A stretch of 64,000 nucleotides of DNA from assembly GCF_024502345.1 (NCBI RefSeq), contig NZ_JALDNN010000001.1; one strand, given 5' to 3'. The stretch's first letter is position 1. Every line of letters starts with the position of its first letter. The notes beneath the pieces were generated by a model that made no database searches, was not told where the DNA came from, and worked only from the letters and a program-made list of their open reading frames with translations. Made by a program: the position numbers and the translations under genes. Source of the stretch: Escherichia coli. Its GTDB lineage: Bacteria > Pseudomonadota > Gammaproteobacteria > Enterobacterales > Enterobacteriaceae. This document shows positions 1 through 64,000 of this stretch, piece by piece.

Positions 1-12
1 AGTAAGCAATTT

Positions 13-642
13 ATGGCTATTATGCCAGAACTATTAACAGATGCCGTCTGGCGTGCCGTGCTCAATGTATATGATGCCGATGCAGCACGATGGTTCTGGC
101 GTAAGCAACCACCAGAAAATCGGTTGTATCGCTTAAAGGCTATGGCATTAATACCACAAACGGATGCGCTGTTGGCGGATATTCGACAAACTCCAGAGGT
201 ACTGAATATCTCGTCTGAGAGTGATCCGAATGAAGAGGAGTTTCTCCATTTCTTAATTAATGGGGGCGATATCACTGTAATACATGCACTGGTTGAAAAA
301 GGAATAGTTAACTGGCAGCACCTTATGAACATTGAGGGGTTTGATAAGGACCCCCTAATTTGGGCTATTTCAAAGCTGGGAGAAACTGACAATGACCGGG
401 AGGTTTTGGCATTAATTATTCATGATATTAATGCGCAAAACGCACTGCCGGAGGATCGCATTGCCAAATATTTAACGCGGACGGGATCAATGGGCGATAT
501 TTTTTTAAAAGCGGGCTTACATTGTGATAAGTTATATTCGGCAATTGAGTCCGACAAAAAGCGAAATAATGGTATGTATAGTCAAAACGCCAGGGAAGAA
601 GTGGATCGCGTATGTACTCCGGTGATGCTGCCAACTTACTGA
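13..642 (+). CDS. Uncharacterized protein, C-terminal part; the frame is open to the window edge so the 5' end may lie upstream. Its last 7 codons and stop are supplied by the IS1 terminus (native end would be ...RVCTPAK). Paralogous to the C-terminal half of the 1452..2862 gene.
   Basis: ORF track; by-eye alignment MPELLTDAVWRAVLNVYDADAARWFWRKQPP vs MPELLSEEAYANVIDAYDSATLKAFWQIQLP, and NWQHL...SAIE vs DWQRL...SAIE; frame reconstruction across the IS1 junction. Confidence 0.5.
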   Translation: MAIMPELLTDAVWRAVLNVYDADAARWFWRKQPPENRLYRLKAMALIPQTDALLADIRQTPEVLNISSESDPNEEEFLHFLINGGDITVIHALVEKGIVNWQHLMNIEGFDKDPLIWAISKLGETDNDREVLALIIHDINAQNALPEDRIAKYLTRTGSMGDIFLKAGLHCDKLYSAIESDKKRNNGMYSQNAREEVDRVCTPVMLPTY

Positions 643-675
643 TTTAGTGTATGATGGTGTTTTTGAGGTGCTCCA

Positions 676-951
676 GTGGCTTCTGTTTCTATCAGCTGTC
701 CCTCCTGTTCAGCTACTGACGGGGTGGTGCGTAACGGCAAAAGCACCGCCGGACATCAGCGCTATCTCTGCTCTCACTGCCGTAAAACATGGCAACTGCA
801 GTTCACTTACACCGCTTCTCAACCCGGTACGCACCAGAAAATCATTGATATGGCCATGAATGGCGTTGGATGCCGGGCAACCGCCCGCATTATGGGCGTT
901 GGCCTCAACACGATTTTCCGCCATTTAAAAAACTCAGGCCGCAGTCGGTAA
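676..951 (+). CDS. insA: IS1 InsA (transposition repressor)
   Basis: 91-aa [46 protein letters not shown] matches recalled InsA. Confidence 0.9.
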
Positions 952-1373
952 CCTCGCGCATACAGCCGGGCAGTGACGTCATCGTCTGCGCGGAAATGGA
1001 CGAACAGTGGGGATACGTCGGGGCTAAATCGCGCCAGCGCTGGCTGTTTTACGCGTATGACAGGCTCCGGAAGACGGTTGTTGCGCACGTATTCGGTGAA
1101 CGCACTATGGCGACGCTGGGGCGTCTTATGAGCCTGCTGTCACCCTTTGACGTGGTGATATGGATGACGGATGGCTGGCCGCTGTATGAATCCCGCCTGA
1201 AGGGAAAGCTGCACGTAATCAGCAAGCGATATACGCAGCGAATTGAGCGGCATAACCTGAATCTGAGGCAGCACCTGGCACGGCTGGGACGGAAGTCGCT
1301 GTCGTTCTCAAAATCGGTGGAGCTGCATGACAAAGTCATCGGGCATTATCTGAACATAAAACACTATCAATAA
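870..1373 (+). CDS. insB: IS1 InsB reading frame (expressed as InsAB' transposase by -1 frameshift)
   Basis: ORF overlapping insA in the -1 frame, ends 15 bp before the IS1 terminus. Confidence 0.85.
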
Positions 1374-1451
1374 GTTGGAGTCATTACCTGTACTCCCGCA
1401 AAATAGGTGCAGTTTGGCGCGGTTAAGGAATAAAAAATAAAGGACTAAGCC

Positions 1452-2862
1452 ATGCGTAACGATGAACTTCTTCACCATTTTACTTTTACATTGCTTATGT
1501 TGGGTGGCTATCTACTGACTCTGTTCATCGTTATCGTCCTTTCCTTTTTTCGCCCACTATGCCGAAAAATGGTCTTCCATGGCATATTGCCACAATTGAT
1601 GATGTCGCTAATGGTGTCGCTCGGTTTATATTATCTGGAACGATACTCTATTGCGGTATGGGCCTTACTGGATTCTGTTTGGATATTATTCCCTTGCCTG
1701 TTATTGATCATAGTGATAAATAAATGGTCAAAACGTTCCCTTGTATGGATGAGTGCTTGTCATATTATGTGCTTGCTGTTGTTACTCTGGCAGGTGCAGC
1801 CCACGTTATTTAAAATCAGCTTTTATCACCAACAATTAAGTCACCTGGCTCAGGCAGAACAGGAAAATTTCCGCACACTGGATGCGATTCACGATACGCA
1901 ACGTCTGGAAGAGATGTTGCTGGTAGCGTTGAAATCCCCGGAAAATAAAACCTCTGAAAATGCCTTTCGCTATCTGTCAGGGCGAATCTCACCATTTGCT
2001 ATACCTTCCATTGGCGATCAAAAGTATTCTACCCGCACTTTTTTTACGATTGCGTTGGAACATTACAACGCCCGCGCCATCCGCGCGTTTAGCCGCTTTC
2101 TGCAAGGAAATTCCTCAAAAGCGCAGGAATATCGCGCGATTGTTCATCAAAACAATCCACTGCAGCAGATGTACCGGGGAATAAGTTTGCCAATTCGTTT
2201 TAGTGAAGAAGAGATCGCCCGCCACATTGTTGCCGCTCGCGAGATAAGCCTCACCTTACTGCCCCTGATGCCAGAATTATTAAGCGAAGAGGCGTATGCA
2301 AATGTCATTGATGCTTATGACAGCGCAACGCTGAAGGCTTTTTGGCAGATCCAGCTGCCCGCCCACGCCGGTTTTACGCCTGGAAGCGATGTCGGTAATT
2401 CCTATGACAGCGGCACTCGTTCAACAGGTGAGGGAGTCACCAAAGCGGCTTGAACTGAAAGATAAAAGTGGCAGGACAGTACTAACTTACATCGTGCGCT
2501 TTGGAAATATTGCCGCAGTACAGGCACTGATTGACGCTAATCTGATCGACTGGCAACGGCTTCGCCAATCGACAGAAAGGTCAACACCATTATTACTGGC
2601 CACCTGGCGACAAAAATACGACGATGATCATGTAATCTTCCCATTGATTTTAAAGGACATTCTGGCAAAAAATACACCACCGTCGGCAGAGGAAATAATG
2701 AACTGCATCAAGGATGGTATGACCGCAGATGATTTTTTATCTGCCGGAATGAGCAACACGCAATTCTGTTCTGCGATTGAACAAAGCCTCCAGGCGAAAA
2801 CGTCAGTATTACCGGCGAATCGATTACGCCATCTGCAATCCTCGCTGTGTGCAAAGCTGTAA
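1452..2862 (+). pseudogene. Uncharacterized polytopic membrane protein gene split by a frameshift near 2360-2375 (ORFs 1452..2453 and 2389..2862); N-terminal hydrophobic domain plus C-terminal soluble domain; paralog of the 13..642 gene
   Basis: Two overlapping ORFs in different frames; homology to the upstream paralog continues across the frame change (FWQIQLPAHAG / VLRLEAMSVIPMTAAL vs FWRKQPPENRLYRLKAMALIPQTDAL). Confidence 0.45.
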
Positions 2863-2977
2863 CCAACCGGGAGTTAAGTCATCCGCTGAAAACATCGCAT
2901 TAACTTTTCGATTTCTCTTTCGTTCCGGCTTATAATCCCCGGCCTTTGATTATTTTTTTATCATTTCTGGAAGCAAA

Positions 2978-5197
2978 ATGAGCTCTATCTCCCTGATCCA
3001 ACCGGATCGCGACCTGTTCTCCTGGCCGCAGTACTGGGCCGCCTGTTTTGGACCGGCACCGTTTTTGCCGATGTCTCGTGAAGAGATGGATCAACTTGGC
3101 TGGGATAGCTGCGACATCATTTTGGTTACTGGCGACGCGTATGTCGATCACCCAAGCTTCGGGATGGCGATTTGCGGTCGTATGCTGGAAGCGCAGGGCT
3201 TTCGCGTCGGGATCATCGCCCAGCCGGACTGGAGCAGCAAAGACGACTTTATGCGTCTGGGTAAACCGAATCTGTTTTTCGGTGTTACTGCTGGCAACAT
3301 GGATTCGATGATCAACCGTTATACCGCCGATCGCCGTTTACGTCATGACGATGCCTACACGCCGGATAACGTCGCGGGTAAGCGCCCGGATCGCGCCACA
3401 CTGGTTTATACCCAGCGTTGTAAAGAGGCGTGGAAAGATGTACCGGTGATCCTCGGCGGTATTGAGGCTAGTCTGCGCCGTACCGCACATTATGATTACT
3501 GGTCCGATACCGTGCGCCGTTCCGTGCTGGTGGATTCGAAAGCCGACATGCTGATGTTTGGTAACGGTGAGCGTCCGCTGGTGGAGGTGGCGCACCGTCT
3601 GGCGATGGGCGAGCCGATTAGTGAAATCCGCGATGTGCGTAATACCGCGATTATCGTGAAAGAGGCGCTGCCTGGCTGGAGCGGCGTGGATTCCACCCGT
3701 CTTGATACCCCTGGAAAAATCGACCCAATCCCGCATCCGTATGGTGAAGATTTGCCGTGCGCGGATAACAAACCGGTGGCACCGAAAAAGCAGGAAGCCA
3801 AAGCCGTAACCGTGCAGCCACCGCGCCCGAAACCGTGGGAAAAAACCTACGTGTTGCTGCCTTCTTTCGAGAAAGTGAAGGGCGATAAAGTGCTGTACGC
3901 CCATGCTTCGCGTATTCTGCACCACGAAACCAACCCAGGCTGTGCCCGCGCATTGATGCAAAAACACGGCGACCGCTATGTGTGGATCAACCCGCCTGCT
4001 ATTCCGCTTTCTACCGAAGAGATGGACAGCGTTTTTGCGCTGCCATACAAGCGCGTGCCACATCCGGCCTATGGCAATGCCCGTATTCCGGCTTACGAAA
4101 TGATCCGTTTTTCGGTCAACATTATGCGTGGCTGCTTTGGCGGCTGCTCTTTCTGTTCTATCACCGAGCACGAAGGGCGCATTATTCAGAGCCGTTCCGA
4201 AGATTCGATCATTAATGAGATCGAAGCGATCCGCGACACCGTTCCAGGTTTTACGGGCGTAATTTCCGATCTCGGTGGGCCAACTGCCAACATGTATATG
4301 TTGCGCTGCAAATCGCCACGCGCTGAACAAACTTGTCGCCGTTTGTCGTGCGTTTATCCGGATATTTGTCCGCACATGGACACTAACCACGAACCGACGA
4401 TCAACCTCTATCGCCGTGCGCGTGATCTGAAAGGCATTAAAAAAATCCTCATCGCCTCAGGCGTACGTTATGACATCGCCGTGGAAGATCCGCGCTATAT
4501 CAAAGAGTTGGCGACCCATCACGTCGGCGGTTATCTGAAGATTGCTCCGGAACATACCGAAGAAGGGCCGTTGTCGAAGATGATGAAGCCGGGCATGGGC
4601 AGCTATGACCGCTTTAAAGAGCTATTCGATACCTACTCGAAACAGGCAGGTAAAGAGCAGTATCTGATCCCGTATTTCATCTCTGCGCACCCCGGTACGC
4701 GTGATGAAGATATGGTGAATTTGGCGCTGTGGCTGAAAAAGCATCGTTTCCGTCTCGACCAGGTACAGAACTTCTACCCATCGCCGCTGGCGAACTCAAC
4801 CACCATGTATTACACCGGGAAAAACCCGCTGGCGAAGATTGGTTATAAGAGCGAAGACGTCTTCGTACCGAAGGGCGACAAGCAGCGTCGTTTGCATAAA
4901 GCGTTGTTGCGTTACCACGATCCGGCAAACTGGCCGTTAATCCGCCAGGCGCTGGAAGCGATGGGTAAAAAGCATCTGATTGGTAGCCGTCGCGATTGCT
5001 TAGTGCCTGCGCCAACCATTGAAGAGATGCGTGAAGCTCGTCGCCAGAACCGCAATACCCGTCCGGCGTTGACGAAACATACGCCGATGGCGACCCAGCG
5101 TCAGACGCCTGCTACGGCAAAAAAAGCGTCGTCTACGCAATCTCGTCCGGTGAATGCTGGTGCGAAGAAACGCCCTAAAGCGGCGGTTGGACGTTAA
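2978..5197 (+). CDS. ygiQ: Radical SAM protein YgiQ (UPF0313)
   Basis: 739-aa ORF with CxxxCxxC motif (CFGGCSFC); matches recalled K-12 YgiQ and gene order. Confidence 0.9.
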
Positions 5198-5239
5198 AAA
5201 AAATCCCCGGCAACTGACATGCTGCCGGGGATTTTTTTA
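5198..5239. terminator. Bidirectional intrinsic terminator between convergent ygiQ and yqhH
   Basis: A-run, GC stem CCCCGGCA...TGCCGGGG, T-run. Confidence 0.6.
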
Positions 5240-5497
5240 TCATTCTGCGTACATACGCAAGCAGCGCAGGCAATCAAAATAGTCCTGTGCATCAAGACGC
5301 GTATTGGCTCTGTTAGCTTCGGATTTGGCAGCATAGATTTGTGGGCGTAGTGCTTTCATATCCTGCTCAAGCCGGGCGATTTTGACATTTAATGTTTGTA
5401 CATTGCTCGCCAGTTGATTGACCTTTTGCTCATTGACGCAGCCACTGAGCAAGCAGGTTGCCAGAACAACAGCTCCCACGGTGAAAATCGTTTTCAT
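5240..5497 (-). CDS. yqhH: Small lipoprotein YqhH
   Basis: 85-aa ORF with lipoprotein signal (LLSGC); K-12 synteny. Confidence 0.8.
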
Positions 5498-5545
5498 ATA
5501 GTGTTCCCTTTTTTATTGTTCCGGCTAATTGTTATTTAATTCAGC

Positions 5546-6472
5546 TCATTGCTTTAATCTGGCGGCGGTTTTTGCCTCAATCTGCTTAAGTAGGCTGCCG
5601 CTGTTCGGGCGGATAAAATCAGCGATTTCCCACTTACCTTCGCGCCGCTGTAAAACCAGCTCTTGCTCTTCGTTGTTGCCATTGGTCAGCGTAAAACGAA
5701 CATGAATGCGGGCGGAATCGGCGGTTTTCTCCAGGACTCGAATTTCATCAACGCGTGAAAATAGCGACTCTTCGCCAAAACAGATCGGATTGTCGTAAAT
5801 AAATTGCCGTTCTATTTGCATATCTTCATCGGGATTGTTGGCCGCCTTGAAGGTGGTTTTATAGAAGGCATTGACCGCCTGGCGGTAAGAGTCGGAAACC
5901 ACCCACGTCCACGGCCAGCTATAATCGGCAATATGTTCAAAGAGTTCGGCAACAAAGGCTTCCGGCTGTTCTTTTTGCAACGAAGCTAAAGCGGCCAGCG
6001 TTTTTTCATTCTCGCTATTAACTGCTTGTAAGACGCTGCCATGATTGCTGACAATATCGTCAATGACCCAACGACCATTTTCCGCCACCATTTTCAGTGT
6101 CTGCGTGGTCTTTTCTTTATCATCTTTAAAGATACGAAAGCGCACAACGGCATCGGCATGATCGGCGTCAGTTTGAGTTATCGCTACGCTTTCTAGCACC
6201 AGATCGCCAAAATCCTGACAATCACAAACCGGATCATAATCCAGCCAGCCAATATTGCCCGGCAGCGTAAGATTGTCGTTCAGGGTAAGCGCCTGTTGAA
6301 TACGCGCAGAAGTTATCGCCCGCTCTCCGGTTTCACCAAAATAAGGGGCAGTGGCATCTGATTTATAGTTCTTATAAATATGCCGGACTGTTTGTTCTAC
6401 GGTCTGTGAGGGGGGCTGTGCGTGTACGGTAAAACTTGCCAGGGCTGCTAAAAACAGAAGTATTATTTTCAT
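5546..6472 (-). CDS. yqhG: Periplasmic protein YqhG (DUF3828-like)
   Basis: 308-aa ORF with N-terminal signal peptide; synteny. Confidence 0.8.
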   Translation of the reverse strand: MKIILLFLAALASFTVHAQPPSQTVEQTVRHIYKNYKSDATAPYFGETGERAITSARIQQALTLNDNLTLPGNIGWLDYDPVCDCQDFGDLVLESVAITQTDADHADAVVRFRIFKDDKEKTTQTLKMVAENGRWVIDDIVSNHGSVLQAVNSENEKTLAALASLQKEQPEAFVAELFEHIADYSWPWTWVVSDSYRQAVNAFYKTTFKAANNPDEDMQIERQFIYDNPICFGEESLFSRVDEIRVLEKTADSARIHVRFTLTNGNNEEQELVLQRREGKWEIADFIRPNSGSLLKQIEAKTAARLKQ

Positions 6473-6671
6473 CTGTTTTTCACCTCTCCGTTGCGTTTAT
6501 CCCGGATATAGATGAGTTGTTCTTTTAAGAGCTTCCGGCTCTGCATGATGATGTCCTTATATTTGGCATTCCTGAACAAGGAAGAGTAACAACGGGCGGG
6601 ACGCGAGGGGAATAAATGATTTCTGAAAAGTCCGGTAGCGGAACATTACCGCCACCGGGAGAATTTGCACG

Positions 6672-7499
6672 TTAGCCGCCGAACTGGTCAGGATCGGGAC
6701 CGAGACGCTTGCCCTGATCGAGTTTTGCAATTTCGCCGAGTTCGTCTTTGTCGAGACGGAAATCCCAGACATCAAAGTTTTCGGCAATACGTGAAGGTGT
6801 GACCGATTTCGGGATCACCACCAGGCCGCTATCCAGATGCCAGCGGATAACAATCTGCGCCGGGGTTTTGCCGTATTTATCTGCCAGATCGCGAATGACT
6901 TTCTGATCGAAAACGCCTTTCCCTCCTTGCGCTAATGGGCTCCAGGATTCGGTCTGGATTTTGTGTGTCGCGTTCCAGGCGTGTAGCTGGCGTTGTTGCA
7001 TCAGCGGATGAAGTTCGATCTGGTTTATCACAGGCGTCACGCCAGTTTCATCAATCAGGCGTTGCAGGTGATGGATCTGGAAGTTGCACACGCCGATGCT
7101 TTTGATTAATCCCTCTTTTTGCAATTCGATCATGCCTTTCCATGCTTCGACATAATGGTCGATAGCGGGAACGGGCCAGTGCATTAAGTAGAGGTCGATA
7201 TAATCAAGCTGTAGTTTTTTCAGGCTGTCGAGCAGGGCTTCGCGGGGGCGCTTGTGGTCGTCGTTCCACAGCTTAGTGGTGATGAACAGTTCTTCTCTGT
7301 TGACTGAGGCATTTTTCAGGGCTTTGCCGACACCTTCTTCGTTCTTATAGGCCGCGGCGGTATCAATCGAGCGATAACCCACTTCTAACGCTTTTTGAAT
7401 GGCGGTGATTACTTCCTCATTACTTGCTTGCCAGACGCCCAGTCCCAACTGGGGCATGACATTGCCATCCTGTAGCTTAATAACGGTTGGATTAGCCAT
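6672..7499 (-). CDS. dkgA: 2,5-diketo-D-gluconate reductase A / methylglyoxal reductase (aldo-keto reductase)
   Basis: 275-aa AKR ORF MANPTVIKLQDGNVMPQLGLGVWQ; synteny with yqhD. Confidence 0.9.
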   Translation of the reverse strand: MANPTVIKLQDGNVMPQLGLGVWQASNEEVITAIQKALEVGYRSIDTAAAYKNEEGVGKALKNASVNREELFITTKLWNDDHKRPREALLDSLKKLQLDYIDLYLMHWPVPAIDHYVEAWKGMIELQKEGLIKSIGVCNFQIHHLQRLIDETGVTPVINQIELHPLMQQRQLHAWNATHKIQTESWSPLAQGGKGVFDQKVIRDLADKYGKTPAQIVIRWHLDSGLVVIPKSVTPSRIAENFDVWDFRLDKDELGEIAKLDQGKRLGPDPDQFGG

Positions 7500-7603
7500 A
7501 CGTTCCTCCTTTATATGAACTCACCGGAGCAGGCTCCGGTGAGGTGTTGTGAACTTAAGTCTGGACGAAATGCCCGAAAACGAAAGTTTGAGGCGTAAAA
7601 AGC

Positions 7604-8767
7604 TTAGCGGGCGGCTTCGTATATACGGCGGCTGACATCCAGCGTAATGTCATGATTTTCGCCCAGTTGGGTCATGCCGTGCTCTTCCAGTTTTTTCAGC
7701 AAAGCCGGGATGGAGCTGCCGTCCAGACCGTAGTCGGAGAGGTGGGTAGGCACGCCTAATTGCTCAAAGAAATTGCGGGTTGCGGCAATCGCGGCGTCAA
7801 TACGCTCATCGTCGGAACCTTCAGTGATGTTCCAGACGCGTTCAGCATATTGCAGCAGCTTAGCGCGCTTGGTATCGCGTTTTTCATTCCACAGTGCAGG
7901 CAGGACGATAGCCAGTGTTTGCGCGTGATCCAGACCGTGCATCGCAGTCAGTTCGTGGCCCAGCATATGCGTTGCCCAGTCCTGCGGTACGCCAGCGCCA
8001 ATCAAACCGTTCAGCGCCTGAGTCGCCGCCCACATGACGTTGGCGCGCACATCGTAGTTTTCTGGCTCTTTCAGGGCTTTCGGACCATCTTCGATCAGCG
8101 TCAGCAAAATGCCTTCTGCGAAACGGTCCTGAATTTTGGCATCAACCGGTTTAGTAACATACTGTTCCACGGTGTGTACAAAAGCGTCCACTACACCGTT
8201 AGCCACCTGACGCGGCGGTAGGGTGTAGGTATAAACCGGATCGAGCACGGCAAATACCGGCTGAACATGGGCAGAATGGAACGCCTGCTTATCGCCTGTG
8301 GTTTTACGGGAGATCACCGCACCGGCGTTGGATTCTGAACCGGTTGCTGGCAGCGTCAGCACACAGCCCATCGGGATGGCGCTTTTAATCTCTTTACCGC
8401 CCGTTTGCAGAATGTGCCACGGATCGATATTTTCCGGATAGTTAGCCGCTGCGGCGATAAATTTGGTGCCGTCCAGTACAGAACCGCCGCCAACCGCCAG
8501 CAGGAAAGTCACTTTCTGTTCGCGAACCAGTTTCACGGCGTTCATCAGCGTTTCATAAGCCGGGTTTGGCTCAATACCGCCAAATTCCAGCACGTCCATG
8601 CCTTTCAGGGCATCCAGAACTTGATCGAGAACGCCGGTTTTTTTCACGCTGCCGCCACCGTAGGTAATCAATACGCGAGCATCGTGAGGAATTTGTTCGC
8701 GTAAACCAGCGATTGCGCCTTTACCAAACAGAATGCGGGTTGGGGTGTGCAGATTAAAGTTGTTCAT
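7604..8767 (-). CDS. yqhD: NADPH-dependent aldehyde reductase YqhD (Fe-type alcohol dehydrogenase)
   Basis: ORF containing [22 protein letters not shown]; start placed at MNNF to give 387 aa. Confidence 0.9.
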
Positions 8768-8903
8768 TACTTGCTCCCTTTGCTGGGCCAATATGAGGGC
8801 AGAGAACGATCTGCCTGATGTTTTTCATTGTGATCGCCAGCGCCCTGGCTCTCAATGCTCATTTCTGCCAATGTCTTGCCTATTCCTCCAGAGTGCTGGA
8901 GAA

Positions 8904-9860
8904 ATGCTACAAAATTGCGCACAATCAAATTGCCGCATTATTCCTAAGAAATTACGCGATATGAAACGTGAAGAGATTTGCCGCTTGCTGGCGGATAAAG
9001 TTAATAAACTGAAAAATAAAGAAAATAGTTTGTCAGAACTGTTGCCCGATGTGCGTTTGTTGTATGGCGAGACGCCTTTCGCACGTACTCCGGTGATGTA
9101 CGAGCCTGGCATCATAATTCTCTTTTCCGGGCATAAAATCGGTTATATCAATGAACGCGTGTTTCGTTATGATGCCAATGAATACCTGCTGCTGACGGTG
9201 CCGTTGCCGTTTGAGTGCGAAACCTATGCCACGTCAGAGGTGCCGCTGGCAGGGTTGCGTCTCAATGTCGATATTTTGCAGTTACAGGAACTGTTGATGG
9301 ACATTGGCGAAGATGAGCATTTCCAGCCGTCGATGGCAGCCAGCGGGATTAACTCCGCCACGTTATCAGAAGAGATTTTATGCGCGGCGGAGCGGTTACT
9401 CGACGTGATGGAGCGACCACTGGATGCGCGTATTCTCGGCAAACAGATCATCCGCGAAATTCTGTACTACGTGCTGACCGGACCTTGCGGCGGCGCGTTA
9501 CTGGCGCTGGTCAGTCGCCAGACTCACTTCAGTCTGATTAGCCGCGTGCTGAAACGGATTGAGAATAAATACACCGAAAACCTGAGCGTCGAGCAACTGG
9601 CGGCAGAAGCCAACATGAGCGTATCGGCGTTCCACCATAATTTTAAGTCTGTCACCAGCACCTCGCCGTTGCAGTATTTGAAGAATTACCGTCTGCATAA
9701 GGCGCGGATGATGATCATCCATGACGGCATGAAGGCCAGCGCAGCAGCGATGCGCGTCGGCTATGAAAGCGCATCGCAATTTAGCCGTGAGTTTAAACGT
9801 TACTTCGGTGTGACGCCGGGGGAAGATGCGGCAAGAATGCGGGCGATGCAGGGGAATTAA
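8904..9860 (+). CDS. yqhC: AraC-family transcriptional activator YqhC
   Basis: C-terminal AraC HTH region; divergent from yqhD; start placed at internal Met to give 318 aa. Confidence 0.8.
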
Positions 9861-9899
9861 ATACGTTCCCGGTACAGCAGCCGGGAACGGGGAAAATCG

Positions 9900-10559
9900 T
9901 CAGGCGTTACAGTATTTTTTTTTTATCACCACAAACAGCGTGCCTAACAAGCCAGCGGTTAACAAGGCAATTGGCAGGATCATCAGGAACGTCATTACCT
10001 GATCTTCATGGCGTTTAACGAACGGAATCATACTTAAGGCATAGCCGAAACTGGTTACCACGCTGACCCACAGCAATCCGCTTAACCAGTTGAAAAACTG
10101 GAAACGGCGGTTTGGCAGACCGGAAATTCCCGCCATGGTTGGCAGCAGCGTACGGACAAATGCAAGAAAACGTCCAGCCAGCAGCGCCAGCAGACCGTGG
10201 CGGTCAAACATGCAGGTGGCGCGCTGGTGATATTTAGCAGGAAGCTGTGCCAGCCAGCCTTTCACCGTTTTGGTATTCCCTAACCAGCGCCCCTGAATAT
10301 AACTTAGCCAGCAGCCCAGACTTGCTGCGGCGGTCAGAATCGCAATCGTAGGCAGAAAATCCATAACCCCCTGGGCAATCAATGCGCCTGCCAGTATCAA
10401 CAAGCTGTCGCCTGGCAAAAATGAGGCGGGCAGCAGGCCGTTTTCTAAAAACAGCGTGGCAAACATGACAAAGTAAACAACGCTAACAATATGAGGATCC
10501 GCCAGCGCGGCAAAGTCGTGTTGCCAGAGCGCAGCGATGATATCTTGAATAACAGCCAT
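9900..10559 (-). CDS. yghB: DedA-family inner membrane protein YghB
   Basis: 219-aa hydrophobic ORF; synteny. Confidence 0.88.
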
Positions 10560-10698
10560 GGACTTTCCTGTGGAACAGCGTTTAAGCCTTTATCTGCCTA
10601 TTGTACTCCTGAATCGTCCGGGACGCCTTGATCCCGGACGCAACAATTTAAGACTTTTCACAATTAAATGTCTGCAAAATTGTCCAAAAGTGGCAATG

Positions 10699-11886
10699 TT
10701 ATACAATCCGCGCAAAACCGGCGTCCAGATCGGCAATCAGATCGTCGACATCTTCCAGACCAATATGCAGGCGAATCAAGGTCCCGCTAAAATCGATCTC
10801 GCCTTGTGGGCGAATGGCGGCGATATGTTCTGGTTGATTCGCCAGGATCAACGATTCATACCCGCCCCACGAGTAGGCCATGCTGAATAAACTGAAGTTA
10901 TCCAGATAGTTCGCCAGCTCTTCATTACTGAGTTTTTTCTTAAGCACAAAGGAAAATAGCCCGCTGCTGCCTGTAAAGTCTCGTTTCCAGAATTCGTGGC
11001 CTTTACTGCCAGGCAGAGCAGGGTGGTTAACTCGCGCTACTTGCGGATGTTCTGCCAGCCATTCAGCCACTTTCAGACTGCTTTCATGATGTTGACGCAA
11101 ACGCACACCTAATGTGCGCAGGCCACGGCTGGTTATATAGGCGGTATCGGCATCGACCATCTGGCCCATCAGATAGGCGTTTTCCCGTAGCTGCTCCCAG
11201 CAACGGGCATTGCACACGGCAGTGCCAATCATCGCATCTGAATGCCCAACCAGATATTTGGTGGCGGCTTGAATAGAAACATCGATGCCAAAATCCAGCG
11301 CCTTAAACAGCACACCGGCTGCCCAGGTGTTGTCGATCATAATGATGGCATCCGGCACCACACTGCGTACGGCGGCAACAATCGCCGGAACGTCGTGGAC
11401 TTCCATGGTGATGGAGCCTGGCGATTCCAGAAACACGATTTTAGTGTTTGGCTGCAGATGCTTAACGATATCGGCACCAATCAGCGGATCAAACCACGAT
11501 GTCGTTACGCCCAGTTTGCTGAGGATTTTGCTACAGAAATCCTGACTCGGTTCATAGGCGGTGTTGGTCATCAACACATGATCGCCCTGTTCGACAAAAG
11601 CAAGAATGGAATTAGCAACCGCCGCCGCCCCGCAGGGAAATAGCACGCAGCCTGCGCCACCTTCCAGTTCACACATCGCTTGTTGTAAGGAGAAATGGGT
11701 TAACGTTCCACGCCGTCCATAGAACAACTCACCATTGGCGCGATTGCGCGTCGCGTGTTTTTTGGCTTCCACACTGTCAAAGACCAGCGAAGAAGCGCGC
11801 TGAATCACGCTATTTACCGCGCCGAGAGTGTATTTTTTGCTGCGTCCTGCATTCACCAGTTGAGTATCAAGCTTTTTGTCCGCCAT
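10699..11886 (-). CDS. metC: Cystathionine beta-lyase
   Basis: PLP enzyme ORF; start at [24 protein letters not shown] gives 395 aa. Confidence 0.93.
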
Positions 11887-11904
11887 CTCGGGATTCCTGT
11901 TTTT

Positions 11905-11928
11905 ATACGTCTGGATGTCTAAACTAGC
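11905..11928 (-). promoter_or_regulatory. Putative MetJ operator (tandem met-box-like 8-mers AGACATCC AGACGTAT) just upstream of metC
   Basis: By-eye match to met box consensus AGACGTCT 19-42 bp upstream of the metC start. Confidence 0.35.
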
Positions 11929-12051
11929 ATGAATATTCGCGGGCGCATCCTGAAGAATTGGCATAAAGCAGAAAATTTTCGCAAATGGCGTGCTGGTGAC
12001 TTTTTTACTGCGTAAACGCAAGGAAAAGAAAGCAAAGGTACGGCAGTATGC

Positions 12052-12080
12052 AAATAGTAATGAGAACGACTATCAATTCG
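12052..12080 (+). promoter_or_regulatory. Putative Fur box in the exbB promoter region
   Basis: AATAGTAATGAGAACGACTATCAATT resembles GATAAT-hexamer Fur consensus; exbB is known to be Fur-regulated. Confidence 0.3.
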
Positions 12081-12137
12081 ACGTCGTTTTGATATTATTA
12101 TGCGCAGATTTTGTGACTTGCGTCCTGGAGATACACA

Positions 12138-12872
12138 GTGGGTAATAATTTAATGCAGACGGACCTTTCCGTCTGGGGTATGTATCAGCACGCCGATATT
12201 GTCGTTAAGTGCGTGATGATTGGGCTTATTTTGGCCTCCGTAGTCACCTGGGCAATCTTCTTCAGTAAGAGCGTAGAGTTCTTCAATCAGAAGCGTCGCC
12301 TTAAGCGCGAGCAGCAACTGCTGGCTGAAGCGCGTTCCTTAAACCAGGCCAACGATATCGCCGCTGATTTTGGTAGCAAAAGCTTAAGCCTGCATTTGCT
12401 CAATGAAGCGCAGAATGAGCTGGAACTGTCAGAAGGCAGCGACGATAACGAAGGTATTAAAGAACGTACCAGCTTCCGTCTGGAGCGTCGGGTCGCCGCA
12501 GTGGGTCGTCAAATGGGCCGCGGTAACGGCTATCTGGCAACCATCGGCGCGATTTCTCCGTTCGTTGGTCTGTTTGGTACGGTCTGGGGCATCATGAACA
12601 GCTTTATTGGTATCGCGCAAACGCAGACCACTAACCTGGCAGTCGTTGCGCCGGGTATCGCAGAAGCTCTGTTAGCAACGGCAATCGGCCTCGTGGCAGC
12701 GATTCCTGCGGTCGTTATCTATAACGTATTTGCACGCCAGATTGGCGGCTTTAAAGCGATGCTGGGTGATGTTGCAGCGCAGGTATTGTTGCTGCAAAGC
12801 CGTGACCTGGATCTGGAAGCCAGCGCCGCTGCGCATCCGGTTCGTGTCGCACAAAAATTACGCGCAGGATAA
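12138..12872 (+). CDS. exbB: TonB-system energizer ExbB (GTG start)
   Basis: 244-aa ORF MGNNLMQTDLSVWGMYQHADIVVKC. Confidence 0.95.
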   Translation: MGNNLMQTDLSVWGMYQHADIVVKCVMIGLILASVVTWAIFFSKSVEFFNQKRRLKREQQLLAEARSLNQANDIAADFGSKSLSLHLLNEAQNELELSEGSDDNEGIKERTSFRLERRVAAVGRQMGRGNGYLATIGAISPFVGLFGTVWGIMNSFIGIAQTQTTNLAVVAPGIAEALLATAIGLVAAIPAVVIYNVFARQIGGFKAMLGDVAAQVLLLQSRDLDLEASAAAHPVRVAQKLRAG

Positions 12873-12878
12873 TATCCG

Positions 12879-13304
12879 ATGGCAATGCATCTTAACGAAA
12901 ACCTCGACGATAACGGCGAAATGCATGATATCAACGTGACGCCGTTTATCGACGTGATGTTGGTTCTGCTGATTATCTTTATGGTGGCGGCACCGTTAGC
13001 GACGGTAGATGTGAAGGTGAACTTGCCTGCTTCTACCAGCACGCCGCAGCCGCGCCCGGAAAAACCGGTTTATCTGTCGGTGAAGGCAGACAACTCGATG
13101 TTTATCGGTAACGATCCGGTCACCGATGAAACAATGATTACGGCGTTGAATGCGTTAACCGAAGGCAAGAAAGACACCACCATCTTCTTCCGAGCGGATA
13201 AAACCGTCGATTACGAGACGTTGATGAAGGTAATGGATACGCTGCATCAGGCGGGTTACCTGAAGATAGGTCTGGTCGGCGAAGAAACCGCCAAAGCGAA
13301 GTAA
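12879..13304 (+). CDS. exbD: TonB-system energizer ExbD
   Basis: 141-aa ORF directly downstream of exbB. Confidence 0.95.
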   Translation: MAMHLNENLDDNGEMHDINVTPFIDVMLVLLIIFMVAAPLATVDVKVNLPASTSTPQPRPEKPVYLSVKADNSMFIGNDPVTDETMITALNALTEGKKDTTIFFRADKTVDYETLMKVMDTLHQAGYLKIGLVGEETAKAK

Positions 13305-13313
13305 AGTAGAATT

Positions 13314-13510
13314 GCCTGATGCGCTACGCTCATCAGGCCTACAAAATCTATTGCAACATGTTGAATCTTCGTGCGTTTGTAGGCCGGATAAGGCGTTCAC
13401 GACGCATCCGGCATTAGGTGCTCAATGCCTGATGCGCTACGCTTATCAGGCCTACAAAATCTATTGCAACATGTTGAATCTTCATGCGTTTGTAGGCGGA
13501 TAAGGCGTTT
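13314..13510. repeat. REP/BIME-type extragenic palindromic repeats: two ~83-bp direct copies (GCCTGATGCGCTACGCT...GGATAAGGCGTT) 113 bp apart
   Basis: Direct repeat read in sequence; internal palindromes typical of REP. Confidence 0.7.
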
Positions 13511-13543
13511 TCGCCACATCAGGTAAGAGTGAATTCACAATGA

Positions 13544-13578
13544 TGCCCGGTTGCTTTTCACAACCGGGCATTTTTTTA
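13544..13578. terminator. Intrinsic terminator (stem GCCCGGTTG...CAACCGGGC then T7) shared by exbD and convergent yghA
   Basis: Hairpin plus T-run read directly. Confidence 0.6.
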
Positions 13579-14460
13579 ACCTAAATGCTCGCCGCCGCAC
13601 ACGCCGTGCACTTCTGCGGTGACGTAGCTCGACTCCTGACTTGCCAGATAAACATATACAGGGGCCAGTTCCGCCGGTTGCCCCGCACGCTTCATCGGCG
13701 TTTTCTGACCAAACTGCGGGATCTTATCCTGCGTTTGTCCGCCGGAAATTTGCAGTGCCGTCCAGATAGGGCCTGGCGCGACAATATTCACCCGAATACC
13801 TTTCTCCGCGACCTGTTTTGCCAGGCCACGGCTGTAGTTCAGAATCGCCGCCTTCGTAGCCGCATAGTCCAGTAAATGCGGACTTGGCTGGTATGCCTGG
13901 ATTGACGAAGTGGTGATGATACTTGCACCTTTCGGTAGCAGGGGGATCGCTTCCTGGGTTAGCCAGAACAGCGCGAAAACGTTAATGGCAAAGGTCTTTT
14001 GAAACTGTTCGCTGGTGAGGTCTGCAATATCCGGAATGGCAACCTGTTTCCCGGCGACCAGCGCCATAATATCCAGCCCGCCTAACGCCTTGTGCGCTTC
14101 GTGAACCAGCGAACGGGCGAATTTCTCATCGCTTAAATCGCCTGGCAGCAGAACGGCTTTGCGTCCGCATTCTTCAATGATCTTTTTCACATCCTGAGCG
14201 TCTTCTTCTTCCACGGGAAGATAACTGATCGCCACGTCAGCCCCTTCACGCGCGTAAGCGATGGCGGCAGCGCGACCTATTCCGGAATCGCCCCCTGTCA
14301 CCAGTGCTTTACGATCTTTCAGGCGACCGCTACCAACATAGGTTTTCTCGCCGCAATCCGGTACCGGTGTCATCTTCGCCTGGATGCCTGGCGTCGGTTG
14401 TTTCTGTTTGGGATATTCACCAGTGTAATACTGCGTGGTCGGGTCTTTTAAATGAGACAT
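13576..14460 (-). CDS. yghA: SDR-family NAD(P)-dependent oxidoreductase YghA
   Basis: 294-aa ORF with [12 protein letters not shown] Rossmann motif. Confidence 0.85.
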
Positions 14461-14581
14461 CGTTTTTCTCCCTTCAGGTTCAACGTCCTTTAAGGGTAGA
14501 CGCTCTCGATGCGTTGATAAGGGAACCAGGAAGATCCCTAAACCTCAGAATTATGCGACAAAGGTTTAACGTATATGTTGA

Positions 14582-15145
<564 letters not shown>

Positions 15146-15153
15146 TCTGATTC

Positions 15154-15178
15154 GGGCGCGGTTCGCGCGCCCGTTATT
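15154..15178. terminator. GC-rich hairpin (GGGCGCG-GTTC-GCGCGCCC) between convergent yqhA and gpr
   Basis: Perfect inverted repeat read directly. Confidence 0.5.
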
Positions 15179-15184
15179 AACAGG

Positions 15185-16225
15185 TCATTTATCGGACGAC
15201 GCCTGCCACAGATTCAGCTCGCCATCGGCGATATGCTGATCAATCTGCGCCAGCTCCTCGGTGCTAAATGTCAGATTATTCAGCGCCTGCACGTTCTCCT
15301 CTAGTTGCTCCGCGCGGCTGGCACCAATCAATACCGACGTCACGCGATCATCTTTCAACAACCAGCTTAACGCCATTTGCGCCATTGATTGTCCACGCTG
15401 CTGTGCCATTTCATTCAATAAGCGCAGGCTGTTGAGGTTGGCTTCGGTAAGCATTTTCGGTGTCAGACCACGAACTTTATTCCCTTCACGATGCATCCGT
15501 GAATCTTGCGGAATGCCGTTGAGATATTTTCCGGTCAGCAATCCCTGAGCCAGAGGAGTAAAGGCAATACAGCCCACGCCGTTATTTTGCAGGGTATCCA
15601 GCAGGCCGCTTTTATCCACCCAGCGGTTCAGTAAATTGTACGAAGGTTGATGAATTAACAGCGGAATTTTCCACTCGTGCAGCAACTCGACCATTTTTTG
15701 CGTCCGCTCTGGCGAGTAAGAGGAGATCCCGACATACAGCGCCTTACCGCTTTGTACCGCATGAGCCAGCGCAGAGGCGGTTTCTTCCATCGGCGTATTT
15801 TCATCGACGCGATGAGAGTAAAAGATATCGACATACTCAAGCCCCATACGCTTCAGGCTTTGGTCGAGGCTGGCGAGCAGGTATTTACGTGAACCGCCAG
15901 AGCCGTAAGGGCCGGGCCACATATCGTAGCCAGCCTTGGTAGAGATAATCAGTTCATCGCGATAAGCGGCAAAATCCTCCCGCAGCAGGCGACCAAAGTT
16001 CTCTTCTGCGCTTCCTGGAGGCGGCCCGTAATTGTTGGCTAAATCAAAGTGCGTAATGCCTAAATCAAACGCTTTACGCAGGATCGCACGCTGTGATTCC
16101 AGCGCGTTAACGTGACCGAAATTGTGCCATAAACCGAGCGATAACGCGGGCAGGCGTAAACCGCTTTTTCCGCAATAGCGGTACTGCATCTGCCCGTAAC
16201 GCTCGGGATTCGCTAACCAGACCAT
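15185..16225 (-). CDS. gpr: L-glyceraldehyde 3-phosphate reductase (aldo-keto reductase YghZ)
   Basis: 346-aa AKR ORF MVWLANPERYGQMQYRYCGKSGLRLPALSLGLW. Confidence 0.9.
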   Translation of the reverse strand: MVWLANPERYGQMQYRYCGKSGLRLPALSLGLWHNFGHVNALESQRAILRKAFDLGITHFDLANNYGPPPGSAEENFGRLLREDFAAYRDELIISTKAGYDMWPGPYGSGGSRKYLLASLDQSLKRMGLEYVDIFYSHRVDENTPMEETASALAHAVQSGKALYVGISSYSPERTQKMVELLHEWKIPLLIHQPSYNLLNRWVDKSGLLDTLQNNGVGCIAFTPLAQGLLTGKYLNGIPQDSRMHREGNKVRGLTPKMLTEANLNSLRLLNEMAQQRGQSMAQMALSWLLKDDRVTSVLIGASRAEQLEENVQALNNLTFSTEELAQIDQHIADGELNLWQASSDK

Positions 16226-16381
16226 GACCTCTCCTTTCCACCGTTCAATTTCGAAACAATGTTTCTAGTTTAGCGATTCGCCAGCGCGTATCCCGTAGTC
16301 TGGCTCACAGAGTGACGAAAAACTGGGCAAAAACACGTGCTTATGCTTTGCTTAAAAAAACACCAACTGAGGAGTGCAACG

Positions 16382-17269
16382 ATGCCGCGTTTAACCGCCA
16401 AAGATTTCCCACAAGAGTTGCTGGATTACTACGACTATTACGCTCACGGGAAAATCTCGAAACGTGAGTTCCTCAACCTTGCGGCGAAGTATGCGGTAGG
16501 CGGGATGACGGCATTAGCGTTGTTTGATTTGCTCAAGCCAAATTATGCGCTGGCGACTCAGGTAGAGTTTACCGACCCGGAGATTTTTGCTGAGTACATC
16601 ACGTATCCTTCGCCAAATGGTCACGGCGAGGTACGGGGTTATCTGGTGAAACCCGCAAAAATGAGCGGCAAAACGCCAGCCGTGGTGGTGGTGCATGAGA
16701 ATCGTGGACTGAATCCGTATATCGAAGATGTGGCACGGCGAGTGGCGAAGGCGGGGTATATCGCCCTGGCACCTGACGGCTTAAGTTCCGTTGGAGGTTA
16801 TCCGGGAAATGATGATAAAGGTCGTGAGCTGCAACAGCAGGTTGATCCAACCAAACTGATGAATGATTTCTTTGCCGCAATTGAGTTTATGCAACGCTAT
16901 CCGCAAGCGACAGGCAAAGTGGGTATTACCGGATTTTGCTATGGCGGTGGCGTATCGAACGCGGCGGCTGTCGCGTATCCGGAACTGGCCTGCGCGGTGC
17001 CGTTTTATGGTCGTCAGGCACCCACTGCCGATGTGGCGAAGATTGAAGCGCCTTTACTACTCCACTTCGCGGAACTGGACACCCGAATCAACGAGGGCTG
17101 GCCTGCTTACGAGGCGGCGTTGAAAGCCAATAATAAGGTTTATGAGGCGTATATCTATCCGGGGGTTAATCACGGATTCCATAATGATTCCACGCCCCGT
17201 TATGACAAATCTGCCGCCGATCTTGCCTGGCAAAGGACACTGAAATGGTTCGATAAATATCTCTCCTGA
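16382..17269 (+). CDS. yghX: Dienelactone hydrolase-family protein YghX, apparently intact here
   Basis: Continuous ORF with GAGGAG RBS before ATG at 16382; alpha/beta hydrolase features (GFCYGG). Confidence 0.7.
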   Translation: MPRLTAKDFPQELLDYYDYYAHGKISKREFLNLAAKYAVGGMTALALFDLLKPNYALATQVEFTDPEIFAEYITYPSPNGHGEVRGYLVKPAKMSGKTPAVVVVHENRGLNPYIEDVARRVAKAGYIALAPDGLSSVGGYPGNDDKGRELQQQVDPTKLMNDFFAAIEFMQRYPQATGKVGITGFCYGGGVSNAAAVAYPELACAVPFYGRQAPTADVAKIEAPLLLHFAELDTRINEGWPAYEAALKANNKVYEAYIYPGVNHGFHNDSTPRYDKSAADLAWQRTLKWFDKYLS

Positions 17270-17387
17270 TAGGTTTATCTCTTACGGGATTACGTCTTAA
17301 ACAAGCATGAAAAAATAGCGTGCGCAAAAGTCGTTCTTTGCCTAAAATATCGCTATATATGACGATATATAGCGAATGAGGTGAACG

Positions 17388-17675
17388 ATGAATAACCATT
17401 TTGGTAAAGGTTTAATGGCGGGATTAAAAGCAACGCATGCCGACAGTGCGGTTAATGTGACAAAATTCTGTGCCGATTATAAACGCGGTTTTGTATTAGG
17501 CTACTCACACCGGATGTACGAAAAGACCGGAGATCGCCAGCTTAGCGCCTGGGAAGCGGGTATTCTGACGCGCCGCTATGGACTGGATAAAGAGATGGTA
17601 ATGGATTTCTTTCGTGAGAATAATTCCTGTTCTACGTTGCGCTTTTTTATGGCCGGTTATCGCCTCGAAAATTGA
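17388..17675 (+). CDS. yghW: DUF2623 protein YghW
   Basis: 95-aa ORF upstream of hyb operon; synteny. Confidence 0.75.
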
Positions 17676-17863
17676 TCAAACATACGTATTATCTTGCTTT
17701 AATTAATTACACTAATGCTTCTTCCCTTCGTTTTAGCGCCCCGCCGCAGTATCATGATATCGATAACCATAATAAATGTGTGGTAAATGGCGCATCGATC
17801 GCATTATTGATTTTGCGATTGAGGCAAAATATATGCCAGGTCTTCGCAACGGAATAACTATAA

Positions 17864-18982
17864 ATGACTGGAGATAACACCCTCATCCATTCTCACGGCA
17901 TTAACCGTCGTGATTTCATGAAGCTTTGTGCAGCATTAGCCGCCACCATGGGGTTAAGTAGCAAAGCCGCTGCAGAGATGGCCGAATCGGTTACTAACCC
18001 GCAGCGTCCGCCAGTTATCTGGATTGGCGCGCAGGAGTGCACCGGTTGTACGGAATCTCTGCTTCGTGCAACGCATCCAACGGTAGAAAACCTCGTACTG
18101 GAGACTATCTCTCTGGAGTATCACGAAGTACTTTCCGCCGCCTTCGGTCATCAGGTCGAAGAGAACAAACATAACGCTCTCGAGAAGTACAAAGGGCAGT
18201 ATGTGTTAGTGGTGGATGGTTCCATCCCATTAAAAGATAACGGTATTTATTGCATGGTTGCCGGTGAGCCGATTGTGGATCACATCCGCAAAGCGGCGGA
18301 AGGCGCAGCAGCCATTATCGCTATCGGTTCCTGCTCTGCGTGGGGCGGTGTTGCCGCAGCTGGAGTTAACCCAACTGGCGCCGTCAGCCTGCAAGAAGTT
18401 CTGCCAGGCAAAACCGTTATCAACATTCCGGGCTGCCCGCCGAACCCGCACAACTTCCTCGCGACCGTTGCGCACATCATCACTTACGGCAAACCGCCGA
18501 AACTGGATGACAAAAACCGTCCGACCTTCGCCTATGGCCGTCTGATTCACGAACACTGCGAACGTCGCCCACACTTCGATGCGGGTCGTTTTGCCAAAGA
18601 GTTCGGTGATGAAGGCCACCGCGAAGGCTGGTGCCTGTACCACCTCGGCTGTAAAGGGCCAGAAACTTACGGCAACTGCTCAACGCTGCAATTCTGCGAT
18701 GTTGGCGGTGTGTGGCCGGTGGCCATTGGTCACCCGTGCTATGGCTGTAACGAAGAAGGTATCGGCTTCCATAAAGGCATCCATCAGCTTGCCAACGTCG
18801 AAAATCAGACTCCGCGTTCACAGAAACCGGATGTTAACGCTAAAGAGGGCGGCAACGTCTCTGCAGGCGCTATTGGTTTGCTCGGCGGTGTGGTTGGGCT
18901 GGTTGCCGGTGTCAGCGTGATGGCGGTGCGTGAACTGGGTCGTCAGCAAAAGAAAGATAACGCTGACTCACGGGGAGAATAA
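17864..18982 (+). CDS. hybO: Hydrogenase-2 small subunit (Tat signal RRDFMK)
   Basis: 372-aa ORF with twin-arginine signal and [NiFe]-hydrogenase small-subunit Cys motifs. Confidence 0.95.
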
Positions 18983-18984
18983 CC

Positions 18985-19971
18985 GTGAACAGACGTAATT
19001 TTATTAAAGCAGCCTCCTGCGGGGCATTGCTGACGGGCGCGCTGCCGTCTGTCAGTCATGCGGCTGCTGAAAACCGCCCGCCAATTCCGGGATCGCTGGG
19101 GATGTTGTACGACTCGACCTTGTGCGTAGGCTGCCAGGCTTGCGTCACCAAGTGTCAGGATATCAACTTCCCTGAACGTAACCCGCAAGGGGAACAGACC
19201 TGGTCGAACAACGACAAACTGTCGCCGTATACCAATAACATCATTCAGGTGTGGACCAGCGGCACAGGGGTCAACAAAGACCAGGAGGAGAACGGCTACG
19301 CGTACATTAAGAAACAGTGTATGCACTGCGTCGATCCGAACTGTGTCTCTGTGTGCCCGGTTTCTGCACTGAAAAAAGATCCGAAAACCGGCATTGTCCA
19401 TTACGACAAAGACGTGTGCACCGGCTGCCGTTACTGCATGGTCGCCTGTCCGTACAACGTGCCGAAGTACGACTACAACAACCCGTTTGGTGCGCTGCAT
19501 AAGTGCGAGCTGTGCAACCAGAAAGGTGTGGAACGTCTCGATAAAGGCGGTCTGCCTGGCTGCGTAGAAGTGTGCCCGGCGGGCGCGGTGATTTTTGGTA
19601 CGCGTGAAGAGCTGATGGCGGAGGCGAAAAAACGTCTGGCGCTGAAGCCTGGCAGCGAATACCACTATCCGCGTCAGACGCTGAAATCTGGCGACACTTA
19701 CCTGCATACGGTGCCGAAATATTATCCGCATCTGTACGGCGAGAAAGAGGGCGGCGGTACTCAGGTTCTGGTACTGACGGGTGTGCCTTATGAAAATCTC
19801 GACCTGCCGAAACTGGACGATCTTTCTACCGGTGCGCGTTCCGAAAATATTCAACACACCCTGTATAAAGGCATGATGCTACCACTGGCTGTGCTGGCGG
19901 GCTTAACCGTGCTGGTTCGTCGCAACACCAAAAACGACCATCACGACGGAGGAGACGATCATGAGTCATGA
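18985..19971 (+). CDS. hybA: Hydrogenase-2 ferredoxin-type 4Fe-4S subunit (Tat signal RRNFIK)
   Basis: 328-aa ORF with multiple CxxCxxCxxxCP motifs. Confidence 0.95.
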
Positions 19972-21139
19972 TCCACAACCGCTGGGCGGCAAAATCATCA
20001 GTAAACCGGTCATGATTTTTGGACCGTTAATCGTCATCTGTATGCTCCTGATTGTGAAGCGTCTGGTGTTCGGTCTGGGCTCTGTCTCCGACCTGAACGG
20101 CGGCTTTCCGTGGGGCGTGTGGATCGCGTTTGACCTGCTGATCGGCACCGGCTTTGCCTGTGGCGGCTGGGCGCTGGCGTGGGCGGTATACGTCTTTAAC
20201 CGTGGGCAATACCATCCGCTGGTGCGTCCGGCGCTGTTGGCGAGTCTGTTTGGTTACTCACTGGGTGGTTTGTCGATCACTATCGATGTGGGTCGCTACT
20301 GGAACCTGCCGTACTTCTACATTCCGGGTCACTTCAACGTGAACTCGGTACTGTTCGAGACGGCGGTCTGTATGACCATCTATATCGGCGTGATGGCACT
20401 GGAGTTTGCTCCGGCACTGTTTGAACGTCTGGGCTGGAAGGTGTCGCTACAGCGTCTGAACAAGGTGATGTTCTTCATCATCGCGCTCGGTGCGCTGCTG
20501 CCGACCATGCACCAGTCTTCAATGGGGTCGCTGATGATCTCGGCGGGCTACAAGGTGCATCCGCTGTGGCAGAGCTATGAAATGTTGCCGCTGTTCTCGC
20601 TGCTGACGGCGTTCATCATGGGCTTCTCGATTGTCATCTTTGAAGGTTCACTGGTGCAGGCGGGTCTGCGTGGCAACGGTCCGGATGAAAAGAGCCTGTT
20701 CGTCAAGCTGACCAACACCATCAGTGTGTTGCTGGCGATTTTCATCGTGCTGCGCTTTGGCGAGCTTATCTATCGCGACAAGCTGTCGTTAGCGTTTGCC
20801 GGTGACTTCTACTCCGTGATGTTCTGGATTGAAGTCCTGCTGATGCTCTTCCCGCTGGTCGTTCTGCGTGTGGCGAAGCTGCGTAATGATTCCCGCATGC
20901 TGTTCCTGTCAGCACTGAGCGCACTGTTAGGTTGTGCAACCTGGCGTCTGACCTATTCGCTGGTGGCATTCAACCCGGGCGGCGGTTACGCCTACTTCCC
21001 GACCTGGGAAGAACTGTTGATTTCTATTGGTTTTGTGGCTATTGAGATTTGCGCTTACATCGTACTCATTCGTCTACTGCCGATACTTCCTCCTTTAAAA
21101 CAAAACGATCATAATCGTCATGAGGCGAGCAAAGCATGA
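19961..21139 (+). CDS. hybB: Hydrogenase-2 integral membrane subunit
   Basis: 392-aa polytopic ORF; overlaps hybA stop. Confidence 0.93.
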
Positions 21140-22839
21140 GCCAGAGAATTACTATTGATCCGGTAACCCGTATTGAGGGGCATTTACGCATCGATTGCGA
21201 AATCGAAAATGGCGTCGTTTCGAAAGCATGGGCTTCCGGTACCATGTGGCGCGGCATGGAAGAGATCGTGAAAAACCGCGATCCGCGCGATGCATGGATG
21301 ATTGTGCAACGTATCTGTGGCGTATGTACTACCACTCACGCGCTGTCTTCCGTTCGTGCGGCAGAAAGTGCGCTGAATATCGACGTTCCGGTTAACGCGC
21401 AATACATCCGTAACATCATTCTGGCTGCGCACACCACGCATGACCATATCGTTCATTTCTATCAGCTTTCGGCGCTGGACTGGGTGGACATCACTTCTGC
21501 ACTGCAAGCTGACCCAACCAAAGCCTCTGAAATGCTGAAAGGCGTTTCGACCTGGCATCTGAACAGTCCGGAAGAGTTCACCAAAGTTCAGAACAAGATT
21601 AAAGATCTGGTTGCCAGCGGTCAGTTGGGTATTTTCGCCAATGGCTACTGGGGTCACCCGGCGATGAAACTGCCGCCGGAAGTGAACCTGATTGCGGTAG
21701 CGCACTACCTGCAGGCGCTGGAGTGCCAGCGTGACGCTAACCGCGTCGTGGCGCTGCTGGGCGGTAAAACGCCGCACATTCAGAACCTGGCGGTAGGCGG
21801 GGTCGCTAACCCAATCAACCTCGACGGTTTGGGCGTGCTGAACCTTGAGCGCCTGATGTACATCAAGTCTTTCATCGACAAGCTGAGCGACTTTGTTGAA
21901 CAGGTTTATAAGGTTGATACCGCAGTTATCGCCGCGTTCTACCCGGAATGGCTGACGCGCGGTAAAGGTGCGGTGAACTACCTGAGCGTGCCGGAATTCC
22001 CGACCGACAGCAAAAACGGCAGCTTCCTGTTCCCGGGCGGCTACATTGAGAATGCGGATCTGTCCTCGTATCGTCCGATCACTTCTCATTCCGATGAATA
22101 CCTGATCAAAGGCATTCAGGAAAGCGCGAAGCACTCCTGGTATAAAGACGAAGCGCCGCAGGCACCGTGGGAAGGTACCACCATTCCGGCTTACGACGGT
22201 TGGTCTGACGACGGTAAATATTCCTGGGTGAAATCGCCGACTTTCTACGGCAAAACGGTAGAAGTGGGTCCGCTGGCTAATATGCTGGTGAAACTGGCGG
22301 CAGGTCGCGAATCTACCCAGAACAAACTGAATGAAATCGTTGCGATTTATCAGAAACTGACTGGCAACACGCTGGAAGTGGCACAGCTGCACTCCACGCT
22401 GGGCCGTATTATTGGTCGTACCGTTCACTGCTGTGAATTGCAGGATATCCTGCAAAACCAATACAGTGCACTTATCACCAATATCGGCAAAGGCGATCAC
22501 ACCACCTTTGTGAAGCCGAACATTCCGGCAACGGGTGAGTTCAAAGGTGTTGGCTTCCTCGAAGCGCCGCGCGGTATGCTCTCTCACTGGATGGTTATTA
22601 AAGACGGTATCATCAGCAACTACCAGGCGGTTGTTCCATCAACCTGGAACTCTGGTCCGCGTAACTTCAATGATGACGTCGGTCCTTACGAGCAGTCGCT
22701 GGTGGGTACACCGGTTGCCGATCCGAATAAACCGCTGGAAGTGGTGCGTACCATTCACTCCTTCGACCCGTGCATGGCCTGTGCGGTACACGTAGTGGAT
22801 GCTGACGGCAACGAAGTGGTTTCAGTGAAGGTTCTGTAA
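21136..22839 (+). CDS. hybC: Hydrogenase-2 large subunit
   Basis: 567-aa ORF with N-terminal RICGVCT and C-terminal DPCMACAVH Ni-binding motifs. Confidence 0.95.
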   Translation: MSQRITIDPVTRIEGHLRIDCEIENGVVSKAWASGTMWRGMEEIVKNRDPRDAWMIVQRICGVCTTTHALSSVRAAESALNIDVPVNAQYIRNIILAAHTTHDHIVHFYQLSALDWVDITSALQADPTKASEMLKGVSTWHLNSPEEFTKVQNKIKDLVASGQLGIFANGYWGHPAMKLPPEVNLIAVAHYLQALECQRDANRVVALLGGKTPHIQNLAVGGVANPINLDGLGVLNLERLMYIKSFIDKLSDFVEQVYKVDTAVIAAFYPEWLTRGKGAVNYLSVPEFPTDSKNGSFLFPGGYIENADLSSYRPITSHSDEYLIKGIQESAKHSWYKDEAPQAPWEGTTIPAYDGWSDDGKYSWVKSPTFYGKTVEVGPLANMLVKLAAGRESTQNKLNEIVAIYQKLTGNTLEVAQLHSTLGRIIGRTVHCCELQDILQNQYSALITNIGKGDHTTFVKPNIPATGEFKGVGFLEAPRGMLSHWMVIKDGIISNYQAVVPSTWNSGPRNFNDDVGPYEQSLVGTPVADPNKPLEVVRTIHSFDPCMACAVHVVDADGNEVVSVKVL

Positions 22840-23333
22840 TGCGTATTTTAGTCTTAGGGGTCGGCAATATTTTGCTGACCGATGAAGCCATCGGTGTGCG
22901 GATTGTCGAAGCGTTAGAGCAACGATACATTCTGCCGGATTATGTTGAGATCCTCGATGGCGGCACGGCGGGAATGGAGCTGCTTGGCGACATGGCAAAT
23001 CGCGATCATCTGATTATTGCGGATGCCATTGTGTCGAAGAAGAGCGCGCCGGGAACGATGATGATCCTGCGGGATGAAGAAGTTCCGGCGTTGTTTACCA
23101 ACAAAATCTCTCCGCATCAGCTTGGCCTGGCCGACGTCTTGTCGGCCCTGCGCTTCACCGGCGAGTTTCCGAAAAAGCTGACCCTGGTCGGCGTAATTCC
23201 GGAATCACTGGAGCCGCACATCGGCTTGACGCCGACGGTCGAAGCGATGATTGAACCTGCGCTTGAGCAGGTTCTGGCTGCGCTGCGTGAATCTGGCGTG
23301 GAAGCTATCCCACGGGAGGCGATTCATGACTGA
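22839..23333 (+). CDS. hybD: Hydrogenase-2 maturation endopeptidase
   Basis: 164-aa ORF, ATGA overlap with hybC stop. Confidence 0.93.
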   Translation: MRILVLGVGNILLTDEAIGVRIVEALEQRYILPDYVEILDGGTAGMELLGDMANRDHLIIADAIVSKKSAPGTMMILRDEEVPALFTNKISPHQLGLADVLSALRFTGEFPKKLTLVGVIPESLEPHIGLTPTVEAMIEPALEQVLAALRESGVEAIPREAIHD

Positions 23334-23814
23334 AGAGATAGCAGGTTTCCAGACCTCCCCGAAGGCGCAAGTACAGGCAGCGTTTGAAGAAATTGCCCGG
23401 CGTTCGATGCACGATCTCTCTTTTCTGCATCCTTCAATGCCGGTGTATGTTTCTGATTTTACGCTGTTCGAAGGTCAGTGGACGGGGTGTGTGATCACCC
23501 CGTGGATGCTGAGTGCAGTTATCTTCCCCGGCCCGGAGCAACTCTGGCCGCTGCGCAAAGTGAGTGAAAAAATCGGTCTGCAACTGCCGTATGGCACCAT
23601 GACCTTTACCGTTGGCGAACTGGACGGTGTTTCGCAATACCTCTCCTGTTCGCTGATGTCACCGCTTTCGCACAGTATGTCGATTGAAGAGGGCCAACGC
23701 CTGACGGATGACTGCGCACGAATGATCCTTTCGCTGCCGGTCACCAATCCGGATGTACCACACGCAGGGCGTCGCGCCCTGCTGTTTGGTCGCAGGAGTG
23801 GCGAAAATGCATGA
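23326..23814 (+). CDS. hybE: Hydrogenase-2 specific chaperone
   Basis: Start at MTEEIAGFQ gives 162 aa; overlaps hybD stop. Confidence 0.88.
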   Translation: MTEEIAGFQTSPKAQVQAAFEEIARRSMHDLSFLHPSMPVYVSDFTLFEGQWTGCVITPWMLSAVIFPGPEQLWPLRKVSEKIGLQLPYGTMTFTVGELDGVSQYLSCSLMSPLSHSMSIEEGQRLTDDCARMILSLPVTNPDVPHAGRRALLFGRRSGENA

Positions 23815-24148
23815 GTTGTCGCTTTGCCAGAGTGCCGTTGAAATTATCCAACGGCAGGCGGAGCAGCACGATGTTAAGCGCGTCACCGCCGTGTGGCTGG
23901 AAATTGGCGCGCTCTCCTGCGTTGAGGAGAGCGCCGTCCGTTTTAGTTTTGAAATTGTCTGCCACGGAACGGTGGCGCAAGGGTGCGATTTACATATCAT
24001 CTATAAACCCGCCCAGGCCTGGTGCTGGGATTGCAGCCAGGTGGTGGAGATTCATCAGCACGATGCGCAGTGTCCGCTCTGTCATGGCGAGCGGTTGCGT
24101 GTCGATACCGGCGATTCGCTGATCGTCAAAAGTATTGAAGTTGAATAA
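23807..24148 (+). CDS. hybF: Hydrogenase Ni-insertion protein (HypA paralog)
   Basis: Start at MHELSLCQ gives 113 aa; CxxC...CxxC zinc motifs. Confidence 0.88.
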   Translation: MHELSLCQSAVEIIQRQAEQHDVKRVTAVWLEIGALSCVEESAVRFSFEIVCHGTVAQGCDLHIIYKPAQAWCWDCSQVVEIHQHDAQCPLCHGERLRVDTGDSLIVKSIEVE

Positions 24149-24160
24149 CCGGAGTTAACA

Positions 24161-34492: not shown

Positions 34493-35563
34493 ATGAAGCT
34501 GGTTGAACACTACATCATGCGTGGTACGCGCCGTCTGGTGCTGATTATCGTCGGTTTTCTGATCTTTATTTTCGCCAGCTACTCCGCACAGCGTTATCTG
34601 ACCGAAGCGGCAAATGGGACATTAGCTCTTGATGTTGTGCTGGATATCGTTTTCTACAAAGTGCTGATTGCACTGGAGATGTTGTTACCTGTTGGTCTGT
34701 ATGTGTCAGTTGGCGTGACGCTAGGGCAGATGTATACCGACTCGGAAATTACCGCTATCTCTGCGGCGGGGGGCAGTCCGGGACGCTTGTACAAAGCCGT
34801 TCTTTATCTGGCGATACCGCTAAGTATTTTTGTCACCCTTCTGTCGATGTATGGTCGTCCGTGGGCTTATGCGCAGATTTATCAACTGGAGCAGCAGTCG
34901 CAGTCGGAGCTGGATGTTCGCCAGTTGCGGGCAAAGAAATTTAACACTAACGATAACGGACGAATGATCCTTTCGCAGACGGTTGATCAGGATAATAATC
35001 GCCTGACTGACGCGCTGATTTATACTTCTACTGCCAATCGAACCCGCATTTTCCGCGCCCGTTCGGTTGATGTGGTTGACCCATCACCCGAGAAACCGAC
35101 CGTTATGTTGCACAACGGCACTGCCTATCTTCTCGATCATCAGGGGCGTGACGACAATGAACAGATCTACCGTAATCTGCAATTACATCTGAATCCGCTG
35201 GATCAAAGCCCTAACGTCAAACGCAAAGCAAAATCGGTCACGGAGCTGGCACGCTCTGTATTTCCTGCCGATCATGCCGAACTGCAATGGCGGCAAAGCC
35301 GTGGCCTGACAGCATTGTTGATGGCGCTGCTGGCCATTTCATTAAGTCGGGTAAAACCGCGGCAAGGGCGATTTTCAACATTATTGCCACTGACGTTGCT
35401 GTTTATTGCCATTTTTTATGGCGGCGACGTCTGCCGTACGCTGGTGGCTAACGGCGCGATTCCCCTCATTCCTGGTTTGTGGTTAGTACCCGGACTCATG
35501 CTAATGGGCCTGCTGATGCTGGTCGCACGCGACTTCTCTTTGCTGCAGAAATTTTCCCGATGA
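34493..35563 (+). CDS. LptF/LptG-family (YjgP/YjgQ) permease, paralog 1
   Basis: By-eye similarity to LptF (LIALEMLLPVGLYVSVGVTLGQMYTDSEITAISAAG vs recalled LptF [34 protein letters not shown]). Confidence 0.75.
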   Translation: MKLVEHYIMRGTRRLVLIIVGFLIFIFASYSAQRYLTEAANGTLALDVVLDIVFYKVLIALEMLLPVGLYVSVGVTLGQMYTDSEITAISAAGGSPGRLYKAVLYLAIPLSIFVTLLSMYGRPWAYAQIYQLEQQSQSELDVRQLRAKKFNTNDNGRMILSQTVDQDNNRLTDALIYTSTANRTRIFRARSVDVVDPSPEKPTVMLHNGTAYLLDHQGRDDNEQIYRNLQLHLNPLDQSPNVKRKAKSVTELARSVFPADHAELQWRQSRGLTALLMALLAISLSRVKPRQGRFSTLLPLTLLFIAIFYGGDVCRTLVANGAIPLIPGLWLVPGLMLMGLLMLVARDFSLLQKFSR

Positions 35564-36639
35564 ATGTTTTCAGTCGCTATTTAATCCGTCATCTCTTTCT
35601 CGGTTTTGCCGCCGCCGCAGGGCTATTGCTGCCGCTTTTTACCACCTTCAACCTGATTAACGAACTGGATGATGTCAGCCCGGGCGGTTATCGCTGGACT
35701 CAGGCGGTGCTGGTGGTGCTAATGACCTTACCGCGCACACTGGTCGAACTTTCGCCGTTTATCGCCTTATTGGGAGGGATTGTTGGCCTGGGGCAGTTAT
35801 CGAAAAACAGTGAGCTTACCGCCATTCGCAGCACGGGGTTTTCTATCTTCCGTATTGCACTGGTGGCGCTGGTTGCCGGGATATTGTGGACTGTTTCGTT
35901 AGGCGCGATAGATGAGTGGGTGGCGTCGCCATTGCAGCAACAGGCGCTGCAAATCAAATCGACCGCCACCGCGTTGGGGGAGGACGATGACATTACCGGC
36001 AATATGCTGTGGGCCAGGCGTGGTAATGAATTTGTGACGGTGAAATCGCTGAACGAGCAGGGCCAGCCGGTGGGCGTGGAGATATTTCATTATCGCGACG
36101 ATCTCTCGCTTGAATCCTACATTTATGCACGCAGTGCCACCATTGAAGACGACAAAACGTGGATCCTGCATGGTGTGAATCATAAAAAATGGCTGAATGG
36201 CAAAGAAACGCTGGAAACATTAGATAATCTTGCCTGGCAATCGGCCTTCACCAGTATGGATCTTGAAGAGTTATCAATGCCGGGCAATACTTTTTCTGTC
36301 CGTCAGCTTAATCATTACATCCATTATTTGCAGGAAACCGGGCAACCCAGCAGCGAATACCGCCTTGCACTGTGGGAAAAACTGGGGCAACCCATCCTGA
36401 CCCTGGCGATGATTTTGCTGGCTGTGCCGTTTACCTTTAGCGCCCCGCGCTCGCCAGGGATGGGTAGCCGTCTCGCTGTAGGCGTCATCGTTGGCTTACT
36501 CACCTGGATCAGCTATCAAATCATGGTCAATCTGGGATTGCTATTTGCGTTAAGCGCACCTGTTACCGCGCTCGGTTTACCGATAGCGTTTGTGCTGGTG
36601 GCGTTGAGCCTGGTGTATTGGTATGACAGACAATATTAA
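35560..36639 (+). CDS. LptF/LptG-family permease, paralog 2 (ATGA overlap with paralog 1)
   Basis: Start MNVFSRYLIRHLFLGF; family motif LSKNSELTAIRSTGFS; membrane topology. Confidence 0.75.
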   Translation: MNVFSRYLIRHLFLGFAAAAGLLLPLFTTFNLINELDDVSPGGYRWTQAVLVVLMTLPRTLVELSPFIALLGGIVGLGQLSKNSELTAIRSTGFSIFRIALVALVAGILWTVSLGAIDEWVASPLQQQALQIKSTATALGEDDDITGNMLWARRGNEFVTVKSLNEQGQPVGVEIFHYRDDLSLESYIYARSATIEDDKTWILHGVNHKKWLNGKETLETLDNLAWQSAFTSMDLEELSMPGNTFSVRQLNHYIHYLQETGQPSSEYRLALWEKLGQPILTLAMILLAVPFTFSAPRSPGMGSRLAVGVIVGLLTWISYQIMVNLGLLFALSAPVTALGLPIAFVLVALSLVYWYDRQY

Positions 36640-36640
36640 A

Positions 36641-36667
36641 CCCGCCGTGGCGCAACACCACGGCGGG
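36641..36667. terminator. Bidirectional hairpin (CCCGCCGTGG-CGCAACA-CCACGGCGGG) between the convergent permease and SPT operons
   Basis: 10-bp perfect stem read directly. Confidence 0.5.
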
Positions 36668-36673
36668 CTCACA

Positions 36674-37846
36674 TTACTGCTTCAGAGTAGCAAATGCCTG
36701 AATGATGGCATCGATTTGCTCACGACTATGGGCAGCGTTTACGCTACAGCGCAGTAGCGTGATGCCTGCAGGCGCGGCAGGTGGCAGGATAAGATTCACA
36801 TAAACGCCCAGCGAAATAAGCTCGCGCCAGATGCGTAAACCGTCCTCTTTCGAACCGATTATTACCGGTACTACCGGACTAATATGTGAACTTAACTCAT
36901 AACCCAGTTTTTGCAGACCGTCATACAGATGGTTGGCGTTATCCATCAGCTTTTGCCGCAGCTCTGGTTGTGTGGCAATAGTTCTTAACGACGAGCGCAC
37001 GGTCGCAATGCAGGACGGAGAAGGAGAGGCGGTAAAAATATACGGGCGGCTGCCGTAGCGCAGCACTTCCATCGCTTCCGAACCGACAGCAAAACCGCCA
37101 ATCGAGGCCAGACTTTTACTGAAGGTGCCAACGATAATATCCACATCATCTTCAACGCCTACAGCTTCAGCCAGTCCGCGCCCCGTTGCGCCTAACACGC
37201 CAAACGAATGCGCTTCATCGACAATCAAATAACCACCGAGACGACGTTTGATATCAACAATTTCCGCCAGCGGCGCAACGTCACCGAGCATGCTGTAGAT
37301 GCCCTCAACGATGATAATCGCCTCTTTCGCCCGTTCACCGAGGCGAACCATGCGCCGTTCCAGATCTTTAGCATCGTTATGGCGGAAACGAATAATTTCC
37401 GCGCCACCGAGAGAACAGGCGTCATAAATACTGGCGTGGCTGTCGGCATCCAGTAACACCACGGCGTTATGGTCGGCAAGTGCGCTGATGACGCCTAAAT
37501 TAGCGGTATAACCGGTTGAAAAAACGATAGCGGTAGGGCGATTGAAAAACTCGGCAATCTCTTTCTCTAACGCCAGGTGCGGCGCATAACTGCCGTTTGC
37601 CATACGAGAACCGGTGGTGCCGGTGCCTTGGGCCGCTAACGCTGCCTGACCTTCGCTGATGGCATCATGATTAAAGGTTAAACCGAGATAATTATTGGTC
37701 CCGGCCAGAATCACTTTTTTATTGCCGATCCGGCCTTCGGTGGCGGAATACACTTCATCAATACAGGTGCCAAACGGTGTTAACCCGTTGTCACTAAATT
37801 GCAGTCGCTCGCCAGCAAGGCGCGCATATTTATCGTATAGCCCCAT
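36674..37846 (-). CDS. Alpha-oxoamine synthase of the serine palmitoyltransferase type (PLP-dependent)
   Basis: 390-aa ORF with PLP-lysine motif GTFSKS and adjacent dedicated ACP gene; family assignment from recalled motifs. Confidence 0.8.
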   Translation of the reverse strand: MGLYDKYARLAGERLQFSDNGLTPFGTCIDEVYSATEGRIGNKKVILAGTNNYLGLTFNHDAISEGQAALAAQGTGTTGSRMANGSYAPHLALEKEIAEFFNRPTAIVFSTGYTANLGVISALADHNAVVLLDADSHASIYDACSLGGAEIIRFRHNDAKDLERRMVRLGERAKEAIIIVEGIYSMLGDVAPLAEIVDIKRRLGGYLIVDEAHSFGVLGATGRGLAEAVGVEDDVDIIVGTFSKSLASIGGFAVGSEAMEVLRYGSRPYIFTASPSPSCIATVRSSLRTIATQPELRQKLMDNANHLYDGLQKLGYELSSHISPVVPVIIGSKEDGLRIWRELISLGVYVNLILPPAAPAGITLLRCSVNAAHSREQIDAIIQAFATLKQ

Positions 37847-38094
37847 TATTTATTCTCCAGCCATGGAAGTAGAGTTTCCATTAATTGCGCAGGGGTTTTG
37901 ACATCCAGCAGAATATTAATAGGAATGGAAATATCGAATCTGTCTTCCAGCATCATTAAGAGATCCATCACTTTGATCGACTCCAGGCCAAGATCGTTGA
38001 CGAGATCGCTGTCGGGCTTAATTTCCACACCGTTTTCGACCAAATCCTGTAAACAGGAAAGGATGTAATCCATTACTATTTCACGATTTACCAT
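37846..38094 (-). CDS. Acyl carrier protein (pathway-dedicated)
   Basis: 82-aa acidic ORF with phosphopantetheine-site-like DLGLESI; stop overlaps the SPT start. Confidence 0.75.
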   Translation of the reverse strand: MVNREIVMDYILSCLQDLVENGVEIKPDSDLVNDLGLESIKVMDLLMMLEDRFDISIPINILLDVKTPAQLMETLLPWLENK

Positions 38095-38125
38095 AGAAAC
38101 GTTAACACACCTTTAAACAAGACAA

Positions 38126-39042
38126 TCAAAATAGCCCGTTGCGTAATGCGTGTTCCAGGCTAATCCCGGGAAACCAATTAATATCTTCAGAAATACGGTT
38201 ATTACTTGCCGACCAGTCGGCGTGGGTTAATTCACGAATTTTCGAGCGGGTCAGCATAGGTTCTTTACCTGCCAGGCGACTCAACGCGGTACTGATATCC
38301 GCAAGGCAGGTGAGTACCGGCAGAGGAATACCAACCATTCGCACGGAACCGCAACGGACGTTGGCGGCAAGTTGCTGTATGCGTTGCCAGTCATAGCCGC
38401 TAGCGACGCCATCGCATAATTCATAGGTTTGCGTCTGTACAGTTTCGGCGCTTAACCACTGACCCACTGCTTGCGCAAAATCGGTGACGTGCAGGAAAGA
38501 GAGCTGTGTATCTGGTGCACCAAGTCGTGGCAGCAGGCCGCGCAGCATCCAGTCAAACAGCGGTTTTAACTCTTTATCGCCGGGACCATACACGGCTGTC
38601 GGGCGAAAAACGCCCAGCGTAATTTCGTCCGCCATTGCTGCCAGTCGTTGCTCGGCGACGTATTTGGATTTTGCATACCAGGAGAGCTCGGGATGGCGCG
38701 CCGCCAGCGAAGAGATAAACAGAAAACGTTGGCAAAAACCGCTCTCTTTTGCCGCCTTCATCAGGCACAGGCTGCCGTCAACGTTACAGCGGGTGAAAAT
38801 CTCTTCTTTGTGCCCGCGCACTTGCCCGGCGCAATGGACCACCGCGCTGGCTCCGGCAACCAGTTCGCTAAGTGAATGAGTATCTTCCAGCGAACCGCGC
38901 ACCCAGGTGAGATTATCATTGACGTGAGCGCGGGCAAGTACGCGTCAATGCGCGAACGTGAAAGCCGCGGGCGAGCAGGTTATCGATAATATATTTACCG
39001 ATAAACCCGGTAGCGCCCGTCACCGCGACAGTTTGATTCATG
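38126..39042 (-). pseudogene. NAD(P)-dependent epimerase/dehydratase-family reductase, frameshifted near 38919-38944
   Basis: N-terminal Rossmann motif MNQTVAVTGATGFIGKYI in ORF 38916..39251; remainder in ORF 38126..38902 in another frame, which is open upstream across the break. Confidence 0.65.
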
Positions 39043-40759
39043 CCAGGGATTCCTGCACATGAAGGCTTGCAGCATAAGCCTTCTGATAACGTTTTTTCGC
39101 TTCCGCACGGGCAGGCTTGCCGGAGGATGTTCGGGGAATACTGTGGGGCGGCAACAGATCGATAGCCGCTGTTACGCCAAATTCGCTTTGGATCCGTGCT
39201 GCCAGCGCGTGGATAAGCTGCCCGCGACGTTCTTCGTCGCTGATCCGACACTGGATCTGCAAAATGATTTTTTCCTGGGCGGTAACAAAAGCAATCGCAT
39301 CGCCAGAATGAATTTCCGGTTCTTGTTCCGCAATATATTCAATATCCTGCGGCCAGATATTACGGCCACGAATAATAATCAGATCTTTAATACGTCCGGT
39401 GACATACAGATAACCGTCCAGCAGATAACCGAGGTCGCCGGTGTCTAACCAGCCCGTCGCGGCAATCTCGTCTTGCGAAACCTGGTCGCCAAAGTAACCG
39501 CTCATCAGGCTGGGGCCGGAGATGCAAATATGGCCTACCACACGTTCCGCGACCGGCATACCTGCTTCATTGCGGATTTCAATGCCATGTTCCGGCAACG
39601 CTTTGCCGCAGTTGACGAAAGTCGATACGGCGCGTGTCTCTGCACCCGGCGCGACGGCTTTACCCTGATATTCGAGGATGTCGCGATCCACTTCGTTAAC
39701 CACAACCCCGGAGGCTTCATCAGAGAAGCTGACAGCCAGCGCATTTTCTGCCAGTCCGTAGCACGGCATGAACGTTTTATTGTCAAAGTTAACCTGACGG
39801 AAACATTCAGCGAATTGATGGAGTTGTTCTGCGGAGATCGGCTCAGCACCAATACCAGCGACGCGCCAGCAGGAAAGATCCAGTTCAGCGAGATCTTTTT
39901 CATTCACGCGGCGCTGGCACAATTCATAGCCAAACGGCGGCGCAACGGAAACGGTGCCGCGATTTTTACTGATCAATTTAAGCCATTGCAGAGGACGCAT
40001 GGCAAAATCCTGAGTGCGCAAATAATCTACTGAAAGTTGCGTGGCGACGGGGGTCAGGAGAAAGCCGACCAGTCCCATATCATGGTAGAAAGGCAGCCAG
40101 GAGACGCAGCGGTCGCCAGGGCGTAATTTAATGCCATCGTGGCTTATAGCACGTAGATTAGCCATCACTTCGCGATGGGTGATAATGACGCCACGGGGAA
40201 AACGGGTGCTGCCGGAGGTGTACTGGAGGTAGGCAATATCGTTCGGAACTGGACGCTGGAGCGCAACATCGGCTTCCGGTAATGCCTTAAACCAGGCGTG
40301 GCTTAAAACATGTAATTCGGGGTTGTTATGCGTCGCGGCATTGACCAGTGGCAACCACTCATCACCAGTGATAATGGCTGCGGGCTGGCAACTTGCCAGT
40401 AAACCCTGGAGTTTGGCGCTCCAGGAATCCCGCTGACCGACGCCCATTGGAATCGCCAACGGGACGGCGACTAAGCCAGCATACTGACAGGCAAAAAAAG
40501 CCTCTACAAACCCGCTACTCGTTTCGGCAATCAGCGCCACGCGTTCGCCTTTTTTCAGGTTCAGCGATAACAACCGCTTCGCACCAGCTTCGGCACGCGT
40601 TTTTAATGTCTGATATTCCAGTTGATCTTCAAGTTGGCAACGTCTGTCATAAAAATTCATTCCGGCGCTACTCAGAGCGGCGTAGTCCAAAGCATCAACC
40701 AGCGTTGGAAAATCGGCATAGCGCATAGGTAGGGAATGCGTAAAGATTTTATTAGACAT
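39038..40759 (-). CDS. Fatty-acyl-AMP ligase / acyl-ACP synthetase-type adenylating enzyme
   Basis: AMP-binding motifs YTSGSTRFPRGV and GYG-type; stop overlaps the reductase start (ATGA). Confidence 0.8.
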   Translation of the reverse strand: MSNKIFTHSLPMRYADFPTLVDALDYAALSSAGMNFYDRRCQLEDQLEYQTLKTRAEAGAKRLLSLNLKKGERVALIAETSSGFVEAFFACQYAGLVAVPLAIPMGVGQRDSWSAKLQGLLASCQPAAIITGDEWLPLVNAATHNNPELHVLSHAWFKALPEADVALQRPVPNDIAYLQYTSGSTRFPRGVIITHREVMANLRAISHDGIKLRPGDRCVSWLPFYHDMGLVGFLLTPVATQLSVDYLRTQDFAMRPLQWLKLISKNRGTVSVAPPFGYELCQRRVNEKDLAELDLSCWRVAGIGAEPISAEQLHQFAECFRQVNFDNKTFMPCYGLAENALAVSFSDEASGVVVNEVDRDILEYQGKAVAPGAETRAVSTFVNCGKALPEHGIEIRNEAGMPVAERVVGHICISGPSLMSGYFGDQVSQDEIAATGWLDTGDLGYLLDGYLYVTGRIKDLIIIRGRNIWPQDIEYIAEQEPEIHSGDAIAFVTAQEKIILQIQCRISDEERRGQLIHALAARIQSEFGVTAAIDLLPPHSIPRTSSGKPARAEAKKRYQKAYAASLHVQESLA

Positions 40760-41129
40760 ATACACCACGAAAAAATTGGATATCAAAAATAAAATGACAA
40801 TAATGCGGTGGATTATATAGGCATAAAAGATAAATGAGATAGTATTTTCATCGGTGTGAAAATGAACATTGATTTAAATAATGAGTTTAAGTTTTTTGTT
40901 TTTATTGTGAATGATATTTAATTTATGAATATATTAAGAAGAAGCCTTGTCCGGTCGCCTTAAATCGACAAAAGGCATTGAGGCGCTTCTGTGTAGTCTC
41001 TAACCTTATCATAATCATTAATAAATACTATTTATTCTTTGTTTGTATTCATTGGGTTGATTATTAAGGTGTCGTTCGTTGCTGTTGCAACCTGTTTTTC
41101 ACCGTTAATTATTTGTTATCCACAGAGAT

Positions 41130-42203
41130 ATGGAATGCGATCTGCTGATGATTAAAATTGAAAAAGTAATTAATAAAAATGACCTTAAGGCATTTATCGC
41201 TTTTCCGTCATCACTTTATCCCGACGATCCAAACTGGATACCCCCTTTATTCATAGAACGCAACGAGCATTTGTCTGCGAAAAATCCGGGGACGGACCAT
41301 ATCATCTGGCAGGCGTGGGTGGCAAAAAAAGCGGGGCAGATAGTTGGGCGTATTACCGCGCAAATAGATACCTTGCACCGTGAGCGTTACGGTGAAGATA
41401 CCGGTCATTTCGGCATGATTGACGCCATTGATGATCCGCAGGTTTTTGCCGCGTTGTTTGGCGCAGCGGAAGCGTGGTTGAAGTCACAAGGTGCAAGTAA
41501 GATCAGCGGGCCTTTCAGCCTGAATATCAATCAGGAAAGCGGATTACTGATTGAAGGTTTTGACACACCACCCTGTGCGATGATGCCACACGGCAAACCG
41601 TGGTATGCCGCGCATATTGAACAACTGGGTTATCACAAAGGCATTGATTTACTGGCGTGGTGGATGCAGCGAACCGATCTCACTTTCTCTCCGGCGCTAA
41701 AAAAACTGATGGATCAGGTGCGCAAAAAGGTGACCATTCGCTGCATCAATCGTCAGCGGTTTGCCGAAGAGATGCAGATCCTGCGTGAGATTTTCAACTC
41801 TGGCTGGCAGCACAACTGGGGATTTGTGCCGTTTACCGAACATGAATTCGCGACCATGGGCGATCAACTTAAATATCTGGTGCCGGACGATATGATCTAC
41901 ATCGCTGAGATTGATTCTGCACCCTGCGCGTTTATTGTCGGCTTGCCGAACATCAACGAGGCGATTGCCGATCTGAACGGATCGCTCTTTCCCTTCGGCT
42001 GGGCAAAATTGCTGTGGCGTTTGAAAGTCAGCGGTGTGCGAACTGCGCGAGTACCGCTGATGGGCGTGCGCGACGAGTATCAGTTCAGCCGCATCGGCCC
42101 GGTGATTGCGCTGTTATTGATTGAAGCCTTACGCGATCCGTTTGCCCGCCGGAAGATCGAGCGCTGGAGATGTCATGGATCCTCGAAACCAATACAGGCA
42201 TGA
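41130..42203 (+). CDS. yghO: YghO-like protein, putative N-acyltransferase, divergently transcribed from the FAAL-ACP-SPT operon
   Basis: 357-aa ORF; position matches the K-12 yghO remnant next to glcC; acyltransferase assignment is tentative. Confidence 0.5.
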   Translation: MECDLLMIKIEKVINKNDLKAFIAFPSSLYPDDPNWIPPLFIERNEHLSAKNPGTDHIIWQAWVAKKAGQIVGRITAQIDTLHRERYGEDTGHFGMIDAIDDPQVFAALFGAAEAWLKSQGASKISGPFSLNINQESGLLIEGFDTPPCAMMPHGKPWYAAHIEQLGYHKGIDLLAWWMQRTDLTFSPALKKLMDQVRKKVTIRCINRQRFAEEMQILREIFNSGWQHNWGFVPFTEHEFATMGDQLKYLVPDDMIYIAEIDSAPCAFIVGLPNINEAIADLNGSLFPFGWAKLLWRLKVSGVRTARVPLMGVRDEYQFSRIGPVIALLLIEALRDPFARRKIERWRCHGSSKPIQA

Positions 42204-42277
42204 ATAACATGCTGGAACGCATTGGGGCGGAGCCGTACAAGCGTTACCGATTGTATGAAAAGCAGATTTAATACCAG

Positions 42278-43042
42278 CTAACTCAGGTTCATCTCCAGCG
42301 GCACCGCCGAGCGAATCAAATGGTGGCCTTCCAGCTCGATATCGTGGAGATTCTTTTTCACGGTCCGCACATGATCGCGTGCTGCGCGCTGGGCGACGTG
42401 CGGCAGCCGCTGCAACACCGCGTTGTAGATCCTCGCATGCTGGCGATCGATCTGCTTTTTTTGCTGTGGTCGATGGTAGAGATTATTTACGCTGGCAAAC
42501 ACTGAATTAAACATCAGATCGGTCAATGATTGCAGCGTAAACACCAGCACCTGATTGTGAGAAGCCTGACAAATGGCGAGATGGAAAGCGTGATCCAACT
42601 GCGCATGTTCAATCAGCGAAATCTCTTTGTTGTTCTCACTGGCGGCGAGCATTTTTTCATAACAGCGGGTTATCACAACAAAATCAGCCTGCGTTCCCAG
42701 CGTTGCCGCCAGCCTTGCCGATTCGCCCTCCAGTAATGCGCGAACGTCGAGCAGATCGTACAGCGTTCGCGGCTGTGTACTGAACAGATGGATCAGCGGG
42801 CTGGTGTCCTGCACCCGATTAAGCCGTGCGACACGAGAATCGCGACCCTGCGCCGTTTCAATAATCCCGCGCCCGCGCAGCACGGTCAGCCCTTCACGCA
42901 GTGCGGAGCGTGAGAAGCCGAGCTTTTCACACAGTCGACGTTCCGAGGGAAGTGGCTGACCGACCTTCAGTACGCCGTCGATAATTAACCGTTCGATACT
43001 CTCTGCAACCACTTCGCAAATAGGGCGACGTTCATCTTTCAT
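42278..43042 (-). CDS. glcC: GntR/FadR-family glycolate operon activator
   Basis: Start at MKDERRPICEVVAESIERLIIDG gives 254 aa; divergent from glcD. Confidence 0.9.
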   Translation of the reverse strand: MKDERRPICEVVAESIERLIIDGVLKVGQPLPSERRLCEKLGFSRSALREGLTVLRGRGIIETAQGRDSRVARLNRVQDTSPLIHLFSTQPRTLYDLLDVRALLEGESARLAATLGTQADFVVITRCYEKMLAASENNKEISLIEHAQLDHAFHLAICQASHNQVLVFTLQSLTDLMFNSVFASVNNLYHRPQQKKQIDRQHARIYNAVLQRLPHVAQRAARDHVRTVKKNLHDIELEGHHLIRSAVPLEMNLS

Positions 43043-43292
43043 TCCCGGACCTCGTGCACAGGTAGGACCAATTTTTCTGTTCTTAACTCGCAAAACACGC
43101 ACATCACGCAAGTGATTATGTTACATCAATTTAACATTGAGTTAACCAAGGCAAGGTCACAGAGCTGGAAAAAAAATGGTCTGACCGGTAGCTAAAGAGA
43201 TAGACGAAAACGAAAAGCCCGCTTAATAACTGTTCACAGAAGCAGCGCGCAAAAATCAGCTGCCACACAACACAACAAAGCGAAGCCTACTC

Positions 43293-44792
43293 ATGAGCAT
43301 CTTGTACGAAGAGCGTCTTGATGGCGCTTTACCCGATGTCGACCGCACATCGGTACTGATGGCACTGCGTGAGCATGTCCCTGGACTTGAGATCCTGCAT
43401 ACCGATGAGGAGATCATTCCTTACGAGTGTGACGGGTTGAGCGCGTATCGCACGCGTCCATTACTGGTTGTTCTGCCTAAGCAAATGGAACAGGTGACAG
43501 CGATTCTTGCTGTCTGCCATCGCCTGCGTGTACCGGTGGTGACCCGTGGTGCAGGCACCGGGCTTTCTGGTGGCGCGCTGCCGCTGGAAAAAGGTGTGTT
43601 GTTGGTGATGGCGCGCTTTAAAGAGATCCTCGACATTAACCCCGTTGGTCGCCGCGCGCGCGTGCAGCCAGGCGTGCGTAACCTGGCGATCTCCCAGGCC
43701 GTTGCACCGCATAATCTCTACTACGCACCGGACCCTTCCTCACAAATCGCCTGTTCCATTGGCGGCAACGTGGCAGAAAATGCCGGCGGCGTCCACTGCC
43801 TGAAATATGGTCTGACCGTACATAACCTGCTGAAAATTGAAGTGCAAACGCTGGACGGCGAGGCGCTGACGCTGGGATCGGACGCGCTGGATTCACCTGG
43901 TTTTGACCTGCTGGCGCTGTTCACCGGATCGGAAGGTATGCTCGGCGTGACCACCGAAGTGACGGTAAAACTGCTGCCGAAGCCGCCCGTGGCGCGGGTT
44001 CTGTTAGCCAGCTTTGACTCGGTAGAAAAAGCCGGACTTGCAGTTGGTGACATCATCGCCAATGGCATTATCCCCGGCGGGCTGGAGATGATGGATAACC
44101 TGTCGATCCGCGCGGCGGAAGATTTTATTCATGCCGGTTATCCCGTCGACGCCGAAGCAATTTTGTTATGCGAGCTGGACGGCGTGGAGTCTGACGTACA
44201 GGAAGACTGCGAGCGGGTTAACGACATCTTGTTGAAAGCGGGCGCGACTGACGTCCGTCTGGCACAGGACGAAGCAGAGCGCGTACGTTTCTGGGCCGGT
44301 CGCAAAAATGCGTTCCCGGCGGTAGGACGTATCTCCCCGGATTACTACTGCATGGATGGCACCATCCCGCGTCGCGCCCTGCCTGGCGTACTGGAAGGCA
44401 TTGCCCGTTTATCGCAGCAATATGATTTACGTGTTGCCAACGTCTTTCATGCCGGAGATGGCAACATGCACCCGTTAATCCTTTTCGATGCCAACGAACC
44501 CGGTGAATTTGCCCGCGCGGAAGAGCTGGGTGGGAAGATCCTCGAACTCTGCGTTGAAGTTGGCGGCAGCATCAGTGGGGAACATGGCATCGGGCGAGAA
44601 AAAATCAATCAAATGTGCGCCCAGTTCAACAGCGATGAAATCACGACCTTCCATGCGGTCAAGGCGGCGTTTGACCCCGATGGTTTGCTGAACCCTGGGA
44701 AAAACATTCCCACGCTACACCGCTGTGCTGAATTTGGTGCCATGCATGTGCATCACGGTCATTTACCTTTCCCTGAACTGGAGCGTTTCTGA
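43293..44792 (+). CDS. glcD: Glycolate oxidase FAD-binding subunit
   Basis: 499-aa ORF; synteny. Confidence 0.93.
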   Translation: MSILYEERLDGALPDVDRTSVLMALREHVPGLEILHTDEEIIPYECDGLSAYRTRPLLVVLPKQMEQVTAILAVCHRLRVPVVTRGAGTGLSGGALPLEKGVLLVMARFKEILDINPVGRRARVQPGVRNLAISQAVAPHNLYYAPDPSSQIACSIGGNVAENAGGVHCLKYGLTVHNLLKIEVQTLDGEALTLGSDALDSPGFDLLALFTGSEGMLGVTTEVTVKLLPKPPVARVLLASFDSVEKAGLAVGDIIANGIIPGGLEMMDNLSIRAAEDFIHAGYPVDAEAILLCELDGVESDVQEDCERVNDILLKAGATDVRLAQDEAERVRFWAGRKNAFPAVGRISPDYYCMDGTIPRRALPGVLEGIARLSQQYDLRVANVFHAGDGNMHPLILFDANEPGEFARAEELGGKILELCVEVGGSISGEHGIGREKINQMCAQFNSDEITTFHAVKAAFDPDGLLNPGKNIPTLHRCAEFGAMHVHHGHLPFPELERF

Positions 44793-45844
44793 TGCTACGC
44801 GAGTGTGATTACAGCCAGGCGCTGCTGGAGCAGGTGAATCAGGCAATTAGCGATAAAACGCCGCTGGTGATTCAGGGCAGCAATAGCAAAGCCTTTTTAG
44901 GTCGCCCTGTCACCGGGCAAACGCTGGATGTGCGTTGTCATCGCGGCATTGTTAATTACGACCCGACCGAGCTGGTGATAACCGCGCGTGCCGGAACGCC
45001 GCTGGTGGCGATTGAAGCGGCGCTGGAGAGCGCCGGGCAAATGCTCCCCTGCGAGCCGCCGCATTATGGTGAAGAAGCCACCTGGGGCGGGATGGTCGCC
45101 TGCGGGCTGGCGGGGCCGCGTCGCCCGTGGAGCGGTTCGGTCCGCGATTTTGTCCTCGGCACGCGCATCATTACCGGCGCTGGAAAACATCTGCGTTTTG
45201 GTGGCGAAGTGATGAAAAACGTTGCCGGATACGATCTCTCACGGTTAATGGCCGGAAGCTACGGTTGTCTTGGCGTGCTCACTGAAATCTCGATGAAAGT
45301 GTTACCGCGACCGCGCGCCTCCCTGAGCCTGCGTCGGGAAATCAGCCTGCAAGAAGCCATGAACGAAATCGCCCAGTGGCAACTCCAGCCGCTACCCATT
45401 AGTGGCTTATGTTACTTCGACAATGCGTTGTGGATCCGCCTTGAGGGCGGCGAAGGATCGGTAAAAGCGGCGCGTGAACTGCTGGGGGGCGAAGAGGTTG
45501 CGGGTCAGTTCTGGCAGCAATTGCGTGAACAACAACTGCCGTTCTTCTCGTTACCAGGTACCTTATGGCGCATTTCATTACCCAGCGATGCGCCGATGAT
45601 GGATTTACCCGGCGAGCAACTGATCGACTGGGGCGGTGCGTTACGCTGGCTGAAATCGACAGCCGAGGACAATCAAATCCATCGCATCGCCCGCAACGCT
45701 GGCGGTCATGCGACCCGCTTTAGTGCCGGAGATGGTGGCTTTGCCCCGCTATCGGCTCCTTTATTCCGCTATCACCAGCAGCTTAAACAGCAGCTCGACC
45801 CTTGCGGCGTGTTTAACCCCGGTCGCATGTACGCGGAACTTTGA
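44792..45844 (+). CDS. glcE: Glycolate oxidase FAD-binding subunit GlcE
   Basis: 350-aa ORF overlapping the glcD stop. Confidence 0.92.
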   Translation: MLRECDYSQALLEQVNQAISDKTPLVIQGSNSKAFLGRPVTGQTLDVRCHRGIVNYDPTELVITARAGTPLVAIEAALESAGQMLPCEPPHYGEEATWGGMVACGLAGPRRPWSGSVRDFVLGTRIITGAGKHLRFGGEVMKNVAGYDLSRLMAGSYGCLGVLTEISMKVLPRPRASLSLRREISLQEAMNEIAQWQLQPLPISGLCYFDNALWIRLEGGEGSVKAARELLGGEEVAGQFWQQLREQQLPFFSLPGTLWRISLPSDAPMMDLPGEQLIDWGGALRWLKSTAEDNQIHRIARNAGGHATRFSAGDGGFAPLSAPLFRYHQQLKQQLDPCGVFNPGRMYAEL

Positions 45845-45854
45845 GGAGCAGGCT

Positions 45855-47078
45855 ATGCAAACCCAATTAACTGAAGAGATGCGGCAGAACGCGCGCGCGC
45901 TGGAAGCCGACAGCATCCTGCGCGCCTGTGTTCACTGCGGATTTTGTACCGCAACCTGCCCAACCTATCAGCTTCTGGGCGATGAACTGGACGGGCCGCG
46001 CGGGCGCATCTATCTGATTAAACAGGTGCTGGAAGGCAACGAAGTCACGCTTAAAACACAGGAGCATCTCGATCGCTGCCTCACTTGCCGCAATTGTGAA
46101 ACCACCTGTCCTTCTGGTGTGCGCTATCACAATTTGCTGGATATCGGGCGTGATATTGTCGAGCAGAAAGTGAAACGCCCACTGCCGGAGCGAATACTGC
46201 GCGAAGGATTGCGCCAGGTAGTGCCGCGTCCGGCTGTCTTCCGTGCGCTGACGCAGGTAGGGCTGGTGCTGCGACCGTTTTTACCGGAACAGGTCAGAGC
46301 AAAACTGCCTGCCGAAACGGTGAAAGCTAAACCGCGTCCGCCGCTGCGCCATAAGCGTCGGGTTTTAATGCTGGAAGGCTGCGCCCAGCCTACGCTTTCG
46401 CCCAACACCAACGCGGCAACTGCGCGAGTGCTGGATCGTCTGGGGATCAGCGTCATGTCAGCTAACGAAGCAGGCTGTTGTGGCGCGGTGGACTATCATC
46501 TTAATGCGCAGGAGAAAGGGCTGGCACGGGCGCGCAATAATATTGATGCCTGGTGGCCCGCGATTGAAGCAGGTGCCGAGGCAATTTTGCAAACCGCCAG
46601 CGGTTGCGGCGCGTTTGTCAAAGAGTACGGGCAGATGCTGAAAAACGATGCGTTATATGCCGATAAAGCGCGTCAAGTCAGTGAACTGGCGGTCGATTTA
46701 GTCGAGCTTCTGCGCGAGGAACCGCTGGAAAAAATGGCAATTCGCGGCGATAAAAAACTGGCCTTCCACTGCCCGTGTACCCTACAACATGCGCAAAAGC
46801 TGAACGGCGAAGTGGAAAAAGTGTTGCTTCGTCTTGGATTTACCTTAACGGACGTTCCCGACAGCCATCTGTGCTGCGGTTCAGCGGGAACATATGCGTT
46901 AACGCATCCCGATCTGGCACGCCAGCTGCGGGATAACAAAATGAATGCGCTGGAAAGCGGCAAACCGGAAATGATCGTCACCGCCAACATTGGTTGCCAG
47001 ACGCATCTGGCGAGCGCCGGTCGTACCTCTGTGCGTCACTGGATTGAAATTGTAGAACAAGCCCTTGAAAAGGAATAA
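45855..47078 (+). CDS. glcF: Glycolate oxidase iron-sulfur subunit
   Basis: Start MQTQLTEEMRQ after GAGGAG RBS; CxxCxxCxxxCP motifs. Confidence 0.9.
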   Translation: MQTQLTEEMRQNARALEADSILRACVHCGFCTATCPTYQLLGDELDGPRGRIYLIKQVLEGNEVTLKTQEHLDRCLTCRNCETTCPSGVRYHNLLDIGRDIVEQKVKRPLPERILREGLRQVVPRPAVFRALTQVGLVLRPFLPEQVRAKLPAETVKAKPRPPLRHKRRVLMLEGCAQPTLSPNTNAATARVLDRLGISVMSANEAGCCGAVDYHLNAQEKGLARARNNIDAWWPAIEAGAEAILQTASGCGAFVKEYGQMLKNDALYADKARQVSELAVDLVELLREEPLEKMAIRGDKKLAFHCPCTLQHAQKLNGEVEKVLLRLGFTLTDVPDSHLCCGSAGTYALTHPDLARQLRDNKMNALESGKPEMIVTANIGCQTHLASAGRTSVRHWIEIVEQALEKE

Positions 47079-47082
47079 CAAA

Positions 47083-47487
47083 ATGAAAACTAAAGTCATT
47101 CTTAGCCAGCAAATGGCGAGTGCAATTATTGCCGCAGGTCAGGAAGAGGCGCAGAAAAATAACTGGTCTGTTTCCATTGCTGTTGCCGATGACGGCGGTC
47201 ATCTGCTGGCGTTAAGTCGCATGGACGATTGCGCGCCGATTGCGGCTTACATCTCCCAGGAGAAAGCGCGTACCGCCGCGCTGGGGCGTCGTGAAACTAA
47301 GGGCTATGAAGAGATGGTGAACAACGGACGTACCGCGTTCGTGACTGCGCCGTTATTAACGTCGCTGGAAGGCGGCGTACCGGTTGTTGTTGATGGGCAA
47401 ATTATTGGTGCCGTGGGCGTTTCTGGTTTAACCGGAGCACAGGATGCGCAGGTCGCGAAAGCGGCAGCAGCGGTGTTGGCGAAATAA
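47083..47487 (+). CDS. glcG: GlcG (heme-binding-like protein of the glc operon)
   Basis: 134-aa ORF MKTKVILSQQ. Confidence 0.88.
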   Translation: MKTKVILSQQMASAIIAAGQEEAQKNNWSVSIAVADDGGHLLALSRMDDCAPIAAYISQEKARTAALGRRETKGYEEMVNNGRTAFVTAPLLTSLEGGVPVVVDGQIIGAVGVSGLTGAQDAQVAKAAAAVLAK

Positions 47488-47508
47488 GCGAAAACGAGGA
47501 GATAAACA

Positions 47509-49680
47509 ATGAGTCAAACCATAACCCAGGGCCGTTTACGCATTGACGCCAATTTTAAACGTTTTGTGGATGAAGAAGTTTTACCGGGAACAGGGCTGGA
47601 CGCTGCGGCGTTCTGGCGCAATTTTGATGAAATCGTTCACGATCTGGCACCAGAAAATCGTCAGTTGCTGGCAGAACGCGATCGCATTCAGGCGGCGCTT
47701 GATGAGTGGCATCGCAGCAATCCGGGGCCGGTAAAAGATAAAGCGGCCTATAAATCTTTCCTGCGTGAACTGGGCTACCTGGTGCCGCAACCGGAGCGCG
47801 TGACGGTGGAAACCACGGGCATTGACAGCGAAATCACCAGTCAGGCGGGGCCACAGCTGGTGGTTCCGGCAATGAACGCCCGCTACGCGCTGAACGCGGC
47901 GAACGCTCGCTGGGGCTCACTGTACGATGCGTTATACGGCAGCGACATCATCCCGCAGGAAGGGGCGATGGTCAGCGGCTACGATCCGCAACGCGGTGAG
48001 CAGGTTATCGCCTGGGTTCGGCGTTTCCTCGATGAATCTCTACCGCTGGAAAACGGCAGCTATCAGGATGTGGTGGCGTTTAAGGTGGTCGATAAACAAT
48101 TACGCATCCAGTTGAAAAATGGTAAAGAAACCACGTTACGTACCCCGGCGCAGTTTGTCGGTTACCGTGGCGATGCCGCTGCGCCGACCTGCATTTTGCT
48201 GAAAAATAACGGCCTGCATATTGAACTGCAAATTGATGCCAACGGGCGGATTGGCAAAGACGATCCGGCGCACATCAACGATGTTATCGTCGAAGCGGCC
48301 ATCAGTACCATTCTCGACTGCGAAGATTCGGTCGCGGCGGTTGATGCGGAAGATAAAATCCTGCTGTACCGCAATCTGCTGGGCCTGATGCAGGGGACTC
48401 TGCAAGAGAAAATGGAGAAAAACGGTCGACAAATCGTGCGTAAACTGAATGACGATCGTCATTACACCGCCGCCGATGGCTCTGAAATTTCTCTGCACGG
48501 ACGCTCGCTGCTGTTTATCCGCAACGTGGGTCATTTGATGACCATTCCTGTGATTTGGGACAGCGAAGGCAATGAAATCCCGGAAGGCATTCTTGATGGC
48601 GTCATGACTGGCGCGATTGCCCTCTATGATTTAAAAGTGCAGAAAAACTCGCGCACTGGCAGCGTCTATATTGTGAAACCGAAAATGCACGGTCCGCAGG
48701 AAGTGGCGTTCGCCAACAAACTGTTTACCCGCATTGAGACAATGCTCGGTATGGCACCGAATACCCTGAAAATGGGCATTATGGATGAAGAACGTCGGAC
48801 CTCGCTGAACTTGCGTAGCTGTATCGCTCAGGCGCGCAACCGCGTGGCGTTCATCAATACCGGTTTCCTCGACCGTACCGGCGATGAAATGCATTCGGTG
48901 ATGGAAGCTGGCCCGATGCTGCGTAAAAATCAGATGAAATCGACGCCGTGGATCAAAGCCTACGAGCGTAATAACGTGCTTTCCGGCCTGTTCTGTGGGC
49001 TGCGCGGTAAAGCGCAAATCGGTAAAGGCATGTGGGCAATGCCGGACCTGATGGCAGACATGTACAGCCAGAAGGGCGACCAACTGCGTGCCGGGGCAAA
49101 CACAGCCTGGGTTCCGTCACCAACCGCTGCTACGCTCCATGCGCTGCACTACCACCAAACCAACGTACAGAGCGTGCAAGCCAACATTGCCCAGACCGAG
49201 TTTAATGCTGAATTTGAACCGCTGCTGGACGATCTGCTGACTATTCCGGTTGCTGAAAACGCTAACTGGTCGGCGCAAGAGATCCAACAAGAGCTGGATA
49301 ACAACGTGCAGGGGATTCTGGGGTACGTGGTGCGCTGGGTGGAGCAGGGGATTGGTTGTTCAAAAGTGCCGGATATTCACAATGTGGCGCTGATGGAAGA
49401 CCGCGCAACGCTGCGTATCTCCAGCCAGCATATCGCCAACTGGTTACGTCACGGTATTCTGACCAAAGAACAGGTGCAGGCGTCGCTGGAGAATATGGCG
49501 AAAGTGGTTGATCAGCAAAACGCTGGCGATCCGGCTTATCGTCCGATGGCGGGGAATTTCGCTAACTCGTGTGCTTTTAAAGCTGCCAGCGATTTGATCT
49601 TCCTCGGCGTGAAACAGCCAAACGGTTATACCGAACCGTTATTACACGCCTGGCGTTTACGCGAAAAAGAAAGTCATTAA
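47509..49680 (+). CDS. glcB: Malate synthase G
   Basis: 723-aa [30 protein letters not shown]. Confidence 0.95.
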
Positions 49681-50034
49681 TAGCGTCAAAAAAGCCCCGG
49701 CAAGTTTTATTGTCGGGGCTATGATAGTAACTGCGGTAGTACATTTATCCCGGAAATAACCGGAGCGATTATCAGGGTTTAACAATATTAAATACCCGTA
49801 GCGCATTACTAGCGGGCCTAAAACAACAATATGGACATCTTAACGATACTCTGCGCCTGCGTGTGCGGAACAGAAACCCTTACCCGATATACTTGTTATG
49901 CCAGAGGTAGCAATTGCGTTAGCGGCGTACTGTTGCTGTAAAGTATAACGCCTATATTTTACAGTTCAGTCCTCTTTTGCTTATTACAACCTTAAGTATA
50001 TCAAGCATATAAAGATAATAAGAGACTGAACAAT

Positions 50035-51717
50035 ATGGTTACCTGGACCCAAATGTATATGCCGATGGGAGGACTGGGGCTATCCGCTCTGGTCGCCCTG
50101 ATCCCGATAATATTCTTCTTCGTTGCACTCGCGGTATTACGTCTGAAAGGACATGTCGCTGGAGCAATAACCCTTATATTATCTATCCTGATTGCAATAT
50201 TCGCCTTTAAAATGCCGATTGATATGGCTTTTGCTGCTGCGGGCTATGGCTTTATTTATGGATTATGGCCTATTGCGTGGATTATTGTCGCGGCGGTGTT
50301 CCTCTATAAATTAACCGTTGCCAGCGGTCAGTTCGATATTATCCGCAGCTCGGTTATCTCCATCACCGACGATCAGCGTTTGCAGGTGTTACTGATTGGT
50401 TTCTCCTTTGGTGCGTTGCTGGAAGGAGCGGCTGGCTTTGGTGCGCCGGTGGCGATTACCGGTGCGCTGCTGGTGGGCCTGGGCTTCAAACCGTTATACG
50501 CGGCGGGGCTGTGTCTGATTGCCAACACTGCGCCAGTGGCGTTTGGTGCGTTGGGCGTGCCGATTCTGGTCGCCGGTCAGGTAACGGGAATCGATCCGTT
50601 CCACATTGGCGCAATGGCGGGACGTCAGTTACCGTTCCTGTCGGTTCTTGTGCCGTTCTGGCTGGTAGCAATGATGGACGGCTGGAAAGGGGTGAAAGAG
50701 ACGTGGCCAGCGGCGCTGGTTGCTGGGGGAAGCTTCGCTGTCACTCAGTTCTTTACCTCTAACTATATTGGTCCGGAACTGCCGGATATTACTTCGGCGC
50801 TGGTGAGTATCGTCTCACTCGCTTTATTCCTTAAAGTCTGGCGGCCGAAAAATACCGAAACGGCAATCAGCATGGGGCAATCCGCAGGTGCGATGGTGGT
50901 AAATAAGCCATCTTCTGGCGGTCCCGTGCCTTCAGAATATAGTCTGGGGCAAATCATTCGTGCGTGGTCACCGTTTTTAATCTTAACGGTGCTGGTCACC
51001 ATCTGGACCATGAAGCCGTTTAAAGCGTTATTTGCTCCGGGCGGCGCGTTTTATTCACTGGTGATTAATTTCCAGATCCCTCATTTGCATCAACAAGTGT
51101 TGAAAGCGGCACCCATTGTCGCCCAACCAACGCCAATGGATGCGGTGTTTAAATTCGACCCTCTCTCGGCTGGCGGCACCGCTATTTTTATTGCGGCGAT
51201 TATCTCTATCTTCATCCTCGGCGTGGGCATCAAGAAAGGGATTGGCGTCTTTGCCGAAACGCTAATTAGTCTGAAGTGGCCGATATTGTCGATTGGCATG
51301 GTGCTGGCGTTCGCCTTCGTCACCAACTATTCCGGCATGTCCACCACGCTGGCGCTGGTACTGGCAGGTACAGGCGTGATGTTCCCGTTTTTCTCACCGT
51401 TCCTCGGCTGGCTGGGGGTATTCCTTACCGGCTCGGACACTTCTTCAAACGCCCTGTTTGGTTCACTGCAATCGACCACGGCGCAGCAAATCAATGTCTC
51501 TGACACTCTGCTGGTGGCAGCAAATACCAGCGGCGGCGTAACTGGCAAGATGATCTCCCCGCAATCTATCGCCGTGGCCTGCGCCGCGACGGGCATGGTG
51601 GGCCGAGAATCTGAACTATTCCGCTACACCGTGAAGCACAGTCTGATTTTTGCCAGCGTTATCGGCGTTATCACGTTGTTGCAGGCGTATGTGTTTACTG
51701 GAATGTTGGTCTCGTAA
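50035..51717 (+). CDS. glcA: Glycolate/lactate permease
   Basis: 560-aa polytopic LctP-family ORF. Confidence 0.92.
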
Positions 51718-51726
51718 ATCAATAAT

Positions 51727-51760
51727 GCCGGATGATCGTTAATATCATCCGGCTTCATTT
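51727..51760 (+). terminator. Intrinsic terminator of the glc operon (GCCGGATGATCG...ATCATCCGGC then TTCATTT)
   Basis: Hairpin plus T-rich tail. Confidence 0.6.
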
Positions 51761-52202
51761 ACATTATTCTGTCTTATTAATTGAAAATTATTTCTCGCTT
51801 TATTATCCATGCGGCAATAATGTTTTGTGTTCAGATAACCTGATAAATAATTAAGAGCGTGAGAACATCTATTTTTTTTATCACGCAAAACAAGTCTGTA
51901 TTAATTATGTTCGCTTGATGAGCAAACACCGTTCTATCTGTTGCTTTTGCAATCTTAATCGTTAAAACTACCAACGAATTTATATAGTTGCGTTGTGAAA
52001 TGTTGTTAATTTTTTGTTTATTGAAATTTCGTAAAAATAGCCAGCCAGACATCAAATAGGGGTTATTCTTATAAATTTCACCTGTTTTCTATCAATGATG
52101 TCGTTTTCTTAAGAATGGAGGAAATTATTAAAGAAGATAAAGCATAAAACTATTTCTCCCAGTTACGAATTTTTTAACATTGTTTTGTCACTTGCGTTAT
52201 TA

Positions 52203-53300
<1,098 letters not shown>

Positions 53301-53399
53301 TATTACTGTCGCCTGTAAATAACCGGCACAGTGCGAACACCATGCCGGGAGATTATGGCTGACAAAACGGGAACGACAGGATCCCGCTGTTGTCGGGGG

Positions 53400-55082
53400 T
53401 CAGAAGGTTTCCCAGTTCTCGCTGGCGTGTTGTTCCGTTTCACGAACGGACTTTACCGCTTTAACCTTACTCTGCGGGCTGGTGTTGCTGATTGTCGGTA
53501 CTATGGTATTTTTTCGTTCAGCATCGCGTTTTTTATTATCACGGAGACGAAATACGCTCACCTTCTCCTGCAGAATCCGTGACTGATTCTGCAACGAAGC
53601 GGCAGTGGCTGCAGACTGTTCCACCAGAGCTGCATTTTGTTGGGTGGTGCTGTCTATCTGGCCCATGGCGCTGTTAATCTGGGCAATACCATCTCCCTGC
53701 TCACGACTGGCCTTGGCTATTTCGTCAATCAGCCCTTCCATGCTCTGGACGTTACTGATGATATCCTCCATTCCCCTGTCTGCTTTTTCAACCAGGGTAC
53801 GGCCGGATGCAATGCGGGAAACGGAGTCATCAATGAGCTCTTTTATTTCCCGCGCGGCAGAAGCACTGCGCTGAGCCAGATTACGAACCTCTCCGGCCAC
53901 AACCGCAAATCCACGGCCGGACTCGCCGGCGCGTGCGGCTTCCACGGCAGCATTAAGCGCGAGAATGTTGGTCTGGAAGGCAATCCCGTCGATGACCTGG
54001 ATGATGGCTGTCATTTCAGACGAGGTGTCGTAAATCTCCTGCATCCGGGAAGACACCTCACTCATGACCACTCCATTCTGTTTCACAATGGCCGTTGTTT
54101 CTGTCACAAACTGGTAAACCTGTGCTGTATTGCCGGCAGTATTGTTTATGGTGGCCGTCAGTTGTTCCAGAGTGGCCGCCGTCTGTTCCACACCGGCAGC
54201 CTGCTCTTCGGTGCGGGCTGACAGGTCTGTATTACCACTGCTGATTTCTGCTGCAGTCAGCGCAATATTGTCCGCTCCCTGACGTACTTCCCGGACGGTG
54301 TTACTCAGACTCCCGCACATATCACGCAGTGCCTGCATCAGTTGCCCCAGCTGGTCCTGTGAGTCCACTTTAATCTCCACACACAGGTTACCTTCCGCCA
54401 CTTCCCGGGCAATCCGGACGGCTGAAATCAACGGACTGGTAATGCTTCTGGTGATCAGCCATGCCAGCACACCTCCCAGAAGAAGCGCCATACACCCAGT
54501 GATGATCAGTGTCAGTATGGCTGCCGTACCATTATCAGCGATAACTTCACCCGCTTTATCTATGCTTGTTTTTTCGTATTCCACCAGTGCCTGCAGACTG
54601 GCCATGTAGTCATTTATGATCGGTAATTGCTGTGACTCAATGAAGTGGTTCAGGGCTTCACGGTCCCCCTGCTCACTGATCTGAAGAGCTTTTACCAGGG
54701 TATCTGCATACACCTGACGCTTTTCACCAATGGTTTTCAGCAGCTTAATACCCTGCTCTGAAGTAAGCTCCCTGTTAAATTTATCCTGCAGTATATCCAC
54801 GCGAGCACGGGTTTTCTCTATCCGCTGCTGTGCATATGTCCTGATATCCGGGTCCCCCGACGTCAGCAGAACCAGTCCAAGCGCACCGTTTGATTCAATA
54901 CCGGTCTGCCATTCATTCGCCATACGCTCCTGCAGAAGATAATTATTCATCACGCGATCGGTGGAAGTGAGCATAGAGTTCAGGTACCCCACTCCGGTCA
55001 CTGTCATGATCATGATAAGAACCAGAATTAGGCTGAAGCTGCCAGCCAGCCTGATACCCACACTAAAGTCTTTGATTTTCAT
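53400..55082 (-). CDS. Methyl-accepting chemotaxis protein (orphan, island-borne)
   Basis: 560-aa ORF: TM1, periplasmic domain, TM2, HAMP, conserved MCP signalling region ([51 protein letters not shown]). Confidence 0.85.
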   Translation of the reverse strand: [560 protein letters not shown]

Positions 55083-55380
55083 TTTATTACCCGTGAATGA
55101 AGCTGGTTATTTCGGACCCCGGTGTCCCTGACAAATAACTGGTGCCTCCAGACTTATTTATGAGGAATCATATTTTGATTAACGAGATCTGTTATCGGTA
55201 TCAGTGTGCCTGAATGGAGTATGTCAGACACGACCACTTAATACCCCGAAGCGTCCTGCCAAAAAAGACCAGACGGTGAGGGCTGGTCTGAAATCTGACA
55301 ATGTCTATGGGGTCTACCGTTGCGTAGAGGGCTGTCACAACGTTAATAAGATTATCGGCAACAGTCCGGTAAACTTTAAC

Positions 55381-56030
55381 GGCACTGTTGCAAATAGTCG
55401 GTGGTGATAAACTTATCATCCCCTTTTGCTGATGGAGCTGCACATGAACCCATTCAAAGGCCGGCATTTTCAGCGTGACATCATTCTGTGGGCCGTACGC
55501 TGGTACTGCAAATACGGCATCAGTTACCGTGAGCTGCAGGAGATGCTGGCTGAACGCGGAGTGAATGTCGATCACTCCACGATTTACCGCTGGGTTCAGC
55601 GTTATGCGCCTGAAATGGAAAAACGGCTGCGCTGGTACTGGCGTAACCCTTCCGATCTTTGCCCGTGGCACATGGATGAAACCTACGTGAAGGTCAATGG
55701 CCGCTGGGCGTATCTGTACCGGGCCGTCGACAGCCGGGGCCGCACTGTCGATTTTTATCTCTCCTCCCGTCGTAACAGCAAAGCTGCATACCGGTTTCTG
55801 GGTAAAATCCTCAACAACGTGAAGAAGTGGCAGATCCCGCGATTCATCAACACGGATAAAGCGCCCGCCTATGGTCGCGCGCTTGCTCTGCTCAAACGCG
55901 AAGGCCGGTGCCCGTCTGACGTTGAACACCGACAGATTAAGTACCGGAACAACGTGATTGAATGCGATCATGGCAAACTGAAACGGATAATCGGCGCCAC
56001 GCTGGGATTTAAATCCATGAAGACGGCTTA
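55381..56030 (+). mobile_element. IS26: IS26 (IS6 family), 3'-truncated: left inverted repeat GGCACTGTTGCAAA and 196 of 234 transposase codons (tnp 55444..56031)
   Basis: Match to recalled IS26 terminus and transposase MNPFKGRHFQRDIILWAVRWYCKYGISYREL...; identity ends at GACGGCTTA. Confidence 0.88.
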
Positions 56031-56513
56031 ACGGACATAACCTACATCAGGACCCACGAAGGCTGGCTGTATCTTGCCGTGGTGGTTGATCTGTTCTCAC
56101 GCAAAATTATCGGCTGGTCCATGCAATCCCGGATGACAAAGGACATTGTCCTGAACGCACTGCTGATGGCCGTATGGCGGCGTAATCCCCAAAAACAGGT
56201 GCTGGTTCATTCGGATCAGGGCAGTCAGTACACAAGCCATGAGTGGCAGTCGTTCCTGAAATCACACGGCCTGGAGGGCAGCATGAGCCGTCGCGGTAAT
56301 TGCCATGATAATGTGGTTGCAGAAAGCTTTTTCCAGTTGTTGAAACGCGAACGGATAAAGAAAAAGATCTACGGAACGCGGGAAGAAGCCCGCAGCGATA
56401 TTTTTGATTACATCGAAATGTTTTATAACAGTAAGCGTCGGCATGGTTCCAGCGATCAGATGTCACCGACAGAATATGAAAACCAGTATTATCAACGGCT
56501 CGGAAGTGTCTAG
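56031..56513 (+). mobile_element. 3' fragment of an IS3-family orfB (DDE transposase C-terminus), abutting the truncated IS26
   Basis: Frame encodes DITYIRTHEGWLYLAVVVDLFSRKIIGWSMQSRM...HSDQGSQYTS...MSPTEYENQYYQRLGSV. Confidence 0.8.
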
Positions 56514-56546
56514 ATTATCTGTGGCGATTCATATCTTGGAATATAA

Positions 56547-56985
56547 ATGTTAAAAAAATTAATAACTTTTTCTGCCATCCTGTGTACGGGACAAGCATGG
56601 GCTGCATGTGTGGATGGTGCAGCTGGCCCAAACGGCGTAGATAGTGCCACCGAAGGTAGTACCTGCGATAACAGCGGTACGTCATATATAGGGAATAATA
56701 CCGCTTATGCGAGCGGGTCAGGTTCTGTTCTTAATTTCTTACCTGGAACTGTAATCAGTAGTAATGGTGTTGCTGCCGTTTATACGCTTGCCGTGGGAGG
56801 AGTCAATAGTGGCGGTTCGATCCCTGGAGCTGGAGCAACGGTTCATGCAAAAGGAGATTTAACAGTTAATGGGAATGCTCTGGGCAGTACTCGGAGTATT
56901 TTTATCTTTTCTGGTACAGATGCAGGGGGAAAACGTAACTCACTTCAGATAGATGGAAACCTGACTGCAACGAGGACTGGCGGTC
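56547..56985 (+). pseudogene. 5' fragment of a secreted Gly/Ser/Thr-rich protein gene (possible adhesin/autotransporter passenger), 3'-truncated at the junction with the integrase fragment
   Basis: Signal peptide MLKKLITFSAILCTGQAWA then low-complexity passenger-like sequence; the ORF's last codons are antisense integrase sequence. Confidence 0.4.
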
Positions 56986-57548
56986 TTTATGGGGCTGTTA
57001 TAGGTGATAATGCCTGACTGGGCAGCATAGCGCATGATTGCAGTGATACGCTGCTGAAGGCGCGCTGCAATCTCATAAATCTCTTTGGCTTCGGCTGCCT
57101 TTACTGGAACAAGTAAATCGGGAGTTCTGAGGGTGGTAATGTCACGTGAACCGATAAAGGGAAACACATGAGTTTCTAGGCTTTTCAGTATCTTCTCACT
57201 ATGTGAGGCTGACCATTTTTTGTTGCTCTTATGCCACTGCCTTGCGATGCCTTCAAATGTCTGAGCTGTTTCGGGTACCGACTTTTTGATTCGTTTCTGT
57301 TCGCACGGGTCAGTTCCTTCAGCTATCTGCTTTCTCGCCGCATCGCGTTTTTCCCTTGCTTCTGATAACGAGACTTCAGGATAGACACCCAGGGCGAGCG
57401 TTTTCTCTTTGCCCAGAAACCGGTAGCGGAGTCGCCAGTAGCGCGAGCCGTTAGGGTGAACGAGCAAAAACATGTTGCCGCTGTCGGCAAGTTTATAAGG
57501 TTTTTCATCCGGTTTAGCTGCACGGATTTTAGCGTCAGTGAGCGCCAT
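56980..57548 (-). pseudogene. P4-type phage/island integrase, N-terminal ~190 codons only
   Basis: MALTDAKIRAAKPDEKPYKLADSGNMFLLVHPNGSRYWRLRYRFLGKEKTLALGVYPEVSL matches recalled CP4-like integrase arm-binding domain; catalytic domain absent; sits 195 bp downstream of the tRNA-Phe fragment. Confidence 0.75.
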
Positions 57549-57743
57549 TGGCGGTATCTCCTGATAGTAAAAGGGGCATAAATTTTATCGAATCAGACTA
57601 TACCCTCAGTTGTACCCTCGCAAGGGGCTTGATGCGGGTAGAAGTTGATTGAGCTGGGTGGAGTTAATGGATTGAAGAGGTGTTGATTTCTGCGGGATTA
57701 GAATGCAAAAACGGACCTCCGTGGAGGTCCGTTGATATGAATT

Positions 57744-57792
57744 TGGTGCCCGGACTCGGAATCGAACCAAGGACACGGGGATTTTCAATCCC
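57744..57792 (-). tRNA. tRNA-Phe 3'-terminal 49-nt fragment (not a complete gene): direct-repeat remnant of a tRNA-Phe attachment site
   Basis: Exact match to reverse complement of recalled tRNA-Phe 3' half TGGTGCCCGGACTCGGAATCGAACCAAGGACACGGGGATTTTCAATCCC; match ends abruptly. Confidence 0.8.
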
Positions 57793-58069
57793 TTTAAAAG
57801 AGCCCAAACGATCCATCAGCACTAACAGTTTTTTACTGGTTTACCTTGAGAAAAATGTTTAAGTTTGGTTCTTCATGACTTAAGTATTGCTTAAATACGG
57901 CGTTTCGAAGCTACCAGAATCCTACCATTATGAGCCTATACCCATAGAAGAGAAATTATCTCCCGTTCTCGCGATTCAATGACTAAAAATCAGACGGTGC
58001 AGGCTTTTAGATACTGATATTATATCTTTTGGGTAAAGTATTAATCTCTGTTGAGATAGGCTCTTAGCC

Positions 58070-58408
58070 CTAAAATAGCCGAGCAGCAAACGCCAAAACA
58101 ACAATACTAACATTACCATTAACTGTCGCGATGGTTCTGAGTCGATCGTCTTTAAGTGTTTTACCATCAAATGTTGCGATGGTGCGGAGTCGATCGTCTT
58201 TCAGGGTCTTGCCATCAAAGGTAGCGATGGTGCGGAGTCGGTCGTCTTTCAGGGTTTTACCGTCAAAAGTTGAGATGGTTCTGAGCCGGTCGTCTTTCAG
58301 GGTTTTACCGTCAAACGTTGCGATGGTCCTGAGCCGGTCGTCTTTCAGGGTTTTACCGTCAAAGGTAGCGATGGTACGGAGTCGATCGTCTTTTATAGTT
58401 ACGCTCAT
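58070..58408 (-). CDS. Small repeat protein: MSVTI, about 5.5 copies of a 16-aa unit (KDDRLRTIATFDGKTL), hydrophobic C-terminal tail
   Basis: ORF with AGGAGA RBS 6 nt before ATG at 58408; repeat units differ mainly by synonymous codon changes (Arg CGC/AGA/AGG/CGT; Asp GAC/GAT). Confidence 0.55.
   Translation of the reverse strand: MSVTIKDDRLRTIATFDGKTLKDDRLRTIATFDGKTLKDDRLRTISTFDGKTLKDDRLRTIATFDGKTLKDDRLRTIATFDGKTLKDDRLRTIATVNGNVSIVVLAFAARLF
58131..58400. repeat. 48-bp tandem direct repeat array, about 5.6 copies
   Basis: Units ATGGT(G/T)C(G/T)GAG(T/C)CG(A/G)TCGTCTTTCAGGG(T/C)TTTACC(A/G)TCAAA(G/C)GT(A/T)GCG read directly. Confidence 0.85.
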
Positions 58409-58629
58409 AAGCATTCTCCTGTGATACGTCCGTTCAGCACTTTACCATCCAAAATCAAGCACTGGTTTCTGTGAGTTCTGGACGCTAATTGTCTGAATCA
58501 GCGATTAAAACTCATCCAGTTAGCATTAACATTAACCAGCGCCTCATCGATCATAACAGGTCTGATGCAGGTTAAAAGATACAATCTTACCCATAAATTG
58601 CGGTAGCGCATTGTTCTTTTATCTGACAT

Positions 58630-61600
58630 CTAGAGGTGTCCTCCAACCCCTTTAAATTTTTCGATAAATGCCCCAATTTTCTGGAATACAGTCTGCTTTT
58701 TCGTTTTGTACTGAGGATTCAGCGGACTGAGCTTTGGTAGCGTCTCATTTAGCTCCGTCCCATTTTCGGTGGCATACTCCCGTTTTAGTGATGTGCGGAT
58801 ATAGCGCCTTGCAGCCTCTTCATTGAGGTTTTCTTCCTTAATCAACGCCTCTGCTTCCCGTTGCTGTTCACGCTGAGCATAGGTAAAGAATGCATCAATG
58901 ATACTGGCCTTGTCCGGCATGTCATCAAGGTTAGTTTGCTGAATAAAGTCAACAATCAGACCTTCTTTGGCACGGTTGCCCAGACTTGAGCGGATTAAGC
59001 GTCTGACCTCTTCAGTCAGGGCTTCTTTACCTTTTTTCTGACGATTGTGGTCGAAAATCAGACCAAGGATGTAATCCAGGTTAATTTCCTGCGACTTCAG
59101 CAGGTCAATTTCAAACACCACGTCATCCCAGTCTGTGGTTGATTTATCCCTGTCGTTTGATGCTTTTTCGCGTCGCTGCCAGTCCCGGATATCATTGTAT
59201 GCTGAGCGATAGTCCTGAACTTTACGTTCTGCCGGGAGACGAATGGTTTGTAATTCAGCAAATTTTTCATCATCCACATAGTGCTCTGCTTTAAAGGTTT
59301 CTACCGCTTCCGGGTCACTAATATCAACCTTCTGCAGGGCTTTCAGCGTGGCAAATTCATCATAGTTTTGCAGGATGTTTTCTGCCCGCAGATATTCACC
59401 AAACAGTTTGACGAAGGCTTTTTTCTCTTTTTCACTGTCGATACTGGCAGGGTCAGGGAAGCGCTGCTCCAGCTCAGAGACAACAGCCATAAAACCTCGT
59501 TTAGCCTCACCGGTTGCCGCATCGGTAAAGCCCTGCATGTACTCTTCGTAGCTTTTTTCCAGCACCACATTCTTGGTGTTTTTGTCGCCGAAAAGTGTGA
59601 TGGCATCAATGGTCGGACGCTCCAGGTCCCTGAAAGTCACGATATTGCCGAAGGTTTTGGTTGCATCATAGATACGGTTGGTGCGTGAGAATGCCTGCAT
59701 CAGACCGTGATAACGCAGGTTTTTGTCAACGAACAGAGTATTGAGCGTCGGAGCATCAAAGCCAGTCAAGAACATTCCCACCACGATGAGAAGGTCAATA
59801 TCCTGATTTTTCACTCGTTGAGCTAAATCGCGGTAGTAGTTCTGGAAACCGTTACTGTCGGTGCTGAAATTGGTTTTAAAGTGGTTGTTATAGTCATCAA
59901 TGGCTGAATCCAGGAATTCCTTTGCGCTGCTGTTCATTGCACTGGTATCAAAACTTTCGTCGGTAATATCACCAATAGCGCTTTGCTCTTCATTAGCAGC
60001 AAAAGAGAAGATGGTTGCCACACGAAGACGTTTATAGCTGCCAGATTTCTTCTCAGCTTCTTCCTGTAGCATTTTAAATGTCGTGTAATAAGCTTTTGCC
60101 GCGTCCACGCTGCTCACTGCTAACATGGCATTGAAGCCTTTTGCTCCCGGGAAGGTACGATGCGTTTTCTGGCGGAAGTTATTGAGAATGTATTGCGTTA
60201 TTTCCTGGATACGCAGTGGGTGCAGAAAGGCCTGGTGGTTTTCAGCCGCGCTGAGTTTTTTCTCATCAGTTTCCGTTTCAAGAGACTTAAACTGTGGGCG
60301 GACATCGTTATAGTCCACCTTAAACTTCAGCACTTTTTCATCACGAATCGCATCAGTAATGACGTAAGAATGTAATTCACGCCCGAAGACGCTGGCGGTG
60401 GTTTCTGCCCCCAGTGCGTTTTCCGGGAAAATAGGTGTACCGGTAAAACCAAACTGATAAAAGCTTCTGAATTTCTTTTTGAGGTTTTTCTGGGCCTCAC
60501 CAAACTGGCTGCGGTGACACTCATCAAAGATAAACACAACCTGCTGCTGATAGACGGGCAGGTCAGCTTCGGCTTTCATCAGGTTATTGAGTTTCTGAAT
60601 GGTTGTGACGATAATTTTGTTATCGTCCTTATCCAGGTTTCTTCTGAGGCCAGCTGTATTATCCGAACCATTCACACTGTCCGGAGAGAAGCGCTGATAC
60701 TCCTTCATGGTCTGGTAATCGAGGTCTTTCCTGTCGACCACGAAGAAGACTTTATCAATAAAGTCCAGCTCGGTTGCCAGACGTGCGGCCTTAAAACTGG
60801 TCAACGTTTTACCGCTACCTGTGGTATGCCAGATAAACCCGCCGCTTTCGGGTTTTGACCAGTTCTTCGCTTTAAATGAGCTGTTAATTTTCCAGAGGAT
60901 TCGCTCAGTGGCAGCAATCTGATAGGGGCGCATGACGAGCAGCGTCTGGCTGCTGTCAAACACGCTGTAATTAAACAGAACATTCAGCAGAGTATGCTTC
61001 TGGAAGAAAGTGGCGGTAAAGTCCTTCAGGTCCTTAATCAGAGTGTTATCCGACTTTGCCCAGTTCATGGTGAAATCAAAGCTATTTTTATCCCGTTTAG
61101 TGGTACTGGCAAAGTACCGGGTATCAGTCCCGTTGGAAATCACGAAGAGTTGCAGGTATTTAAACAGGGAGTTATCGCTGTTAAAGCTTTCCTTGCTGTA
61201 ACGGTGTATCTGGTTAAAGGCTTCACGAATCGCCACACCGCGTTTTTTGAGTTCGATTTGCACCAGTGGAAGGCCGTTGACCAGAATGGTGACGTCATAA
61301 CGGTTAGCGTGTGAGCCAGTCTGCTCAAACTGCTGAATGACCTGCACCTTATTGCGCAGCAGGTTCTTTTTATCTATCAGATAGATGTTTTCCAGACGAC
61401 CATCATCAAACGTAAAATCACAGATATAGTCGATATGGATTTTACGGGTTTTGTCCAGGCTGCTGTCACTGGGACTGTCCAGATACTGCTCTGCGAAGCG
61501 CCGCCATTCACTTTCGTTAAACACCACACCATTAAGACGCTGAAGCTGGTCTCGCACATTCGCCAGCATCGCAGCCGGTGACTTAACGGAGATAAACTCA

Positions 61601-61746
61601 TACCCCTGATTAAGAAGGTCTTGAATCAGCTCCCGCTCAAGGTCCGATTCGCTCTGGTAACTCTCACCAGTTTCCTGAGCTTTAGAGTACTTATCAAGGA
61701 CGATAAAGTTATTGGATTCAGCAATAGTATGTGTCTGTTGTGTCAT
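58630..61746 (-). CDS. hsdR: Type I restriction enzyme R subunit (HsdR)
   Basis: 1038-aa ORF with helicase-type motifs (TGSGKT, DECHRSQ) and type I R subunit architecture. Confidence 0.9.
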
Positions 61747-61861
61747 GGTGCATCCTGTGCGTCATCTGGCAAAGTCCGGAAGGGTATCAGAAACATCATC
61801 CGGCACTCGTAAAGCCTGATACCGGTAGGTGAAAGCAGACACTGCCGGTATCAGTGGCCTG

Positions 61862-63087
<1,226 letters not shown>

Positions 63088-63091
<4 letters not shown>

Positions 63092-64000
63092 TTCTGCACC
63101 TCGCAGCCTTCAATTTCAGCCACAATCGCATCAATATCTTTGCGCAACTGGTCGATTTTGCTGACCGTGGTTTTCAGCTCTGCATTCAACTCAGCGATAT
63201 CGATAATTTCGCGAGTATCTTTCGCTTCCACATAGCTGCTCACCGACAGGTTATAGTCATTCGCGACAACAGTCTCAAACGCAACAGATTTCGCCAGATG
63301 AGCAACATCTTCCTTGCTGGCAAATACCTGCATAATTTGTTCGATATGGGCATCGGTCAGGATATTGTTGTTGGTCTCTTTTTTGAATAGTTCACTGGCG
63401 TCAATAAACTGAACTTTGGTATCGGTTTTATGTTTAGACAACACCAGAATATTGACGGCAATAGTGGTGCCAAAGAACAGGTTCGGTGCCAGTGAAATCA
63501 CGGTTTCGACATAGTTATTGTCAACCAGGTACTGTCGGATTTTCTGCTCTGCACCGCCACGGTAAAAAATACCGGGGAAGCAAACTATTGCTGCACGCCC
63601 TTTAGCAGACAGGTAGTTCAGCGCATGTAGGACAAATGCAAAGTCCGCTTTTGATTTCGGGGCCAGTACACCAGCTGGAGCAAAGCGCTCATCGTTAATC
63701 AGGGTCGGGTCGTCACTGCCAATCCACTTAACCGAGTACGGCGGGTTAGAGACAATCGCATCGAACGGTTTTTCATCGCCAAAGTGAGGCTCAGTCAGGG
63801 TATTCCCCAGTCTGATATCAAATTTGTCGTAGTTGATGTTGTGCAGGAACATGTTCATACGCGCCAGGTTAAAGGTTGTATGATTTATCTCCTGACCATA
63901 AAAACCTTCTTCAATGATATGGTTATCAAAGTGCTTCTTCGCCTGAAGCAGCAGTGAACCAGAGCCAGCGGCAGGGTCATAGATTTTGTTGACGTGAGTC
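63088..64000 (-). CDS. hsdM: Type I restriction-modification methyltransferase subunit (HsdM), C-terminal part; 5' end lies beyond the window
   Basis: ORF with N6-adenine methyltransferase motif IV (NPPY); frame open to the window edge; stop overlaps the hsdS start. Confidence 0.85.

Follow-up and report, generated by a model that had tools for sequence, protein, structure and literature searches.

The 64,000-nt window analysed here, from contig NZ_JALDNN010000001.1 of Escherichia coli (assembly GCF_024502345.1), opens inside a rare cassette of two tandem, co-oriented paralogous genes for proteins of 474 and 469 aa, and we propose that this cassette has decayed in two steps, an inherited extra C in the downstream gene followed by a later IS1 insertion into the last codons of the upstream gene. 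We put the probability of this explanation as a whole at about 0.88. The frameshift is older than the IS1 insertion, and the case is one of ordinary gene decay in an uncharacterised protein family.

The cassette is flanked by ftsP and ygiQ (Table 1). In near-identical contigs, including ones that bear IS1, ftsP is found 50 bp 5' of the first paralog, and relative to K-12 only a 38-bp hairpin, located between the ftsP stop codon and the conserved ygiQ leader, is replaced by the two genes. The suggestion in a preliminary description of this DNA that the block takes the place of the ftsP side of ygiQ is therefore incorrect. Before IS1 arrived the two paralogs were 45 bp apart, which together with the 50-bp spacing from ftsP gives an operon-like layout, and they were probably co-transcribed. 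The block is carried by 13 of 5,426 complete E. coli genomes.

Table 1. Features of the ftsP-ygiQ junction in the window
Feature	Position	Strand	Remarks
Upstream paralog, 3' part	1..642	+	window starts at codon 266; 474 codons in relatives
Target duplication, left copy, TGTACTCC, 8 bp	613..620	.	
IS1, intact, 768 bp, co-oriented with flanking genes	621..1388	+	closest to copies annotated IS1B
Target duplication, right copy, TGTACTCC, 8 bp	1389..1396	.	
Orphaned native end of upstream gene, GCA AAA TAG (AK and stop)	1398..1406	+	
Downstream paralog, pseudogene	1452..2862	+	native frame to stop at 2860-2862
Frameshift, CCC versus CC in intact orthologs (+1 C)	2356..2358	+	common to contigs L006-L014
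G-to-T substitution, Met to Ile in LKDML motif	2661..2661	+	
ygiQ leader, conserved with K-12 and O157	2906..2977	+	right-hand edge of accessory block
ygiQ, radical SAM protein, 739 aa	2978..5197	+	intact core gene anchoring the locus

The left inverted repeat of IS1, GGTGATGCTGCCAACTTACTGAT (621-643), for which shuffled sequences gave an expectation of 0 chance occurrences, agrees with the right repeat at 18 of 23 positions. The reading frames insA (676-951, 91 aa) and insB' (870-1373) are joined by a -1 frameshift at the slippery A run TTAAAAAAC at approximately 924-932, and the element is 98.9-99.7% identical to copies annotated as "IS1-like element IS1B family transposase." As the preliminary description had recognised, the element is flanked by a target duplication, whose sequence is single-copy in the IS1-free contigs L006-L012. 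The duplication is exactly 8 bp, as the adjoining bases, A and C on the left and G and C on the right, do not match, and target duplications of IS1 are normally 8 or 9 bp (PMC12428005). The comparison with IS1-free strains that had been advised could be made directly: once the element and one of the two target copies are taken out, the window differs from L006-L012 by just 1-3 mismatches over 2,201 nt, and by no indel. In its length, imperfect inverted repeats, A-run frameshift between insA and insB' and 8-bp duplication, the insertion resembles IS1 insertions in E. coli and Shigella genes and shows no mechanistic difference from them, its position in the third-from-last codon being the only notable trait. 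Only one IS1 left end is found in the 64 kb, which speaks against an IS bloom of the Shigella type.

Given insertion into the third-from-last codon, the host protein is re-tailed, not truncated. The last six codons and the stop codon of the upstream gene (621-642, with the stop at 640-642) are supplied by the left end of IS1, so that the native end EEVDRVCTPAK* becomes EVDRVCTPVMLPTY* (i.e., ...CTPVMLPTY). The loss of the final two codons described previously is thus real, with AK replaced by VMLPTY and the native GCA AAA TAG stranded beyond the element. The first 265 codons of the gene lie outside the window, and their integrity was judged from exact-match contigs; 14 public contigs encode precisely this 478-aa fusion product, immediately 3' of ftsP. 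The preliminary description related the upstream gene to the C-terminal domain of its neighbour; in relatives it is a full-length paralog with a four-helix membrane domain of its own, which falls to the left of the window. The re-tailed protein probably still works, as its tail tolerates change (the E. whittamii ortholog naturally has 9 additional aa).

In the downstream gene, CTGCCCGCCCAC of the window corresponds to CTGCCGCCCAC in intact orthologs, and the extra C is the sole indel in 2.2 kb relative to the intact orthologs of LD91-1 and GF4-3. Deletion of one C in silico yields a 469-aa protein that matches the orthologs; intact orthologs of 469 aa are those of LD91-1, GF4-3, PT62 (where the upstream gene is also present) and P0001-P0005. 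The frame is lost at codon 303 and a premature stop follows 32 codons on (2451-2453), and the resulting ORF (1452-2453) encodes 333 aa that comprise four membrane helices and the N-terminal half of the soluble domain. This product is a membrane stub that lacks the ankyrin region as well as the invariant motif RLEAMSVIP. A frameshift had been noted before, and it is real; its earlier placement at 2360-2375 in a GG/TTTT run has to be corrected, as the indel lies in the C run 2-4 nt further to the left. Like other pseudogenes created by single-base homopolymer indels, this one has gained one base in a short C run and has an early stop, a lineage-fixed allele and later substitutions downstream. 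It differs in that the run is of 2 to 3 bases and that no reversion alleles were seen; a run this short is not a phase-variable contingency tract. The LKDML motif is kept in every downstream-type ortholog that reaches it (P0007 stops short), and its G2661T substitution was seen only in the window and in the two IS1-bearing contigs that cover the base (L013 and L014).

The order of the two events is given by L006-L012, in which the +C allele occurs together with an intact, IS1-free upstream gene of 474 aa; the downstream gene was consequently already a pseudogene when IS1 arrived. Exact IS1 junctions are found in at least eight other contigs. The right junction between IS1 and its target is identical in L013 and L014, and the left junction with the fusion product is found in 14 contigs, of which the six fetched all end within IS1. 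Over 7,140 nt, L013 and the window are distinguished by a single base. GCA_050022275.1 is an example of an assembly from an IS1-bearing isolate, and GCA_054852445.1 of one from an IS1-free frameshift carrier. Based on these observations, the extra C first shifted the downstream gene at codon 303 and left the 333-aa stub, and IS1 subsequently entered the upstream gene, duplicating its 8-bp target and exchanging AK for VMLPTY. From what is generally known of IS1, the element, which now splits the formerly closely spaced pair, should be polar on the downstream stub; ygiQ retains its own conserved leader. With the stub already non-functional, such polarity would hardly matter, and the earlier suggestion that IS1 likely changes downstream expression is moot for the same reason, the +C allele being older than the element. 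A promoter scan from IS1 to the downstream start revealed no promoter-like site and, overall, nothing above shuffled expectation, and a role of IS1 in driving expression of the downstream gene was discarded on this ground.

The C-terminal halves of the two paralogs share 24% identity (E 8e-22), in agreement with the earlier reading of the downstream gene as a membrane domain followed by a domain paralogous to the upstream gene, and the full-length proteins are 25-27% identical over ~470 aa. The dN/dS values of 0.17-0.25, at dS of 0.7-0.9, show that these are real genes. Each protein consists of four N-terminal membrane helices and an all-alpha repeat domain of ~350 aa that includes a probable ankyrin stretch. 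A word-indexed homolog search recovered only 7 and 4 clusters for the two proteins and missed the other paralog, whereas an exhaustive profile search revealed a wider family, which is still small, is confined to Enterobacteriaceae, is annotated just as hypothetical and has been pseudogenised repeatedly. Scans of both intact paralogs against NCBIfam, PADLOC and PHROGs gave nothing usable (PADLOC none at E <=1). Pfam Ank_2 matches the downstream protein with E 0.0015 and the upstream protein with E 0.14, both below significance when taken alone; the family profile matches the KANK ankyrin domain with E 1.7e-4, and its positions 326-364 match many eukaryotic multi-ankyrin proteins. The ankyrin-like part amounts to ~100 residues, and the remainder of the domain is a generic helical repeat. 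In the AlphaFold model, four long N-terminal helices are followed by a helical solenoid of helix-turn-helix repeats, with block-mean pLDDT mostly of 80-94 in the soluble part and of 38-55 in the membrane part. Foldseek returned no match in the PDB at E <=0.001 and only uncharacterised relatives in AFDB50. The loops between helices 1 and 2 and between helices 3 and 4 are basic in most of 11 family representatives, and the four-segment pattern is present in the majority, several representatives lacking four clean segments in a crude scan by simple hydropathy and charge count. From the basic loops, both termini are predicted to face outward, which would place the repeat domain in the periplasm.

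On these grounds the most likely role of the intact proteins would be that of protein-binding scaffolds that are anchored in the inner membrane and expose their repeat domain to the periplasm. We give only a small chance to the fuller proposal that they form an undescribed, Enterobacteriaceae-only family of four-helix inner-membrane proteins with a periplasmic ankyrin/helical-repeat domain, which, being kept directly downstream of the gene for the periplasmic cell-division protein FtsP in Escherichia, Superficieibacter and Pseudocitrobacter, may have FtsP or another component of the envelope or divisome as its client; if that were true, the repeated loss would point to a dispensable, niche-specific envelope function. 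A possible parallel is AnkB of Pseudomonas aeruginosa, an ankyrin-like protein of the periplasm without which KatB does not reach full activity (Howell et al., 2000, J Bacteriol 182:4545). AnkB, too, is an ankyrin-repeat protein of a Gram-negative bacterium, is attached to the inner membrane and has been proposed to help other proteins in the periplasm by binding them; it is, however, a small protein with just one anchor or signal, its gene accompanies katB, and the proteins here have four helices and a repeat domain of ~350 aa. A catalase neighbour was absent from every genomic context examined. Plant PGG-domain proteins and TRPA1, to which there are weak fold matches, likewise combine ankyrin-type repeats with a helical membrane domain, but their domain order is reversed and the Foldseek matches (E ~0.1) are not significant, so that the likeness is an analogy only.

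The paralogs might instead be orphan ankyrin-type immunity proteins against envelope-acting polymorphic toxins, whose genes often stand in tandem arrays and are readily lost. Ankyrin-repeat immunity families have been described for polymorphic toxin systems, and several traits of the present family would suit such a role: divergent paralogs are in tandem in both E. coli and Pseudocitrobacter, the distribution is patchy and loss recurrent, the genes evolve faster than their neighbours, and one Enterobacter copy adjoins a Barstar-family gene. We nevertheless consider this role unlikely, as no toxin, Rhs, CDI or T6SS neighbour was found in eight contexts, PADLOC and NCBIfam gave no match, and the synteny beside ftsP is stable in three genera (Escherichia, Superficieibacter and Pseudocitrobacter), unlike that of typical immunity islands.

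With regard to IS1, its position exactly between a near-untouched upstream gene and a dead downstream one could be taken to mean that the insertion was selected, by blocking read-through and so silencing a 333-aa stub that is possibly harmful to the envelope. The downstream gene has no separate promoter-like site, and the allele recurs, the fusion product being present on 14 contigs. This recurrence is, however, accounted for by clonal descent, given the identical junctions and the near-identity of L013 to the window, and IS1-free carriers of the frameshift seem to be commoner than IS1 bearers (187 blocks of public assemblies versus 14 contigs), from which it follows that the stub is evidently tolerated. 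Selection for the insertion is accordingly quite unlikely.

That the interrupted downstream gene is still in use, either by programmed frameshifting or as a 333-aa membrane part plus a separate 157-aa ankyrin part, is very improbable. An in-frame ATG at 2389 does open a 157-aa ORF over the ankyrin region, a 152-aa gene has been called there in L009 by one pipeline, and the allele is widespread. A +1 shift would be needed, though, and no known +1 slippery or stall motif is present in 2356-2453; any shift after 2358 would scramble the invariant R309-L310-A312-I316-P317 block, and programmed frameshifting was rejected for these reasons. The 157-aa piece, for its part, carries neither a membrane anchor nor an export signal. 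Other lineages have inactivated the same gene in unrelated ways, through loss of 519 bp that include the ribosome-binding site and the membrane domain in L003 and L004 and through splits into 130 and 310 aa in Salmonella, which fits decay and does not fit regulation.

It is scarcely credible that the downstream gene is really intact and the frameshift an artefact of sequencing or assembly at a short homopolymer. The difference does amount to a single C added to a run of that base, and homopolymer errors are common on some platforms, but so short a run (2 to 3 bases) is an atypical error site. The exact 333-aa product recurs in 187 blocks of assemblies that come independently from ENA, NCBI and Logan, the same allele is present in all nine contigs L006-L014, and the non-conservative Met-to-Ile change at 2661 has since been gained downstream of the indel in the sublineage. 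Resequencing, from which the preliminary description had expected a possible refutation should the frameshift vanish and the two ORFs prove unrelated, would therefore not remove it.

The two-step decay is thus a clean and datable one in an accessory locus, with the frameshift first and IS1 second, and carries little wider weight. The IS1 junction, the extra C and G2661T can serve as lineage markers, and the locus is also a warning for annotation. A by-product of modest value is the description of a small family of ankyrin-like proteins that are anchored in the membrane of enterobacteria and lack annotation, with genes often in tandem and often pseudogenised, at the variable ftsP junction. Bacterial ankyrin proteins are mostly discussed as secreted effectors, and one that is encoded on the chromosome, embedded in the membrane and possibly periplasmic would, if confirmed, be a small addition.

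The only other island at this junction that a literature search for ftsP together with ygiQ returned is the unrelated GR 21 (ygiQ..ftsP), a 7.8-kb sugar-acid and TRAP-transporter island of B2 ExPEC strains (PMC12928451). It occupies the same ftsP-ygiQ junction, which is consequently a known variable spot in E. coli, but its gene content is unrelated and the ankyrin paralogs are not described there (PMC12928451). In contig L017, a family member is followed by a TRAP-transporter and dehydrogenase gene set that resembles GR 21.

The upstream gene of the tandem pair is interrupted at its very end by a complete IS1 element, which all the family membership tests assign to IS1, and its 768 bp are flanked on both sides by TGTACTCC, in agreement with the 8-bp duplication claimed in the preliminary description. 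Against IS1B-annotated copies from complete E. coli genomes the element has 98.9-99.7% identity; its right inverted repeat matches the left one at 18 of 23 positions, and the left repeat occurs once in the window against an expectation of 0 in shuffles. The target duplication is exactly 8 bp, because the bases adjoining its two copies differ; duplications of 8 or 9 bp are reported for IS1 (PMC12428005). The upstream frame enters IS1 and stops at 640-642, and its product ends in ...DRVCTPVMLPTY where the native protein ends in ...DRVCTPAK; as had been claimed, the last two codons are lost, and AK and the stop codon are stranded behind the element. The predicted sequence of this 478-aa fused product, built from the closest IS1-free allele, was looked up and is on record in 14 contigs. 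Each of the six contigs fetched terminates within the left end of IS1, with no difference from the window in that part, and ftsP lies 50 bp upstream in L025-L027, the fetched fusion contigs that reach far enough upstream. Because only the last two residues are altered, the conserved Cys-Thr-Pro is kept and the E. whittamii ortholog bears a natural extension of nine C-terminal residues, the upstream protein has probably kept its function. A suspected absence of the upstream paralog from IS1-rich PT62, AH04, CX12 and others was rejected, as the gene is present there (dS of 0.016 to the window allele).

Features of the IS1/paralog locus and other positions referred to in the text (window positions unless a comparison contig is named)
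Feature	Position	Basis or remark
IS1, complete, 768 bp	621-1388	length, terminal repeats, reading frames, identity to annotated copies
IS1 left inverted repeat GGTGATGCTGCCAACTTACTGAT	621-643	
insA	676-951	
insB'	end at 1373	
IS1 slippery run TTAAAAAAC	about 924-932	
Target duplication TGTACTCC	613-620 and 1389-1396	flanking IS1
Orphaned native end GCA AAA TAG	1398-1406	
Frameshift, one extra C	2356-2358	alignment to LD91-1 and GF4-3
519-bp deletion	L003:5600-5700 (2013C-4282) and L004 (MFDS1022581)	window equivalent ~1439-1957
K-12 hairpin site	L015:2463-2500	counterpart in carriers: two genes, L002:5156-8128
Rfam match loci	7538-7601, 13382-13452, 24425-24501, 49735-49956, 52808-52930	

For the downstream gene, IS1 and one duplication copy were removed from the window sequence, which was then aligned to LD91-1 and GF4-3, the two best IS1-free matches. 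A single indel was found over 2.2 kb: the window has CTGCCCGCCCAC and both strains have CTGCCGCCCAC. The frameshift in the preliminary description is therefore real, but lies in a C run a few bases to the left of the GG/TTTT run at 2360-2375 where it had been placed. With the extra C removed in silico, the gene encodes 469 aa that are colinear with every ortholog, and all computational tests identify the gene as a frameshift pseudogene. An error as the source of the shift, under which it would vanish on resequencing, is rejected because the exact truncated 333-aa product was found in 187 blocks of public assemblies. In LD91-1 the full 469-codon ORF is open (L001:6676-8085); RefSeq starts the gene at an internal ATG (L001:6973), giving 370 aa and losing the membrane domain, which is an annotation inconsistency.

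The comparison with strains lacking IS1 that had been proposed gives the order of the two lesions. Seven fetched IS1-free contigs (L006-L012) carry the frameshift and encode the 333-aa product beside an intact 474-aa upstream gene, with 1-3 mismatches in 2,201 positions to the window's reconstructed empty site. Two further contigs, L013 (GCA_050022275.1) and L014, start inside the right end of IS1 with a junction identical to that of the window, from which L013 differs at 1 of 7,140 bases. G2661T, a Met-to-Ile change in a motif conserved across all downstream-type orthologs that reach it, is common to the window and both IS1-bearing contigs covering the position, and it is absent from every IS1-free contig compared. 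Since the 333-aa product accompanies an intact upstream gene in IS1-free contigs and G2661T is limited to the IS1-bearing lineage, the extra C is older, and a sublineage subsequently acquired the IS1 insertion and G2661T, in either order. Both the precedence of the extra C and the effect of the lesions on the coding sequences are shown by the sequences compared. A rare pair of accessory genes in ordinary, stepwise decay accounts fully for the finding.

The pair lies in the order parC, plsC, ftsP, paralog 1 (474 aa), paralog 2 (469 aa), ygiQ and yqhH in LD91-1, GF4-3, PT62 and metagenomic contigs, with gaps of 50 bp after ftsP and 45 bp between the paralogs. The block had been thought to stand in place of the ftsP side of ygiQ. 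It does not replace ftsP, which is present upstream of paralog 1 in carriers, because in K-12 and O157 the ftsP stop is separated from the shared ygiQ leader by just 38 bp. These 38 bp form a perfect hairpin, ATACTCGCCC-GAGGA-GGGCGAGTAT, directly after the ftsP stop, which may represent the ancestral terminator of ftsP or a scar left by deletion. The block is at least 80% present in 13 of 5,426 complete E. coli genomes, the full block being missing from >99%, and IS1 was found at this site in none of the 5,426. The other 4,197 of the 4,210 genomes with any match fall below the 80% threshold; among the matches listed, similarity is confined to the final 62-75 bp ahead of ygiQ. The junction is a known variable spot, since GR 21, a 7.8-kb TRAP-transporter island of B2 strains, occupies it (PMC12928451). 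In an Escherichia-like metagenome contig (L017:4203-11410), ftsP is followed by ORFs of 39 and 132 aa, one 469-aa family member, and TRAP-transporter and dehydrogenase genes resembling GR 21 of B2 ExPEC (PMC12928451), so both kinds of content can coexist there; the 132-aa ORF may be a remnant of the upstream paralog. The far side of ygiQ is also variable, as hypothetical genes absent from the window lineage and K-12 lie between ygiQ and yqhH in GF4-3 (L002:10491-11947) and PT62 (L005:8879-10213), and 2013C-4282 has an additional LPP-like gene there.

The two paralogs probably formed one transcription unit originally, possibly including ftsP, given the 45-50 bp gaps, a promoter scan that found nothing promoter-like before the downstream start, and the lack of the K-12 hairpin after ftsP in carriers. 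IS1 insertions are classically polar, so the downstream stub is probably transcribed less; this would be of little consequence, the gene being dead already, and ygiQ retains its own conserved leader.

Decay of the family is recurrent. Four complete genomes, for instance 2013C-4282 and MFDS1022581, carry a 519-bp deletion with AAAAT microhomologies at its ends, by which the downstream gene loses its ribosome-binding site and its initial 506 nt, and with them the start codon and the whole four-helix membrane part. This inactivation is independent of the window's lesions. The 224-aa remainder is named 'ankyrin repeat domain-containing protein' in RefSeq. Salmonella clusters include 130-aa and 310-aa fragments side by side, S. 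Typhi has two fragment entries, and the Superficieibacter copy has 428 aa. Insertion sequences also recur around family members: IS1-family transposase genes lie directly downstream in an Escherichia cryptic-clade contig (L020:6779-7389) and Salmonella (L021:6443-7140), the latter with ISL3 nearby.

The paralogs are 25-27% identical over their full length, so that the paralogy claimed for their C-terminal domains (E 8e-22) holds and extends further. The AlphaFold model of the downstream type (mean pLDDT 76) has four long N-terminal helices of low confidence (residues 3-31, 35-61, 67-89 and 96-137; hydrophobic span about 9-115) and, behind them, a solenoid of helical repeats in which block-mean pLDDT is mostly 80-94. 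In the domain search that had been suggested, Pfam alone gave sub-threshold matches for both paralogs, while the family profile matched KANK ankyrin domains at residues 332-422 (E 1.7e-4) and many multi-ankyrin proteins at profile positions 326-364; by these profile matches, the family probably contains ankyrin repeats. Scans with NCBIfam, PADLOC and PHROGs returned nothing, and fold searches matched only uncharacterised enterobacterial relatives and generic solenoids. Loop charges were counted in 11 representatives, not all of which resolve four hydrophobic segments cleanly; in those that do, charges of +1 to +4 and zero acidic residues were counted for loops 1-2 and 3-4, together with a neutral or acidic N terminus and loop 2-3. 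By the positive-inside rule, this simple charge count would place both termini outward and the repeat domain in the periplasm. No toxin neighbours were found in the contexts examined that would suggest ankyrin-type immunity, there is no PADLOC match for anti-phage defence, and the catalase linkage of AnkB-like proteins is not shared, and we therefore place the family in no functional family. The description of this uncharacterised membrane-ankyrin family is the only mildly new element here.

An exhaustive profile search of 1.84 billion representatives found some twenty clusters that are full-length or nearly so; their sizes run from roughly 360 to 590 aa and are mostly near 470 aa. All named members are from Enterobacteriaceae and annotated 'hypothetical' (Escherichia species, Superficieibacter, Pseudocitrobacter, Salmonella, Atlantibacter, Enterobacter cancerogenus, Phytobacter, Klebsiella grimontii and a Serratia species). 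A location beside ftsP is conserved in Superficieibacter, Pseudocitrobacter and other clades of Escherichia; family members of Salmonella, Atlantibacter and Enterobacter occupy other loci without constant neighbours. Pseudocitrobacter corydidari CP087880 carries two family members, of 587 and 472 aa, in tandem between ftsP and ygiQ (L022:3178-6419), preceded by LemA and M48-peptidase genes, and its 587-aa protein has an N-terminal extension of about 120 residues with further hydrophobic segments. The family genes are real but fast-evolving, with dN/dS of 0.17-0.25 at dS of 0.7-0.9; between GF4-3 and PT62, dN/dS is 0.02 for ftsP and 0 for ygiQ. Elsewhere in the window, Rfam matches above the gathering score are ES173, two naRNA4 (REP-derived) loci, C0719 and isrC, which are known E. 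coli small-RNA families with no relation to the IS1/paralog locus.

Follow-up and report, generated by a model that had tools for sequence, protein, structure and literature searches.

The stretch of Escherichia coli DNA analyzed here, 64,000 nucleotides of contig NZ_JALDNN010000001.1 (assembly GCF_024502345.1) and referred to below as the window, carries an intact yghX gene that encodes a complete member of the dienelactone hydrolase (DLH) family. Comparison with other genomes indicates that this is the ancestral, functional allele of a core gene, and that the yghX of K-12 is a derived pseudogene. The reading that explains the data best, to which we give a probability of about 0.9, is that of an ancestral intact allele encoding a DLH-family enzyme with a Cys-Asp-His triad and a Tat-type N terminus, which would work as a periplasmic hydrolase; within this reading, the export and the cleavage site are predictions.

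yghX in the window and in K-12

The yghX reading frame comprises 888 nt, from the ATG at 16382 to the TGA at 17267–17269, and contains no internal stop codon. The gene, its ribosome-binding site, and the two positions at which it differs in length from its K-12 counterpart are as follows.

16382–17269, plus strand: intact yghX coding sequence, 295 codons plus TGA, for a YghX-family enzyme of the dienelactone hydrolase fold.
16369–16374, plus strand: Shine-Dalgarno sequence GAGGAG, 7 nt 5′ of the yghX ATG, read from the sequence.
16490–16491, plus strand: TA in codon 37, present here and deleted in MG1655 according to the alignments (alternatively AT at 16491–16492).
16851, plus strand: one C of the CC pair 16851–16852 in codon 157, present here and deleted in MG1655 according to the alignments.

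An earlier note on this DNA had described a continuous 295-codon frame behind a GAGGAG ribosome-binding site, and its coordinates proved accurate to the base. The ATG at 16382 is the true start, because RefSeq gives this gene a length of 888 nt in other strains and every homologue opens with M-[PT]-R-L-T-A-K. A GTG at 16337, from which a mechanically called frame would run for 310 aa, was considered as an alternative start and rejected on the same grounds; moreover, a Shine-Dalgarno sequence is absent at that GTG, and GAGGAG serves the ATG. The order of genes at the locus is the usual one, with a divergent gpr followed by yghX, yghW, and hybOABCDEFG.

In K-12 MG1655 (NC_000913.3), yghX (b4658) is annotated as a pseudogene at 3146856..3147691, and a remnant of 47 aa, yqhI (b4755), is annotated at the 5′ end of yghX at 3147597..3147740. 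In a K-12-like RefSeq genome, the same span is labelled "frameshifted". MG1655 and W3110 share with the window the locus gpr–yghX–yghW–hybO, and the alignment placed the same GAGGAG site and the same start codon in front of the 47-aa YqhI of MG1655; the K-12 gene, however, lacks the TA of codon 37 and the C of codon 157, and because these are missing, its translation stops after 47 residues as YqhI. When the K-12 sequence was translated segment by segment, residues 1–36 were read in frame 0, with 11 residues out of frame and a stop behind them, which is exactly the published YqhI, then residues 38–157 were read in the +1 frame, and residues 158–295 were in frame 0 again. YqhI, which was listed among the newly identified small proteins of K-12 (PMC6001520), is the N-terminal remnant of YghX, and the Pfam YqhI-like domain (PF23678), which covers YghX residues 1–36, is named after it.

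Besides the two indels, only 7 SNPs distinguished yghX of the window from that of MG1655 in the pairwise alignment, and with the K-12 frame repaired, the two proteins differed at F69V only. From exbB to hybB, the two sequences were 99.37% identical over 9,004 columns with 54 mismatches, and the two gaps in this 9-kb alignment were the two yghX lesions. The earlier note had described K-12 yghX as a frameshifted pseudogene and had named an intact and identical K-12 gene as the result that would speak against it. The alignment found the K-12 gene neither intact nor identical, so that its description as a pseudogene agrees with both annotation and alignment; K-12 has two frameshifts, however, and not one. 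Both the 2-bp and the 1-bp site are intact in the window, which therefore encodes the full protein of 295 residues.

Distribution and ancestry of the alleles

To count the two lesions, we matched 50-nt junction probes to 5426 complete E. coli genomes; each probe was built to have no 28-mer seed in common with the other allele. The 2-bp deletion junction was found in at least 1505 and the 1-bp deletion junction in at least 1199 of the 5426, and the corresponding intact junctions were found in at least 3490 genomes at the first site (codon 37) and in at least 4221 at the second (codon 157). Nearly all genomes were accounted for at the second site (1199 + 4221 = 5420 of the 5425 having the locus), and about 430 matched neither probe at the first, presumably because of SNPs nearby. 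As judged from the two lesion sites, roughly 64–72% of the genomes are intact at both and 22–28% carry the broken allele; these are fractions of the collection and not population frequencies, because many of its genomes are laboratory derivatives of K-12.

The K-12 allele is not private to K-12. Genomes with the broken allele include clinical, animal, and environmental isolates, the lesion probes matched isolates from chicken, dog, river water, and humans, and both lesions were present in the clinical isolate ECONIH6 as in MG1655. Strain AVS0750 carries the 2-bp lesion only, and in H40 the match was limited to the last 19% of the yghX query. Among a spread sample of 40 genomes, the match lengths fitted the absence of any lesion in about 29, the 2-bp lesion only in 2, and both lesions in 8, and match lengths fitting the 1-bp lesion only were seen in none. 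Because no genome with the 1-bp lesion only appeared among these 40, and because the counts of 1505 and 1199 fit a nested order, the data suggest that the 2-bp deletion arose before the 1-bp deletion. The K-12 lineage would accordingly have acquired the 2-bp deletion in codon 37 first and the 1-bp deletion in codon 157 afterward.

Full-length homologues of 294–298 aa with 85–92% identity are present in Citrobacter, Pseudescherichia, Enterobacter, Kosakonia, Leclercia, and E. fergusonii. For two divergent intact E. coli alleles compared with that of the window, dN/dS was 0.066 (19 nucleotide differences) and 0.051 (44 differences). As judged by sequence comparison, the intact yghX is ancestral and under purifying selection, because the outgroup homologues are full length and dN/dS is 0.05–0.07. 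The K-12 form is a recent loss, in which one amino acid change has accumulated so far. This also limits what the allele says about descent. The intact yghX had been taken in the earlier note as support for a non-K-12 lineage; the window is indeed not K-12, which its intact yghX excludes, but as a lineage marker the gene is weak, because the intact allele is the majority and ancestral state and the broken allele is common outside K-12.

A gene that is intact in sequence may nevertheless be silent or dispensable in this strain, and functionally the equal of the K-12 pseudogene. In line with this, about a quarter of the sequenced E. coli do without an intact yghX, no yghX phenotype is reported in the literature found, and a promoter and terminator scan of 16150–17900 yielded nothing exceeding the shuffled expectation, with no sigma-70-like promoter upstream of yghX. 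The low dN/dS among intact alleles and the 85–92% protein identity across genera, however, argue against such an idle gene, and even in K-12 a 47-aa product of the same start codon is listed (PMC6001520). We therefore regard silence or dispensability as improbable. Far less credible still is that the intactness is an artefact of assembly or sequencing, or that a K-12-like pseudogene has secondarily reverted. Nothing specific speaks for it, except that no complete E. coli genome among the 5426 RefSeq genomes is more than 99.7% identical over the 1.2-kb yghX stretch. It would need the exact repair of two independent lesions, and it is contradicted by the intact outgroup genera, by the thousands of genomes in which each intact junction was counted, and by the identical 295-aa protein on 639 contigs, which is recorded as "MULTISPECIES: YghX family hydrolase [Escherichia]". 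The ancestral, functional allele thus remains the preferred reading.

Several other features of the window were recorded in the course of these comparisons. Over 8000–32000, the best of the 5426 complete genomes was 99.2% identical across 24 kb, so that the source strain is not one of them and has no close relative there; given also the IS1 described below, it may be a Shigella or belong to an E. coli lineage not yet sampled. A perfect inverted repeat with arms of 11 bp, TCGCTATATAT-GACG-ATATATAGCGA, occupies 17350–17375 and ends 13 nt short of the yghW start codon (17388). Of five other E. coli strains, four keep the arms and one, BCE049, has a G-to-A change in the right arm; the 4-nt spacer varies (GACG, GACA, or AACA). 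The repeat resembles an operator or an RNA hairpin, placed so as to overlap the ribosome-binding site of yghW. On the other side of yghX, two repeat copies of roughly 85–95 bp lie between exbD and yghA (13313–13520); each contains the REP-like motif GCCTGATGCGCTACGCT.ATCAGGCCTACA, and the copies are present in MG1655 and FDAARGOS_943 too. The neighboring yghA (13576–14460, minus strand) is an intact frame of 294 aa; the annotation of FDAARGOS_943, the closest complete genome, lists it as a pseudogene that has an internal stop.

Two further segments of the window carry islands. Positions 1–2902, upstream of ygiQ, are not collinear with FDAARGOS_943, which has parC-plsC-ftsP there, and contain a variable island with an ankyrin-repeat protein and a membrane protein (reading frames at 13–642, 1452–2453, and 2389–2862) that stands next to ygiQ in a minority of E. 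coli genomes. Within it, a complete IS1 of 768 bp lies at 621–1388, with an InsB frame at 870–1373 and both terminal inverted repeats (GGTGATGCTGCCAACTTACTGAT at 621–643, and GGTAATGACTCCAACTTATTGAT on the minus strand at 1366–1388). An IS1 at this site was found in 0 of the 5426 complete genomes, the best matches covering all but the IS. The other segment, at about 30900–41000, holds, by collinearity with FDAARGOS_943, an island upstream of yghO that includes lptF/lptG paralogues and genes for serine palmitoyltransferase (spt), acyl carrier protein, an epimerase, and a fatty acyl-AMP ligase.

Family, structure, and catalytic site

The window protein belongs to the NCBIfam family NF041440, "YghX family hydrolase", which it matched end to end with 586.4 bits against a cut-off of 460 (residues 3–294 on profile positions 1–292 of 292). 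Residues 84–294 matched the Pfam DLH family (PF01738) with an E value of 2.7e-48 and 164.8 bits against a cut-off of 21, and this profile too was covered in full (positions 1–217 of 217). A structure of the same gene and family is available as PDB 4ZV9, deposited as an "uncharacterized protein" of E. coli O157:H7 Sakai. Over residues 59–294, 235 of 236 residues are identical (99.6%), the sole substitution being S135 of the window protein, which is N in 4ZV9, and the two share the DLH fold and the Cys-Asp-His triad; the conservation of the triad in 4ZV9 has been noted before (PMC8533429). The crystal construct, however, lacks residues 1–59; its first YghX residue is 60, preceded by three residues left from a tag, and it is thus uninformative on the N-terminal region.

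The predicted catalytic residues were placed by alignment with ClcD, the DLH of Pseudomonas knackmussii (PDB 1DIN, 4U2C, and variants).

16937–16939, plus strand: codon of Cys186, the predicted nucleophile in G-F-C-Y-G-G, aligned with DLH residue 123 (4U2C, C123S variant).
17078–17080, plus strand: codon of Asp233, the predicted acid of the triad, aligned with DLH Asp171.
17171–17173, plus strand: codon of His264, the predicted base of the triad, aligned with DLH His202.

Cys186, Asp233, and His264 thus occupy the positions of C123, D171, and H202 of ClcD, and they are invariant in 15 enterobacterial homologues. E106, which aligns with ClcD Glu36, is likewise invariant in the enterobacterial alignment. 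ClcD and YghX therefore have in common the Pfam family, the fold, the aligned triad, and the Glu36 equivalent, but the similarity is distant (E about 5e-15), and ClcD is without the N-terminal extension. The two differ further at ClcD Arg206, which binds the substrate carboxylate and is aligned with Asn268 of YghX. Because Asn268 stands at this position, dienelactone is not assured as the substrate of YghX. The Cys186-Asp233-His264 domain would be expected to hydrolyze some ester, lactone, or thioester via a covalent acyl-cysteine intermediate.

In a preprint, the enzyme was purified under the name EcoDLH and its active-site cysteine was reported to be modified or oxidised in the crystal structure; EcoDLH showed no phosphotriesterase activity (10.1101/2025.10.30.685675). 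An old suggestion, repeated in a 2013 review, that yghX might encode a cPHB polymerase on the strength of a GxCxG motif is unsupported by any data found.

The N-terminal region as a candidate export signal

In front of the DLH domain, YghX has a conserved extension of 58 residues, MPRLTAKDFPQELLDYYDYYAHGKIS-KR-EFLN-LAAKYAVGGMTALALFDLL-KPNYALA, after which the protein continues with TQVEF.

16382–16555, plus strand: codons 1–58, the conserved N-terminal region, a putative Tat-type signal in which a long n-region precedes a weakly hydrophobic h-region and an A-L-A cleavage site.
16460–16465, plus strand: codons of K27-R28 (AAA CGT) in S-K-R-E-F-L, at the twin-arginine position.

The first 67 residues were searched against 1.84 billion cluster representatives, which returned 1108 relatives at E ≤ 1e-3, and the best 150 of these 1108 clusters were analyzed. 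Among them, positions 27–28 were RR in 102 and KR in 48, the residue before the pair was mostly S, T, D, or N, and nearly all had F30 (149 of 150) and most had L31 (130 of 150). At the other end of the region, where sequences of the same set could be aligned, 126 of 134 had A56 and 124 of 127 had A58. The mean hydropathy of residues 33–51 was 1.4 in the window protein and 0.98 in the family, so that a weakly hydrophobic stretch is followed by K52-P-N-Y-A56-L-A58, with a basic K52 and an A-x-A motif, as in the h- and c-regions of a signal peptide. The motif of the window protein lacks the two consecutive arginines and reads S-K-R-E-F-L-N against S/T-R-R-x-F-L-K; natural KR variants of Tat signals are known to be exported. 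These features suggest that residues 1–58 may be a Tat-type signal peptide with a signal peptidase I site. The start of 4ZV9 at residue 60 would fit the trimming of a predicted signal peptide by its depositors, presumably for that reason.

The neighboring hydrogenase-2 small subunit HybO (window 17864–18982) has a Tat signal of the same layout: after a long n-region come (S/T/N)-R/K-R-x-F-(L/M), a weakly hydrophobic stretch rich in Ala and Gly, and a small-x-small cleavage site. As a positive control, HybO matched TIGR01409 with 24.5 bits against a cut-off of 16.7, whereas neither TIGR01409 nor the Pfam Tat model matched the N terminus of YghX, which has KR, or those of five RR-bearing homologues at E ≤ 1, although HMMER filters easily lose short profiles. 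Because the Tat profiles gave no match, it is the conservation of the motif that argues for the Tat reading. A further difference from Tat-signal proteins such as HybO is that YghX is not known to carry a cofactor that would call for export by Tat, and no literature was found linking YghX or the dienelactone hydrolase family with Tat.

These observations leave room for an enzyme from an equally intact and conserved frame that stays in the cytoplasm or is anchored in the membrane, residues 1–58 serving as an anchor that is not cleaved or as a domain for regulation or for binding a partner. The KR pair, the failure of the Tat models to find even the RR homologues while HybO is matched, and the family of its own that Pfam gives to residues 1–36 (PF23678) are all in keeping with this, as are residues 1–24, which are almost invariant across genera and far more conserved than a normal signal peptide n-region. 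On the other hand, [ST]-R-R-x-F-L, the weakly hydrophobic stretch, and P-N-Y-A-x-A are conserved together over the best 150 clusters, the stretch contains Lys and Asp and is of low hydropathy, which is more in line with the h-region of a Tat signal than with a membrane anchor, and the crystallized construct folds without residues 1–59. On balance, a cytoplasmic or anchored enzyme seems unlikely, though it deserves serious weight, and Tat-dependent export of YghX to the periplasm is mildly favored by the conserved motifs. In the preferred reading, residues 1–58 would present S-K-R-E-F-L, then the weakly hydrophobic stretch and K-P-N-Y-A-L-A, with a predicted cleavage point behind it, and the enzyme would be exported to the periplasm in folded form.

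A bolder proposal, for which we put the odds slightly below even, is that YghX may be a true Tat substrate, a cysteine hydrolase of the periplasm, and may be off the canonical Tat-substrate lists only because these are based on K-12, in which the gene is broken. If this were true, the unusually conserved stretch of 25 residues before the motif (T-A-K-D-F-P-Q-E-L-L-D-Y-Y-D-Y-Y-A-H-G) could be recognized by a dedicated chaperone or proofreading step, and the YqhI of K-12 would be the orphaned n-region of the YghX signal peptide.

An intact yghX is in itself ordinary and already known: the pseudogene status in K-12 is standard annotation, RefSeq already models the family of the intact protein, and the structure of the protein has been solved. 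What is added here is small, namely, the reading of the N terminus as a Tat signal and a lesion that was acquired, as it appears, in two steps and is widely shared. For yghX, K-12 is a reference strain with a derived pseudogene, and most E. coli keep the gene. Many metabolic-engineering papers have used the K-12 yghX as a site where integration is neutral; in a strain whose yghX is intact, the same integration would destroy a conserved gene under purifying selection. The physiology of YghX, including its possible Tat-dependent location in the periplasm, has hardly been studied because K-12 is without the enzyme.

Follow-up and report, generated by a model that had tools for sequence, protein, structure and literature searches.

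A one-base insertion splits the cerR/epi reductase gene of the sphingolipid cluster in an Escherichia coli lineage whose yghO is also frameshifted

In the window, the 64,000-nt stretch of Escherichia coli DNA analysed here, the reductase gene of a bacterial ceramide cluster (cerR/epi) is interrupted by one inserted base and reads as two ORFs. We put the probability at roughly 0.9 that this is a genuine and recent loss-of-function allele of cerR/epi, acquired in a lineage in which yghO was already frameshifted, and that it represents ordinary gene decay.

The reductase gene lies on the minus strand and starts at an ATG (39041) that overlaps the stop codon of the upstream aasR as ATGA. Its translation reads MNQTVAVTGATGFIGKYIIDNLLARGFHVRALTRTCPRSRQ and ends after 41 codons at a TGA (38918–38916), which is followed by a TAA. 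The +1 frame is closed by a TGA at 38947–38945, is open from 38944, where it reads RVLARAHVNDNLTWVRGSLED... (also written RVLARAHVNDNLTWVRGSLEDTHSL...), and continues to a stop at 38126; the first start codon in this frame is GTG 38902 (258 aa). Pairwise and five-way alignments locate the lesion, a single inserted base, at 38936–38937 (minus strand). On the coding strand ACT-GCC has become ACT-TGCC, that is T to TT (A to AA on the plus strand), immediately after codon 35 (ACT, Thr35), and the reading frame downstream is shifted by +1. The closest match to the 1,001-nt reductase region (99.8%, megablast) is E. coli USMARC-49610, and the alignment with its intact gene contains a single gap, ACTTGCC in the window against ACTGCC in the relative, whose 304-residue product reads ...ALTRT-ARAHVNDNLTWVRGSLED.... 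The extra base is absent from all five of the diverse references aligned (USMARC-49610, FDAARGOS_943, MFDS1016424, O104:H4 and JJ1886). A preliminary description of this DNA had an N-terminal Rossmann segment running into a stop at 38916–38918, the rest of the protein in a different frame that is open upstream of its GTG, and a one-base indel somewhere within 38919–38944; the stop proves accurate to the base, the second frame is indeed open from 38944, and the alignments narrow the indel to the two positions given above.

The N-terminal stub ORF (41 codons plus TGA, 38916–39041, minus strand) comprises reductase residues 1–35, which in the secondary structure of the AlphaFold model are strand 1, the Gly-rich loop TGATGFIG, helix A and strand 2, followed by six out-of-frame residues, CPRSRQ. 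The remainder of the protein, residues 36–304, is encoded in the +1 frame (38126–38944, minus strand), as seen in the translation, in the alignment columns and in the 238-aa product of the gene callers, and it contains the invariant Ser110/111, Tyr122 and Lys126. GTG 38902 (258 aa) is without a Shine-Dalgarno motif. The start used by the gene callers, GTG 38842 (238 aa), has a GGAG (38854–38851) 8 nt upstream. Joined, the two ORFs give a 304-aa protein, and orthologues of about this length (300–308 aa) are conserved across Enterobacterales. Because the two ORFs would together rebuild a 304-aa protein with 97% identity to its counterpart in BL21(DE3), their arrangement is, judged from the reading frames, not a chance pattern.

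The frame-restored allele, as found on a contig (L011) one SNP from the window, is 97% identical over 304 aa to the reductase of BL21(DE3), the gene lying second after yghO in the BL21 locus. It matches the Pfam Epimerase family (PF01370, E = 1.4e-21), and T8-G9-x-x-G12-F13-I14-G15 and Y122-x-x-x-K126 are invariant in 16 Enterobacterales sequences. The AlphaFold model of the frame-restored protein (pLDDT 81) has an extended-SDR Rossmann fold with strand 1 at residues 4–7, helix A at 13–24, strand 2 at 28–33 and a loop at 34–43; the insertion falls at codon 36, within this loop, which is variable among orthologues. By sequence, the gene is identified as the E. coli orthologue of BL21 ECD_02852 (cerR/epi) and of Caulobacter CC_1164; the latter two proteins share 34% identity (E = 7e-38, 94% coverage; PMC9386255 Table S2). 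In Caulobacter, dihydroceramide synthesis depends on CC_1164, and oxidised ceramide builds up when the gene is deleted; 3-oxo reduction by CerR has been shown genetically for Caulobacter only (PMC11087976). The name "pathway reductase" given to the gene in the preliminary description can accordingly be made specific, as the keto-reductase of the bacterial ceramide pathway (PMC9386255, PMC11087976).

The best structural neighbours of the model are NDUFA9 chains (TM 0.72–0.82), with sequence matches at E of about 1e-10, in agreement with the reported relationship of CerR to NDUFA9 (PMC11087976). NDUFA9, the 39-kDa subunit of mitochondrial complex I, resembles the reductase in fold and gives a significant sequence match, but it is a structural, NADPH-holding subunit of complex I and not a lipid reductase, and the likeness is one of fold only. 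Eukaryotic KDSR is a classical SDR. For KDSR/Tsc10 and Bacteroides BT_0972 the same chemical step as for CerR is proposed, in which the long-chain base has its 3-keto group reduced, but KDSR, unlike CerR, is an intrinsic membrane protein (PMC11087976), and CerR is without a eukaryotic orthologue (PMC11324152). The Caulobacter model further differs from KDSR/Tsc10 and BT_0972 in that CerR acts on an N-acylated intermediate.

Caulobacter crescentus CerR/Epi (CC_1164 = CCNA_01222) occupies the same slot in aasR-cerR-acpR-spt, the ceramide-synthase gene forming a unit of its own nearby, and has the same extended-SDR, NDUFA9-like fold and conserved NAD-binding motif; the window copy differs in being frameshifted after codon 35, with no full-length protein possible. 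The likeness to E. coli BL21(DE3) is closer still, with identical neighbours and gene order in addition to the protein identity found once the extra base is removed, but in BL21 the reductase (304 codons) and yghO (380 codons) are both intact, whereas both are broken in the window. With these differences, BL21 is ruled out as the strain of the window. An uninterrupted frame of about 304 codons for the CerR/Epi domain was not found in the window copy, which stops after 41 codons and has the cofactor loop and the catalytic residues in different frames. On its reading frames we class it as a pseudogene of the CerR/Epi family, not as a functional member.

The cluster sits between yghO and yghR, with yghO divergent from aasR-cerR-acpR-spt. 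The first gene of the operon, aasR (39038–40726, minus strand), is an intact, full-length open frame for a fatty acyl-AMP ligase or specialised acyl-ACP synthetase (NCBIfam NF006624, 868 bits against a cutoff of 600; role from PMC9386255). Downstream of the reductase gene, acpR (37846–38094, minus strand) for a specialised acyl carrier protein is intact and 100% identical to the relative, and the last gene, spt (36674–37846, minus strand), for serine palmitoyltransferase, is intact as well (NCBIfam NF047599, 599 bits against a cutoff of 500). A GC-rich terminator-like hairpin (36637–36671, minus strand) marks the end of the operon between spt and an lptG paralogue. The accessory genes of the island (31717–36639, plus strand) encode a MOP-type flippase (yghQ-like), a 274-aa protein, a YtfJ-family protein and a second LptF and LptG; all five are intact in the window. 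They are presumed to serve sphingolipid export, by analogy with LptF2/LptG2/flippase of Caulobacter (PMC11324152).

The order aasR-cerR-acpR-spt with a nearby, separate cerS homologue is the same in the window, BL21, Citrobacter and Erwinia. In BL21(DE3) the genes are named aca (yghO, ECD_02850), aasR (ECD_02851), epi (ECD_02852), acpR (ECD_02853) and spt (ECD_02854), and a cluster of all five dihydroceramide genes is reported to occur in Caulobacter and E. coli BL21 only (Padilla-Gomez et al. 2022, PMC9386255). In the literature consulted, BL21 AasR, AcpR and Spt, in vitro or overexpressed, are the only proteins of the E. coli cluster with a reported activity, and native ceramide production is not reported (PMC9386255); we infer part of the ceramide "pathway" in E. 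coli. The order of reduction and N-acylation in bacteria is debated (PMC9386255, PMC11324152). A megablast search of the 1,001-nt reductase region against 5,426 complete E. coli genomes finds the locus in 4,124 (about 76%), the island being unmatched in about 24%; with a 12.5-kb query over the island, none of the complete E. coli genomes is closer than about 99.1% to the window. K-12 is presumably among the genomes without the sphingolipid island.

The inserted base recurs in other sequenced material. Exact-product look-ups return the 41-aa stub on 21 metagenome or read-archive contigs from many projects, the 238-aa fragment on 8 contigs and the 357-aa frameshifted YghO (see below) in 80 blocks of a large assembly collection, all three listed from NCBI, ENA and Logan sources; the 258-aa ORF from GTG 38902 had no exact match in this collection. 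The samples with the insertion are ERZ10621112, ERZ10621109, ERZ27268317, ERZ27268145, ERR14375843, SRR21938383, SRR32878073, ERR2855845, ERR2855815, ERZ19693311, ERZ19692932, ERZ28660770, ERZ773152 and ERZ915402, and the stub-bearing sources include human gut metagenome (ERZ915402; ERR589820, PRJEB6997). String and BLAST checks confirm the base in eight fetched loci (L008, L010, L012 and L016–L020). Eleven insertion-bearing contigs, compared with the window over 11–21 kb, are 99.7–100% identical to it: L018 (SRR21938383) is 100% identical over 15.6 kb and L019 (SRR32878073) over 12.6 kb, and 2 SNPs in 20.7 kb separate L016 from the window. As the same base recurs in independently sequenced, near-identical contigs, we are confident that the frameshift is a real, heritable pseudogene allele and not a sequencing error. 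The carrier contigs may share descent from one widespread clone; they prove the sequence right, not multiple origins.

A second lesion lies 3 kb away in yghO (41130–42271, plus strand), the homologue of Caulobacter ceramide synthase (aca/bCerS, CC_1154). A 1-nt deletion after 42160 gives a product of 357 aa instead of 380, which ends at 42203 with a foreign tail. The truncated YghO keeps 343 of its 380 native residues and loses the conserved C-terminal 37 (DALEMSWILE[ST]NTGM...YRLYEK). Since this block hardly varies among seven genera whose overall identity is about 80%, the truncated YghO is probably dead too. YghO has no Pfam or NCBIfam match; its link to ceramide synthase comes from PMC9386255 (44% identity to CC_1154, E = 1e-107, Table S2) and from source names such as 'GNAT family N-acetyltransferase'.

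The two lesions appear to have arisen in sequence. All seven insertion-bearing contigs that reach yghO carry the yghO deletion, whereas three contigs with the deletion (L009, L011 and L013) have an intact 304-aa reductase; L008, L010 and L012 have the reductase as 41-aa and 238-aa ORFs. Over 13 kb, L011 differs from the window by one SNP (36728) and the insertion, with the yghO deletion already present, and the remainder of the window reductase shows no further differences from the L011 allele. Because of this nesting, yghO probably broke first, and the reductase frameshift probably arose very recently within the yghO-frameshift lineage. The yghO lesion is also the more widespread of the two in the contigs. 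L010, L012 and L017 are mosaic; their SNPs fall in clusters, as is typical of metagenome contigs with strain mixing or recombination, and recombination could blur an order that rests on nestedness. A separate observation concerns the metagenome contig L015 (ERZ27239021:k119_5305), in which an IS1 end (1–117, identical to window 1272–1388) abuts the start of aasR at window 40744; an IS1 may have inserted upstream of the operon in a sister strain, or the junction may be an artefact of the contig end.

The preliminary description had the putative lipid pathway blocked at keto-reduction. The reductase step is indeed broken, but given the frameshift in yghO there is a second block, which probably came earlier. 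That the reductase frameshift itself blocks an otherwise working pathway would need either an active truncated YghO or a reductase that acts before acylation. The 343 native residues left in YghO and the debate over the order of the two steps (PMC9386255, PMC11324152) speak for such a block, whereas the near-invariance of the lost C-terminus in seven genera argues that it is needed, and the yghO lesion, being more widespread, is apparently the older; we regard a block of this kind as unlikely. In the favoured reading, the reductase would have been hit in a lineage with yghO already frameshifted, as a second and probably neutral hit in an interrupted pathway, and the strain could make 3-oxo-sphinganine at most.

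The predicted consequence for the protein is loss of function. Duplication of the T after codon 35 shifts the frame so that translation ends after 41 codons, and the stub contains only the first beta-alpha-beta unit, from strand 1 and the GxxGxxG cofactor loop through helix A to strand 2. The catalytic residues (Ser, Tyr122 and Lys126) lie on the remainder, which would be untranslated or at best separately and weakly translated. With the cofactor loop and the catalytic residues split between two frames, the fold leads us to expect no active NAD(P)-dependent reductase. A 238-aa fragment from GTG 38842 might be made; in the model it starts at strand 4 and is without the cofactor-binding unit. 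The premature stop and the long untranslated stretch may also lower expression of acpR and spt through polarity.

An active reductase could still arise if a programmed +1 frameshift recoded the message, or if two separately translated pieces reassembled. In favour of this, a +1 shift is what would be needed, TGA TAA closes the zero frame soon after the site, and GTG 38842, with its SD-like GGAG at the right spacing, is the start from which gene callers predict the 238-aa product. On inspection, however, 38944–38916 (ACG CGT ACT TGC CCG CGC TCA CGT CAA TGA) contains no slippery, shift-prone or CUU-UGA-like motif, every orthologue examined is one ORF, so that the arrangement is not conserved, and the intact sister allele differs by the inserted base alone, which means that nothing has co-evolved with the insertion. 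A split enzyme would require strands 1–2 and the cofactor loop in trans, as the 258-aa piece begins within strand 3 and the 238-aa piece only at strand 4, and this supply would have to come from a 41-aa peptide with a foreign tail. We consider either route to an active enzyme very improbable. Programmed frameshifting, transcriptional slippage (the run is only TT) and phase variation were rejected as candidates, with neither motif nor conservation to support them.

Least credible is an error of sequencing or assembly hiding an intact 304-codon reductase, which the preliminary description had offered as an alternative. The complete genomes taken alone favour it: none of the 4,118 complete E. coli genomes carrying the site has the allele (exact match of an 81-mer centred on the insertion in 0 of 4,118), each of the 4,106 full-length matches is 1,000 nt long where the query has 1,001, and the yghO deletion is found in 0 of the 4,544 complete genomes carrying that site. 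This second private single-base indel, so close to the first, initially hinted at low-quality sequence. The error reading drawn from the complete genomes, with neither indel among the 5,426, was dropped after the metagenome and read-archive assemblies, where the identical insertion occurs in at least 14 independently sequenced samples, from different read sets and several assemblers, while near-identical sister contigs carry the wild-type base. Independent sequencing thus repeats the two-ORF state, where the preliminary description had allowed that resequencing might reveal a continuous ORF of about 305 codons; nor is the two-ORF arrangement a feature of orthologues, which are single 304-codon ORFs in E. 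coli, Citrobacter and Erwinia. The site, T to TT, has no homopolymer run.

The quality of the surrounding sequence also speaks against error. Gene-by-gene comparison with the relative covers 46 collinear genes (44.7 kb coding), of which 44 are full length without an internal stop; the two disrupted genes are the reductase (cerR) and yghO. Six intergenic indels relative to the nearest relative were examined. At 36653, 40891, 51872 and 52138 the window state is common to at least one other E. coli, and the sites at 5511 and 13384 fall outside the coverage of the other references; the indel at 33425 is a frameshift in USMARC-49610, not in the window. In about 50 kb including intergenic sequence, where references cover (which excludes 5511 and 13384), there is no other private indel. 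The chance that two random coding indels in 46 genes would both hit the five ceramide genes is about 0.013, and decay of a single dispensable pathway accounts for the pair better than random error does.

Damage to this gene or to its cluster is also seen in other E. coli strains. The reductase of MFDS1016424 is annotated with an 'internal stop' (L005 17128–18042), USMARC-49610 has a frameshift in the gene for the 274-aa protein (L001 14211–15034), and two further assemblies (L023 and L024) have split reductases of 141 + 169 aa and 120 + 169 aa. These lesions differ from that of the window and lie at different positions, and so represent independent events; decay of the reductase gene or its cluster is for this reason recurrent in E. 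coli. Such recurrence suggests weak or conditional selection on the pathway in this species. In L022 (GCA_900449925.1) each of five genes (aasR, reductase, spt, lptG paralogue and ytfJ-like) is broken up into several ORFs, which looks like an indel-rich assembly rather than biology and contrasts with the clean window.

Both ends of the window depart from the relative. In window 52185–57550 the gene for the sslE/acfD lipoprotein is truncated at about 52510 and is followed by an IS26-like transposase (55426–56031), an IS3-family ORF (56079–56513) and an integrase fragment (56940–57548); a methyl-accepting chemotaxis protein gene (53400–55082) lies downstream of the truncated sslE/acfD, and the T2SS-beta gsp cluster, which comes after sslE in relatives, is missing from the window. 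A type I restriction-modification system (58630–63858, minus strand; hsdR of 1,038 aa, hsdS of 409 aa and an hsdM fragment) has its best matches in complete E. coli genomes at about 90–96%, located elsewhere in those genomes. No complete E. coli genome matches the IS and restriction-modification region, the right-hand 12 kb of the window, as a block. To the left of ygiQ, at the place expected for ftsP and plsC, window 1–2900 has no match to the relative; it contains an IS1 InsB ORF (870–1373) and three further ORFs (13–642, 1452–2453 and 2389–2862).

A lineage with intact aasR, acpR, spt and flippase/LptF2/LptG2 but dead YghO and CerR admits two further thoughts, doubtful as they are. It might be a naturally occurring E. 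coli of the human gut whose product, perhaps also exported, is free 3-oxo-sphinganine in place of ceramide. Alternatively, loss of the acyltransferase before the reductase might hint that the Enterobacterales reductase, as proposed for Caulobacter, works only on an N-acylated intermediate and is dispensable once acylation is lost.

The finding is a modest one, a new and well explained allele of one more decaying accessory gene. In the annotation of this strain, cerR and yghO should be marked as pseudogenes and not 'corrected' as errors. About 76% of complete E. coli genomes nevertheless have the island, and its cluster has been little studied; the natural single (yghO) and double (yghO and cerR) mutants, a few SNPs apart, provide near-isogenic material for work on the product of the cluster and its relevance in the gut.

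Follow-up and report, generated by a model that had tools for sequence, protein, structure and literature searches.

What decides whether, and when, Escherichia coli makes ceramide lipids? About three quarters of complete E. coli genomes carry a complete bacterial ceramide pathway, which is missing from K-12. The ceramide enzymes work when over-expressed, while natural E. coli is not known to make sphingolipids (PMC9386255), and clustering of all five ceramide genes is reported for Caulobacter and E. coli only (PMC9386255). Since the pathway is complete and widespread and its enzymes are functional, the decision falls to the control region of the locus. The locus is already known; its control region was previously undescribed. 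An earlier note on this DNA had described an AT-rich divergent control region between the SPT operon and yghO and had suggested that H-NS-type xenogeneic silencers bind it and keep the locus cryptic under laboratory conditions. All positions given here are those of the window, i.e., the whole stretch of 64,000 nucleotides that was analysed.

Genes and layout of the locus

The window is chromosomal DNA of E. coli. The 701 bases around the region are 100% identical to E. coli E2865, and the whole window is ~98.9% identical to that strain. In the RefSeq annotation of the matching locus, read from the left in the orientation of the window, a plus-strand run is followed by a minus-strand operon, the region, yghO and glcC. 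The plus-strand run consists of a gene that the edge of the locus truncates (annotated as hypothetical in E2865 and as 'ATP-binding protein' in both K-12 TG1 and CFT073), a yghQ-like flippase gene, a hypothetical gene, a YtfJ-family gene and paralogues of lptF and lptG. RefSeq lists the minus-strand genes as spt, an ACP gene, an NAD-dependent epimerase gene and a fatty acyl-AMP ligase gene, and places yghO on the plus strand to the right of the region with glcC beyond it. No regulator gene is annotated within the locus. The sphingolipid locus of UTI89, lptF/lptG paralogues included, has been drawn elsewhere (bioRxiv 10.64898/2026.04.12.717747).

The operon runs in the order aasR-epi-acpR-spt on the minus strand, with yghO divergent on the plus strand. 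Its first gene, aasR (39038-40768, minus strand), encodes a fatty acyl-AMP ligase (FAAL), or acyl-ACP synthetase (NF006624, 874 bits). It is followed by epi (38126-39041, minus strand; Epimerase profile match), for an NAD-dependent epimerase/reductase that is a candidate ketosphinganine/ceramide reductase, with a reading frame that is broken in the window by an extra A at 38936. Next come acpR (37846-38094, minus strand; PP-binding match), for a specialised ACP, which at 40.6% G+C is an AT-rich patch inside the operon, and spt (36674-37846, minus strand), for serine palmitoyltransferase. On the other side lies yghO, also called aca (41148-42203, plus strand), the gene of a GNAT-like N-acyltransferase (PMC9386255); in the window its C-terminus is frameshifted by a 1-nt deletion at 42161. 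The flanking genes have 50-54% G+C. In BL21(DE3) the five genes are aasR=ECD_02851, epi=ECD_02852, acpR=ECD_02853, spt=ECD_02854 and aca=yghO=ECD_02850, and yghO/aca is given as the homologue of Caulobacter CC_1154 (PMC9386255). The labels 'SPT operon' and 'yghO' are correct, because annotation, profile searches (spt matches the NCBIfam equivalog NF047599 at 599 bits against a cutoff of 500) and the gene names in the literature (PMC9386255) agree.

Extent and base composition of the region

The AT-rich stretch had been placed at 40787-41129. It is a real intergenic stretch, while its edges shift to 40769-41147 once conserved start codons are used. The aasR edge at 40786 is simply the first in-frame TTG. 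The ATG at 40759 is favoured as the aasR start by the NCBIfam FAAL model, the alignment of which begins at residue 6 of the resulting protein, and by cross-genus tblastn, which reaches residue 1; an in-frame GTG at 40768 sits in E. coli where other genera carry an upstream ATG, and RefSeq starts the gene at 40726. For yghO, the start that is kept in nearly all genera is the ATG at 41148 ('MIKIEK'; homologues 374 aa), and the ATG at 41130 upstream of it is found in Escherichia only. From these conserved starts the intergenic DNA is therefore 40769-41147, 379 bp with 30.3% G+C. The limits based on RefSeq are 40727-41129 (403 bp).

The AT content bears out the initial description, with 29.7% G+C over 40787-41129 (343 bp) against 50.6% in the window and only 0.49% of 343-nt windows as low or lower. 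The long A/T tracts are there as well, with runs of A or T up to 13 nt in length and homopolymer A/T runs of up to 6; runs of at least 6 A/T are ~6 times as frequent as in the window on average, and by TpA density the stretch belongs to the top 1.3% of windows. A short island in the centre, at ~40938-41003, is richer in G+C. The annotated part of the window contains 17 intergenic regions with a length of 80 bp or more. This one exceeds all the others in length and ranks second from the bottom in G+C, but two others, gss-pitB (0.292) and yghT-yghS (0.301), are equally AT-rich (median of the 17 ~0.44). The AT-richness is unusual, yet not unique in the window, and as a sequence feature the region is an ordinary AT-rich divergent promoter region.

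Conservation across strains and genera

The region is present as a single copy in 4136 of the 5426 complete E. coli genomes, and the 701 bases around it are at least partly present in 4547 of them. Four genomes of other species-level lineages of Escherichia contain it with the same aasR-yghO arrangement. The attribute 'xenogeneic' does not apply to a locus with flanking genes of 50-54% G+C that is this widespread in E. coli and also occurs in sister Escherichia species: the locus is not foreign or recently acquired DNA.

Beyond E. coli, the divergent aasR/yghO arrangement was found at 42 loci in other Escherichia species, other genera of Enterobacterales and Pseudomonas. The intergenic DNA of these 42 loci measures 270-1095 bp and is in every case AT-richer than its own locus. 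Its length is 620-800 bp in most genera against ~380 bp in Escherichia, and the sequences are unrelated. When the region was compared by BLAST with intergenic DNA from other genera, no similarity outside Escherichia was detected, and a search of the window by nhmmer with a mid-intergenic element shared across other genera of Enterobacterales gave no match. Any regulator site in the conserved part of the region would therefore be genus-specific. Serratia and Rosenbergiella, independently of one another, have the same layout, in which ~120 bp next to aasR are conserved and the DNA beyond them varies, with sequences unrelated to that of Escherichia.

Sequence constraint within Escherichia

The alignment comprised eight Escherichia sequences, from three allele classes of E. 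coli and from four further species-level lineages, and neighbouring third codon positions (64 of 173 variable, 37%) served as the neutral yardstick; at neighbouring first and second codon positions, 26 of 348 columns vary. Variation is distributed very unevenly over the region. The aasR-proximal block at 40769-40851 is nearly invariant, with only three of 83 columns variable (Fisher p=7e-10 against third positions), and the constraint fades out beyond it by ~40880. Pairwise identity over 40760-40880 is 93-97.5% in lineages in which third positions are 74-95% identical. The AT-rich centre at 40881-41050 is hypervariable: 87 of 170 columns vary, more than at third positions (p=0.009), small indels are present, and identity to divergent Escherichia clades is 63-71%. 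The yghO-proximal part at 41051-41129 evolves at about the neutral rate (33 of 79 columns; p=0.49 against the 37% of third positions). From this comparison, the aasR-proximal block is under strong purifying selection at the nucleotide level. Together with two transcription units that face outward and an arrangement that is kept elsewhere, this constraint upholds the description of a divergent control region.

Promoter candidates and other motifs

Two promoter candidates lie back to back within the invariant block. On the minus strand, a candidate aasR promoter at 40812-40840 combines a perfect -10 element (TATAAT, 40817-40812) with a weak -35 element (ATCTCA, 40840-40835) at a 17-bp spacing (PWM 7.9), and its predicted start is near 40805. 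On the plus strand, a candidate promoter in the sense of yghO at 40776-40804 has TTGGAT/TGGATA as -35 and AATAAT as -10 (9/12 in the scan, PWM 8.4), with a predicted start near 40811. The hexamers of both candidates are invariant in the alignment. The best-scoring promoter-like site is a different one, at 40884-40911 on the minus strand (TTCACA, 16 bp, TAAACT; score 10.3), with a -10 in variable DNA and columns that are not conserved in the alignment. These assignments rest on consensus matches, in DNA where promoter-like hexamer pairs are 7-8 times denser than in the window overall, and should be read as candidates. If RNA polymerase were bound at both candidates, its two footprints would together span ~40776-40840, i.e., most of the invariant zone. 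With conserved units that face outward, and with constrained non-coding DNA that carries promoter-like elements on both strands (consensus matches only), the region has the properties of a divergent promoter region.

The symmetric bidirectional promoters that Warman and colleagues are said to have described in Nature Microbiology in 2021 reportedly have overlapping -10 elements and starts ~18 bp apart. The region resembles them in having -10-like hexamers on opposite strands a few bp apart in one block (40799-40804 on the plus strand, 40812-40817 on the minus strand), but differs from them in that its hexamers are separate and its predicted starts lie ~6 bp apart.

Consensus strings were used to scan the region for sites of 17 regulators (Fur, PhoB, CRP, FNR, LexA, DnaA, ArcA, IHF, FadR, FabR, OmpR, PhoP, CpxR, RcsB, MarA/SoxS, NsrR and PmrA), and none was significant after correction for multiple tests. 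Two matches are kept as leads only, namely an ArcA-like direct repeat at 41103-41118 on the plus strand (CGTTA, then TGTTA 11 bp on) and, overlapping it, a perfect DnaA box, TTATCCACA, at 41116-41124 on the plus strand, which is matched at 8/9 in other alleles; each has a nominal p of ~0.02-0.03 against shuffles, which is not significant after 17 motifs. No motif beyond chance is shared with the yghT-yghS intergenic region, which is likely to be the promoter region of the neighbouring operon that ends in the lptF/lptG paralogues. A terminator-like hairpin (GTTGC-TGTT-GCAAC, then a T-run) at 41078-41100 on the plus strand is not conserved and is lost through a 7-nt deletion in two Escherichia clades. 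The CRP ChIP-seq table of ETEC H10407 has no site at the locus, the presence of which in H10407 is unconfirmed. A nearby 'ETEC-specific' CRP site of the same table falls in the pheV island.

A perfect -10 with a poor -35 is typical of activator-dependent promoters, and the aasR candidate looks like one by its sequence. On one account, the region would be an ordinary promoter region that depends on an activator and in which H-NS plays no meaningful part. Low expression in the laboratory would then reflect a missing signal or activator, and the AT-richness would reflect promoter function (UP elements, easy melting) together with mutational drift in an unconstrained spacer. The strong constraint on the block agrees with sites for specific proteins, and the two other intergenic regions in the window that are just as AT-rich fit this account too. 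On the other hand, no activator site was recognised by the scan and no regulator gene is annotated in the locus. We regard such an account as possible, although short of probable; the chromatin data discussed below bear on it in both directions.

Search for RNA elements and leader peptides

Conservation directly upstream of a gene may also act at the level of RNA. The block lies immediately upstream of aasR and would be part of the sense strand of a long leader if transcription began at the promoter-like site at 40911/40884, so that, within the 5′ leader of aasR, it might act as a cis-acting RNA (riboswitch, thermometer or sRNA target) or encode a leader peptide. A 12-codon ORF, MKILSHLSFMPI, running from 40851 to 40813 on the minus strand within the conserved block, starts exactly at the edge of the invariant zone, and weak pairing between CCAC and GUGG might hide the GGUG that directly precedes the AUG. 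The evidence against is more extensive. Rfam, searched at permissive thresholds, gave no match at E<=1 to positions 40000-42000, and none in the intergenic DNA of Serratia and Rosenbergiella. The aasR-sense leader from 40880 to 40745 does not fold better than shuffled sequence (MFE z=-0.86; 37 of 200 shuffles fold as well), and the -10 of the upstream promoter candidate that a long leader calls for is not conserved. Neither a known family nor a stable conserved structure was found, in a block that is too invariant for covariation.

As for a peptide, the sole variable site of the 12-codon ORF is non-synonymous (Pro to His), and its third positions are all invariant, although 37% vary nearby; selection therefore acts on the nucleotides and not on a peptide. 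The ORF was rejected as a leader peptide, as it lacks both a Shine-Dalgarno sequence and synonymous variation. The longer ORFs of the region (20 aa or more) are chance ORFs, none of them conserved. An RNA or leader-peptide function of the block is improbable on this evidence.

Insertion sequence end points

All absences of the locus that were examined are deletions mediated by insertion sequences. In K-12, IS5 is located at window position 41170 and everything to the left of it is missing. IS1/IS5 deletion end points in or beside the region were likewise found in 2452 (~40740), SY3626 (~41073) and STEC388 (~41256). Reports cited in PMC11677980 reportedly state that these elements favour AT-rich, H-NS-bound DNA, and a 2024 report is cited in the same source as describing H-NS as a transposon capture protein. 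The end points fit a preference for H-NS-bound DNA, although AT-richness alone could explain them.

The nearby IS end points in several strains, the small indels of the hypervariable centre and an Escherichia version that is shorter than, and unrelated in sequence to, that of most genera might suggest that a mobile element left the region behind as a scar or remnant, or that a recombination junction lies here, and that the region plays no regulatory part. Against this, the median is one place per genome, with one plasmid match among 4557 places, the repeats are short AT-rich chance pairs and not long terminal ones, and no transposase-like ORF is found in the region. Neither multiple copies per genome nor terminal repeats assign it to a repeat or mobile-element family, and the invariant block shows function. 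We give an origin of this kind hardly any weight.

Possible H-NS binding and native expression

By composition, the region has the first hallmark of an H-NS-bound region, i.e., high AT content over at least ~200-300 bp, with 30% G+C over 379 bp in the lowest 0.5% of windows. The second hallmark, a high-affinity motif tCG(t/a)T(a/t)AATT and/or phased A-tracts, is absent. The nucleation motif TCGWTWAATT has no site in the region within one mismatch and two within two mismatches. The curvature that had been proposed as a check did not materialise either, as the A-tracts have no helical phasing and the AA/TT periodicity is reached by 41% of shuffles. In base composition, TpA content and surplus of promoter-like sites, the region nevertheless resembles DNA that H-NS occupies. 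Genome-wide, H-NS occupancy tracks low G+C in ETEC (PMC4287617) and UPEC (PMC9765446).

A CFT073 H-NS/StpA ChIP-seq data set (raw data GEO GSE212064) is relevant here, as the intergenic allele of CFT073 (NC_004431.1 3,544,845-3,545,253) is 95% identical to the window and is the same allele as in BL21(DE3). In its list of H-NS-bound genes, c3714 (249 nt) is the sole entry between kpsM and yghS. This gene is acpR, because it is the only 249-nt gene in that CFT073 interval, so that the AT-rich patch inside the operon is listed as bound by both H-NS and StpA; its signal of 0.216 drops to 0.04 when hns is mutated. The list also contains yghS and yghT, the genes on either side of an intergenic region that is just as AT-rich. 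The genes aasR, epi, spt and yghO are absent from this list, which scores genes and not intergenic DNA. The analysis averages over coding regions, and a local intergenic patch could therefore be missed. Literature searches on yghO together with H-NS retrieved only an IS5 paper, and searches under the locus tags ECB_/ECD_0285x and c3710-c3715 retrieved nothing on regulation.

Native activity is low in BL21(DE3). With an empty vector in complex medium, no 3-oxo-sphinganine was detectable, and the lipid profiles of cells expressing SPT alone or AcpR/AasR alone were like that of the empty vector (PMC9386255). It follows that, in complex medium, this strain does not functionally express its chromosomal operon. 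Sphinganine- and ceramide-like products were also seen in BL21(DE3), and the chromosomal copies of epi and yghO were tentatively named as their source (PMC9386255). If the products do come from these genes, the genes are not fully silent.

How far, then, do these data carry the proposal of a silenced, cryptic locus? In its full form, silencing would be the main function of the region: an H-NS/StpA filament would nucleate on the intergenic DNA, perhaps bridge to the AT-rich acpR 2.7 kb downstream, occlude both promoters and leave the locus cryptic like bgl. The ~380 bp at 30% G+C, rich in TpA steps and dense in promoter-like sites, speak for it, as do the functional silence of the native operon in BL21(DE3), the IS1/IS5 end points in the four strains with the transposon capture by H-NS summarised in PMC11677980, and the binding listed in CFT073 for acpR (lost in the hns mutant) and for the neighbours yghS and yghT. 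Opposed to it are the lack of a motif site within one mismatch, the unphased A-tracts, the absence of aasR, epi, spt and yghO from that gene-only list and a locus that was not recently acquired. Moreover, the coding DNA has 50-54% G+C, so that a long H-NS filament is unlikely, and generic binding cannot explain 83 invariant base pairs beside a hypervariable centre that is equally AT-rich. Silencing as the main function is conceivable, but we consider it less than probable.

Binding of H-NS as such is a lesser claim, and it is plausible from the composition of the region and some indirect data. For the same region as an activator-dependent promoter with no meaningful role for H-NS, the flanking genes that are not called bound in the CFT073 list count in favour and acpR inside the operon, which is listed there as H-NS/StpA-bound, counts against. 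E. coli DNA that is this AT-rich over such a length is usually occupied by H-NS, which is a further point against an exclusively activator-based account.

Comparison with known systems

The bgl operon of E. coli is cryptic and repressed by H-NS, and both its repression and its activation by IS insertion are demonstrated experimentally (PMC2646131). The ceramide locus is similar in having an AT-rich regulatory region before an operon that is inactive in laboratory media, IS1/IS5 events at this region, and a second AT-rich patch inside the operon, here acpR, which is listed as H-NS-bound in CFT073. It differs from bgl in that the IS events at the aasR/yghO region are deletions that remove genes and not activating insertions, that the region has no H-NS nucleation motif and the structural genes are not AT-rich, and that a role of H-NS is only proposed here.

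Caulobacter crescentus ccna_01212-01226 (CC_1154, CC_1162-1165) is similar in gene content, with aasR, epi/cerR, acpR, spt and the N-acyltransferase (PMC9386255; PMC11087976), and in carrying lptF/lptG paralogues alongside the sphingolipid genes (bioRxiv 10.64898/2026.04.12.717747). Its regulatory DNA, in contrast, is unrelated to the E. coli region, and its sphingolipids are made under laboratory conditions, where they were first noticed in a study of phosphate limitation.

The estA2 and eltAB loci of ETEC H10407 (PMC4287617) and kps and hly of CFT073 (PMC9765446) share with the region a low G+C relative to the genome. They differ from it in being horizontally acquired and AT-rich over kilobases, with measured H-NS ChIP signal and derepression, whereas the aasR/yghO region is a ~380-bp patch with an H-NS signal that is only predicted, in a chromosomal locus that is widely conserved and has neighbouring genes of normal composition.

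Proposed function of the region

Taken together, we consider it probable, on balance, that the region is a composite divergent control region, in which a constrained promoter/operator block beside aasR is joined to an AT-rich spacer or leader that probably attracts H-NS/StpA locally and contributes to low basal expression. The composition of the region, the gene arrangement and its conservation, the pattern of constraint and the finding of no known RNA family or stable fold are the observations behind this proposal; to them it adds the use of particular promoters, the existence of a regulator and the binding of H-NS, all three of which we infer. The block at 40769-40851, tapering to ~40880, most likely comprises the core aasR promoter (TATAAT at 40817-40812) and a short aasR leader, probably also the facing plus-strand promoter, and most likely one or more sites for a specific regulator. 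The centre of ~170 bp would be an unconstrained spacer, or a long yghO leader if the plus-strand promoter of the block is used, and the yghO-proximal ~80-100 bp would evolve roughly neutrally. The region is likely to be a local H-NS/StpA patch because it has 30% G+C and is rich in TpA steps and promoter-like sites, and local binding of H-NS/StpA would help to hold basal expression low in laboratory media.

A more speculative extension of this composite control region can be imagined, which we consider unlikely. The 83-bp block would be an operator and a compact back-to-back promoter for a dedicated switch, possibly a counter-silencer of H-NS, that turns on ceramide synthesis. If it were true, the switch would respond to a host or environmental signal that is absent from laboratory media, and would do so in most natural E. 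coli. The species, long taken as free of sphingolipids, would turn out to produce them conditionally, and the block would be the place to seek the inducer.

Strong selection on ~85 bp beside aasR, with the rest free to vary, tells which DNA is suited to reporter, pull-down and start-site work. The interest of the region comes from the genes that it controls, which give most natural E. coli a full ceramide pathway, and from its sharply bounded invariant block. Ceramide-type lipids can affect the outer membrane and host signalling, and E. coli is a common gut bacterium and pathogen.

Start codons and short motifs at the two divergent genes

The AT-rich intergenic region (40769-41147) separates aasR on the minus strand from yghO on the plus strand, and the RefSeq starts of both genes (40726 and 41130, respectively) look misplaced. 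For aasR, the family model and the other genera favor either ATG 40759 or GTG 40768 over the RefSeq start. For yghO, the start conserved across genera is ATG 41148, the equivalent of which is preceded in other genera by a good Shine-Dalgarno sequence.

Several short sequences lie close to these candidate starts. At 41103-41124, 6 to 27 nt upstream of the yghO ATG at 41130, a perfect DnaA box, TTATCCACA, and an ArcA-like direct repeat (CGTTA and TGTTA, spaced 11 bp) overlap one another. The nominal p value is ~0.02-0.03 for each of the two, non-significant after multiple testing, and the BL21/CFT073 allele matches the DnaA box at 8 of its 9 positions. An 11-nt inverted repeat, TGGATATCAAA at 40777-40787 and TTTGTTATCCA at 41112-41122, places TTTGWTATCCA 7-8 nt upstream of the candidate starts GTG 40768 (aasR) and ATG 41130 (yghO). 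Both copies are kept within Escherichia; inverted pairs of this kind are common in AT-rich DNA.

A mid-intergenic element in other genera

In genera where the aasR-yghO intergenic DNA is 600-800 bp long, a conserved element of ~140 nt is found in the middle part of that DNA. It is present in Serratia, Klebsiella indica, Pantoea, Tatumella, Erwinia, Shimwellia and Pluralibacter, is weak in Citrobacter amalonaticus and Hafnia, and is absent from Escherichia. Among the comparison loci, each numbered in its own coordinates, it occupies 3578-3718 in L014 (Serratia), 2306-2446 in L015, 3602-3742 in L024, 3582-3722 in L041 and 3565-3725 in L009, with further examples in others. Its core reads AAAGCATTAAGTGGTAAAAAATA and carries an extended -10-like sequence, TGGTAAAAT, in the yghO sense. 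The element had no Rfam match, and the reading frame of a short ORF inside it is not preserved.

Relationship of the window to strain E2865

The window was compared with E. coli strain E2865. Between yghU and hybG, E2865 has a copy of IS621 that is missing from the window (~24424), and the window departs from E2865 downstream of glcB, from ~49918; the window strain is therefore related to, but different from, E2865. Within the ceramide locus, the epi/reductase gene is frameshifted relative to E2865 by an extra A at 38936, and a 1-nt deletion at 42161 alters the C-terminus of yghO, giving a protein of 357 aa vs. 380. Since 51-mers centered on these two indels had no match in 5426 complete E. 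coli genomes, both are either private mutations or sequencing errors.

Other AT-rich patches and deletions at the region

AT-rich DNA is also found elsewhere in the window. Inside the operon, acpR (37846-38094) forms a patch of 40.6% G+C against 52-54% in the remainder, and its CFT073 orthologue, c3714, is the sole ceramide-locus gene listed as bound by H-NS and StpA in that strain. The divergent yghT-yghS intergenic region (29995-30167, 30.1% G+C) is as AT-rich as the aasR-yghO region, precedes a plus-strand gene run that begins with yghS and ends with the lptG paralogue, and contains two copies of the direct repeat TGTCACAAT, 16 bp apart (30073-30100). Both yghT and yghS are in the CFT073 list of H-NS-bound genes. 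No motif common to the two intergenic regions was found beyond chance. Equally deep G+C troughs occur at 27463-27753 (gss-pitB intergenic, 29.2% G+C), ~51600-52000 and ~61900-62200, the latter two lying beyond 49918 in the part of the window without a match in E2865.

In four independent cases an IS1- or IS5-associated deletion has taken out the ceramide locus, wholly or partly, and has an end point within or beside the AT-rich aasR-yghO region; the junctions lie at ~40740 in strain 2452 (L053), ~41073 in SY3626 (L055), 41170 in K-12 (L002) and ~41256 in STEC388 (L054).

Follow-up and report, generated by a model that had tools for sequence, protein, structure and literature searches.

Bidirectional terminators, reportedly described by Ju et al. 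in 2019, are said to lie between convergent transcription units; one palindrome is common to the two converging units. In malEFG, REP elements reportedly serve as intercistronic stabiliser hairpins, a finding attributed to Newbury et al. in 1987. Rfam family RF00117 represents C0719, an E. coli/Shigella candidate small RNA located between glcA/yghK and glcB. C0719 is said to have been proposed as a candidate small RNA by Tjaden et al. in 2002 on the basis of an oligonucleotide-array survey, so that its annotated ends are approximate. A further class consists of stable stem-loops without a U-tract; in E. coli they mark steady-state 3' ends produced by exonuclease trimming, in which the RNA is shortened to the stem-loop by PNPase and RNase II after diffuse termination downstream (Dar & Sorek 2018, PMC6061677).

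The stretch of DNA analysed here (the window, 64,000 nt of E. coli sequence) contains the operon described as glcDEFGBA in work citing Nunez et al. 2001 (PMC10272880). Several E. coli chromosomes carry the locus with 100% identity, and K-12 matches it at 99.5%. A stem-loop lies in the 354-nt spacer between glcB and glcA, the last gene of the operon. We explain it best, with a probability of roughly 60%, as a strand-asymmetric 3'-end element of dual use, that is, a protective stem-loop or weak terminator for the sense transcript and an intrinsic terminator for an antisense transcript. The features on which this reading draws are as follows, in window coordinates.

47509..49680, plus strand: glcB, coding sequence of malate synthase G (open reading frame list; RefSeq annotation of identical or near-identical E. 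coli records)
49688..49693, minus strand: U6 tract of the putative minus-strand terminator, an A6 run on the plus strand (sequence)
49693..49720, both strands: palindromic stem-loop (sequence and RNA folding)
49735..49956, minus strand: match to the C0719 small RNA, Rfam RF00117 (cmscan, 299 bits)
50035..51717, plus strand: glcA, coding sequence of glycolate permease (open reading frame list, RefSeq annotation)

GlcB homologues carry the Pfam domains MS_N, MSG_insertion, MS_TIM-barrel and MS_C. The TAA stop codon of glcB occupies 49678-49680, and the hairpin begins 13 nt past it. The stem arms, AGCCCCGGCAA (49693-49703) and TTGTCGGGGCT (49710-49720), enclose a 6-nt loop, GTTTTA (49704-49709), and the plus-strand sequence 3' of the stem, ATGATAGTAACTG, has no T-run. 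In the plus-strand RNA, the stem comprises 11 bp including one G.U pair, with a folding energy of -20.1 kcal/mol (z = -5.97), and none of 200 shuffles was as stable. In the minus-strand RNA, the G.U position becomes a C.A mismatch, which leaves a stem of 7 bp plus 3 bp. This hairpin has an energy of -14.7 kcal/mol (z = -3.93; 0/200 shuffles as stable), five G-C pairs at its base and UUUUUU directly after it. A TransTermHP-style scoring of the tails gave -4.6 to -5.05 for the minus strand, within the top 0.3% of window 15-mers, and -2.15 for the plus-strand tail AUGAUAGUAACUG, at the 36th percentile of window 15-mers. The minus strand thus presents both the GC-rich stem-loop and the adjacent U-rich tract of an intrinsic terminator, and the plus strand has no U-rich tail in any of the eight alleles compared. 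In the sense direction, the element is not an intrinsic terminator.

These results bear out most of what an earlier note on this DNA had read from its letters. The A6 run does precede the stem, no T-run follows it on the plus strand, and the anatomy of a minus-strand terminator is present, here as a stem with U6-7; the stem itself exists but is longer than the note had given it, reaching 11 bp on the plus strand. The minus-strand hairpin shares with canonical Rho-independent terminators the GC-rich stem, the 6-nt loop and the adjacent U6-7 tract. In the common E. coli allele, it departs from them by the C.A mismatch within its stem and by an energy limited to -14.7 kcal/mol. A generic promoter and terminator consensus scan made no call at the glcB hairpin, because the plus strand is without a T tail and because the minus-strand mismatch splits the stem, so that the apparent loop exceeds the limit of the scan.

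We searched positions 49300-50400 against Rfam, and C0719 was the sole match (299 bits against a gathering score of 50, E = 2e-79, full length 1-222). The 3' boundary of the model lies 14 nt upstream of the hairpin, which falls outside RF00117, and the hairpin with its U-tract is the sole terminator-like structure downstream of C0719. Because the match ends 14 nt before the hairpin, the latter is the obvious and likely terminator of the annotated C0719, located where a C0719 terminator would be expected. When a 306-nt antisense RNA was folded, the minimum-free-energy and centroid structures both contained the terminator hairpin; taken in full, this RNA folds no better than its shuffles (z = -0.77).

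Reports on C0719 itself are scattered. Reads from the C0719 strand were low but detectable in ligation-based small-RNA libraries, rising 3.5-fold in transition and 7.4-fold in stationary phase (PMC4676190). C0719 has been lost in some E. coli/Shigella lineages (PMC3318445), its overexpression gave no biofilm or motility phenotype (PMC4606813), and a transposon insertion at C0719 reduced group II intron retrohoming (PMC3636086). Between glcA and glcB, the present RefSeq record of K-12 MG1655 (NC_000913.3, 3119000-3125000, L001) shows no feature and leaves C0719 unannotated; Rfam still carries it, as do tables derived from EcoCyc (Adams et al. 2021, gene G0-8912).

Our own consensus scan for antisense start signals found one best candidate.

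49995..50003, minus strand: candidate extended -10 element, TGATATACT, for the antisense transcript (own consensus scan)

This element is identical in E. albertii and in contig L092, and the aligned Raoultella position reads TGGTATGCT. An antisense RNA initiated from it would begin near 49988, some 30 nt ahead of the 5' boundary of the Rfam C0719 model. Other -10-like hexamers on the minus strand are TAAAAT (49961-49956) and TATACT (49947-49942), and all candidate antisense promoters have poor -35 elements by the consensus scan.

Published maps of RNA 3' ends in K-12 MG1655 were compared with the window by the conversion x = 49680 + (3121634 - K-12 position), glcB occupying 3121634-3123805 on the '-' strand of that genome. 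Among the Term-seq ends from cells grown in LB to OD600 2.0, Adams et al. (2021, PMC7815308) give one on the '-' strand at 3121590, with 47630 reads; it corresponds to window position 49724 on the plus strand, 4 nt past the stem (...CGGGGCUAUGA). Adams et al. classified this end as 'primary: glcB; antisense: C0719' (PMC7815308, Supplementary file 1), and the sequence printed for it matches window 49674-49734 identically. In the part of the TRS 2023 data consulted (PMC10687069, supplementary file 4), a 3' terminus is given at 3121587-3121594 on the '-' strand, equivalent to window 49720-49727, and is classified as 'alternative primary in TU, glcB' with R = 0.95-1.0, where R is 1 minus the local read-through and a value of 1 means none.

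49720..49727, plus strand: steady-state 3' ends of the glcB-sense RNA, 0-7 nt past the stem (Term-seq and the consulted part of TRS)

The plus-strand hairpin therefore has the properties of a protective stem-loop, being stable at -20.1 kcal/mol, without a U tail and, in the parts of the maps consulted, followed by 3' ends within 0-7 nt of the stem. It resembles the elements of Dar and Sorek in its stability, its lack of a U-tract and its precise 3' end a few nucleotides downstream. It differs from them in having an upstream A-tract, which they usually do not have, and in lying inside an operon, whereas theirs are found at operon ends.

An end of C0719 in the U-tract would map to K-12 3121622-3121627. 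In Adams 2021 (Term-seq in LB at OD 0.4, LB at OD 2.0 and M63) and the part of TRS 2023 consulted, covering five growth conditions, no antisense (C0719-strand) 3' end is given at 3121600-3121699; no RNA end appears there on either strand, and thus none in the minus-strand U-tract in vivo. The earlier note had taken the hairpin to stop minus-strand transcripts heading from the spacer towards glcB and had made this depend on minus-strand 3' ends mapping here, of which the two published K-12 maps yielded none. This absence is weak evidence and carries limited weight, because C0719 is weakly expressed. The note's further idea, an antisense or small RNA ending in the gap, gained a C0719 match on the proper strand but no mapped end. 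Its remark that the hairpin may act bidirectionally fits the data best, although the direct evidence is confined to the sense direction, the very one that it had thought least likely.

We compared the region across genomes. Of 5426 complete E. coli genomes, 4543 have the hairpin region, and the other 883 lack the spacer together with the glcB 3' end and the glcA start. Among 11 diverse E. coli strains, the stem is invariant except in strain 1943, where a G->A change turns the G.U pair into A-U and makes the stem perfect on both strands; the remaining variation consists of an A6/A7 length polymorphism and one loop change. A protein search found close GlcB relatives outside E. coli in E. albertii (96-97%) and two Logan contigs (88-89%), followed by a Raoultella planticola-type GlcB (81%) that also occurs in some Klebsiella and Serratia records. 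The next relatives come from Pseudomonas, at 68-70%, the range being 68-75% for Pseudomonas/Stutzerimonas together. Among the matches listed, close enterobacterial GlcB was seen only in Escherichia and as the sporadic Raoultella-type allele, a patchy distribution that suggests horizontal acquisition of the glc cluster.

In all close-relative loci, glcDEFGB is followed by a spacer of 331-398 nt and then by glcA. C0719 was matched on the minus strand in E. albertii (273 bits), contig L095 (289 bits) and, in diverged form, contig L092 (103 bits), and the Rfam search did not detect it in the Raoultella locus. E. albertii, the enterobacterial contig L092 and Raoultella/Klebsiella all keep the hairpin, the A5-7 run and the absence of a sense T-run, in spacers that have otherwise largely diverged. 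Between E. coli and Raoultella, spacer identity is 46% overall, with three islands of at least 80%, namely the A-run with the 5' arm of the hairpin (49687-49703), the sequence block 49824-49872 and the region of the glcA translation start (49998-50040). The second of these blocks coincides on the minus strand with the unpaired centre of the Rfam C0719 model.

Comparison of eight distinct alleles, from E. coli to Raoultella, showed an A5-A7 run flush against the stem in all eight. Tail scores range from -4.1 to -5.6 on the minus strand and from -1.8 to -2.7 on the plus strand, and the minus-strand hairpin energies of the other alleles lie between -12.7 and -23.8 kcal/mol. The distance from the stop codon to the A-run is 8 nt in E. 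coli and 41 nt in Raoultella. The A-run thus travels with the hairpin, which is hard to explain unless the minus-strand U-tract, or some other use of the A-run, is selected. Among the matches listed, the strongest hairpin downstream of glcB at 72 distant loci is flanked by neither run in 57 cases, by just a T-run in 11 and by just an A-run in 4, the last being an uncommon arrangement. The E. coli locus (L002) is among these four, leaving 3 of 71 outside E. coli.

The stem itself is less informative about strand. Where a transition gives G.U in the RNA of one strand, the RNA of the opposite strand has C.A. The plus-strand RNA is favoured in the E. coli, L092 and Raoultella sp. BIGb0138 alleles; in the E. 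albertii allele, the minus strand folds at -19.4 kcal/mol against -14.9 kcal/mol for the plus strand. Across six sequences, 90.9% of stem cells are paired on the plus strand versus 89.4% on the minus strand, and covariation was not significant, with 59/500 (plus strand) and 173/500 (minus strand) shuffles reaching the observed value. As far as these alignments go, the stem substitutions do not indicate which strand's RNA is under selection.

In the reading that we favour, the hairpin would sit where plus-strand glc transcription meets minus-strand antisense transcription (C0719) from the glcB-glcA spacer. On the sense strand, the stable, U-less stem-loop would set the steady-state 3' end of the glcDEFGB message, most likely by blocking 3'->5' exonucleases after termination or cleavage within the 354-nt spacer, perhaps assisted by weak pausing or termination at the hairpin. 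Within this untranslated spacer, Rho could act or an endonuclease could cut the RNA. An obvious Rho-loading signal, that is, a C-rich and G-poor region, was not seen in it (C/G = 1.05), and Adams et al. called no Rho termination region in glcB or glcA in exponential phase (PMC7815308). The present data fit weak termination and processing alike as the source of the sense end. Since glcA is generally taken to be the last gene of the operon, some transcription must pass the hairpin, and a minority of the RNA would continue into glcA. On the antisense strand, we infer that the palindrome and its U6-7 act as a canonical Rho-independent terminator. Antisense transcripts would then stop roughly 30 nt past the 3' boundary of the Rfam C0719 model, and antisense polymerases would be kept out of glcB.

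It is possible, although we rather doubt it, that the element serves the sense strand alone, as a 3' stabiliser or weak terminator of glcDEFGB that sets the glcB:glcA balance, with the A-run incidental and C0719 noise, from the microarray or from pervasive transcription, that has no dedicated terminator. All direct 3'-end evidence is indeed on the sense strand, and five of the seven wobble-type stem changes keep the plus-strand hairpin. C0719, moreover, is weakly expressed, absent from RefSeq K-12, no more structured than shuffles and without phenotype on overexpression. The glcB hairpin, whichever reading holds, recalls the malEFG REP hairpins, in that a stem-loop placed between cistrons would make the message upstream of it more stable and leave the distal gene at a lower relative level; it differs from them in being single-copy and in its sequence. 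What a purely sense role leaves unexplained is the A5-7 run flush with the stem in every lineage, including Raoultella, whose flanks cannot be aligned, the more so as U-less protective stem-loops are typically without an upstream A-tract (Dar & Sorek, PMC6061677); the E. albertii allele also pairs better on the minus strand. An unlikely alternative is a true bidirectional terminator, in which head-on collisions of RNA polymerases from the glc and C0719 promoters are positioned by the hairpin. It would account for the sharp sense end without a U-tract, the geometry of glcB and C0719 is convergent, and the C0719 reads and the glcB 3' end are both seen in transition or stationary phase. Convergent-gene collisions have been found to need a stem-loop for positioning, with read-through prevented (Wang et al. 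2022, 10.1101/2022.10.23.513370). The glcB palindrome is like those of bidirectional terminators in that one palindrome would be common to converging units, with U-less RNA ends on one side. However, the location between convergent units holds only if C0719 is a real transcript, for which there are the Rfam match and low-level reads; and typical bidirectional terminators have both an A-tract and a U-tract, whereas the glcB hairpin is one-sided, flanked by an A-tract only. No antisense 3' end is mapped, and C0719 looks far too low, compared with the 47630-read glcB peak, to stop most sense polymerases.

We consider it equally improbable that the antisense RNA goes further and creates the glcB 3' end, thereby tuning the glcA permease against the glycolate-oxidising enzymes as an operon-internal 'valve' retained from Escherichia to Raoultella. 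Its parts would be the one-sided terminator, the antisense promoter and the 49824-49872 block, and it would work through collision and/or RNase III cleavage of the duplex. If the antisense RNA did set the glcB:glcA ratio, this would be a tidy case of antisense control inside an operon; nothing found here requires it. Least probable is a chance palindrome, or part of a REP/BIME element, with no specific role. Loose 'hairpin + T5' sites are nearly as common in shuffled sequence (mean 6.65 in 20 dinucleotide shuffles) as in the window (10), and the motif alone proves little. Because the loose motif is common by chance, the case for more than chance rests on conservation and on the published 3'-end mapping. 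A REP/BIME origin was rejected, as the hairpin occurs at a median of 1 place per genome in the 4543 E. coli genomes. The hairpin is single-copy, forms a cross-genus island in a diverged spacer and coincides with the 3' ends of two independent studies, and the 3'-end maps together with the conservation island effectively refute the chance reading.

The hairpin is thus real and conserved, and at the same time an ordinary, largely known feature: public catalogues for E. coli K-12 already list C0719 and the mapped 3' end of glcB, and each part of the element falls into an established class in the most intensively studied bacterium. The analysis makes three modest additions. It proposes the hairpin as the likely terminator of C0719, it traces the conserved one-sided architecture as far as Raoultella, and it notes that published 3'-end maps so far back the role on the sense strand but not that on the antisense strand. 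The candidate small RNA thereby acquires a plausible 3' end some 30 nt past the Rfam boundary, and the sharp end of glcB transcripts inside glcDEFGBA is accounted for despite a U-less hairpin. The locus would be a clean natural example of a one-sided terminator common to converging transcripts and kept across genera. Beyond annotation, its importance is little.

Open reading frames overlapping these elements were also considered. The minus-strand frames 49806..49657 (49 aa) and 49744..49577 (55 aa), which run over the hairpin, were rejected as coding because the A6/A7 polymorphism frameshifts them and their stops lie beyond the terminator. On the plus strand, the block at 49824-49872 includes the start of a 36-codon frame at 49831-49941 (MDILTILCACVC...); Raoultella has a similar sequence over its first 12 codons (MDILISFCAFVC*). 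This frame is probably non-coding, and it is without a Shine-Dalgarno sequence. All five substitutions within E. coli are nonsynonymous, the frame is shifted in L092, and in Raoultella it stops after 12 codons; this substitution pattern argues against coding of the block.

Two strains depart from the usual layout of the locus. In E. albertii CP117620.1 (L091, 5526-5789), glcA is an 87-residue Lactate_perm fragment that follows an intact glcDEFGB and spacer, which suggests that glcA is a pseudogene in this strain. In E. coli strain 6883 (NZ_CP074998.1; L090, 3620-6620), the spacer is cut inside C0719 at approximately window position 49918. A traT fragment, cptA and an IS3 transposase replace the remainder, and glcA is not at that position.

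Other hairpins in the window provide points of reference. At 5198-5238, in contrast to the glcB hairpin, a symmetric bidirectional terminator consists of an A8 run, a GC-rich hairpin (TCCCCGGCA...TGCCGGGGA) and a T7 run, and lies between the convergent open reading frames 2978..5197 (plus strand) and 5546..6472 (minus strand). Compact GC-rich hairpins with T5-T7 were also seen at 13531-13577 (plus strand), 29255-29299 (plus strand) and 57751-57707 (minus strand), with energies of -16 to -19 kcal/mol, and these three are probably ordinary intrinsic terminators of neighbouring genes.

What the first reader, a model, noticed from the sequence alone, without database searches (positions are those of the whole stretch)
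56547..57792. Truncated P4-type integrase next to a 49-nt tRNA-Phe 3' fragment: an internal att repeat suggesting tandem islands
A perfect copy of the 3' 49 nt of tRNA-Phe lies at 57744-57792 on the minus strand, with an integrase N-terminal domain starting 195 bp downstream in the canonical tRNA-then-int arrangement. The tRNA copy lacks its 5' half, so it is an att direct repeat rather than the functional gene. The integrase lacks its catalytic domain and is fused at about 56980 to a fragment of a secreted protein gene. Inference: one island, carrying the type I R-M system, extends rightward toward the intact tRNA gene; a second, decayed island begins at this repeat and runs leftward into the sslE region.
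Basis: partly seen in the sequence, partly recalled or inferred. Interest (0 to 1): 0.55.

Follow-up and report, generated by a model that had tools for sequence, protein, structure and literature searches.

The report
Stacked tRNA-Phe islands, one decayed
This is the seam between two mobile DNA islands stacked at the E. coli pheV tRNA gene: a 49-base leftover of the tRNA marks the end of a restriction/defence island, and next to it sits the broken integrase of an older, decayed island.

Summary
Bases 57744-57792 (-) are an exact copy of the last 49 nt of tRNA-Phe, and no tRNA gene is present. An integrase ORF starts 195 nt downstream. It keeps codons 1-184 of a 417-aa P4-type integrase (arm-binding and central domains) and has lost the catalytic domain.

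The deletion junction lies at 56997-57001, a 5-nt GTTAT microhomology. It joins the integrase to codon 152 of a convergent signal-peptide gene.

Comparison with K-12 and with strains carrying only one of the two islands shows what the 49 nt are. They are the distal attachment repeat (attR) of a roughly 17-30 kb tRNA-Phe-specific island carrying the type I R-M system. The sequence after them is the tRNA-proximal flank of a classical intP4 GI-pheV island.

That older island is reduced here to a scrambled 5.2-kb remnant (52511-57743). It ends where sslE is cut to 103 codons, and it has lost its own repeat.

The intact pheV lies outside the window. Relatives with the same seam have it, with a second integrase, 17-30 kb to the right.

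Tandem tDNA islands and decayed GI-pheV are well documented, so interest is low.

The parts
57744..57792 (-). Displaced 3' 49-nt fragment of tRNA-Phe. It is the identity block of attR of the hsd-carrying island ('island A'). The block starts at tRNA nt 28, in the 5' arm of the anticodon stem.
   Evidence: Exact 49/49 match to pheV. No tRNA called. The same 49-nt block ends every copy of island A examined (L001, L004, L007, L008, L009, L011, L012, L013, L020).
57793..64000 (-). Distal end of island A, which runs off the window. It contains the att arm (57793 to about 58069), a repeat-containing '5-fold beta-flower' gene (58070-58414), a 43-aa ORF, hsdR (58630-61746), hsdS (61862-63091) and the 3' part of hsdM (63088 to beyond 64000).
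   Evidence: ORFs. PADLOC finds REase_I, Specificity_I and MTase_I. Pfam EcoR124_C is recorded on the identical HsdR. Homologous islands occur in ET220, EC596, 1916D18 and G3/10.
57549..57743 (-). tRNA-proximal flank (attL arm) of the older intP4 island ('island B'). It includes a pheV-type terminator hairpin at 57710-57733 and the region upstream of the integrase gene.
   Evidence: 100% identical to the sequence that follows the intact pheV in ABWA45, G5, CX21 and others and in C 236-04A. Terminator-like hairpin found.
56997..57548 (-). Truncated P4-type integrase gene, codons 1-184 (arm-binding and central domains only). The ORF reads on to 56940.
   Evidence: NCBIfam PRK09692 matches only the N-terminal part of the profile.
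56997..57001 (.). Deletion junction with the 5-nt microhomology GTTAT. About 5.7 kb is missing relative to strain C 236-04A: the rest of the signal-peptide gene, an IS3, an autotransporter barrel gene, an IS1 and the integrase catalytic half.
   Evidence: BLAST breakpoints and three-way alignment. The resulting chimeric 202-aa ORF occurs verbatim on 13 public contigs.
56547..57001 (+). First 152 codons of a 392-aa protein with a signal-peptide-like N-terminus. It has no Pfam or NCBIfam family.
   Evidence: 152/152 identical to L003 28448-29626. No family found.
52511..56546 (.). Scrambled remainder of island B. It comprises an internal IS30 fragment (52507-52721), a segment inverted relative to C 236-04A (52719-56030) that carries isrC, a methyl-accepting chemotaxis protein gene (53400-55082, -) and 650 bp of IS26 (55381-56030), and an IS3-family transposase fragment (56029-56546).
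   Evidence: BLAST map against C 236-04A and junction alignments. Annotation of L003. Rfam isrC match.
52203..52510 (+). sslE cut to its first 103 codons. This is the left limit of the island B remnant. The gsp type II secretion operon and island B's own attR are absent.
   Evidence: Translation gives [24 protein letters not shown].... Breakpoint. No second pheV 3'-end repeat, even with 3 mismatches.

Best explanation
The locus is the E. coli pheV integration hot spot carrying two integrative islands one behind the other.

Island B is a classical GI-pheV with a P4-type integrase. It was once directly next to pheV and has since decayed. A 5.7-kb microhomology deletion removed the catalytic half of its integrase. 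IS26, IS30 and IS3 activity scrambled its interior. A larger deletion removed its distal repeat together with the gsp operon and most of sslE. It can no longer move.

Island A is a different tRNA-Phe-specific element. Its own integrase is a 395-aa tyrosine recombinase only 23% identical to the island B integrase. Island A also carries a second recombinase, a DUF927 helicase and defence cargo, here a type I R-M system. Its attP carries a 49-nt copy of the tRNA 3' end.

Island A recombined with pheV. Integration regenerated an intact pheV at the far (right) end, from the chromosomal 5' part and the island's 49 nt. The original 3' 49 nt of pheV were displaced to the near end. There they now sit as attR between island A's arm and island B's integrase.

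Shown: the sequence identities, the junctions and the att logic. Inferred: that the window's own genome has the intact pheV and the island A integrase 17-30 kb to the right; that island A arrived after island B; and that island A could still excise by attL x attR recombination.
For: - Exact 49-nt fragment and no tRNA gene.
- The four-way att comparison covers the empty site, island A only, island B only and both islands.
- All ten island A copies examined (nine loci plus the window) end in the same 49-nt block. This holds whether native flank or island B flank follows.
- ET220 shows the complete arrangement: pheV, integrase A, about 30 kb, hsdMSR, the 49 nt, then a full-length island B-type integrase.
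- 23 of 5426 complete E. coli genomes hold a seam of this type.
- Contig L011 matches the window at 99.89% over 7140 bp and includes the chimeric ORF. L017 matches L011 at 99.98% over 9 kb. L017 carries integrase A and a 472-aa gene.
- That 472-aa gene is followed by an intact tRNA-Phe in 8 of 8 long contigs read. Five are at pheV (yqgA side) and three at pheU (dsbD side).
- Integrase truncation and P4 relationship. Integrase A versus integrase B, 23% identity.
- The island B remnant was mapped against C 236-04A.
- The same dead island B junction is found behind three different upstream partners (L011, L013, L014). This argues that island B predates them.
- Literature: GI-pheV islands carry intP4 and have 19- or 23-bp repeats, and 34% lack attR and are shorter (PMC11537424). 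A regenerated tDNA plus a displaced fragment mark island ends. Tandem arrays and anticodon-centred attP sites are both common (PMC4383910).
Against: - The window ends inside hsdM, so its own intact pheV and integrase A are unseen.
- No complete E. coli genome in the collection has this exact combination. The relatives with the seam are only 78-92% identical across it.
- No contig with a reconstructed attP junction was found in JGI metagenomes. There is therefore no direct evidence that island A is currently active.
- The structure alone does not fix the order of arrival. A P4-type integrase that crosses over in the last 19-23 nt could in principle have used the displaced fragment as its target.
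Confidence: 0.9

Rival explanations
1. The components are the same but the order is reversed. Island A integrated first. Island B later integrated into the displaced 49-nt fragment, which still contains the 19-23-nt target used by P4-type integrases, and then decayed.
For: The 49-nt fragment contains the whole 23-nt repeat reported for GI-pheV (PMC11537424). The final structure would be indistinguishable.
Against: The identical dead island B junction (the chimeric ORF) occurs behind three different upstream elements: the hsd island, a variant with ubiquitin-like/E1 cargo, and an island with a 19-nt block. A dead integrase cannot have inserted island B three times. The island B flank is 100% identical to that of strains where island B sits directly at the intact pheV.
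Confidence: 0.07
2. The seam was not made in this lineage by site-specific integration. It was imported ready-made, or reshuffled, by homologous recombination with another strain or between the pheV and pheU loci.
For: The same type of seam exists at pheU (S1-CAM-01-C next to cadC). The two sides of the seam have their best matches in different strains. Nhu et al. document frequent recombination of GI-pheV modules (PMC11537424).
Against: This does not change what the repeat is. The seam must still have been created once by integration of island A into a tRNA-Phe gene followed by a B-type island. The precise 49-nt boundary is kept in every copy.
Confidence: 0.2
3. The fragment is what remains of a pheV gene whose 5' half was destroyed by a deletion or an IS event, and no second island was integrated.
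For: The neighbourhood is full of IS fragments and deletions.
Against: The breakpoint is identical to the nucleotide in ten copies (nine loci plus the window). These include strains where native K-12 flank follows the fragment and an intact pheV lies 21-30 kb away. No IS end abuts the fragment.
Confidence: 0.02

Closest known systems
GI-pheV islands of E. coli with the intP4 integrase (Nhu et al. 2024, PMC11537424)
   Same: Island B sits directly 3' of the pheV sequence and opens with a P4-type integrase (55.6% identical to P4 Int). It carries the typical modular, IS-ridden cargo. Like a third of described GI-pheV islands, it has lost its attR through deletion.
   Different: Here the integrase itself is cut at codon 184. 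The island is reduced to about 5 kb. It is no longer adjacent to the functional pheV, because another island has been inserted in between.
Tandem arrays of tDNA-integrated islands, as mapped by Islander/TIGER (Hudson, Lau and Williams 2015, PMC4383910)
   Same: A regenerated tRNA gene at one end, a displaced 3' fragment in the same orientation at the other, and a further island behind the fragment. The 49-nt block starts in the anticodon stem, as in the 'anticodon-centred attP' class, which accounts for about half of Islander islands.
   Different: The second member lacks both a working integrase and its own fragment. A strict Islander-style call would therefore report one island plus a remnant.
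Defence islands on mobile elements at E. coli tRNA hot spots (Hochhauser et al. 2023, PMC10121019)
   Same: Island A carries a complete type I R-M system. In relatives it also carries genes that match PADLOC models HEC-05 (strongly) and HEC-07 (weakly). A sister copy carries ubiquitin-like/E1 cargo in the same slot.
   Different: I did not find island A named as a family in the papers I could read. Its recombination module (395-aa integrase, second recombinase, DUF927 helicase) is not a P4-like satellite and not a GMT element; the NCBIfam GmtY match is far below cut-off.
EcoR124-family (type IC) restriction-modification systems
   Same: HsdR carries the EcoR124_C domain. HsdS has the central TAEL repeat, here three copies.
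   Different: The target-recognition domains differ from those of the relatives (hsdS aligns only in patches), so the specificity is unknown.

Membership tests
P4-type tyrosine integrase (intP4) | N-terminal arm-type DNA-binding domain (Pfam Arm-DNA-bind_3 / DUF4102) | tested here: met
   PF13356 at aa 3-86, E = 8.5e-29.
P4-type tyrosine integrase (intP4) | Central core-binding domain (Phage_int_M) | tested here: met
   PF22022 at aa 98-187, E = 3.1e-24.
P4-type tyrosine integrase (intP4) | C-terminal catalytic domain (PF00589) | tested here: not met
   Absent from the window copy. Present at aa 207-382 of the full-length allele that is 100% identical over aa 1-184. The window gene is therefore a pseudogene of this family.
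P4-type tyrosine integrase (intP4) | Full-length sequence similarity to the phage P4 integrase | tested here: met
   The full-length allele is 55.6% identical over 98% of its length, E = 1e-148.
tDNA-integrated genomic island (island A) | Displaced 3' tDNA fragment at the distal end, in the orientation of the tRNA gene | tested here: met
   49-nt exact fragment. It has the same orientation as the intact pheV in relatives.
tDNA-integrated genomic island (island A) | Regenerated intact tRNA gene and an integrase gene at the proximal end | not testable with these tools
   These lie beyond the window's end. They are present in ET220 and EC596. The 472-aa gene that L017 carries next to integrase A is followed by an intact tRNA-Phe in 8 of 8 long contigs read.
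tDNA-integrated genomic island (island A) | Empty site in other strains with an uninterrupted flank | tested here: met
   K-12 pheV followed by native flank. The same flank follows the 49-nt fragment in 1916D18 and EC596.
Strict tandem array (each member with its own fragment and integrase) | The second island has its own displaced tDNA fragment | tested here: not met
   No other copy of the pheV 3' end in the window: none of 14 nt or more matched exactly, and none of 23 nt with up to 3 mismatches.
Strict tandem array (each member with its own fragment and integrase) | The second island has an intact integrase | tested here: not met
   Truncated at codon 184. It is intact in the homologous arrays of ET220 and G3/10.
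Anticodon-centred attP class (Williams / Islander class A) | The identity block runs from the anticodon stem-loop to the 3' end of the tRNA | tested here: met
   The block starts at tRNA nt 28 in the 5' anticodon-stem arm and ends at CCA. The actual crossover point was not determined.
Type I R-M system, EcoR124 (IC) family | HsdR, HsdS and HsdM genes together, and the EcoR124_C domain on HsdR | tested here: met
   PADLOC REase_I (1564 bits), Specificity_I and MTase_I. PF12008 on the identical 1038-aa product. hsdM is cut by the window end.
Gamma-Mobile-Trio element (considered for island A) | GmtY, GmtZ and GmtX equivalogs | tested here: not met
   GmtY scores 19.7 bits against a cut-off of 340. 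There is no match for the two neighbouring genes.

The most novel reading that the evidence does not exclude
Island A may be an as yet unnamed, still active family of tRNA-Phe-specific elements. Its recombination and replication module is a 395-aa integrase, a second recombinase and a DUF927 (Cch-like) helicase. Its cargo slot next to attR swaps defence systems: type I R-M plus a GmrSD-like gene in some copies, a ubiquitin-like/E1 system in another. It may repeatedly cap the same dead GI-pheV remnant. Finding one dead junction behind three different partners would then record rapid turnover at a single site within one E. coli lineage.
Probability: 0.25. Interest if true: 0.35.

Novelty: already known. 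Interest (0 to 1): 0.15.

Why it matters
The main value is for annotation.
- It fixes the boundary between two islands to the nucleotide.
- It marks the integrase as a pseudogene.
- It shows that the left-hand remnant is frozen in the chromosome, while the right-hand R-M/defence island still has both att sites in relatives and may be excisable.
- It explains why this strain lacks the SslE/type II secretion locus.

It does not open a new question. Stacking of islands at tRNA genes, decay of GI-pheV and loss of attR are all documented.

Tried and rejected
- No source genome found: I searched the 5426 complete E. coli genomes for the exact arrangement. None covers 80% or more of 55000-59000 or of 40000-64000, so the right flank had to be inferred from relatives and from chained short contigs.
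- No attP junction found: I searched JGI metagenome contigs for a reconstructed island A attP junction (arm + 49 nt + proximal arm) as a sign of excised circles or A-A tandems. There were 0 hits.
- Island A is not a Gamma-Mobile-Trio element.
- The signal-peptide protein has no family in NCBIfam or Pfam. It may be the passenger part of an IS3-split autotransporter. That is only an inference from the gene order in C 236-04A.
- Williams 2002 on att sublocations is not held in the library. That point rests on the Islander paper (PMC4383910) and on my own knowledge.
- Scanning one genome per species for the exact island A attR found only Kluyvera intermedia and Pseudocitrobacter vendiensis. This is too few to describe a host range.

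Full report
**Where the window comes from.** The backbone is the E. coli chromosome around pheV, in the order metC, exbBD, hyb operon, gss, pitB, the yghQ-T region and glcDEFGBA. It matches many complete genomes at about 99%. In relatives the gene order continues to the right with pheV, yqgA and speC. No complete genome in the collection contains the exact arrangement at 55000-64000.

**The observation.**
- Bases 57744-57792 on the minus strand are identical to the last 49 nt of the 76-nt pheV/pheU gene, and the identity ends there.
- ARAGORN calls no tRNA anywhere in the window.
- The 23-nt 3' end occurs once even with three mismatches allowed, against 0 expected.
- The ORF 56940-57548 (-) starts 195 nt downstream of the fragment.
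- Its first 184 residues are identical to a 417-aa integrase of strain C 236-04A.
- It carries Arm-DNA-bind_3 and Phage_int_M and lacks the catalytic PF00589 domain.
- The full-length allele is 55.6% identical to the phage P4 integrase over 98% of its length.

Two details need correcting. The breakpoint is at 56997-57001, where a 5-nt GTTAT is shared by both parents. The partner gene is convergent, so this is a deletion junction rather than a fusion protein. That partner is the first 152 codons of a 392-aa protein with a signal-peptide-like start and no recognisable family. Relative to C 236-04A, 5.7 kb is missing.

**What the 49 nt are.** The decisive result is the att comparison.

| Strain(s) | Sequence before the tRNA part | tRNA part | Sequence after |
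|---|---|---|---|
| K-12 (no island) | chromosomal | full pheV | native flank CTAATTCTTAAGAACCCGCCC... |
| 1916D18, EC596 (hsd island only) | island arm ...GGGCTCTTTTAAA | 49 nt | the same native flank |
| C 236-04A, 1368KP (intP4 island only) | chromosomal | full pheV | AATTCATATCAACGGACCTCC..., then the integrase |
| Window | hsd-island arm | 49 nt | AATTCATATCAACGGACCTCC... |

In 1916D18 and EC596 an intact pheV lies at the far end of the island, followed by an island-specific flank, ATATTCATA.... The window's arrangement is what results when an element whose attP carries a 49-nt copy of the tRNA 3' end integrates into a pheV gene that already has an intP4 island behind it.

The same 49-nt block closes every copy of this island I examined, nine loci besides the window. 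The block begins in the 5' arm of the anticodon stem. This is the 'anticodon-centred' att class that Islander reports for about half of tDNA islands (PMC4383910). The intP4 islands use 19- or 23-bp repeats instead (PMC11537424). This fits the finding that the hsd island's own integrase is only 23% identical to the intP4-type one.

**The far end of the hsd island.** It lies outside the window, so it can only be inferred.
- In ET220 the whole array is visible: pheV, a 195-aa gene, a 395-aa integrase, about 30 kb, hsdMSR, the 49 nt, then a full-length P4-type integrase.
- In all, 23 of 5426 complete genomes hold a seam of this type, at 78-92% identity.
- The chimeric 202-aa ORF created by the deletion is on 13 public contigs.
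- One of them, L011, matches the window at 99.89% over 7.1 kb.
- L011 matches L017 at 99.98% over 9 kb. L017 extends to the 395-aa integrase and a 472-aa gene.
- That 472-aa gene is followed, 596 bp on, by an intact tRNA-Phe in all eight long contigs read. Five are at pheV and three at pheU.

If the window carries the L017 variant, the island is about 17.3 kb long and the intact pheV lies about 11 kb beyond base 64000. This figure is my own arithmetic.

**The older island.** To the left, the intP4 island survives only as 52511-57743. It is a patchwork relative to C 236-04A:
- an IS3-family fragment;
- 650 bp of IS26;
- an inverted block with a chemotaxis-receptor gene and the isrC sRNA;
- a 215-bp internal piece of IS30.

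It ends at an sslE gene cut to 103 codons. The gsp secretion operon and the island's own distal repeat are gone. This matches the published finding that a third of GI-pheV islands lack attR and are shorter (PMC11537424).

**Order of events.** The structure alone would also fit arrival of the intP4 island second. However, the identical dead junction is found behind three different upstream elements:
- the hsd island;
- a sister island with ubiquitin-like/E1 cargo and the same 49-nt block (L013);
- an element with only a 19-nt block (L014).

A dead integrase cannot have inserted three times. The remnant is therefore older, and the position next to pheV has turned over since, by integration or by recombination.

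**Activity and verdict.** I found no contig with a reconstructed attP junction, so current activity of the hsd island is unproven.

The phenomenon itself is textbook: a displaced tDNA fragment marks an island end, islands stack at tRNA-Phe, and GI-pheV decays (PMC4383910, PMC11537424, PMC10121019, PMC7545054). Interest is low. The only mildly open point is that the hsd-carrying element seems not to have a name as a family.

Noticed in passing
L013 (ENA ERZ19692831) 716-4400; L014 (GCA_050022275.1) about 480-520: The same dead integrase junction as in the window is preceded in other samples by different elements. One is a sister island ending in the same 49-nt block, with Multi_ubiq, ThiF/E1-like and BubE genes plus an M78 peptidase/HTH pair in place of the R-M system. 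The other is an element that leaves only a 19-nt tRNA-Phe repeat.
   Followed up: partly
window 62512-62551 (hsdS, - strand): A perfect 12-bp x 3.3 tandem repeat encodes TAEL x 3 in the central region of HsdS. From memory, not tested here: in EcoR124-family enzymes the copy number of this repeat sets the spacer length of the recognition sequence.
   Followed up: partly
window 58113-58393 (gene 58070-58414, - strand): A 48-bp unit repeated 5.9 times (87% matches) makes up most of a small gene between attR and hsdR. The gene is annotated elsewhere as '5-fold beta-flower protein'. It encodes a repeated ...DDRLRTIATFDGKTLK... unit and has no NCBIfam or PADLOC family.
   Followed up: partly
window 52808-52930 (- strand): A full-length Rfam match to the Hfq-binding sRNA isrC (140 bits) lies inside the scrambled island B remnant. 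In C 236-04A the equivalent stretch is annotated as a partial transposase.
   Followed up: no
window 52203-52721: sslE is cut after codon 103 and joined to a 215-bp internal fragment of IS30. The whole gspC-M type II secretion operon that normally lies between sslE and pheV is missing from this strain.
   Followed up: partly
L030 4468-11419; L017 132-5579; L011 630-2495: Outside the window, the hsd island's backbone includes a second tyrosine recombinase, a DUF927 protein with weak similarity to the SCC cassette helicase Cch1, and a 116-aa gene. These three form a same-strand trio. The backbone also has a GmrSD-like gene matching PADLOC HEC-05 (763 bits) and a 472-aa gene weakly matching HEC-07. 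L017 is an internally deleted variant.
   Followed up: partly
L007 (S1-CAM-01-C) 7681-8284: At pheU, next to cadC, the same 49-nt block is followed by a 160-bp integrase remnant. This is a further-decayed version of the same stacked arrangement at the second tRNA-Phe gene.
   Followed up: no
L032 (Kluyvera intermedia), L033 (Pseudocitrobacter vendiensis): The exact island A attR (CTTTTAAA + 49 nt) also occurs in the species-representative genomes of two other enterobacterial genera. The element is therefore not confined to E. coli.
   Followed up: no
window 49735-49956 (- strand): The C0719 sRNA (299 bits) lies between glcB and glcA, as in K-12. It is ordinary backbone.
   Followed up: no

What the first reader, a model, noticed from the sequence alone, without database searches (positions are those of the whole stretch)
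58070..58420. Small gene built from ~5.6 tandem 48-bp repeats, with synonymous variation indicating protein-level selection
The repeat units are not identical, but nearly all differences preserve the minus-strand amino-acid sequence KDDRLRTIATFDGKTL (Arg encoded by CGC, AGA, AGG and CGT; Asp by GAC and GAT; correlated double changes). That pattern, the AGGAGA ribosome-binding site and the hydrophobic C-terminal tail argue for a real small repeat protein rather than a CRISPR- or REP-like element. Tandem repeats in frame are prone to copy-number change, so its length may vary between strains. Function is unknown; it sits between the att repeat and the type I R-M system.
Basis: seen in the sequence. 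Interest (0 to 1): 0.6.

Follow-up and report, generated by a model that had tools for sequence, protein, structure and literature searches.

The report
Repeat-built beta-flower protein gene beside restriction system
The tandem 48-bp repeats are a real, already-annotated small gene for a "beta-flower" barrel protein of unknown function, and its relatives keep turning up next to nucleases and anti-phage defence genes.

Summary
A 48-bp unit is repeated 5.9 times at 58113..58393. It lies inside a minus-strand ORF, most likely 58070..58408 (112 aa), preceded by AGGAGA.

Differences between units are almost all synonymous in that frame only: 56 synonymous against 4 non-synonymous codon differences, dN/dS 0.037, simulation P<1e-5.

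The gene is not new. The protein matches Pfam PF21785 (Bflower_2, E=1.7e-10) and is identical to RefSeq WP_020838577.1, "5-fold beta-flower protein". AlphaFold predicts 12 strands (six hairpins) plus a C-terminal hydrophobic helix. The nearest solved folds are LURP-one and Tubby.

Unit number varies in frame between strains: 6, 5 or 3 in the chromosomal gene, and 6, 4 or 3 in a plasmid paralogue.

The gene is an optional 3' appendage of a mobile type IC hsdMSR cassette. Related hsdR genes lack it.

Function is unknown. Beyond the finding, independent homologues sit beside a type V retron, a pVip-like radical SAM gene, BnzAB, a type IIG enzyme, an Mrr-like nuclease, a KAP NTPase and UzuA. One subfamily sits in a conserved beta-CASP nuclease plus PD-(D/E)xK-like cassette. 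That points to a nuclease or defence partner role, which is inferred and untested.

The parts
58070..58408 (-). CDS of the beta-flower protein (112 aa, pI about 10, 12.7 kDa). The alternative upstream ATG at 58414 would give 114 aa.
   Evidence: The ORF is listed. Pfam PF21785 Bflower_2 matches at E=1.7e-10, model positions 3-101 of 112. The protein is 100% identical to the RefSeq CDS WP_020838577.1, '5-fold beta-flower protein', in E. coli 21AR0133.
58415..58420 (-). Shine-Dalgarno-like AGGAGA, 6 nt upstream of the ATG at 58408
   Evidence: Read directly from the sequence.
58113..58393 (-). Tandem array of 48-bp (16-codon) units encoding KDDRLRTIATFDGKTL. There are five full units plus a sixth that runs into the tail.
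   Evidence: Tandem Repeats Finder: period 48, 5.9 copies, 87% matches, no indels. Unit table and frame test are; dN/dS 0.037 is. The longest exact run shared by adjacent units is 35 nt.
58073..58120 (-). Codons 97-112 (NGNVSIVVLAFAARLF): the hydrophobic C-terminal segment, predicted to be a helix
   Evidence: The AlphaFold2 model has a helix at residues 101-111, with pLDDT 59-67 in that part. A hydrophobic C-terminal segment is present in homologues across the family.
58409..58629 (-). 221-nt spacer between the hsdR stop and the beta-flower start. It contains a 43-aa ORF (58498..58629) that is probably not a gene.
   Evidence: The simple scans found no terminator-like or sigma-70-like site on the minus strand here. 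The 43-aa frame is broken in L001, L006 and L008. Rfam gave only a chance-level sroE match, 16.9 bits against a gathering score of 51.
58630..61746 (-). hsdR, type I restriction subunit (EcoR124 / type IC family), immediately upstream on the same strand
   Evidence: PADLOC REase_I scores 1564 bits. RefSeq orthologues are named 'type I restriction endonuclease subunit R, EcoR124 family'.
61862..63091 (-). hsdS specificity subunit
   Evidence: PADLOC Specificity_I, E=3.5e-122. It is only 35-67% identical between cassettes whose hsdR is 98-99% identical.
63088..64000 (-). hsdM methyltransferase, C-terminal part (aa 216-518), cut off by the end of the window
   Evidence: PADLOC MTase_I. tblastn with the 518-aa HsdM of L001 aligns aa 216-518 at 99.7% identity up to the window end.
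57744..57790 (-). 47-nt tRNA 3' fragment ending in GGCACCA, which I identify from memory as tRNA-Phe. It is the island-end att repeat, 280 nt downstream of the beta-flower stop.
   Evidence: A single exact copy in the window, none expected by chance. ARAGORN finds no complete tRNA. A terminator-like hairpin follows at 57733..57710.

Best explanation
**What is shown.** This is a genuine protein-coding gene. Six tandem 48-bp units each encode one 16-residue beta-hairpin (strands TLKD and TIATF).

**What is predicted.** The six hairpins close into a small antiparallel barrel, the beta-flower fold (Pfam PF21785, Tubby-like clan). The short hydrophobic C-terminal helix is predicted to form its core.

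**Why the units look as they do.** Every hairpin sits in an equivalent position, so purifying selection holds all units to almost one amino-acid sequence. Their third codon positions have drifted apart (dS about 0.76). That drift leaves only 15-35 nt of exact identity between units. Recombination between units still happens and produces in-frame alleles with 3, 5 or 6 units.

**Where it sits.** The gene is optional cargo at the 3' end of a horizontally mobile type IC hsdM-hsdS-hsdR cassette. The cassette lies at the att end of an island bounded by a tRNA 3' fragment. The gene is not a core restriction-modification subunit.

**Function (inferred, not shown).** The protein is basic (pI about 10) and compact. 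Independent family members are repeatedly encoded next to nucleases and defence genes. I therefore think it most likely works as a small binding or adaptor module that accompanies nuclease-based defence systems. It may bind nucleic acid or acidic membrane lipid through its ring of Lys/Arg loops. A metabolic or structural housekeeping role seems less likely.

**Confidence.** The 0.8 given here applies to the shown and predicted parts: a real gene, a beta-flower family member, and optional cargo of the cassette. I put the inferred nuclease or defence partner role at about 0.35.
For: **Coding.**
- The synonymous bias is frame-specific.
- The RBS is correctly spaced from the second ATG.
- The Pfam hit has E=1.7e-10.
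- An identical RefSeq protein carries the family name.
- Homologues at only 68-72% nucleotide identity keep the same protein frame.

**Fold.**
- AlphaFold2 gives pLDDT 82 and pTM 0.62, with 12 strands and a helix at 101-111.
- Foldseek finds 217 AFDB50 matches at E<=0.001, with TM about 0.85-0.92 for small proteins.
- The 96-aa allele models as 10 strands plus a helix.

**Unit-number alleles.**

**Optional cargo.**
- All 18 close orthologues follow the same hsdR, which is 98-99% identical where the whole gene is on the contig.
- Homology stops exactly at the beta-flower stop codon in many genomes.
- About 1283 E. coli genomes carry related hsdR genes without this beta-flower DNA, and a 97%-identical hsdR has a different gene in that slot.

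**Nuclease and defence neighbours of independent homologues.**
- Type V retron (RT plus Se72-family effector).
- pVip-like radical SAM.
- BnzA/BnzB.
- Type IIG enzyme.
- Mrr_cat / PDC-S02, 3-nt gap.
- UzuA.
- KAP NTPase resembling QatA and PifA.
- A beta-CASP MBL plus PD-(D/E)xK-like cassette, seen in two gene orders.

**Charge.** pI 10.06.
Against: - No transcript, peptide or phenotype data exist for this gene or any family member in the literature I could search.
- The fold is a prediction. The helix has low confidence (pLDDT 59-67). I could not inspect coordinates to confirm that it lies inside the barrel.
- The defence link rests on neighbourhood only, in a small sample that was not drawn at random. 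Defence islands and small plasmids collect unrelated cargo.
- Two of the contexts share one plasmid replicon type, so they are not fully independent.
- Several homologues sit in ordinary contexts: Succinatimonas next to dgkA and tadA, others next to Fur/AhpC, pyrC, or a histidine kinase.
- PADLOC has no model for the protein.
- The family name says five-fold, but the model of this allele has six hairpins.
Confidence: 0.8

Rival explanations
1. The beta-flower protein is a working accessory of this particular type I restriction-modification enzyme. For example, it might tether or regulate HsdR and be co-transcribed with it.
For: It lies on the same strand 221 nt after hsdR, with no terminator-like site between them. 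All 18 close orthologues keep this position. In many genomes the cassette's homology ends exactly at the beta-flower stop codon.
Against: All those loci are one near-identical mobile module, so they count as a single observation. Related type IC hsdR genes in about 1283 E. coli genomes lack this DNA. A 97%-identical hsdR carries another gene in the slot. Close homologues (82-87% identical) occur on about 4-kb plasmids that have no restriction-modification genes.
Confidence: 0.15
2. It is generic mobile-element cargo whose role has nothing to do with defence, such as an envelope or stress protein or a plasmid-maintenance factor. Its defence neighbours would then reflect only shared residence in variable regions.
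For: It sits at island ends and on minimal ColE1-type plasmids next to rop and mob genes. Some homologues have ordinary neighbours. Some family members carry signal peptides.
Against: In one subfamily the gene lies on the same strand as a beta-CASP MBL gene with one gene between them. Where that gene is the PD-(D/E)xK-like protein, it sits 36-84 nt upstream. The grouping survives a change of gene order and 35-41% sequence divergence in the MBL protein. It is 3 nt from an Mrr-like nuclease gene in another subfamily. Tight linkage of that kind is not expected from mere co-residence.
Confidence: 0.3
3. The array is non-coding repeat DNA (an iteron, REP-like or regulatory repeat), and the ORF is an accident.
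For: Both strands are open across the array: there is a plus-strand ORF of 97 aa at 58131..58424. No expression data exist.
Against: 12 variable columns yield only one amino-acid change in one frame, P<1e-5. There is a Pfam match and a confident predicted fold. Distant homologues share the protein but not the DNA. All length variants are whole 48-bp units, so they stay in frame.
Confidence: 0.02
4. The real gene is the antisense plus-strand ORF 58131..58424.
For: It is open for 97 aa. One antisense frame shows a partial synonymous bias of 44:24, because its third codon positions coincide with those of the sense frame.
Against: It has 24 non-synonymous differences against 4 for the sense frame. 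The Pfam match, the RefSeq call and the conserved C-terminal helix all belong to the minus-strand frame.
Confidence: 0.01

Closest known systems
Pfam PF21785 Bflower_2, '5-fold beta-flower protein' (beta-flower fold; Durairaj et al., Nature 2023, PMC10584680)
   Same: There is a significant HMM match. The protein is about 100 aa, built of tandem beta-hairpin repeats followed by a C-terminal hydrophobic helix. No function is known. RefSeq already gives identical proteins this name.
   Different: The model of this 112-aa allele has 12 strands, or six hairpins of 16 residues. The paper's founding example has ten strands with about 19 residues per hairpin. The semiconserved [DNEQ]xxG motif is replaced here by an invariant DG turn and a DDRLR loop. 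The natural 3-, 5- and 6-unit alleles and the nuclease or defence neighbourhood are not described in that paper.
Tubby C-terminal domain, LURP-one (At5g01750) and phospholipid scramblase-like fold (Pfam clan CL0395)
   Different: Sequence identity is 9-12%. This protein is about half their size, with much shorter strands. The paper reports a circular permutation relative to Tubby. No lipid or DNA binding has been shown for any beta-flower protein.
In-frame tandem-repeat length polymorphism in bacterial genes (contingency-type loci)
   Same: Whole-unit gain or loss keeps the reading frame, and alleles differ between strains.
   Different: The six-unit allele dominates: about 38 of the 40 listed E. 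coli genomes, judged by match length. The units have diverged at synonymous sites, which reduces slippage. Nothing suggests on/off or adaptive switching.
Accessory genes appended to type I restriction-modification cassettes and other defence-island cargo
   Same: It occupies a variable slot just after hsdR. Other strains carry a different gene there or nothing. One carrier strain also has an AAA ATPase inserted between hsdS and hsdR.
   Different: The protein matches no PADLOC defence model. No activity has been assigned to it.

Membership tests
Pfam PF21785 Bflower_2 (5-fold beta-flower protein) | Significant match to the family HMM over most of its length | tested here: met
   hmmscan gives E=1.7e-10 and 41.2 bits, query 6-104 against model 3-101 of 112. 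The authors generally used a 27-bit inclusion threshold. RefSeq names identical proteins accordingly.
Pfam PF21785 Bflower_2 (5-fold beta-flower protein) | Closed antiparallel barrel built from tandem beta-hairpin 'petals' | tested here: met
Pfam PF21785 Bflower_2 (5-fold beta-flower protein) | Five-fold symmetry (ten strands) | tested here: not met
   The 112-aa allele in the window models with 12 strands, or six hairpins. The natural 96-aa allele models with 10 strands. The family name therefore fits the 5-unit allele, not this one.
Pfam PF21785 Bflower_2 (5-fold beta-flower protein) | C-terminal hydrophobic helix enclosed by the barrel | tested here: inconclusive
   A helix is predicted at 101-111, but with pLDDT 59-67. 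The best solved matches have a central helix. The hydrophobic stretch is only about 13 residues, too short to span a membrane. I could not inspect coordinates to confirm that it is buried.
Pfam PF21785 Bflower_2 (5-fold beta-flower protein) | Semiconserved [DNEQ]xxG motif at the hairpin tip | tested here: inconclusive
   The unit KDDRLRTIATFDGKTL has an invariant DG turn (D49 and G50 in alignment A1) but no strict [DNEQ]xxG. The related 94-aa subfamily does have DSHG / DxxG in the long loop.
Tubby-like clan (CL0395) | 12-stranded barrel with a central helix, recognisable by structure comparison | tested here: met
Type I restriction-modification system (core component) | Present wherever the system is present; one of HsdR, HsdM or HsdS | tested here: not met
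   Related hsdR genes occur in about 1283 E. coli genomes without this beta-flower DNA. A 97%-identical hsdR has another gene in the slot.
Known anti-phage defence protein families (PADLOC-DB v2) | Match to a defence-protein HMM | tested here: not met
   No significant hit for this protein (best E=0.043) and none for six homologues.
CRISPR array or REP-type repeat element | Repeats separated by unique spacers (CRISPR), or palindromic extragenic units (REP) | tested here: not met
   The units are head to tail with no spacers and no indels, and they lie inside a selected ORF. Rfam found no match above chance.
Phage-encoded (anti-defence) protein | Occurrence in phage genomes | tested here: not met
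   There is one weak hit in 50,697 phage records and no relative in IMG/VR contigs.

The most novel reading that the evidence does not exclude
Beta-flower proteins of PF21785 are a fold with no assigned function. They may be dedicated small partners of nuclease-based conflict systems.

The same roughly 100-aa barrel is attached to type I, type IIG and Mrr-like restriction enzymes, a type V retron, BnzAB, UzuA and a KAP NTPase. In one subfamily it forms a conserved, undescribed three-gene cassette with a beta-CASP metallo-beta-lactamase nuclease and a PD-(D/E)xK-like protein.

Recombination between the repeat units would set the number of hairpins (4, 5 or 6) and so the size of the barrel.
Probability: 0.35. 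Interest if true: 0.65.

Novelty: already known. Interest (0 to 1): 0.38.

Why it matters
The gene itself is already catalogued. An identical RefSeq protein carries the Pfam family name, so the finding adds no new kind of element.

Two things are useful.

- **A clear natural example of repeat-encoded protein evolution.** The hairpins are almost identical as protein but diverged at synonymous sites. Natural alleles have 3, 5 or 6 units, giving models with different strand numbers.
- **A lead on function.** The beta-flower fold was published as new and has no function. Here, independent members of the family lie beside nucleases and anti-phage systems, and one subfamily lies in a conserved two-nuclease cassette. 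That gives concrete experiments: deletion and phage plating in E. coli strains carrying the hsdMSR-beta-flower cassette or the 4-kb retron plasmids.

Tried and rejected
- **NCBIfam** gave only noise for the protein.
- **PDB sequence search** gave weak multi-repeat matches to designed Kelch-like SAKe proteins, with no single stretch significant. I treat this as a repeat artefact.
- **PHROGs** gave many weak whole-protein scores with no significant stretch. This is again repeat or composition noise.
- **Rfam** on 57400..58800 gave only a chance-level sroE match.
- **The promoter and terminator scan** found nothing usable between hsdR and the gene, so co-transcription remains open.
- **The 43-aa ORF right after hsdR** was rejected as a gene because its frame is broken in three orthologous loci.
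- **The search for related loci with alignment A1** failed for lack of a conserved stretch. The single-protein scan of viral contigs found nothing.
- **DNA mimic or anti-restriction role** was rejected. The protein is basic (pI 10) and is absent from phages.
- **Tail-anchored membrane protein or type I toxin** is unlikely. The hydrophobic stretch is only about 13 residues.
- **Pentapeptide-repeat, MORN, Rhs and similar UniProt names** on structural neighbours do not fit the 16-residue period.
- **Disrupted hsdM** was suspected from the ORF list and disproved. The gene is simply cut by the window end.
- **The PD-(D/E)xK-like neighbour family** gave no solved relative in a profile search of the PDB and no significant Pfam hit. 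That assignment rests on the invariant E..D..ExK..Q motif and on weak NucS, SduA_C and DUF234 hints.

Full report
**1. The observation**

Tandem Repeats Finder finds a 48-bp unit repeated 5.9 times at 58113..58393, with 87% matches and no indels. The array lies inside a minus-strand ORF, 58070..58414. AGGAGA occupies 58420..58415. It touches the first ATG and sits 6 nt before the second (58408), so the likely product is the 112-aa protein starting MSVTIK. RefSeq uses the same start.

The product is six KDDRLRT-type units of 16 residues, followed by NGNVSIVVLAFAARLF.

**2. Selection on the protein**

The five complete units have 12 variable nucleotide columns. Ten are at third codon positions. 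Two are at first positions: one belongs to a CGN/AGR arginine switch and one gives Ala->Ser.

| Frame | Synonymous: non-synonymous codon differences |
|---|---|
| Coding (minus strand) | 56 : 4 |
| Other five frames | 10:58, 0:68, 0:60, 44:24, 4:64 |

Nei-Gojobori estimates are dS 0.76, dN 0.028 and dN/dS 0.037. In 100,000 random placements of the same 12 changes, none gave one or fewer variable amino-acid columns.

The plus-strand ORF 58131..58424 is a by-product. Its partial bias comes from third codon positions that coincide with those of the sense frame.

**3. What the gene is**

The protein matches Pfam PF21785 (Bflower_2, "5-fold beta-flower protein") at E=1.7e-10 over nearly the whole model. 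Fifty of 5426 complete E. coli genomes carry the locus. RefSeq annotates it with that name, and the 21AR0133 protein WP_020838577.1 is 100% identical.

The fold was described from AlphaFold models by Durairaj et al. 2023 (PMC10584680). They describe short antiparallel hairpin "petals", often a C-terminal hydrophobic helix inside the barrel, variants with 8, 10 or 12 strands, placement in the Tubby clan, and no known function. No other paper in the searchable library mentions these Pfam families.

**4. Predicted structure**

- AlphaFold2 with an 18-sequence alignment gives pLDDT 82 and pTM 0.62. It predicts twelve strands (six TLKD and six TIATF strands) and a helix at 101-111.
- Foldseek finds 217 AFDB50 matches at E<=0.001, with TM about 0.85-0.92 to small uncharacterised proteins.

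This allele is therefore predicted to have six hairpins, not five. The natural 96-aa allele models with ten strands at lower confidence, pLDDT 72.5.

The protein is basic, with pI 10.06. The hydrophobic tail is only about 13 residues. That fits a buried core helix better than a membrane span.

**5. Unit-number variation**

| Source | Alleles seen |
|---|---|
| Complete E. coli genomes | 6 units (112 aa; about 38 of 40 listed, by match length), 5 units (96 aa, strain ET220), 3 units (64 aa, strain ES1) |
| Metagenome contigs | 6-unit and 5-unit alleles |
| 53%-identical paralogue on about 4-kb plasmids | 6, 4 and 3 units, with plasmid size changing in steps of about 48 bp |
| Klebsiella plasmids | 5-unit and shorter forms |

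RefSeq labels the 5- and 3-unit alleles "hypothetical protein". All changes are whole units, and no orthologous array has an in-frame stop.

Exact identity between units is at most 35 nt. That is consistent with occasional rather than frequent recombination.

**6. Genomic setting**

The window is E. coli chromosome in the ygiQ-hyb-glc region. The gene lies 221 nt downstream of hsdR on the same strand. hsdR belongs to the EcoR124 / type IC family, and hsdS and hsdM lie upstream of it. A 47-nt tRNA 3' fragment marking the island end lies 280 nt beyond the gene's stop. I identify it from memory as tRNA-Phe.

All nine close orthologues from genomes follow the same hsdR. They come from E. coli, three Enterobacter species, Pseudocitrobacter and Mixta. 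All nine from metagenomes do too. hsdR is 98-99% identical wherever the whole gene is on the contig.

In many genomes homology stops exactly at the beta-flower stop codon. The gene therefore travels with the cassette.

It is still optional. Related hsdR genes at 80-82% nucleotide identity occur in about 1283 E. coli genomes without it. A 97%-identical hsdR in NCTC9967 is followed by a different 388-aa gene.

**7. Neighbours of independent homologues**

This goes beyond the finding. The homologues below differ in sequence and in host.

*Neighbours that are defence or nuclease genes:*

| Homologue and context | Neighbour |
|---|---|
| ColE1-type plasmids of E. coli, Salmonella, Klebsiella and Serratia | Type V retron: RT plus Se72-family cold-shock effector |
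| Klebsiella 4773-bp plasmid | pVip-like radical SAM gene |
| Metagenome contigs L020-L023 | BnzA/BnzB |
| L028 | Type IIG restriction-methylase |
| L035-L037 | Mrr_cat / PDC-S02 nuclease, 3 nt downstream |
| L042 | UzuA, two genes away |
| L154 | KAP NTPase resembling QatA and PifA |

*A conserved cassette.* A cheap DNA-pattern scan of metagenomes recovered 34 further beta-flower genes. In the 94-aa subfamily the gene sits in a same-strand cassette with two partners.

- One partner is a 410-440-aa metallo-beta-lactamase / beta-CASP protein (Pfam Lactamase_B_2 plus RMMBL, with weak RNase J and Cas14-MBL similarity).
- The other is a 265-320-aa protein with an invariant E..D..ExK..Q motif.
- Both gene orders occur: MBL>X>BF and BF>X'>MBL.

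*Pfam census.* Among 55 neighbour proteins, the hits also include integrases, a Phd antitoxin, a staphylococcal-type nuclease and a pPIWI-associated nuclease.

*Homologues with ordinary neighbours:*

| Homologue | Neighbours |
|---|---|
| Succinatimonas | dgkA, tadA |
| L034 | Fur, AhpC |
| L043 | pyrC, a glycosyltransferase |
| Two spirochaete loci | Signalling genes |

The protein is absent from phage collections and from PADLOC.

**8. Interpretation**

Shown by tool results:
- It is a real gene with strong purifying selection on each unit.
- It belongs to PF21785.
- It has in-frame unit-number alleles.
- It is an optional 3' part of a mobile type IC cassette.

Predicted only: a closed six-hairpin barrel around the C-terminal helix.

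Inferred: a role alongside nucleases or defence systems, perhaps binding nucleic acid or acidic lipid through the basic loop ring. This rests on gene neighbourhood in a modest sample that was not drawn at random. I put it at roughly one in three.

Main rivals:
- It is mobile-element cargo unrelated to defence.
- It is a specific helper of this HsdR. That is weakened by close homologues on plasmids that have no restriction-modification genes.

**9. Verdict**

The element itself is already known and annotated, so novelty is low. The residual interest lies in the variable unit number and in the recurrent nuclease or defence neighbourhood of a fold that still has no function.

Noticed in passing
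L135:8274-10773, L076, L111, L068, L129; L058:406-3046, L134, L124 (metagenome loci): There is a conserved same-strand cassette in the 94-aa beta-flower subfamily. It combines a beta-CASP / metallo-beta-lactamase protein of about 410-440 aa, a 265-320-aa protein with an invariant E..D..ExK..Q (PD-(D/E)xK-like) motif, and the 94-aa beta-flower gene. A second gene order also occurs: beta-flower, then a 248-aa protein with N-terminal hydrophobic segments, then the MBL gene. PADLOC v2 has no significant model for it (one middle protein hits PDC-S11 weakly), and the middle protein has no significant Pfam hit.
   Followed up: partly
L040 (NZ_CP039563.1, 4148 bp), L015-L019, L024-L027, L039: ColE1/Rop-type plasmids of about 4 kb occur in E. 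coli, Salmonella, Klebsiella and Serratia; many also carry MobA/NikA-like mobilisation genes. They carry a type V retron (RT plus Se72-family cold-shock effector) and, about 0.6 kb upstream of the RT, a beta-flower paralogue. That paralogue has 6, 4 or 3 units, and plasmid size shifts in steps of about 48 bp.
   Followed up: partly
L038 (NZ_CP084821.1, Klebsiella quasipneumoniae, 4773 bp): This small ColRNAI plasmid carries rop, a 296-aa radical SAM protein that matches PADLOC pVip models (E about 1e-25), a 137-aa unknown gene, and a 5-unit beta-flower gene 87% identical to the window protein. It shares its replicon type with the 4261-bp retron plasmid L039.
   Followed up: partly
window 58498-58629 (-): A 43-aa ORF starts immediately after the hsdR stop codon. 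Its frame is split in L001, L006 and L008, so it is probably not a gene. The hsdR to beta-flower spacer is otherwise conserved at the nucleotide level: overall identity across this region, the spacer included, is about 89-96%.
   Followed up: partly
window 56079-57790: Beyond the tRNA 3' fragment (57744..57790) lie three decayed pieces. These are a truncated P4-type integrase (56940..57548, 202 aa), an overlapping ORF with a signal-peptide-like start (56547..57017, +), and the C-terminal part of an IS3-family transposase (56079..56513). Together they look like the remains of a second island inserted in tandem.
   Followed up: partly
window 61862-63091 (-), compared with L001 and L005-L008: HsdS is only 35-67% identical between cassettes whose HsdR is 98-99% and whose HsdM C-terminal half is 92-99.6% identical. 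This is the expected swapping of target-recognition domains.
   Followed up: no
L001:15836-17155 (E. coli 21AR0133); L045:1314-2480 (E. coli NCTC9967): The same type IC cassette has other variable insertions. One is an AAA family ATPase between hsdS and hsdR. Another is a 388-aa hypothetical gene in the slot after hsdR where the beta-flower gene sits in the window.
   Followed up: no
L154:2277-4899: A beta-flower gene is followed by a 616-aa KAP-family NTPase (PADLOC PDC-S20, QatA and PifA-like). A second repeat protein of 112 aa follows, with a GSG-rich 16-residue unit and a hydrophobic C-terminus.
   Followed up: no
L041:8001-8261 (Klebsiella IncF plasmid NZ_OP378659.1): A beta-flower gene of the Klebsiella type is cut at its 3' end by a Tn5403-family transposon. 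It lies inside a multi-resistance region carrying qnrB1, tet(A) and dfrA14.
   Followed up: no
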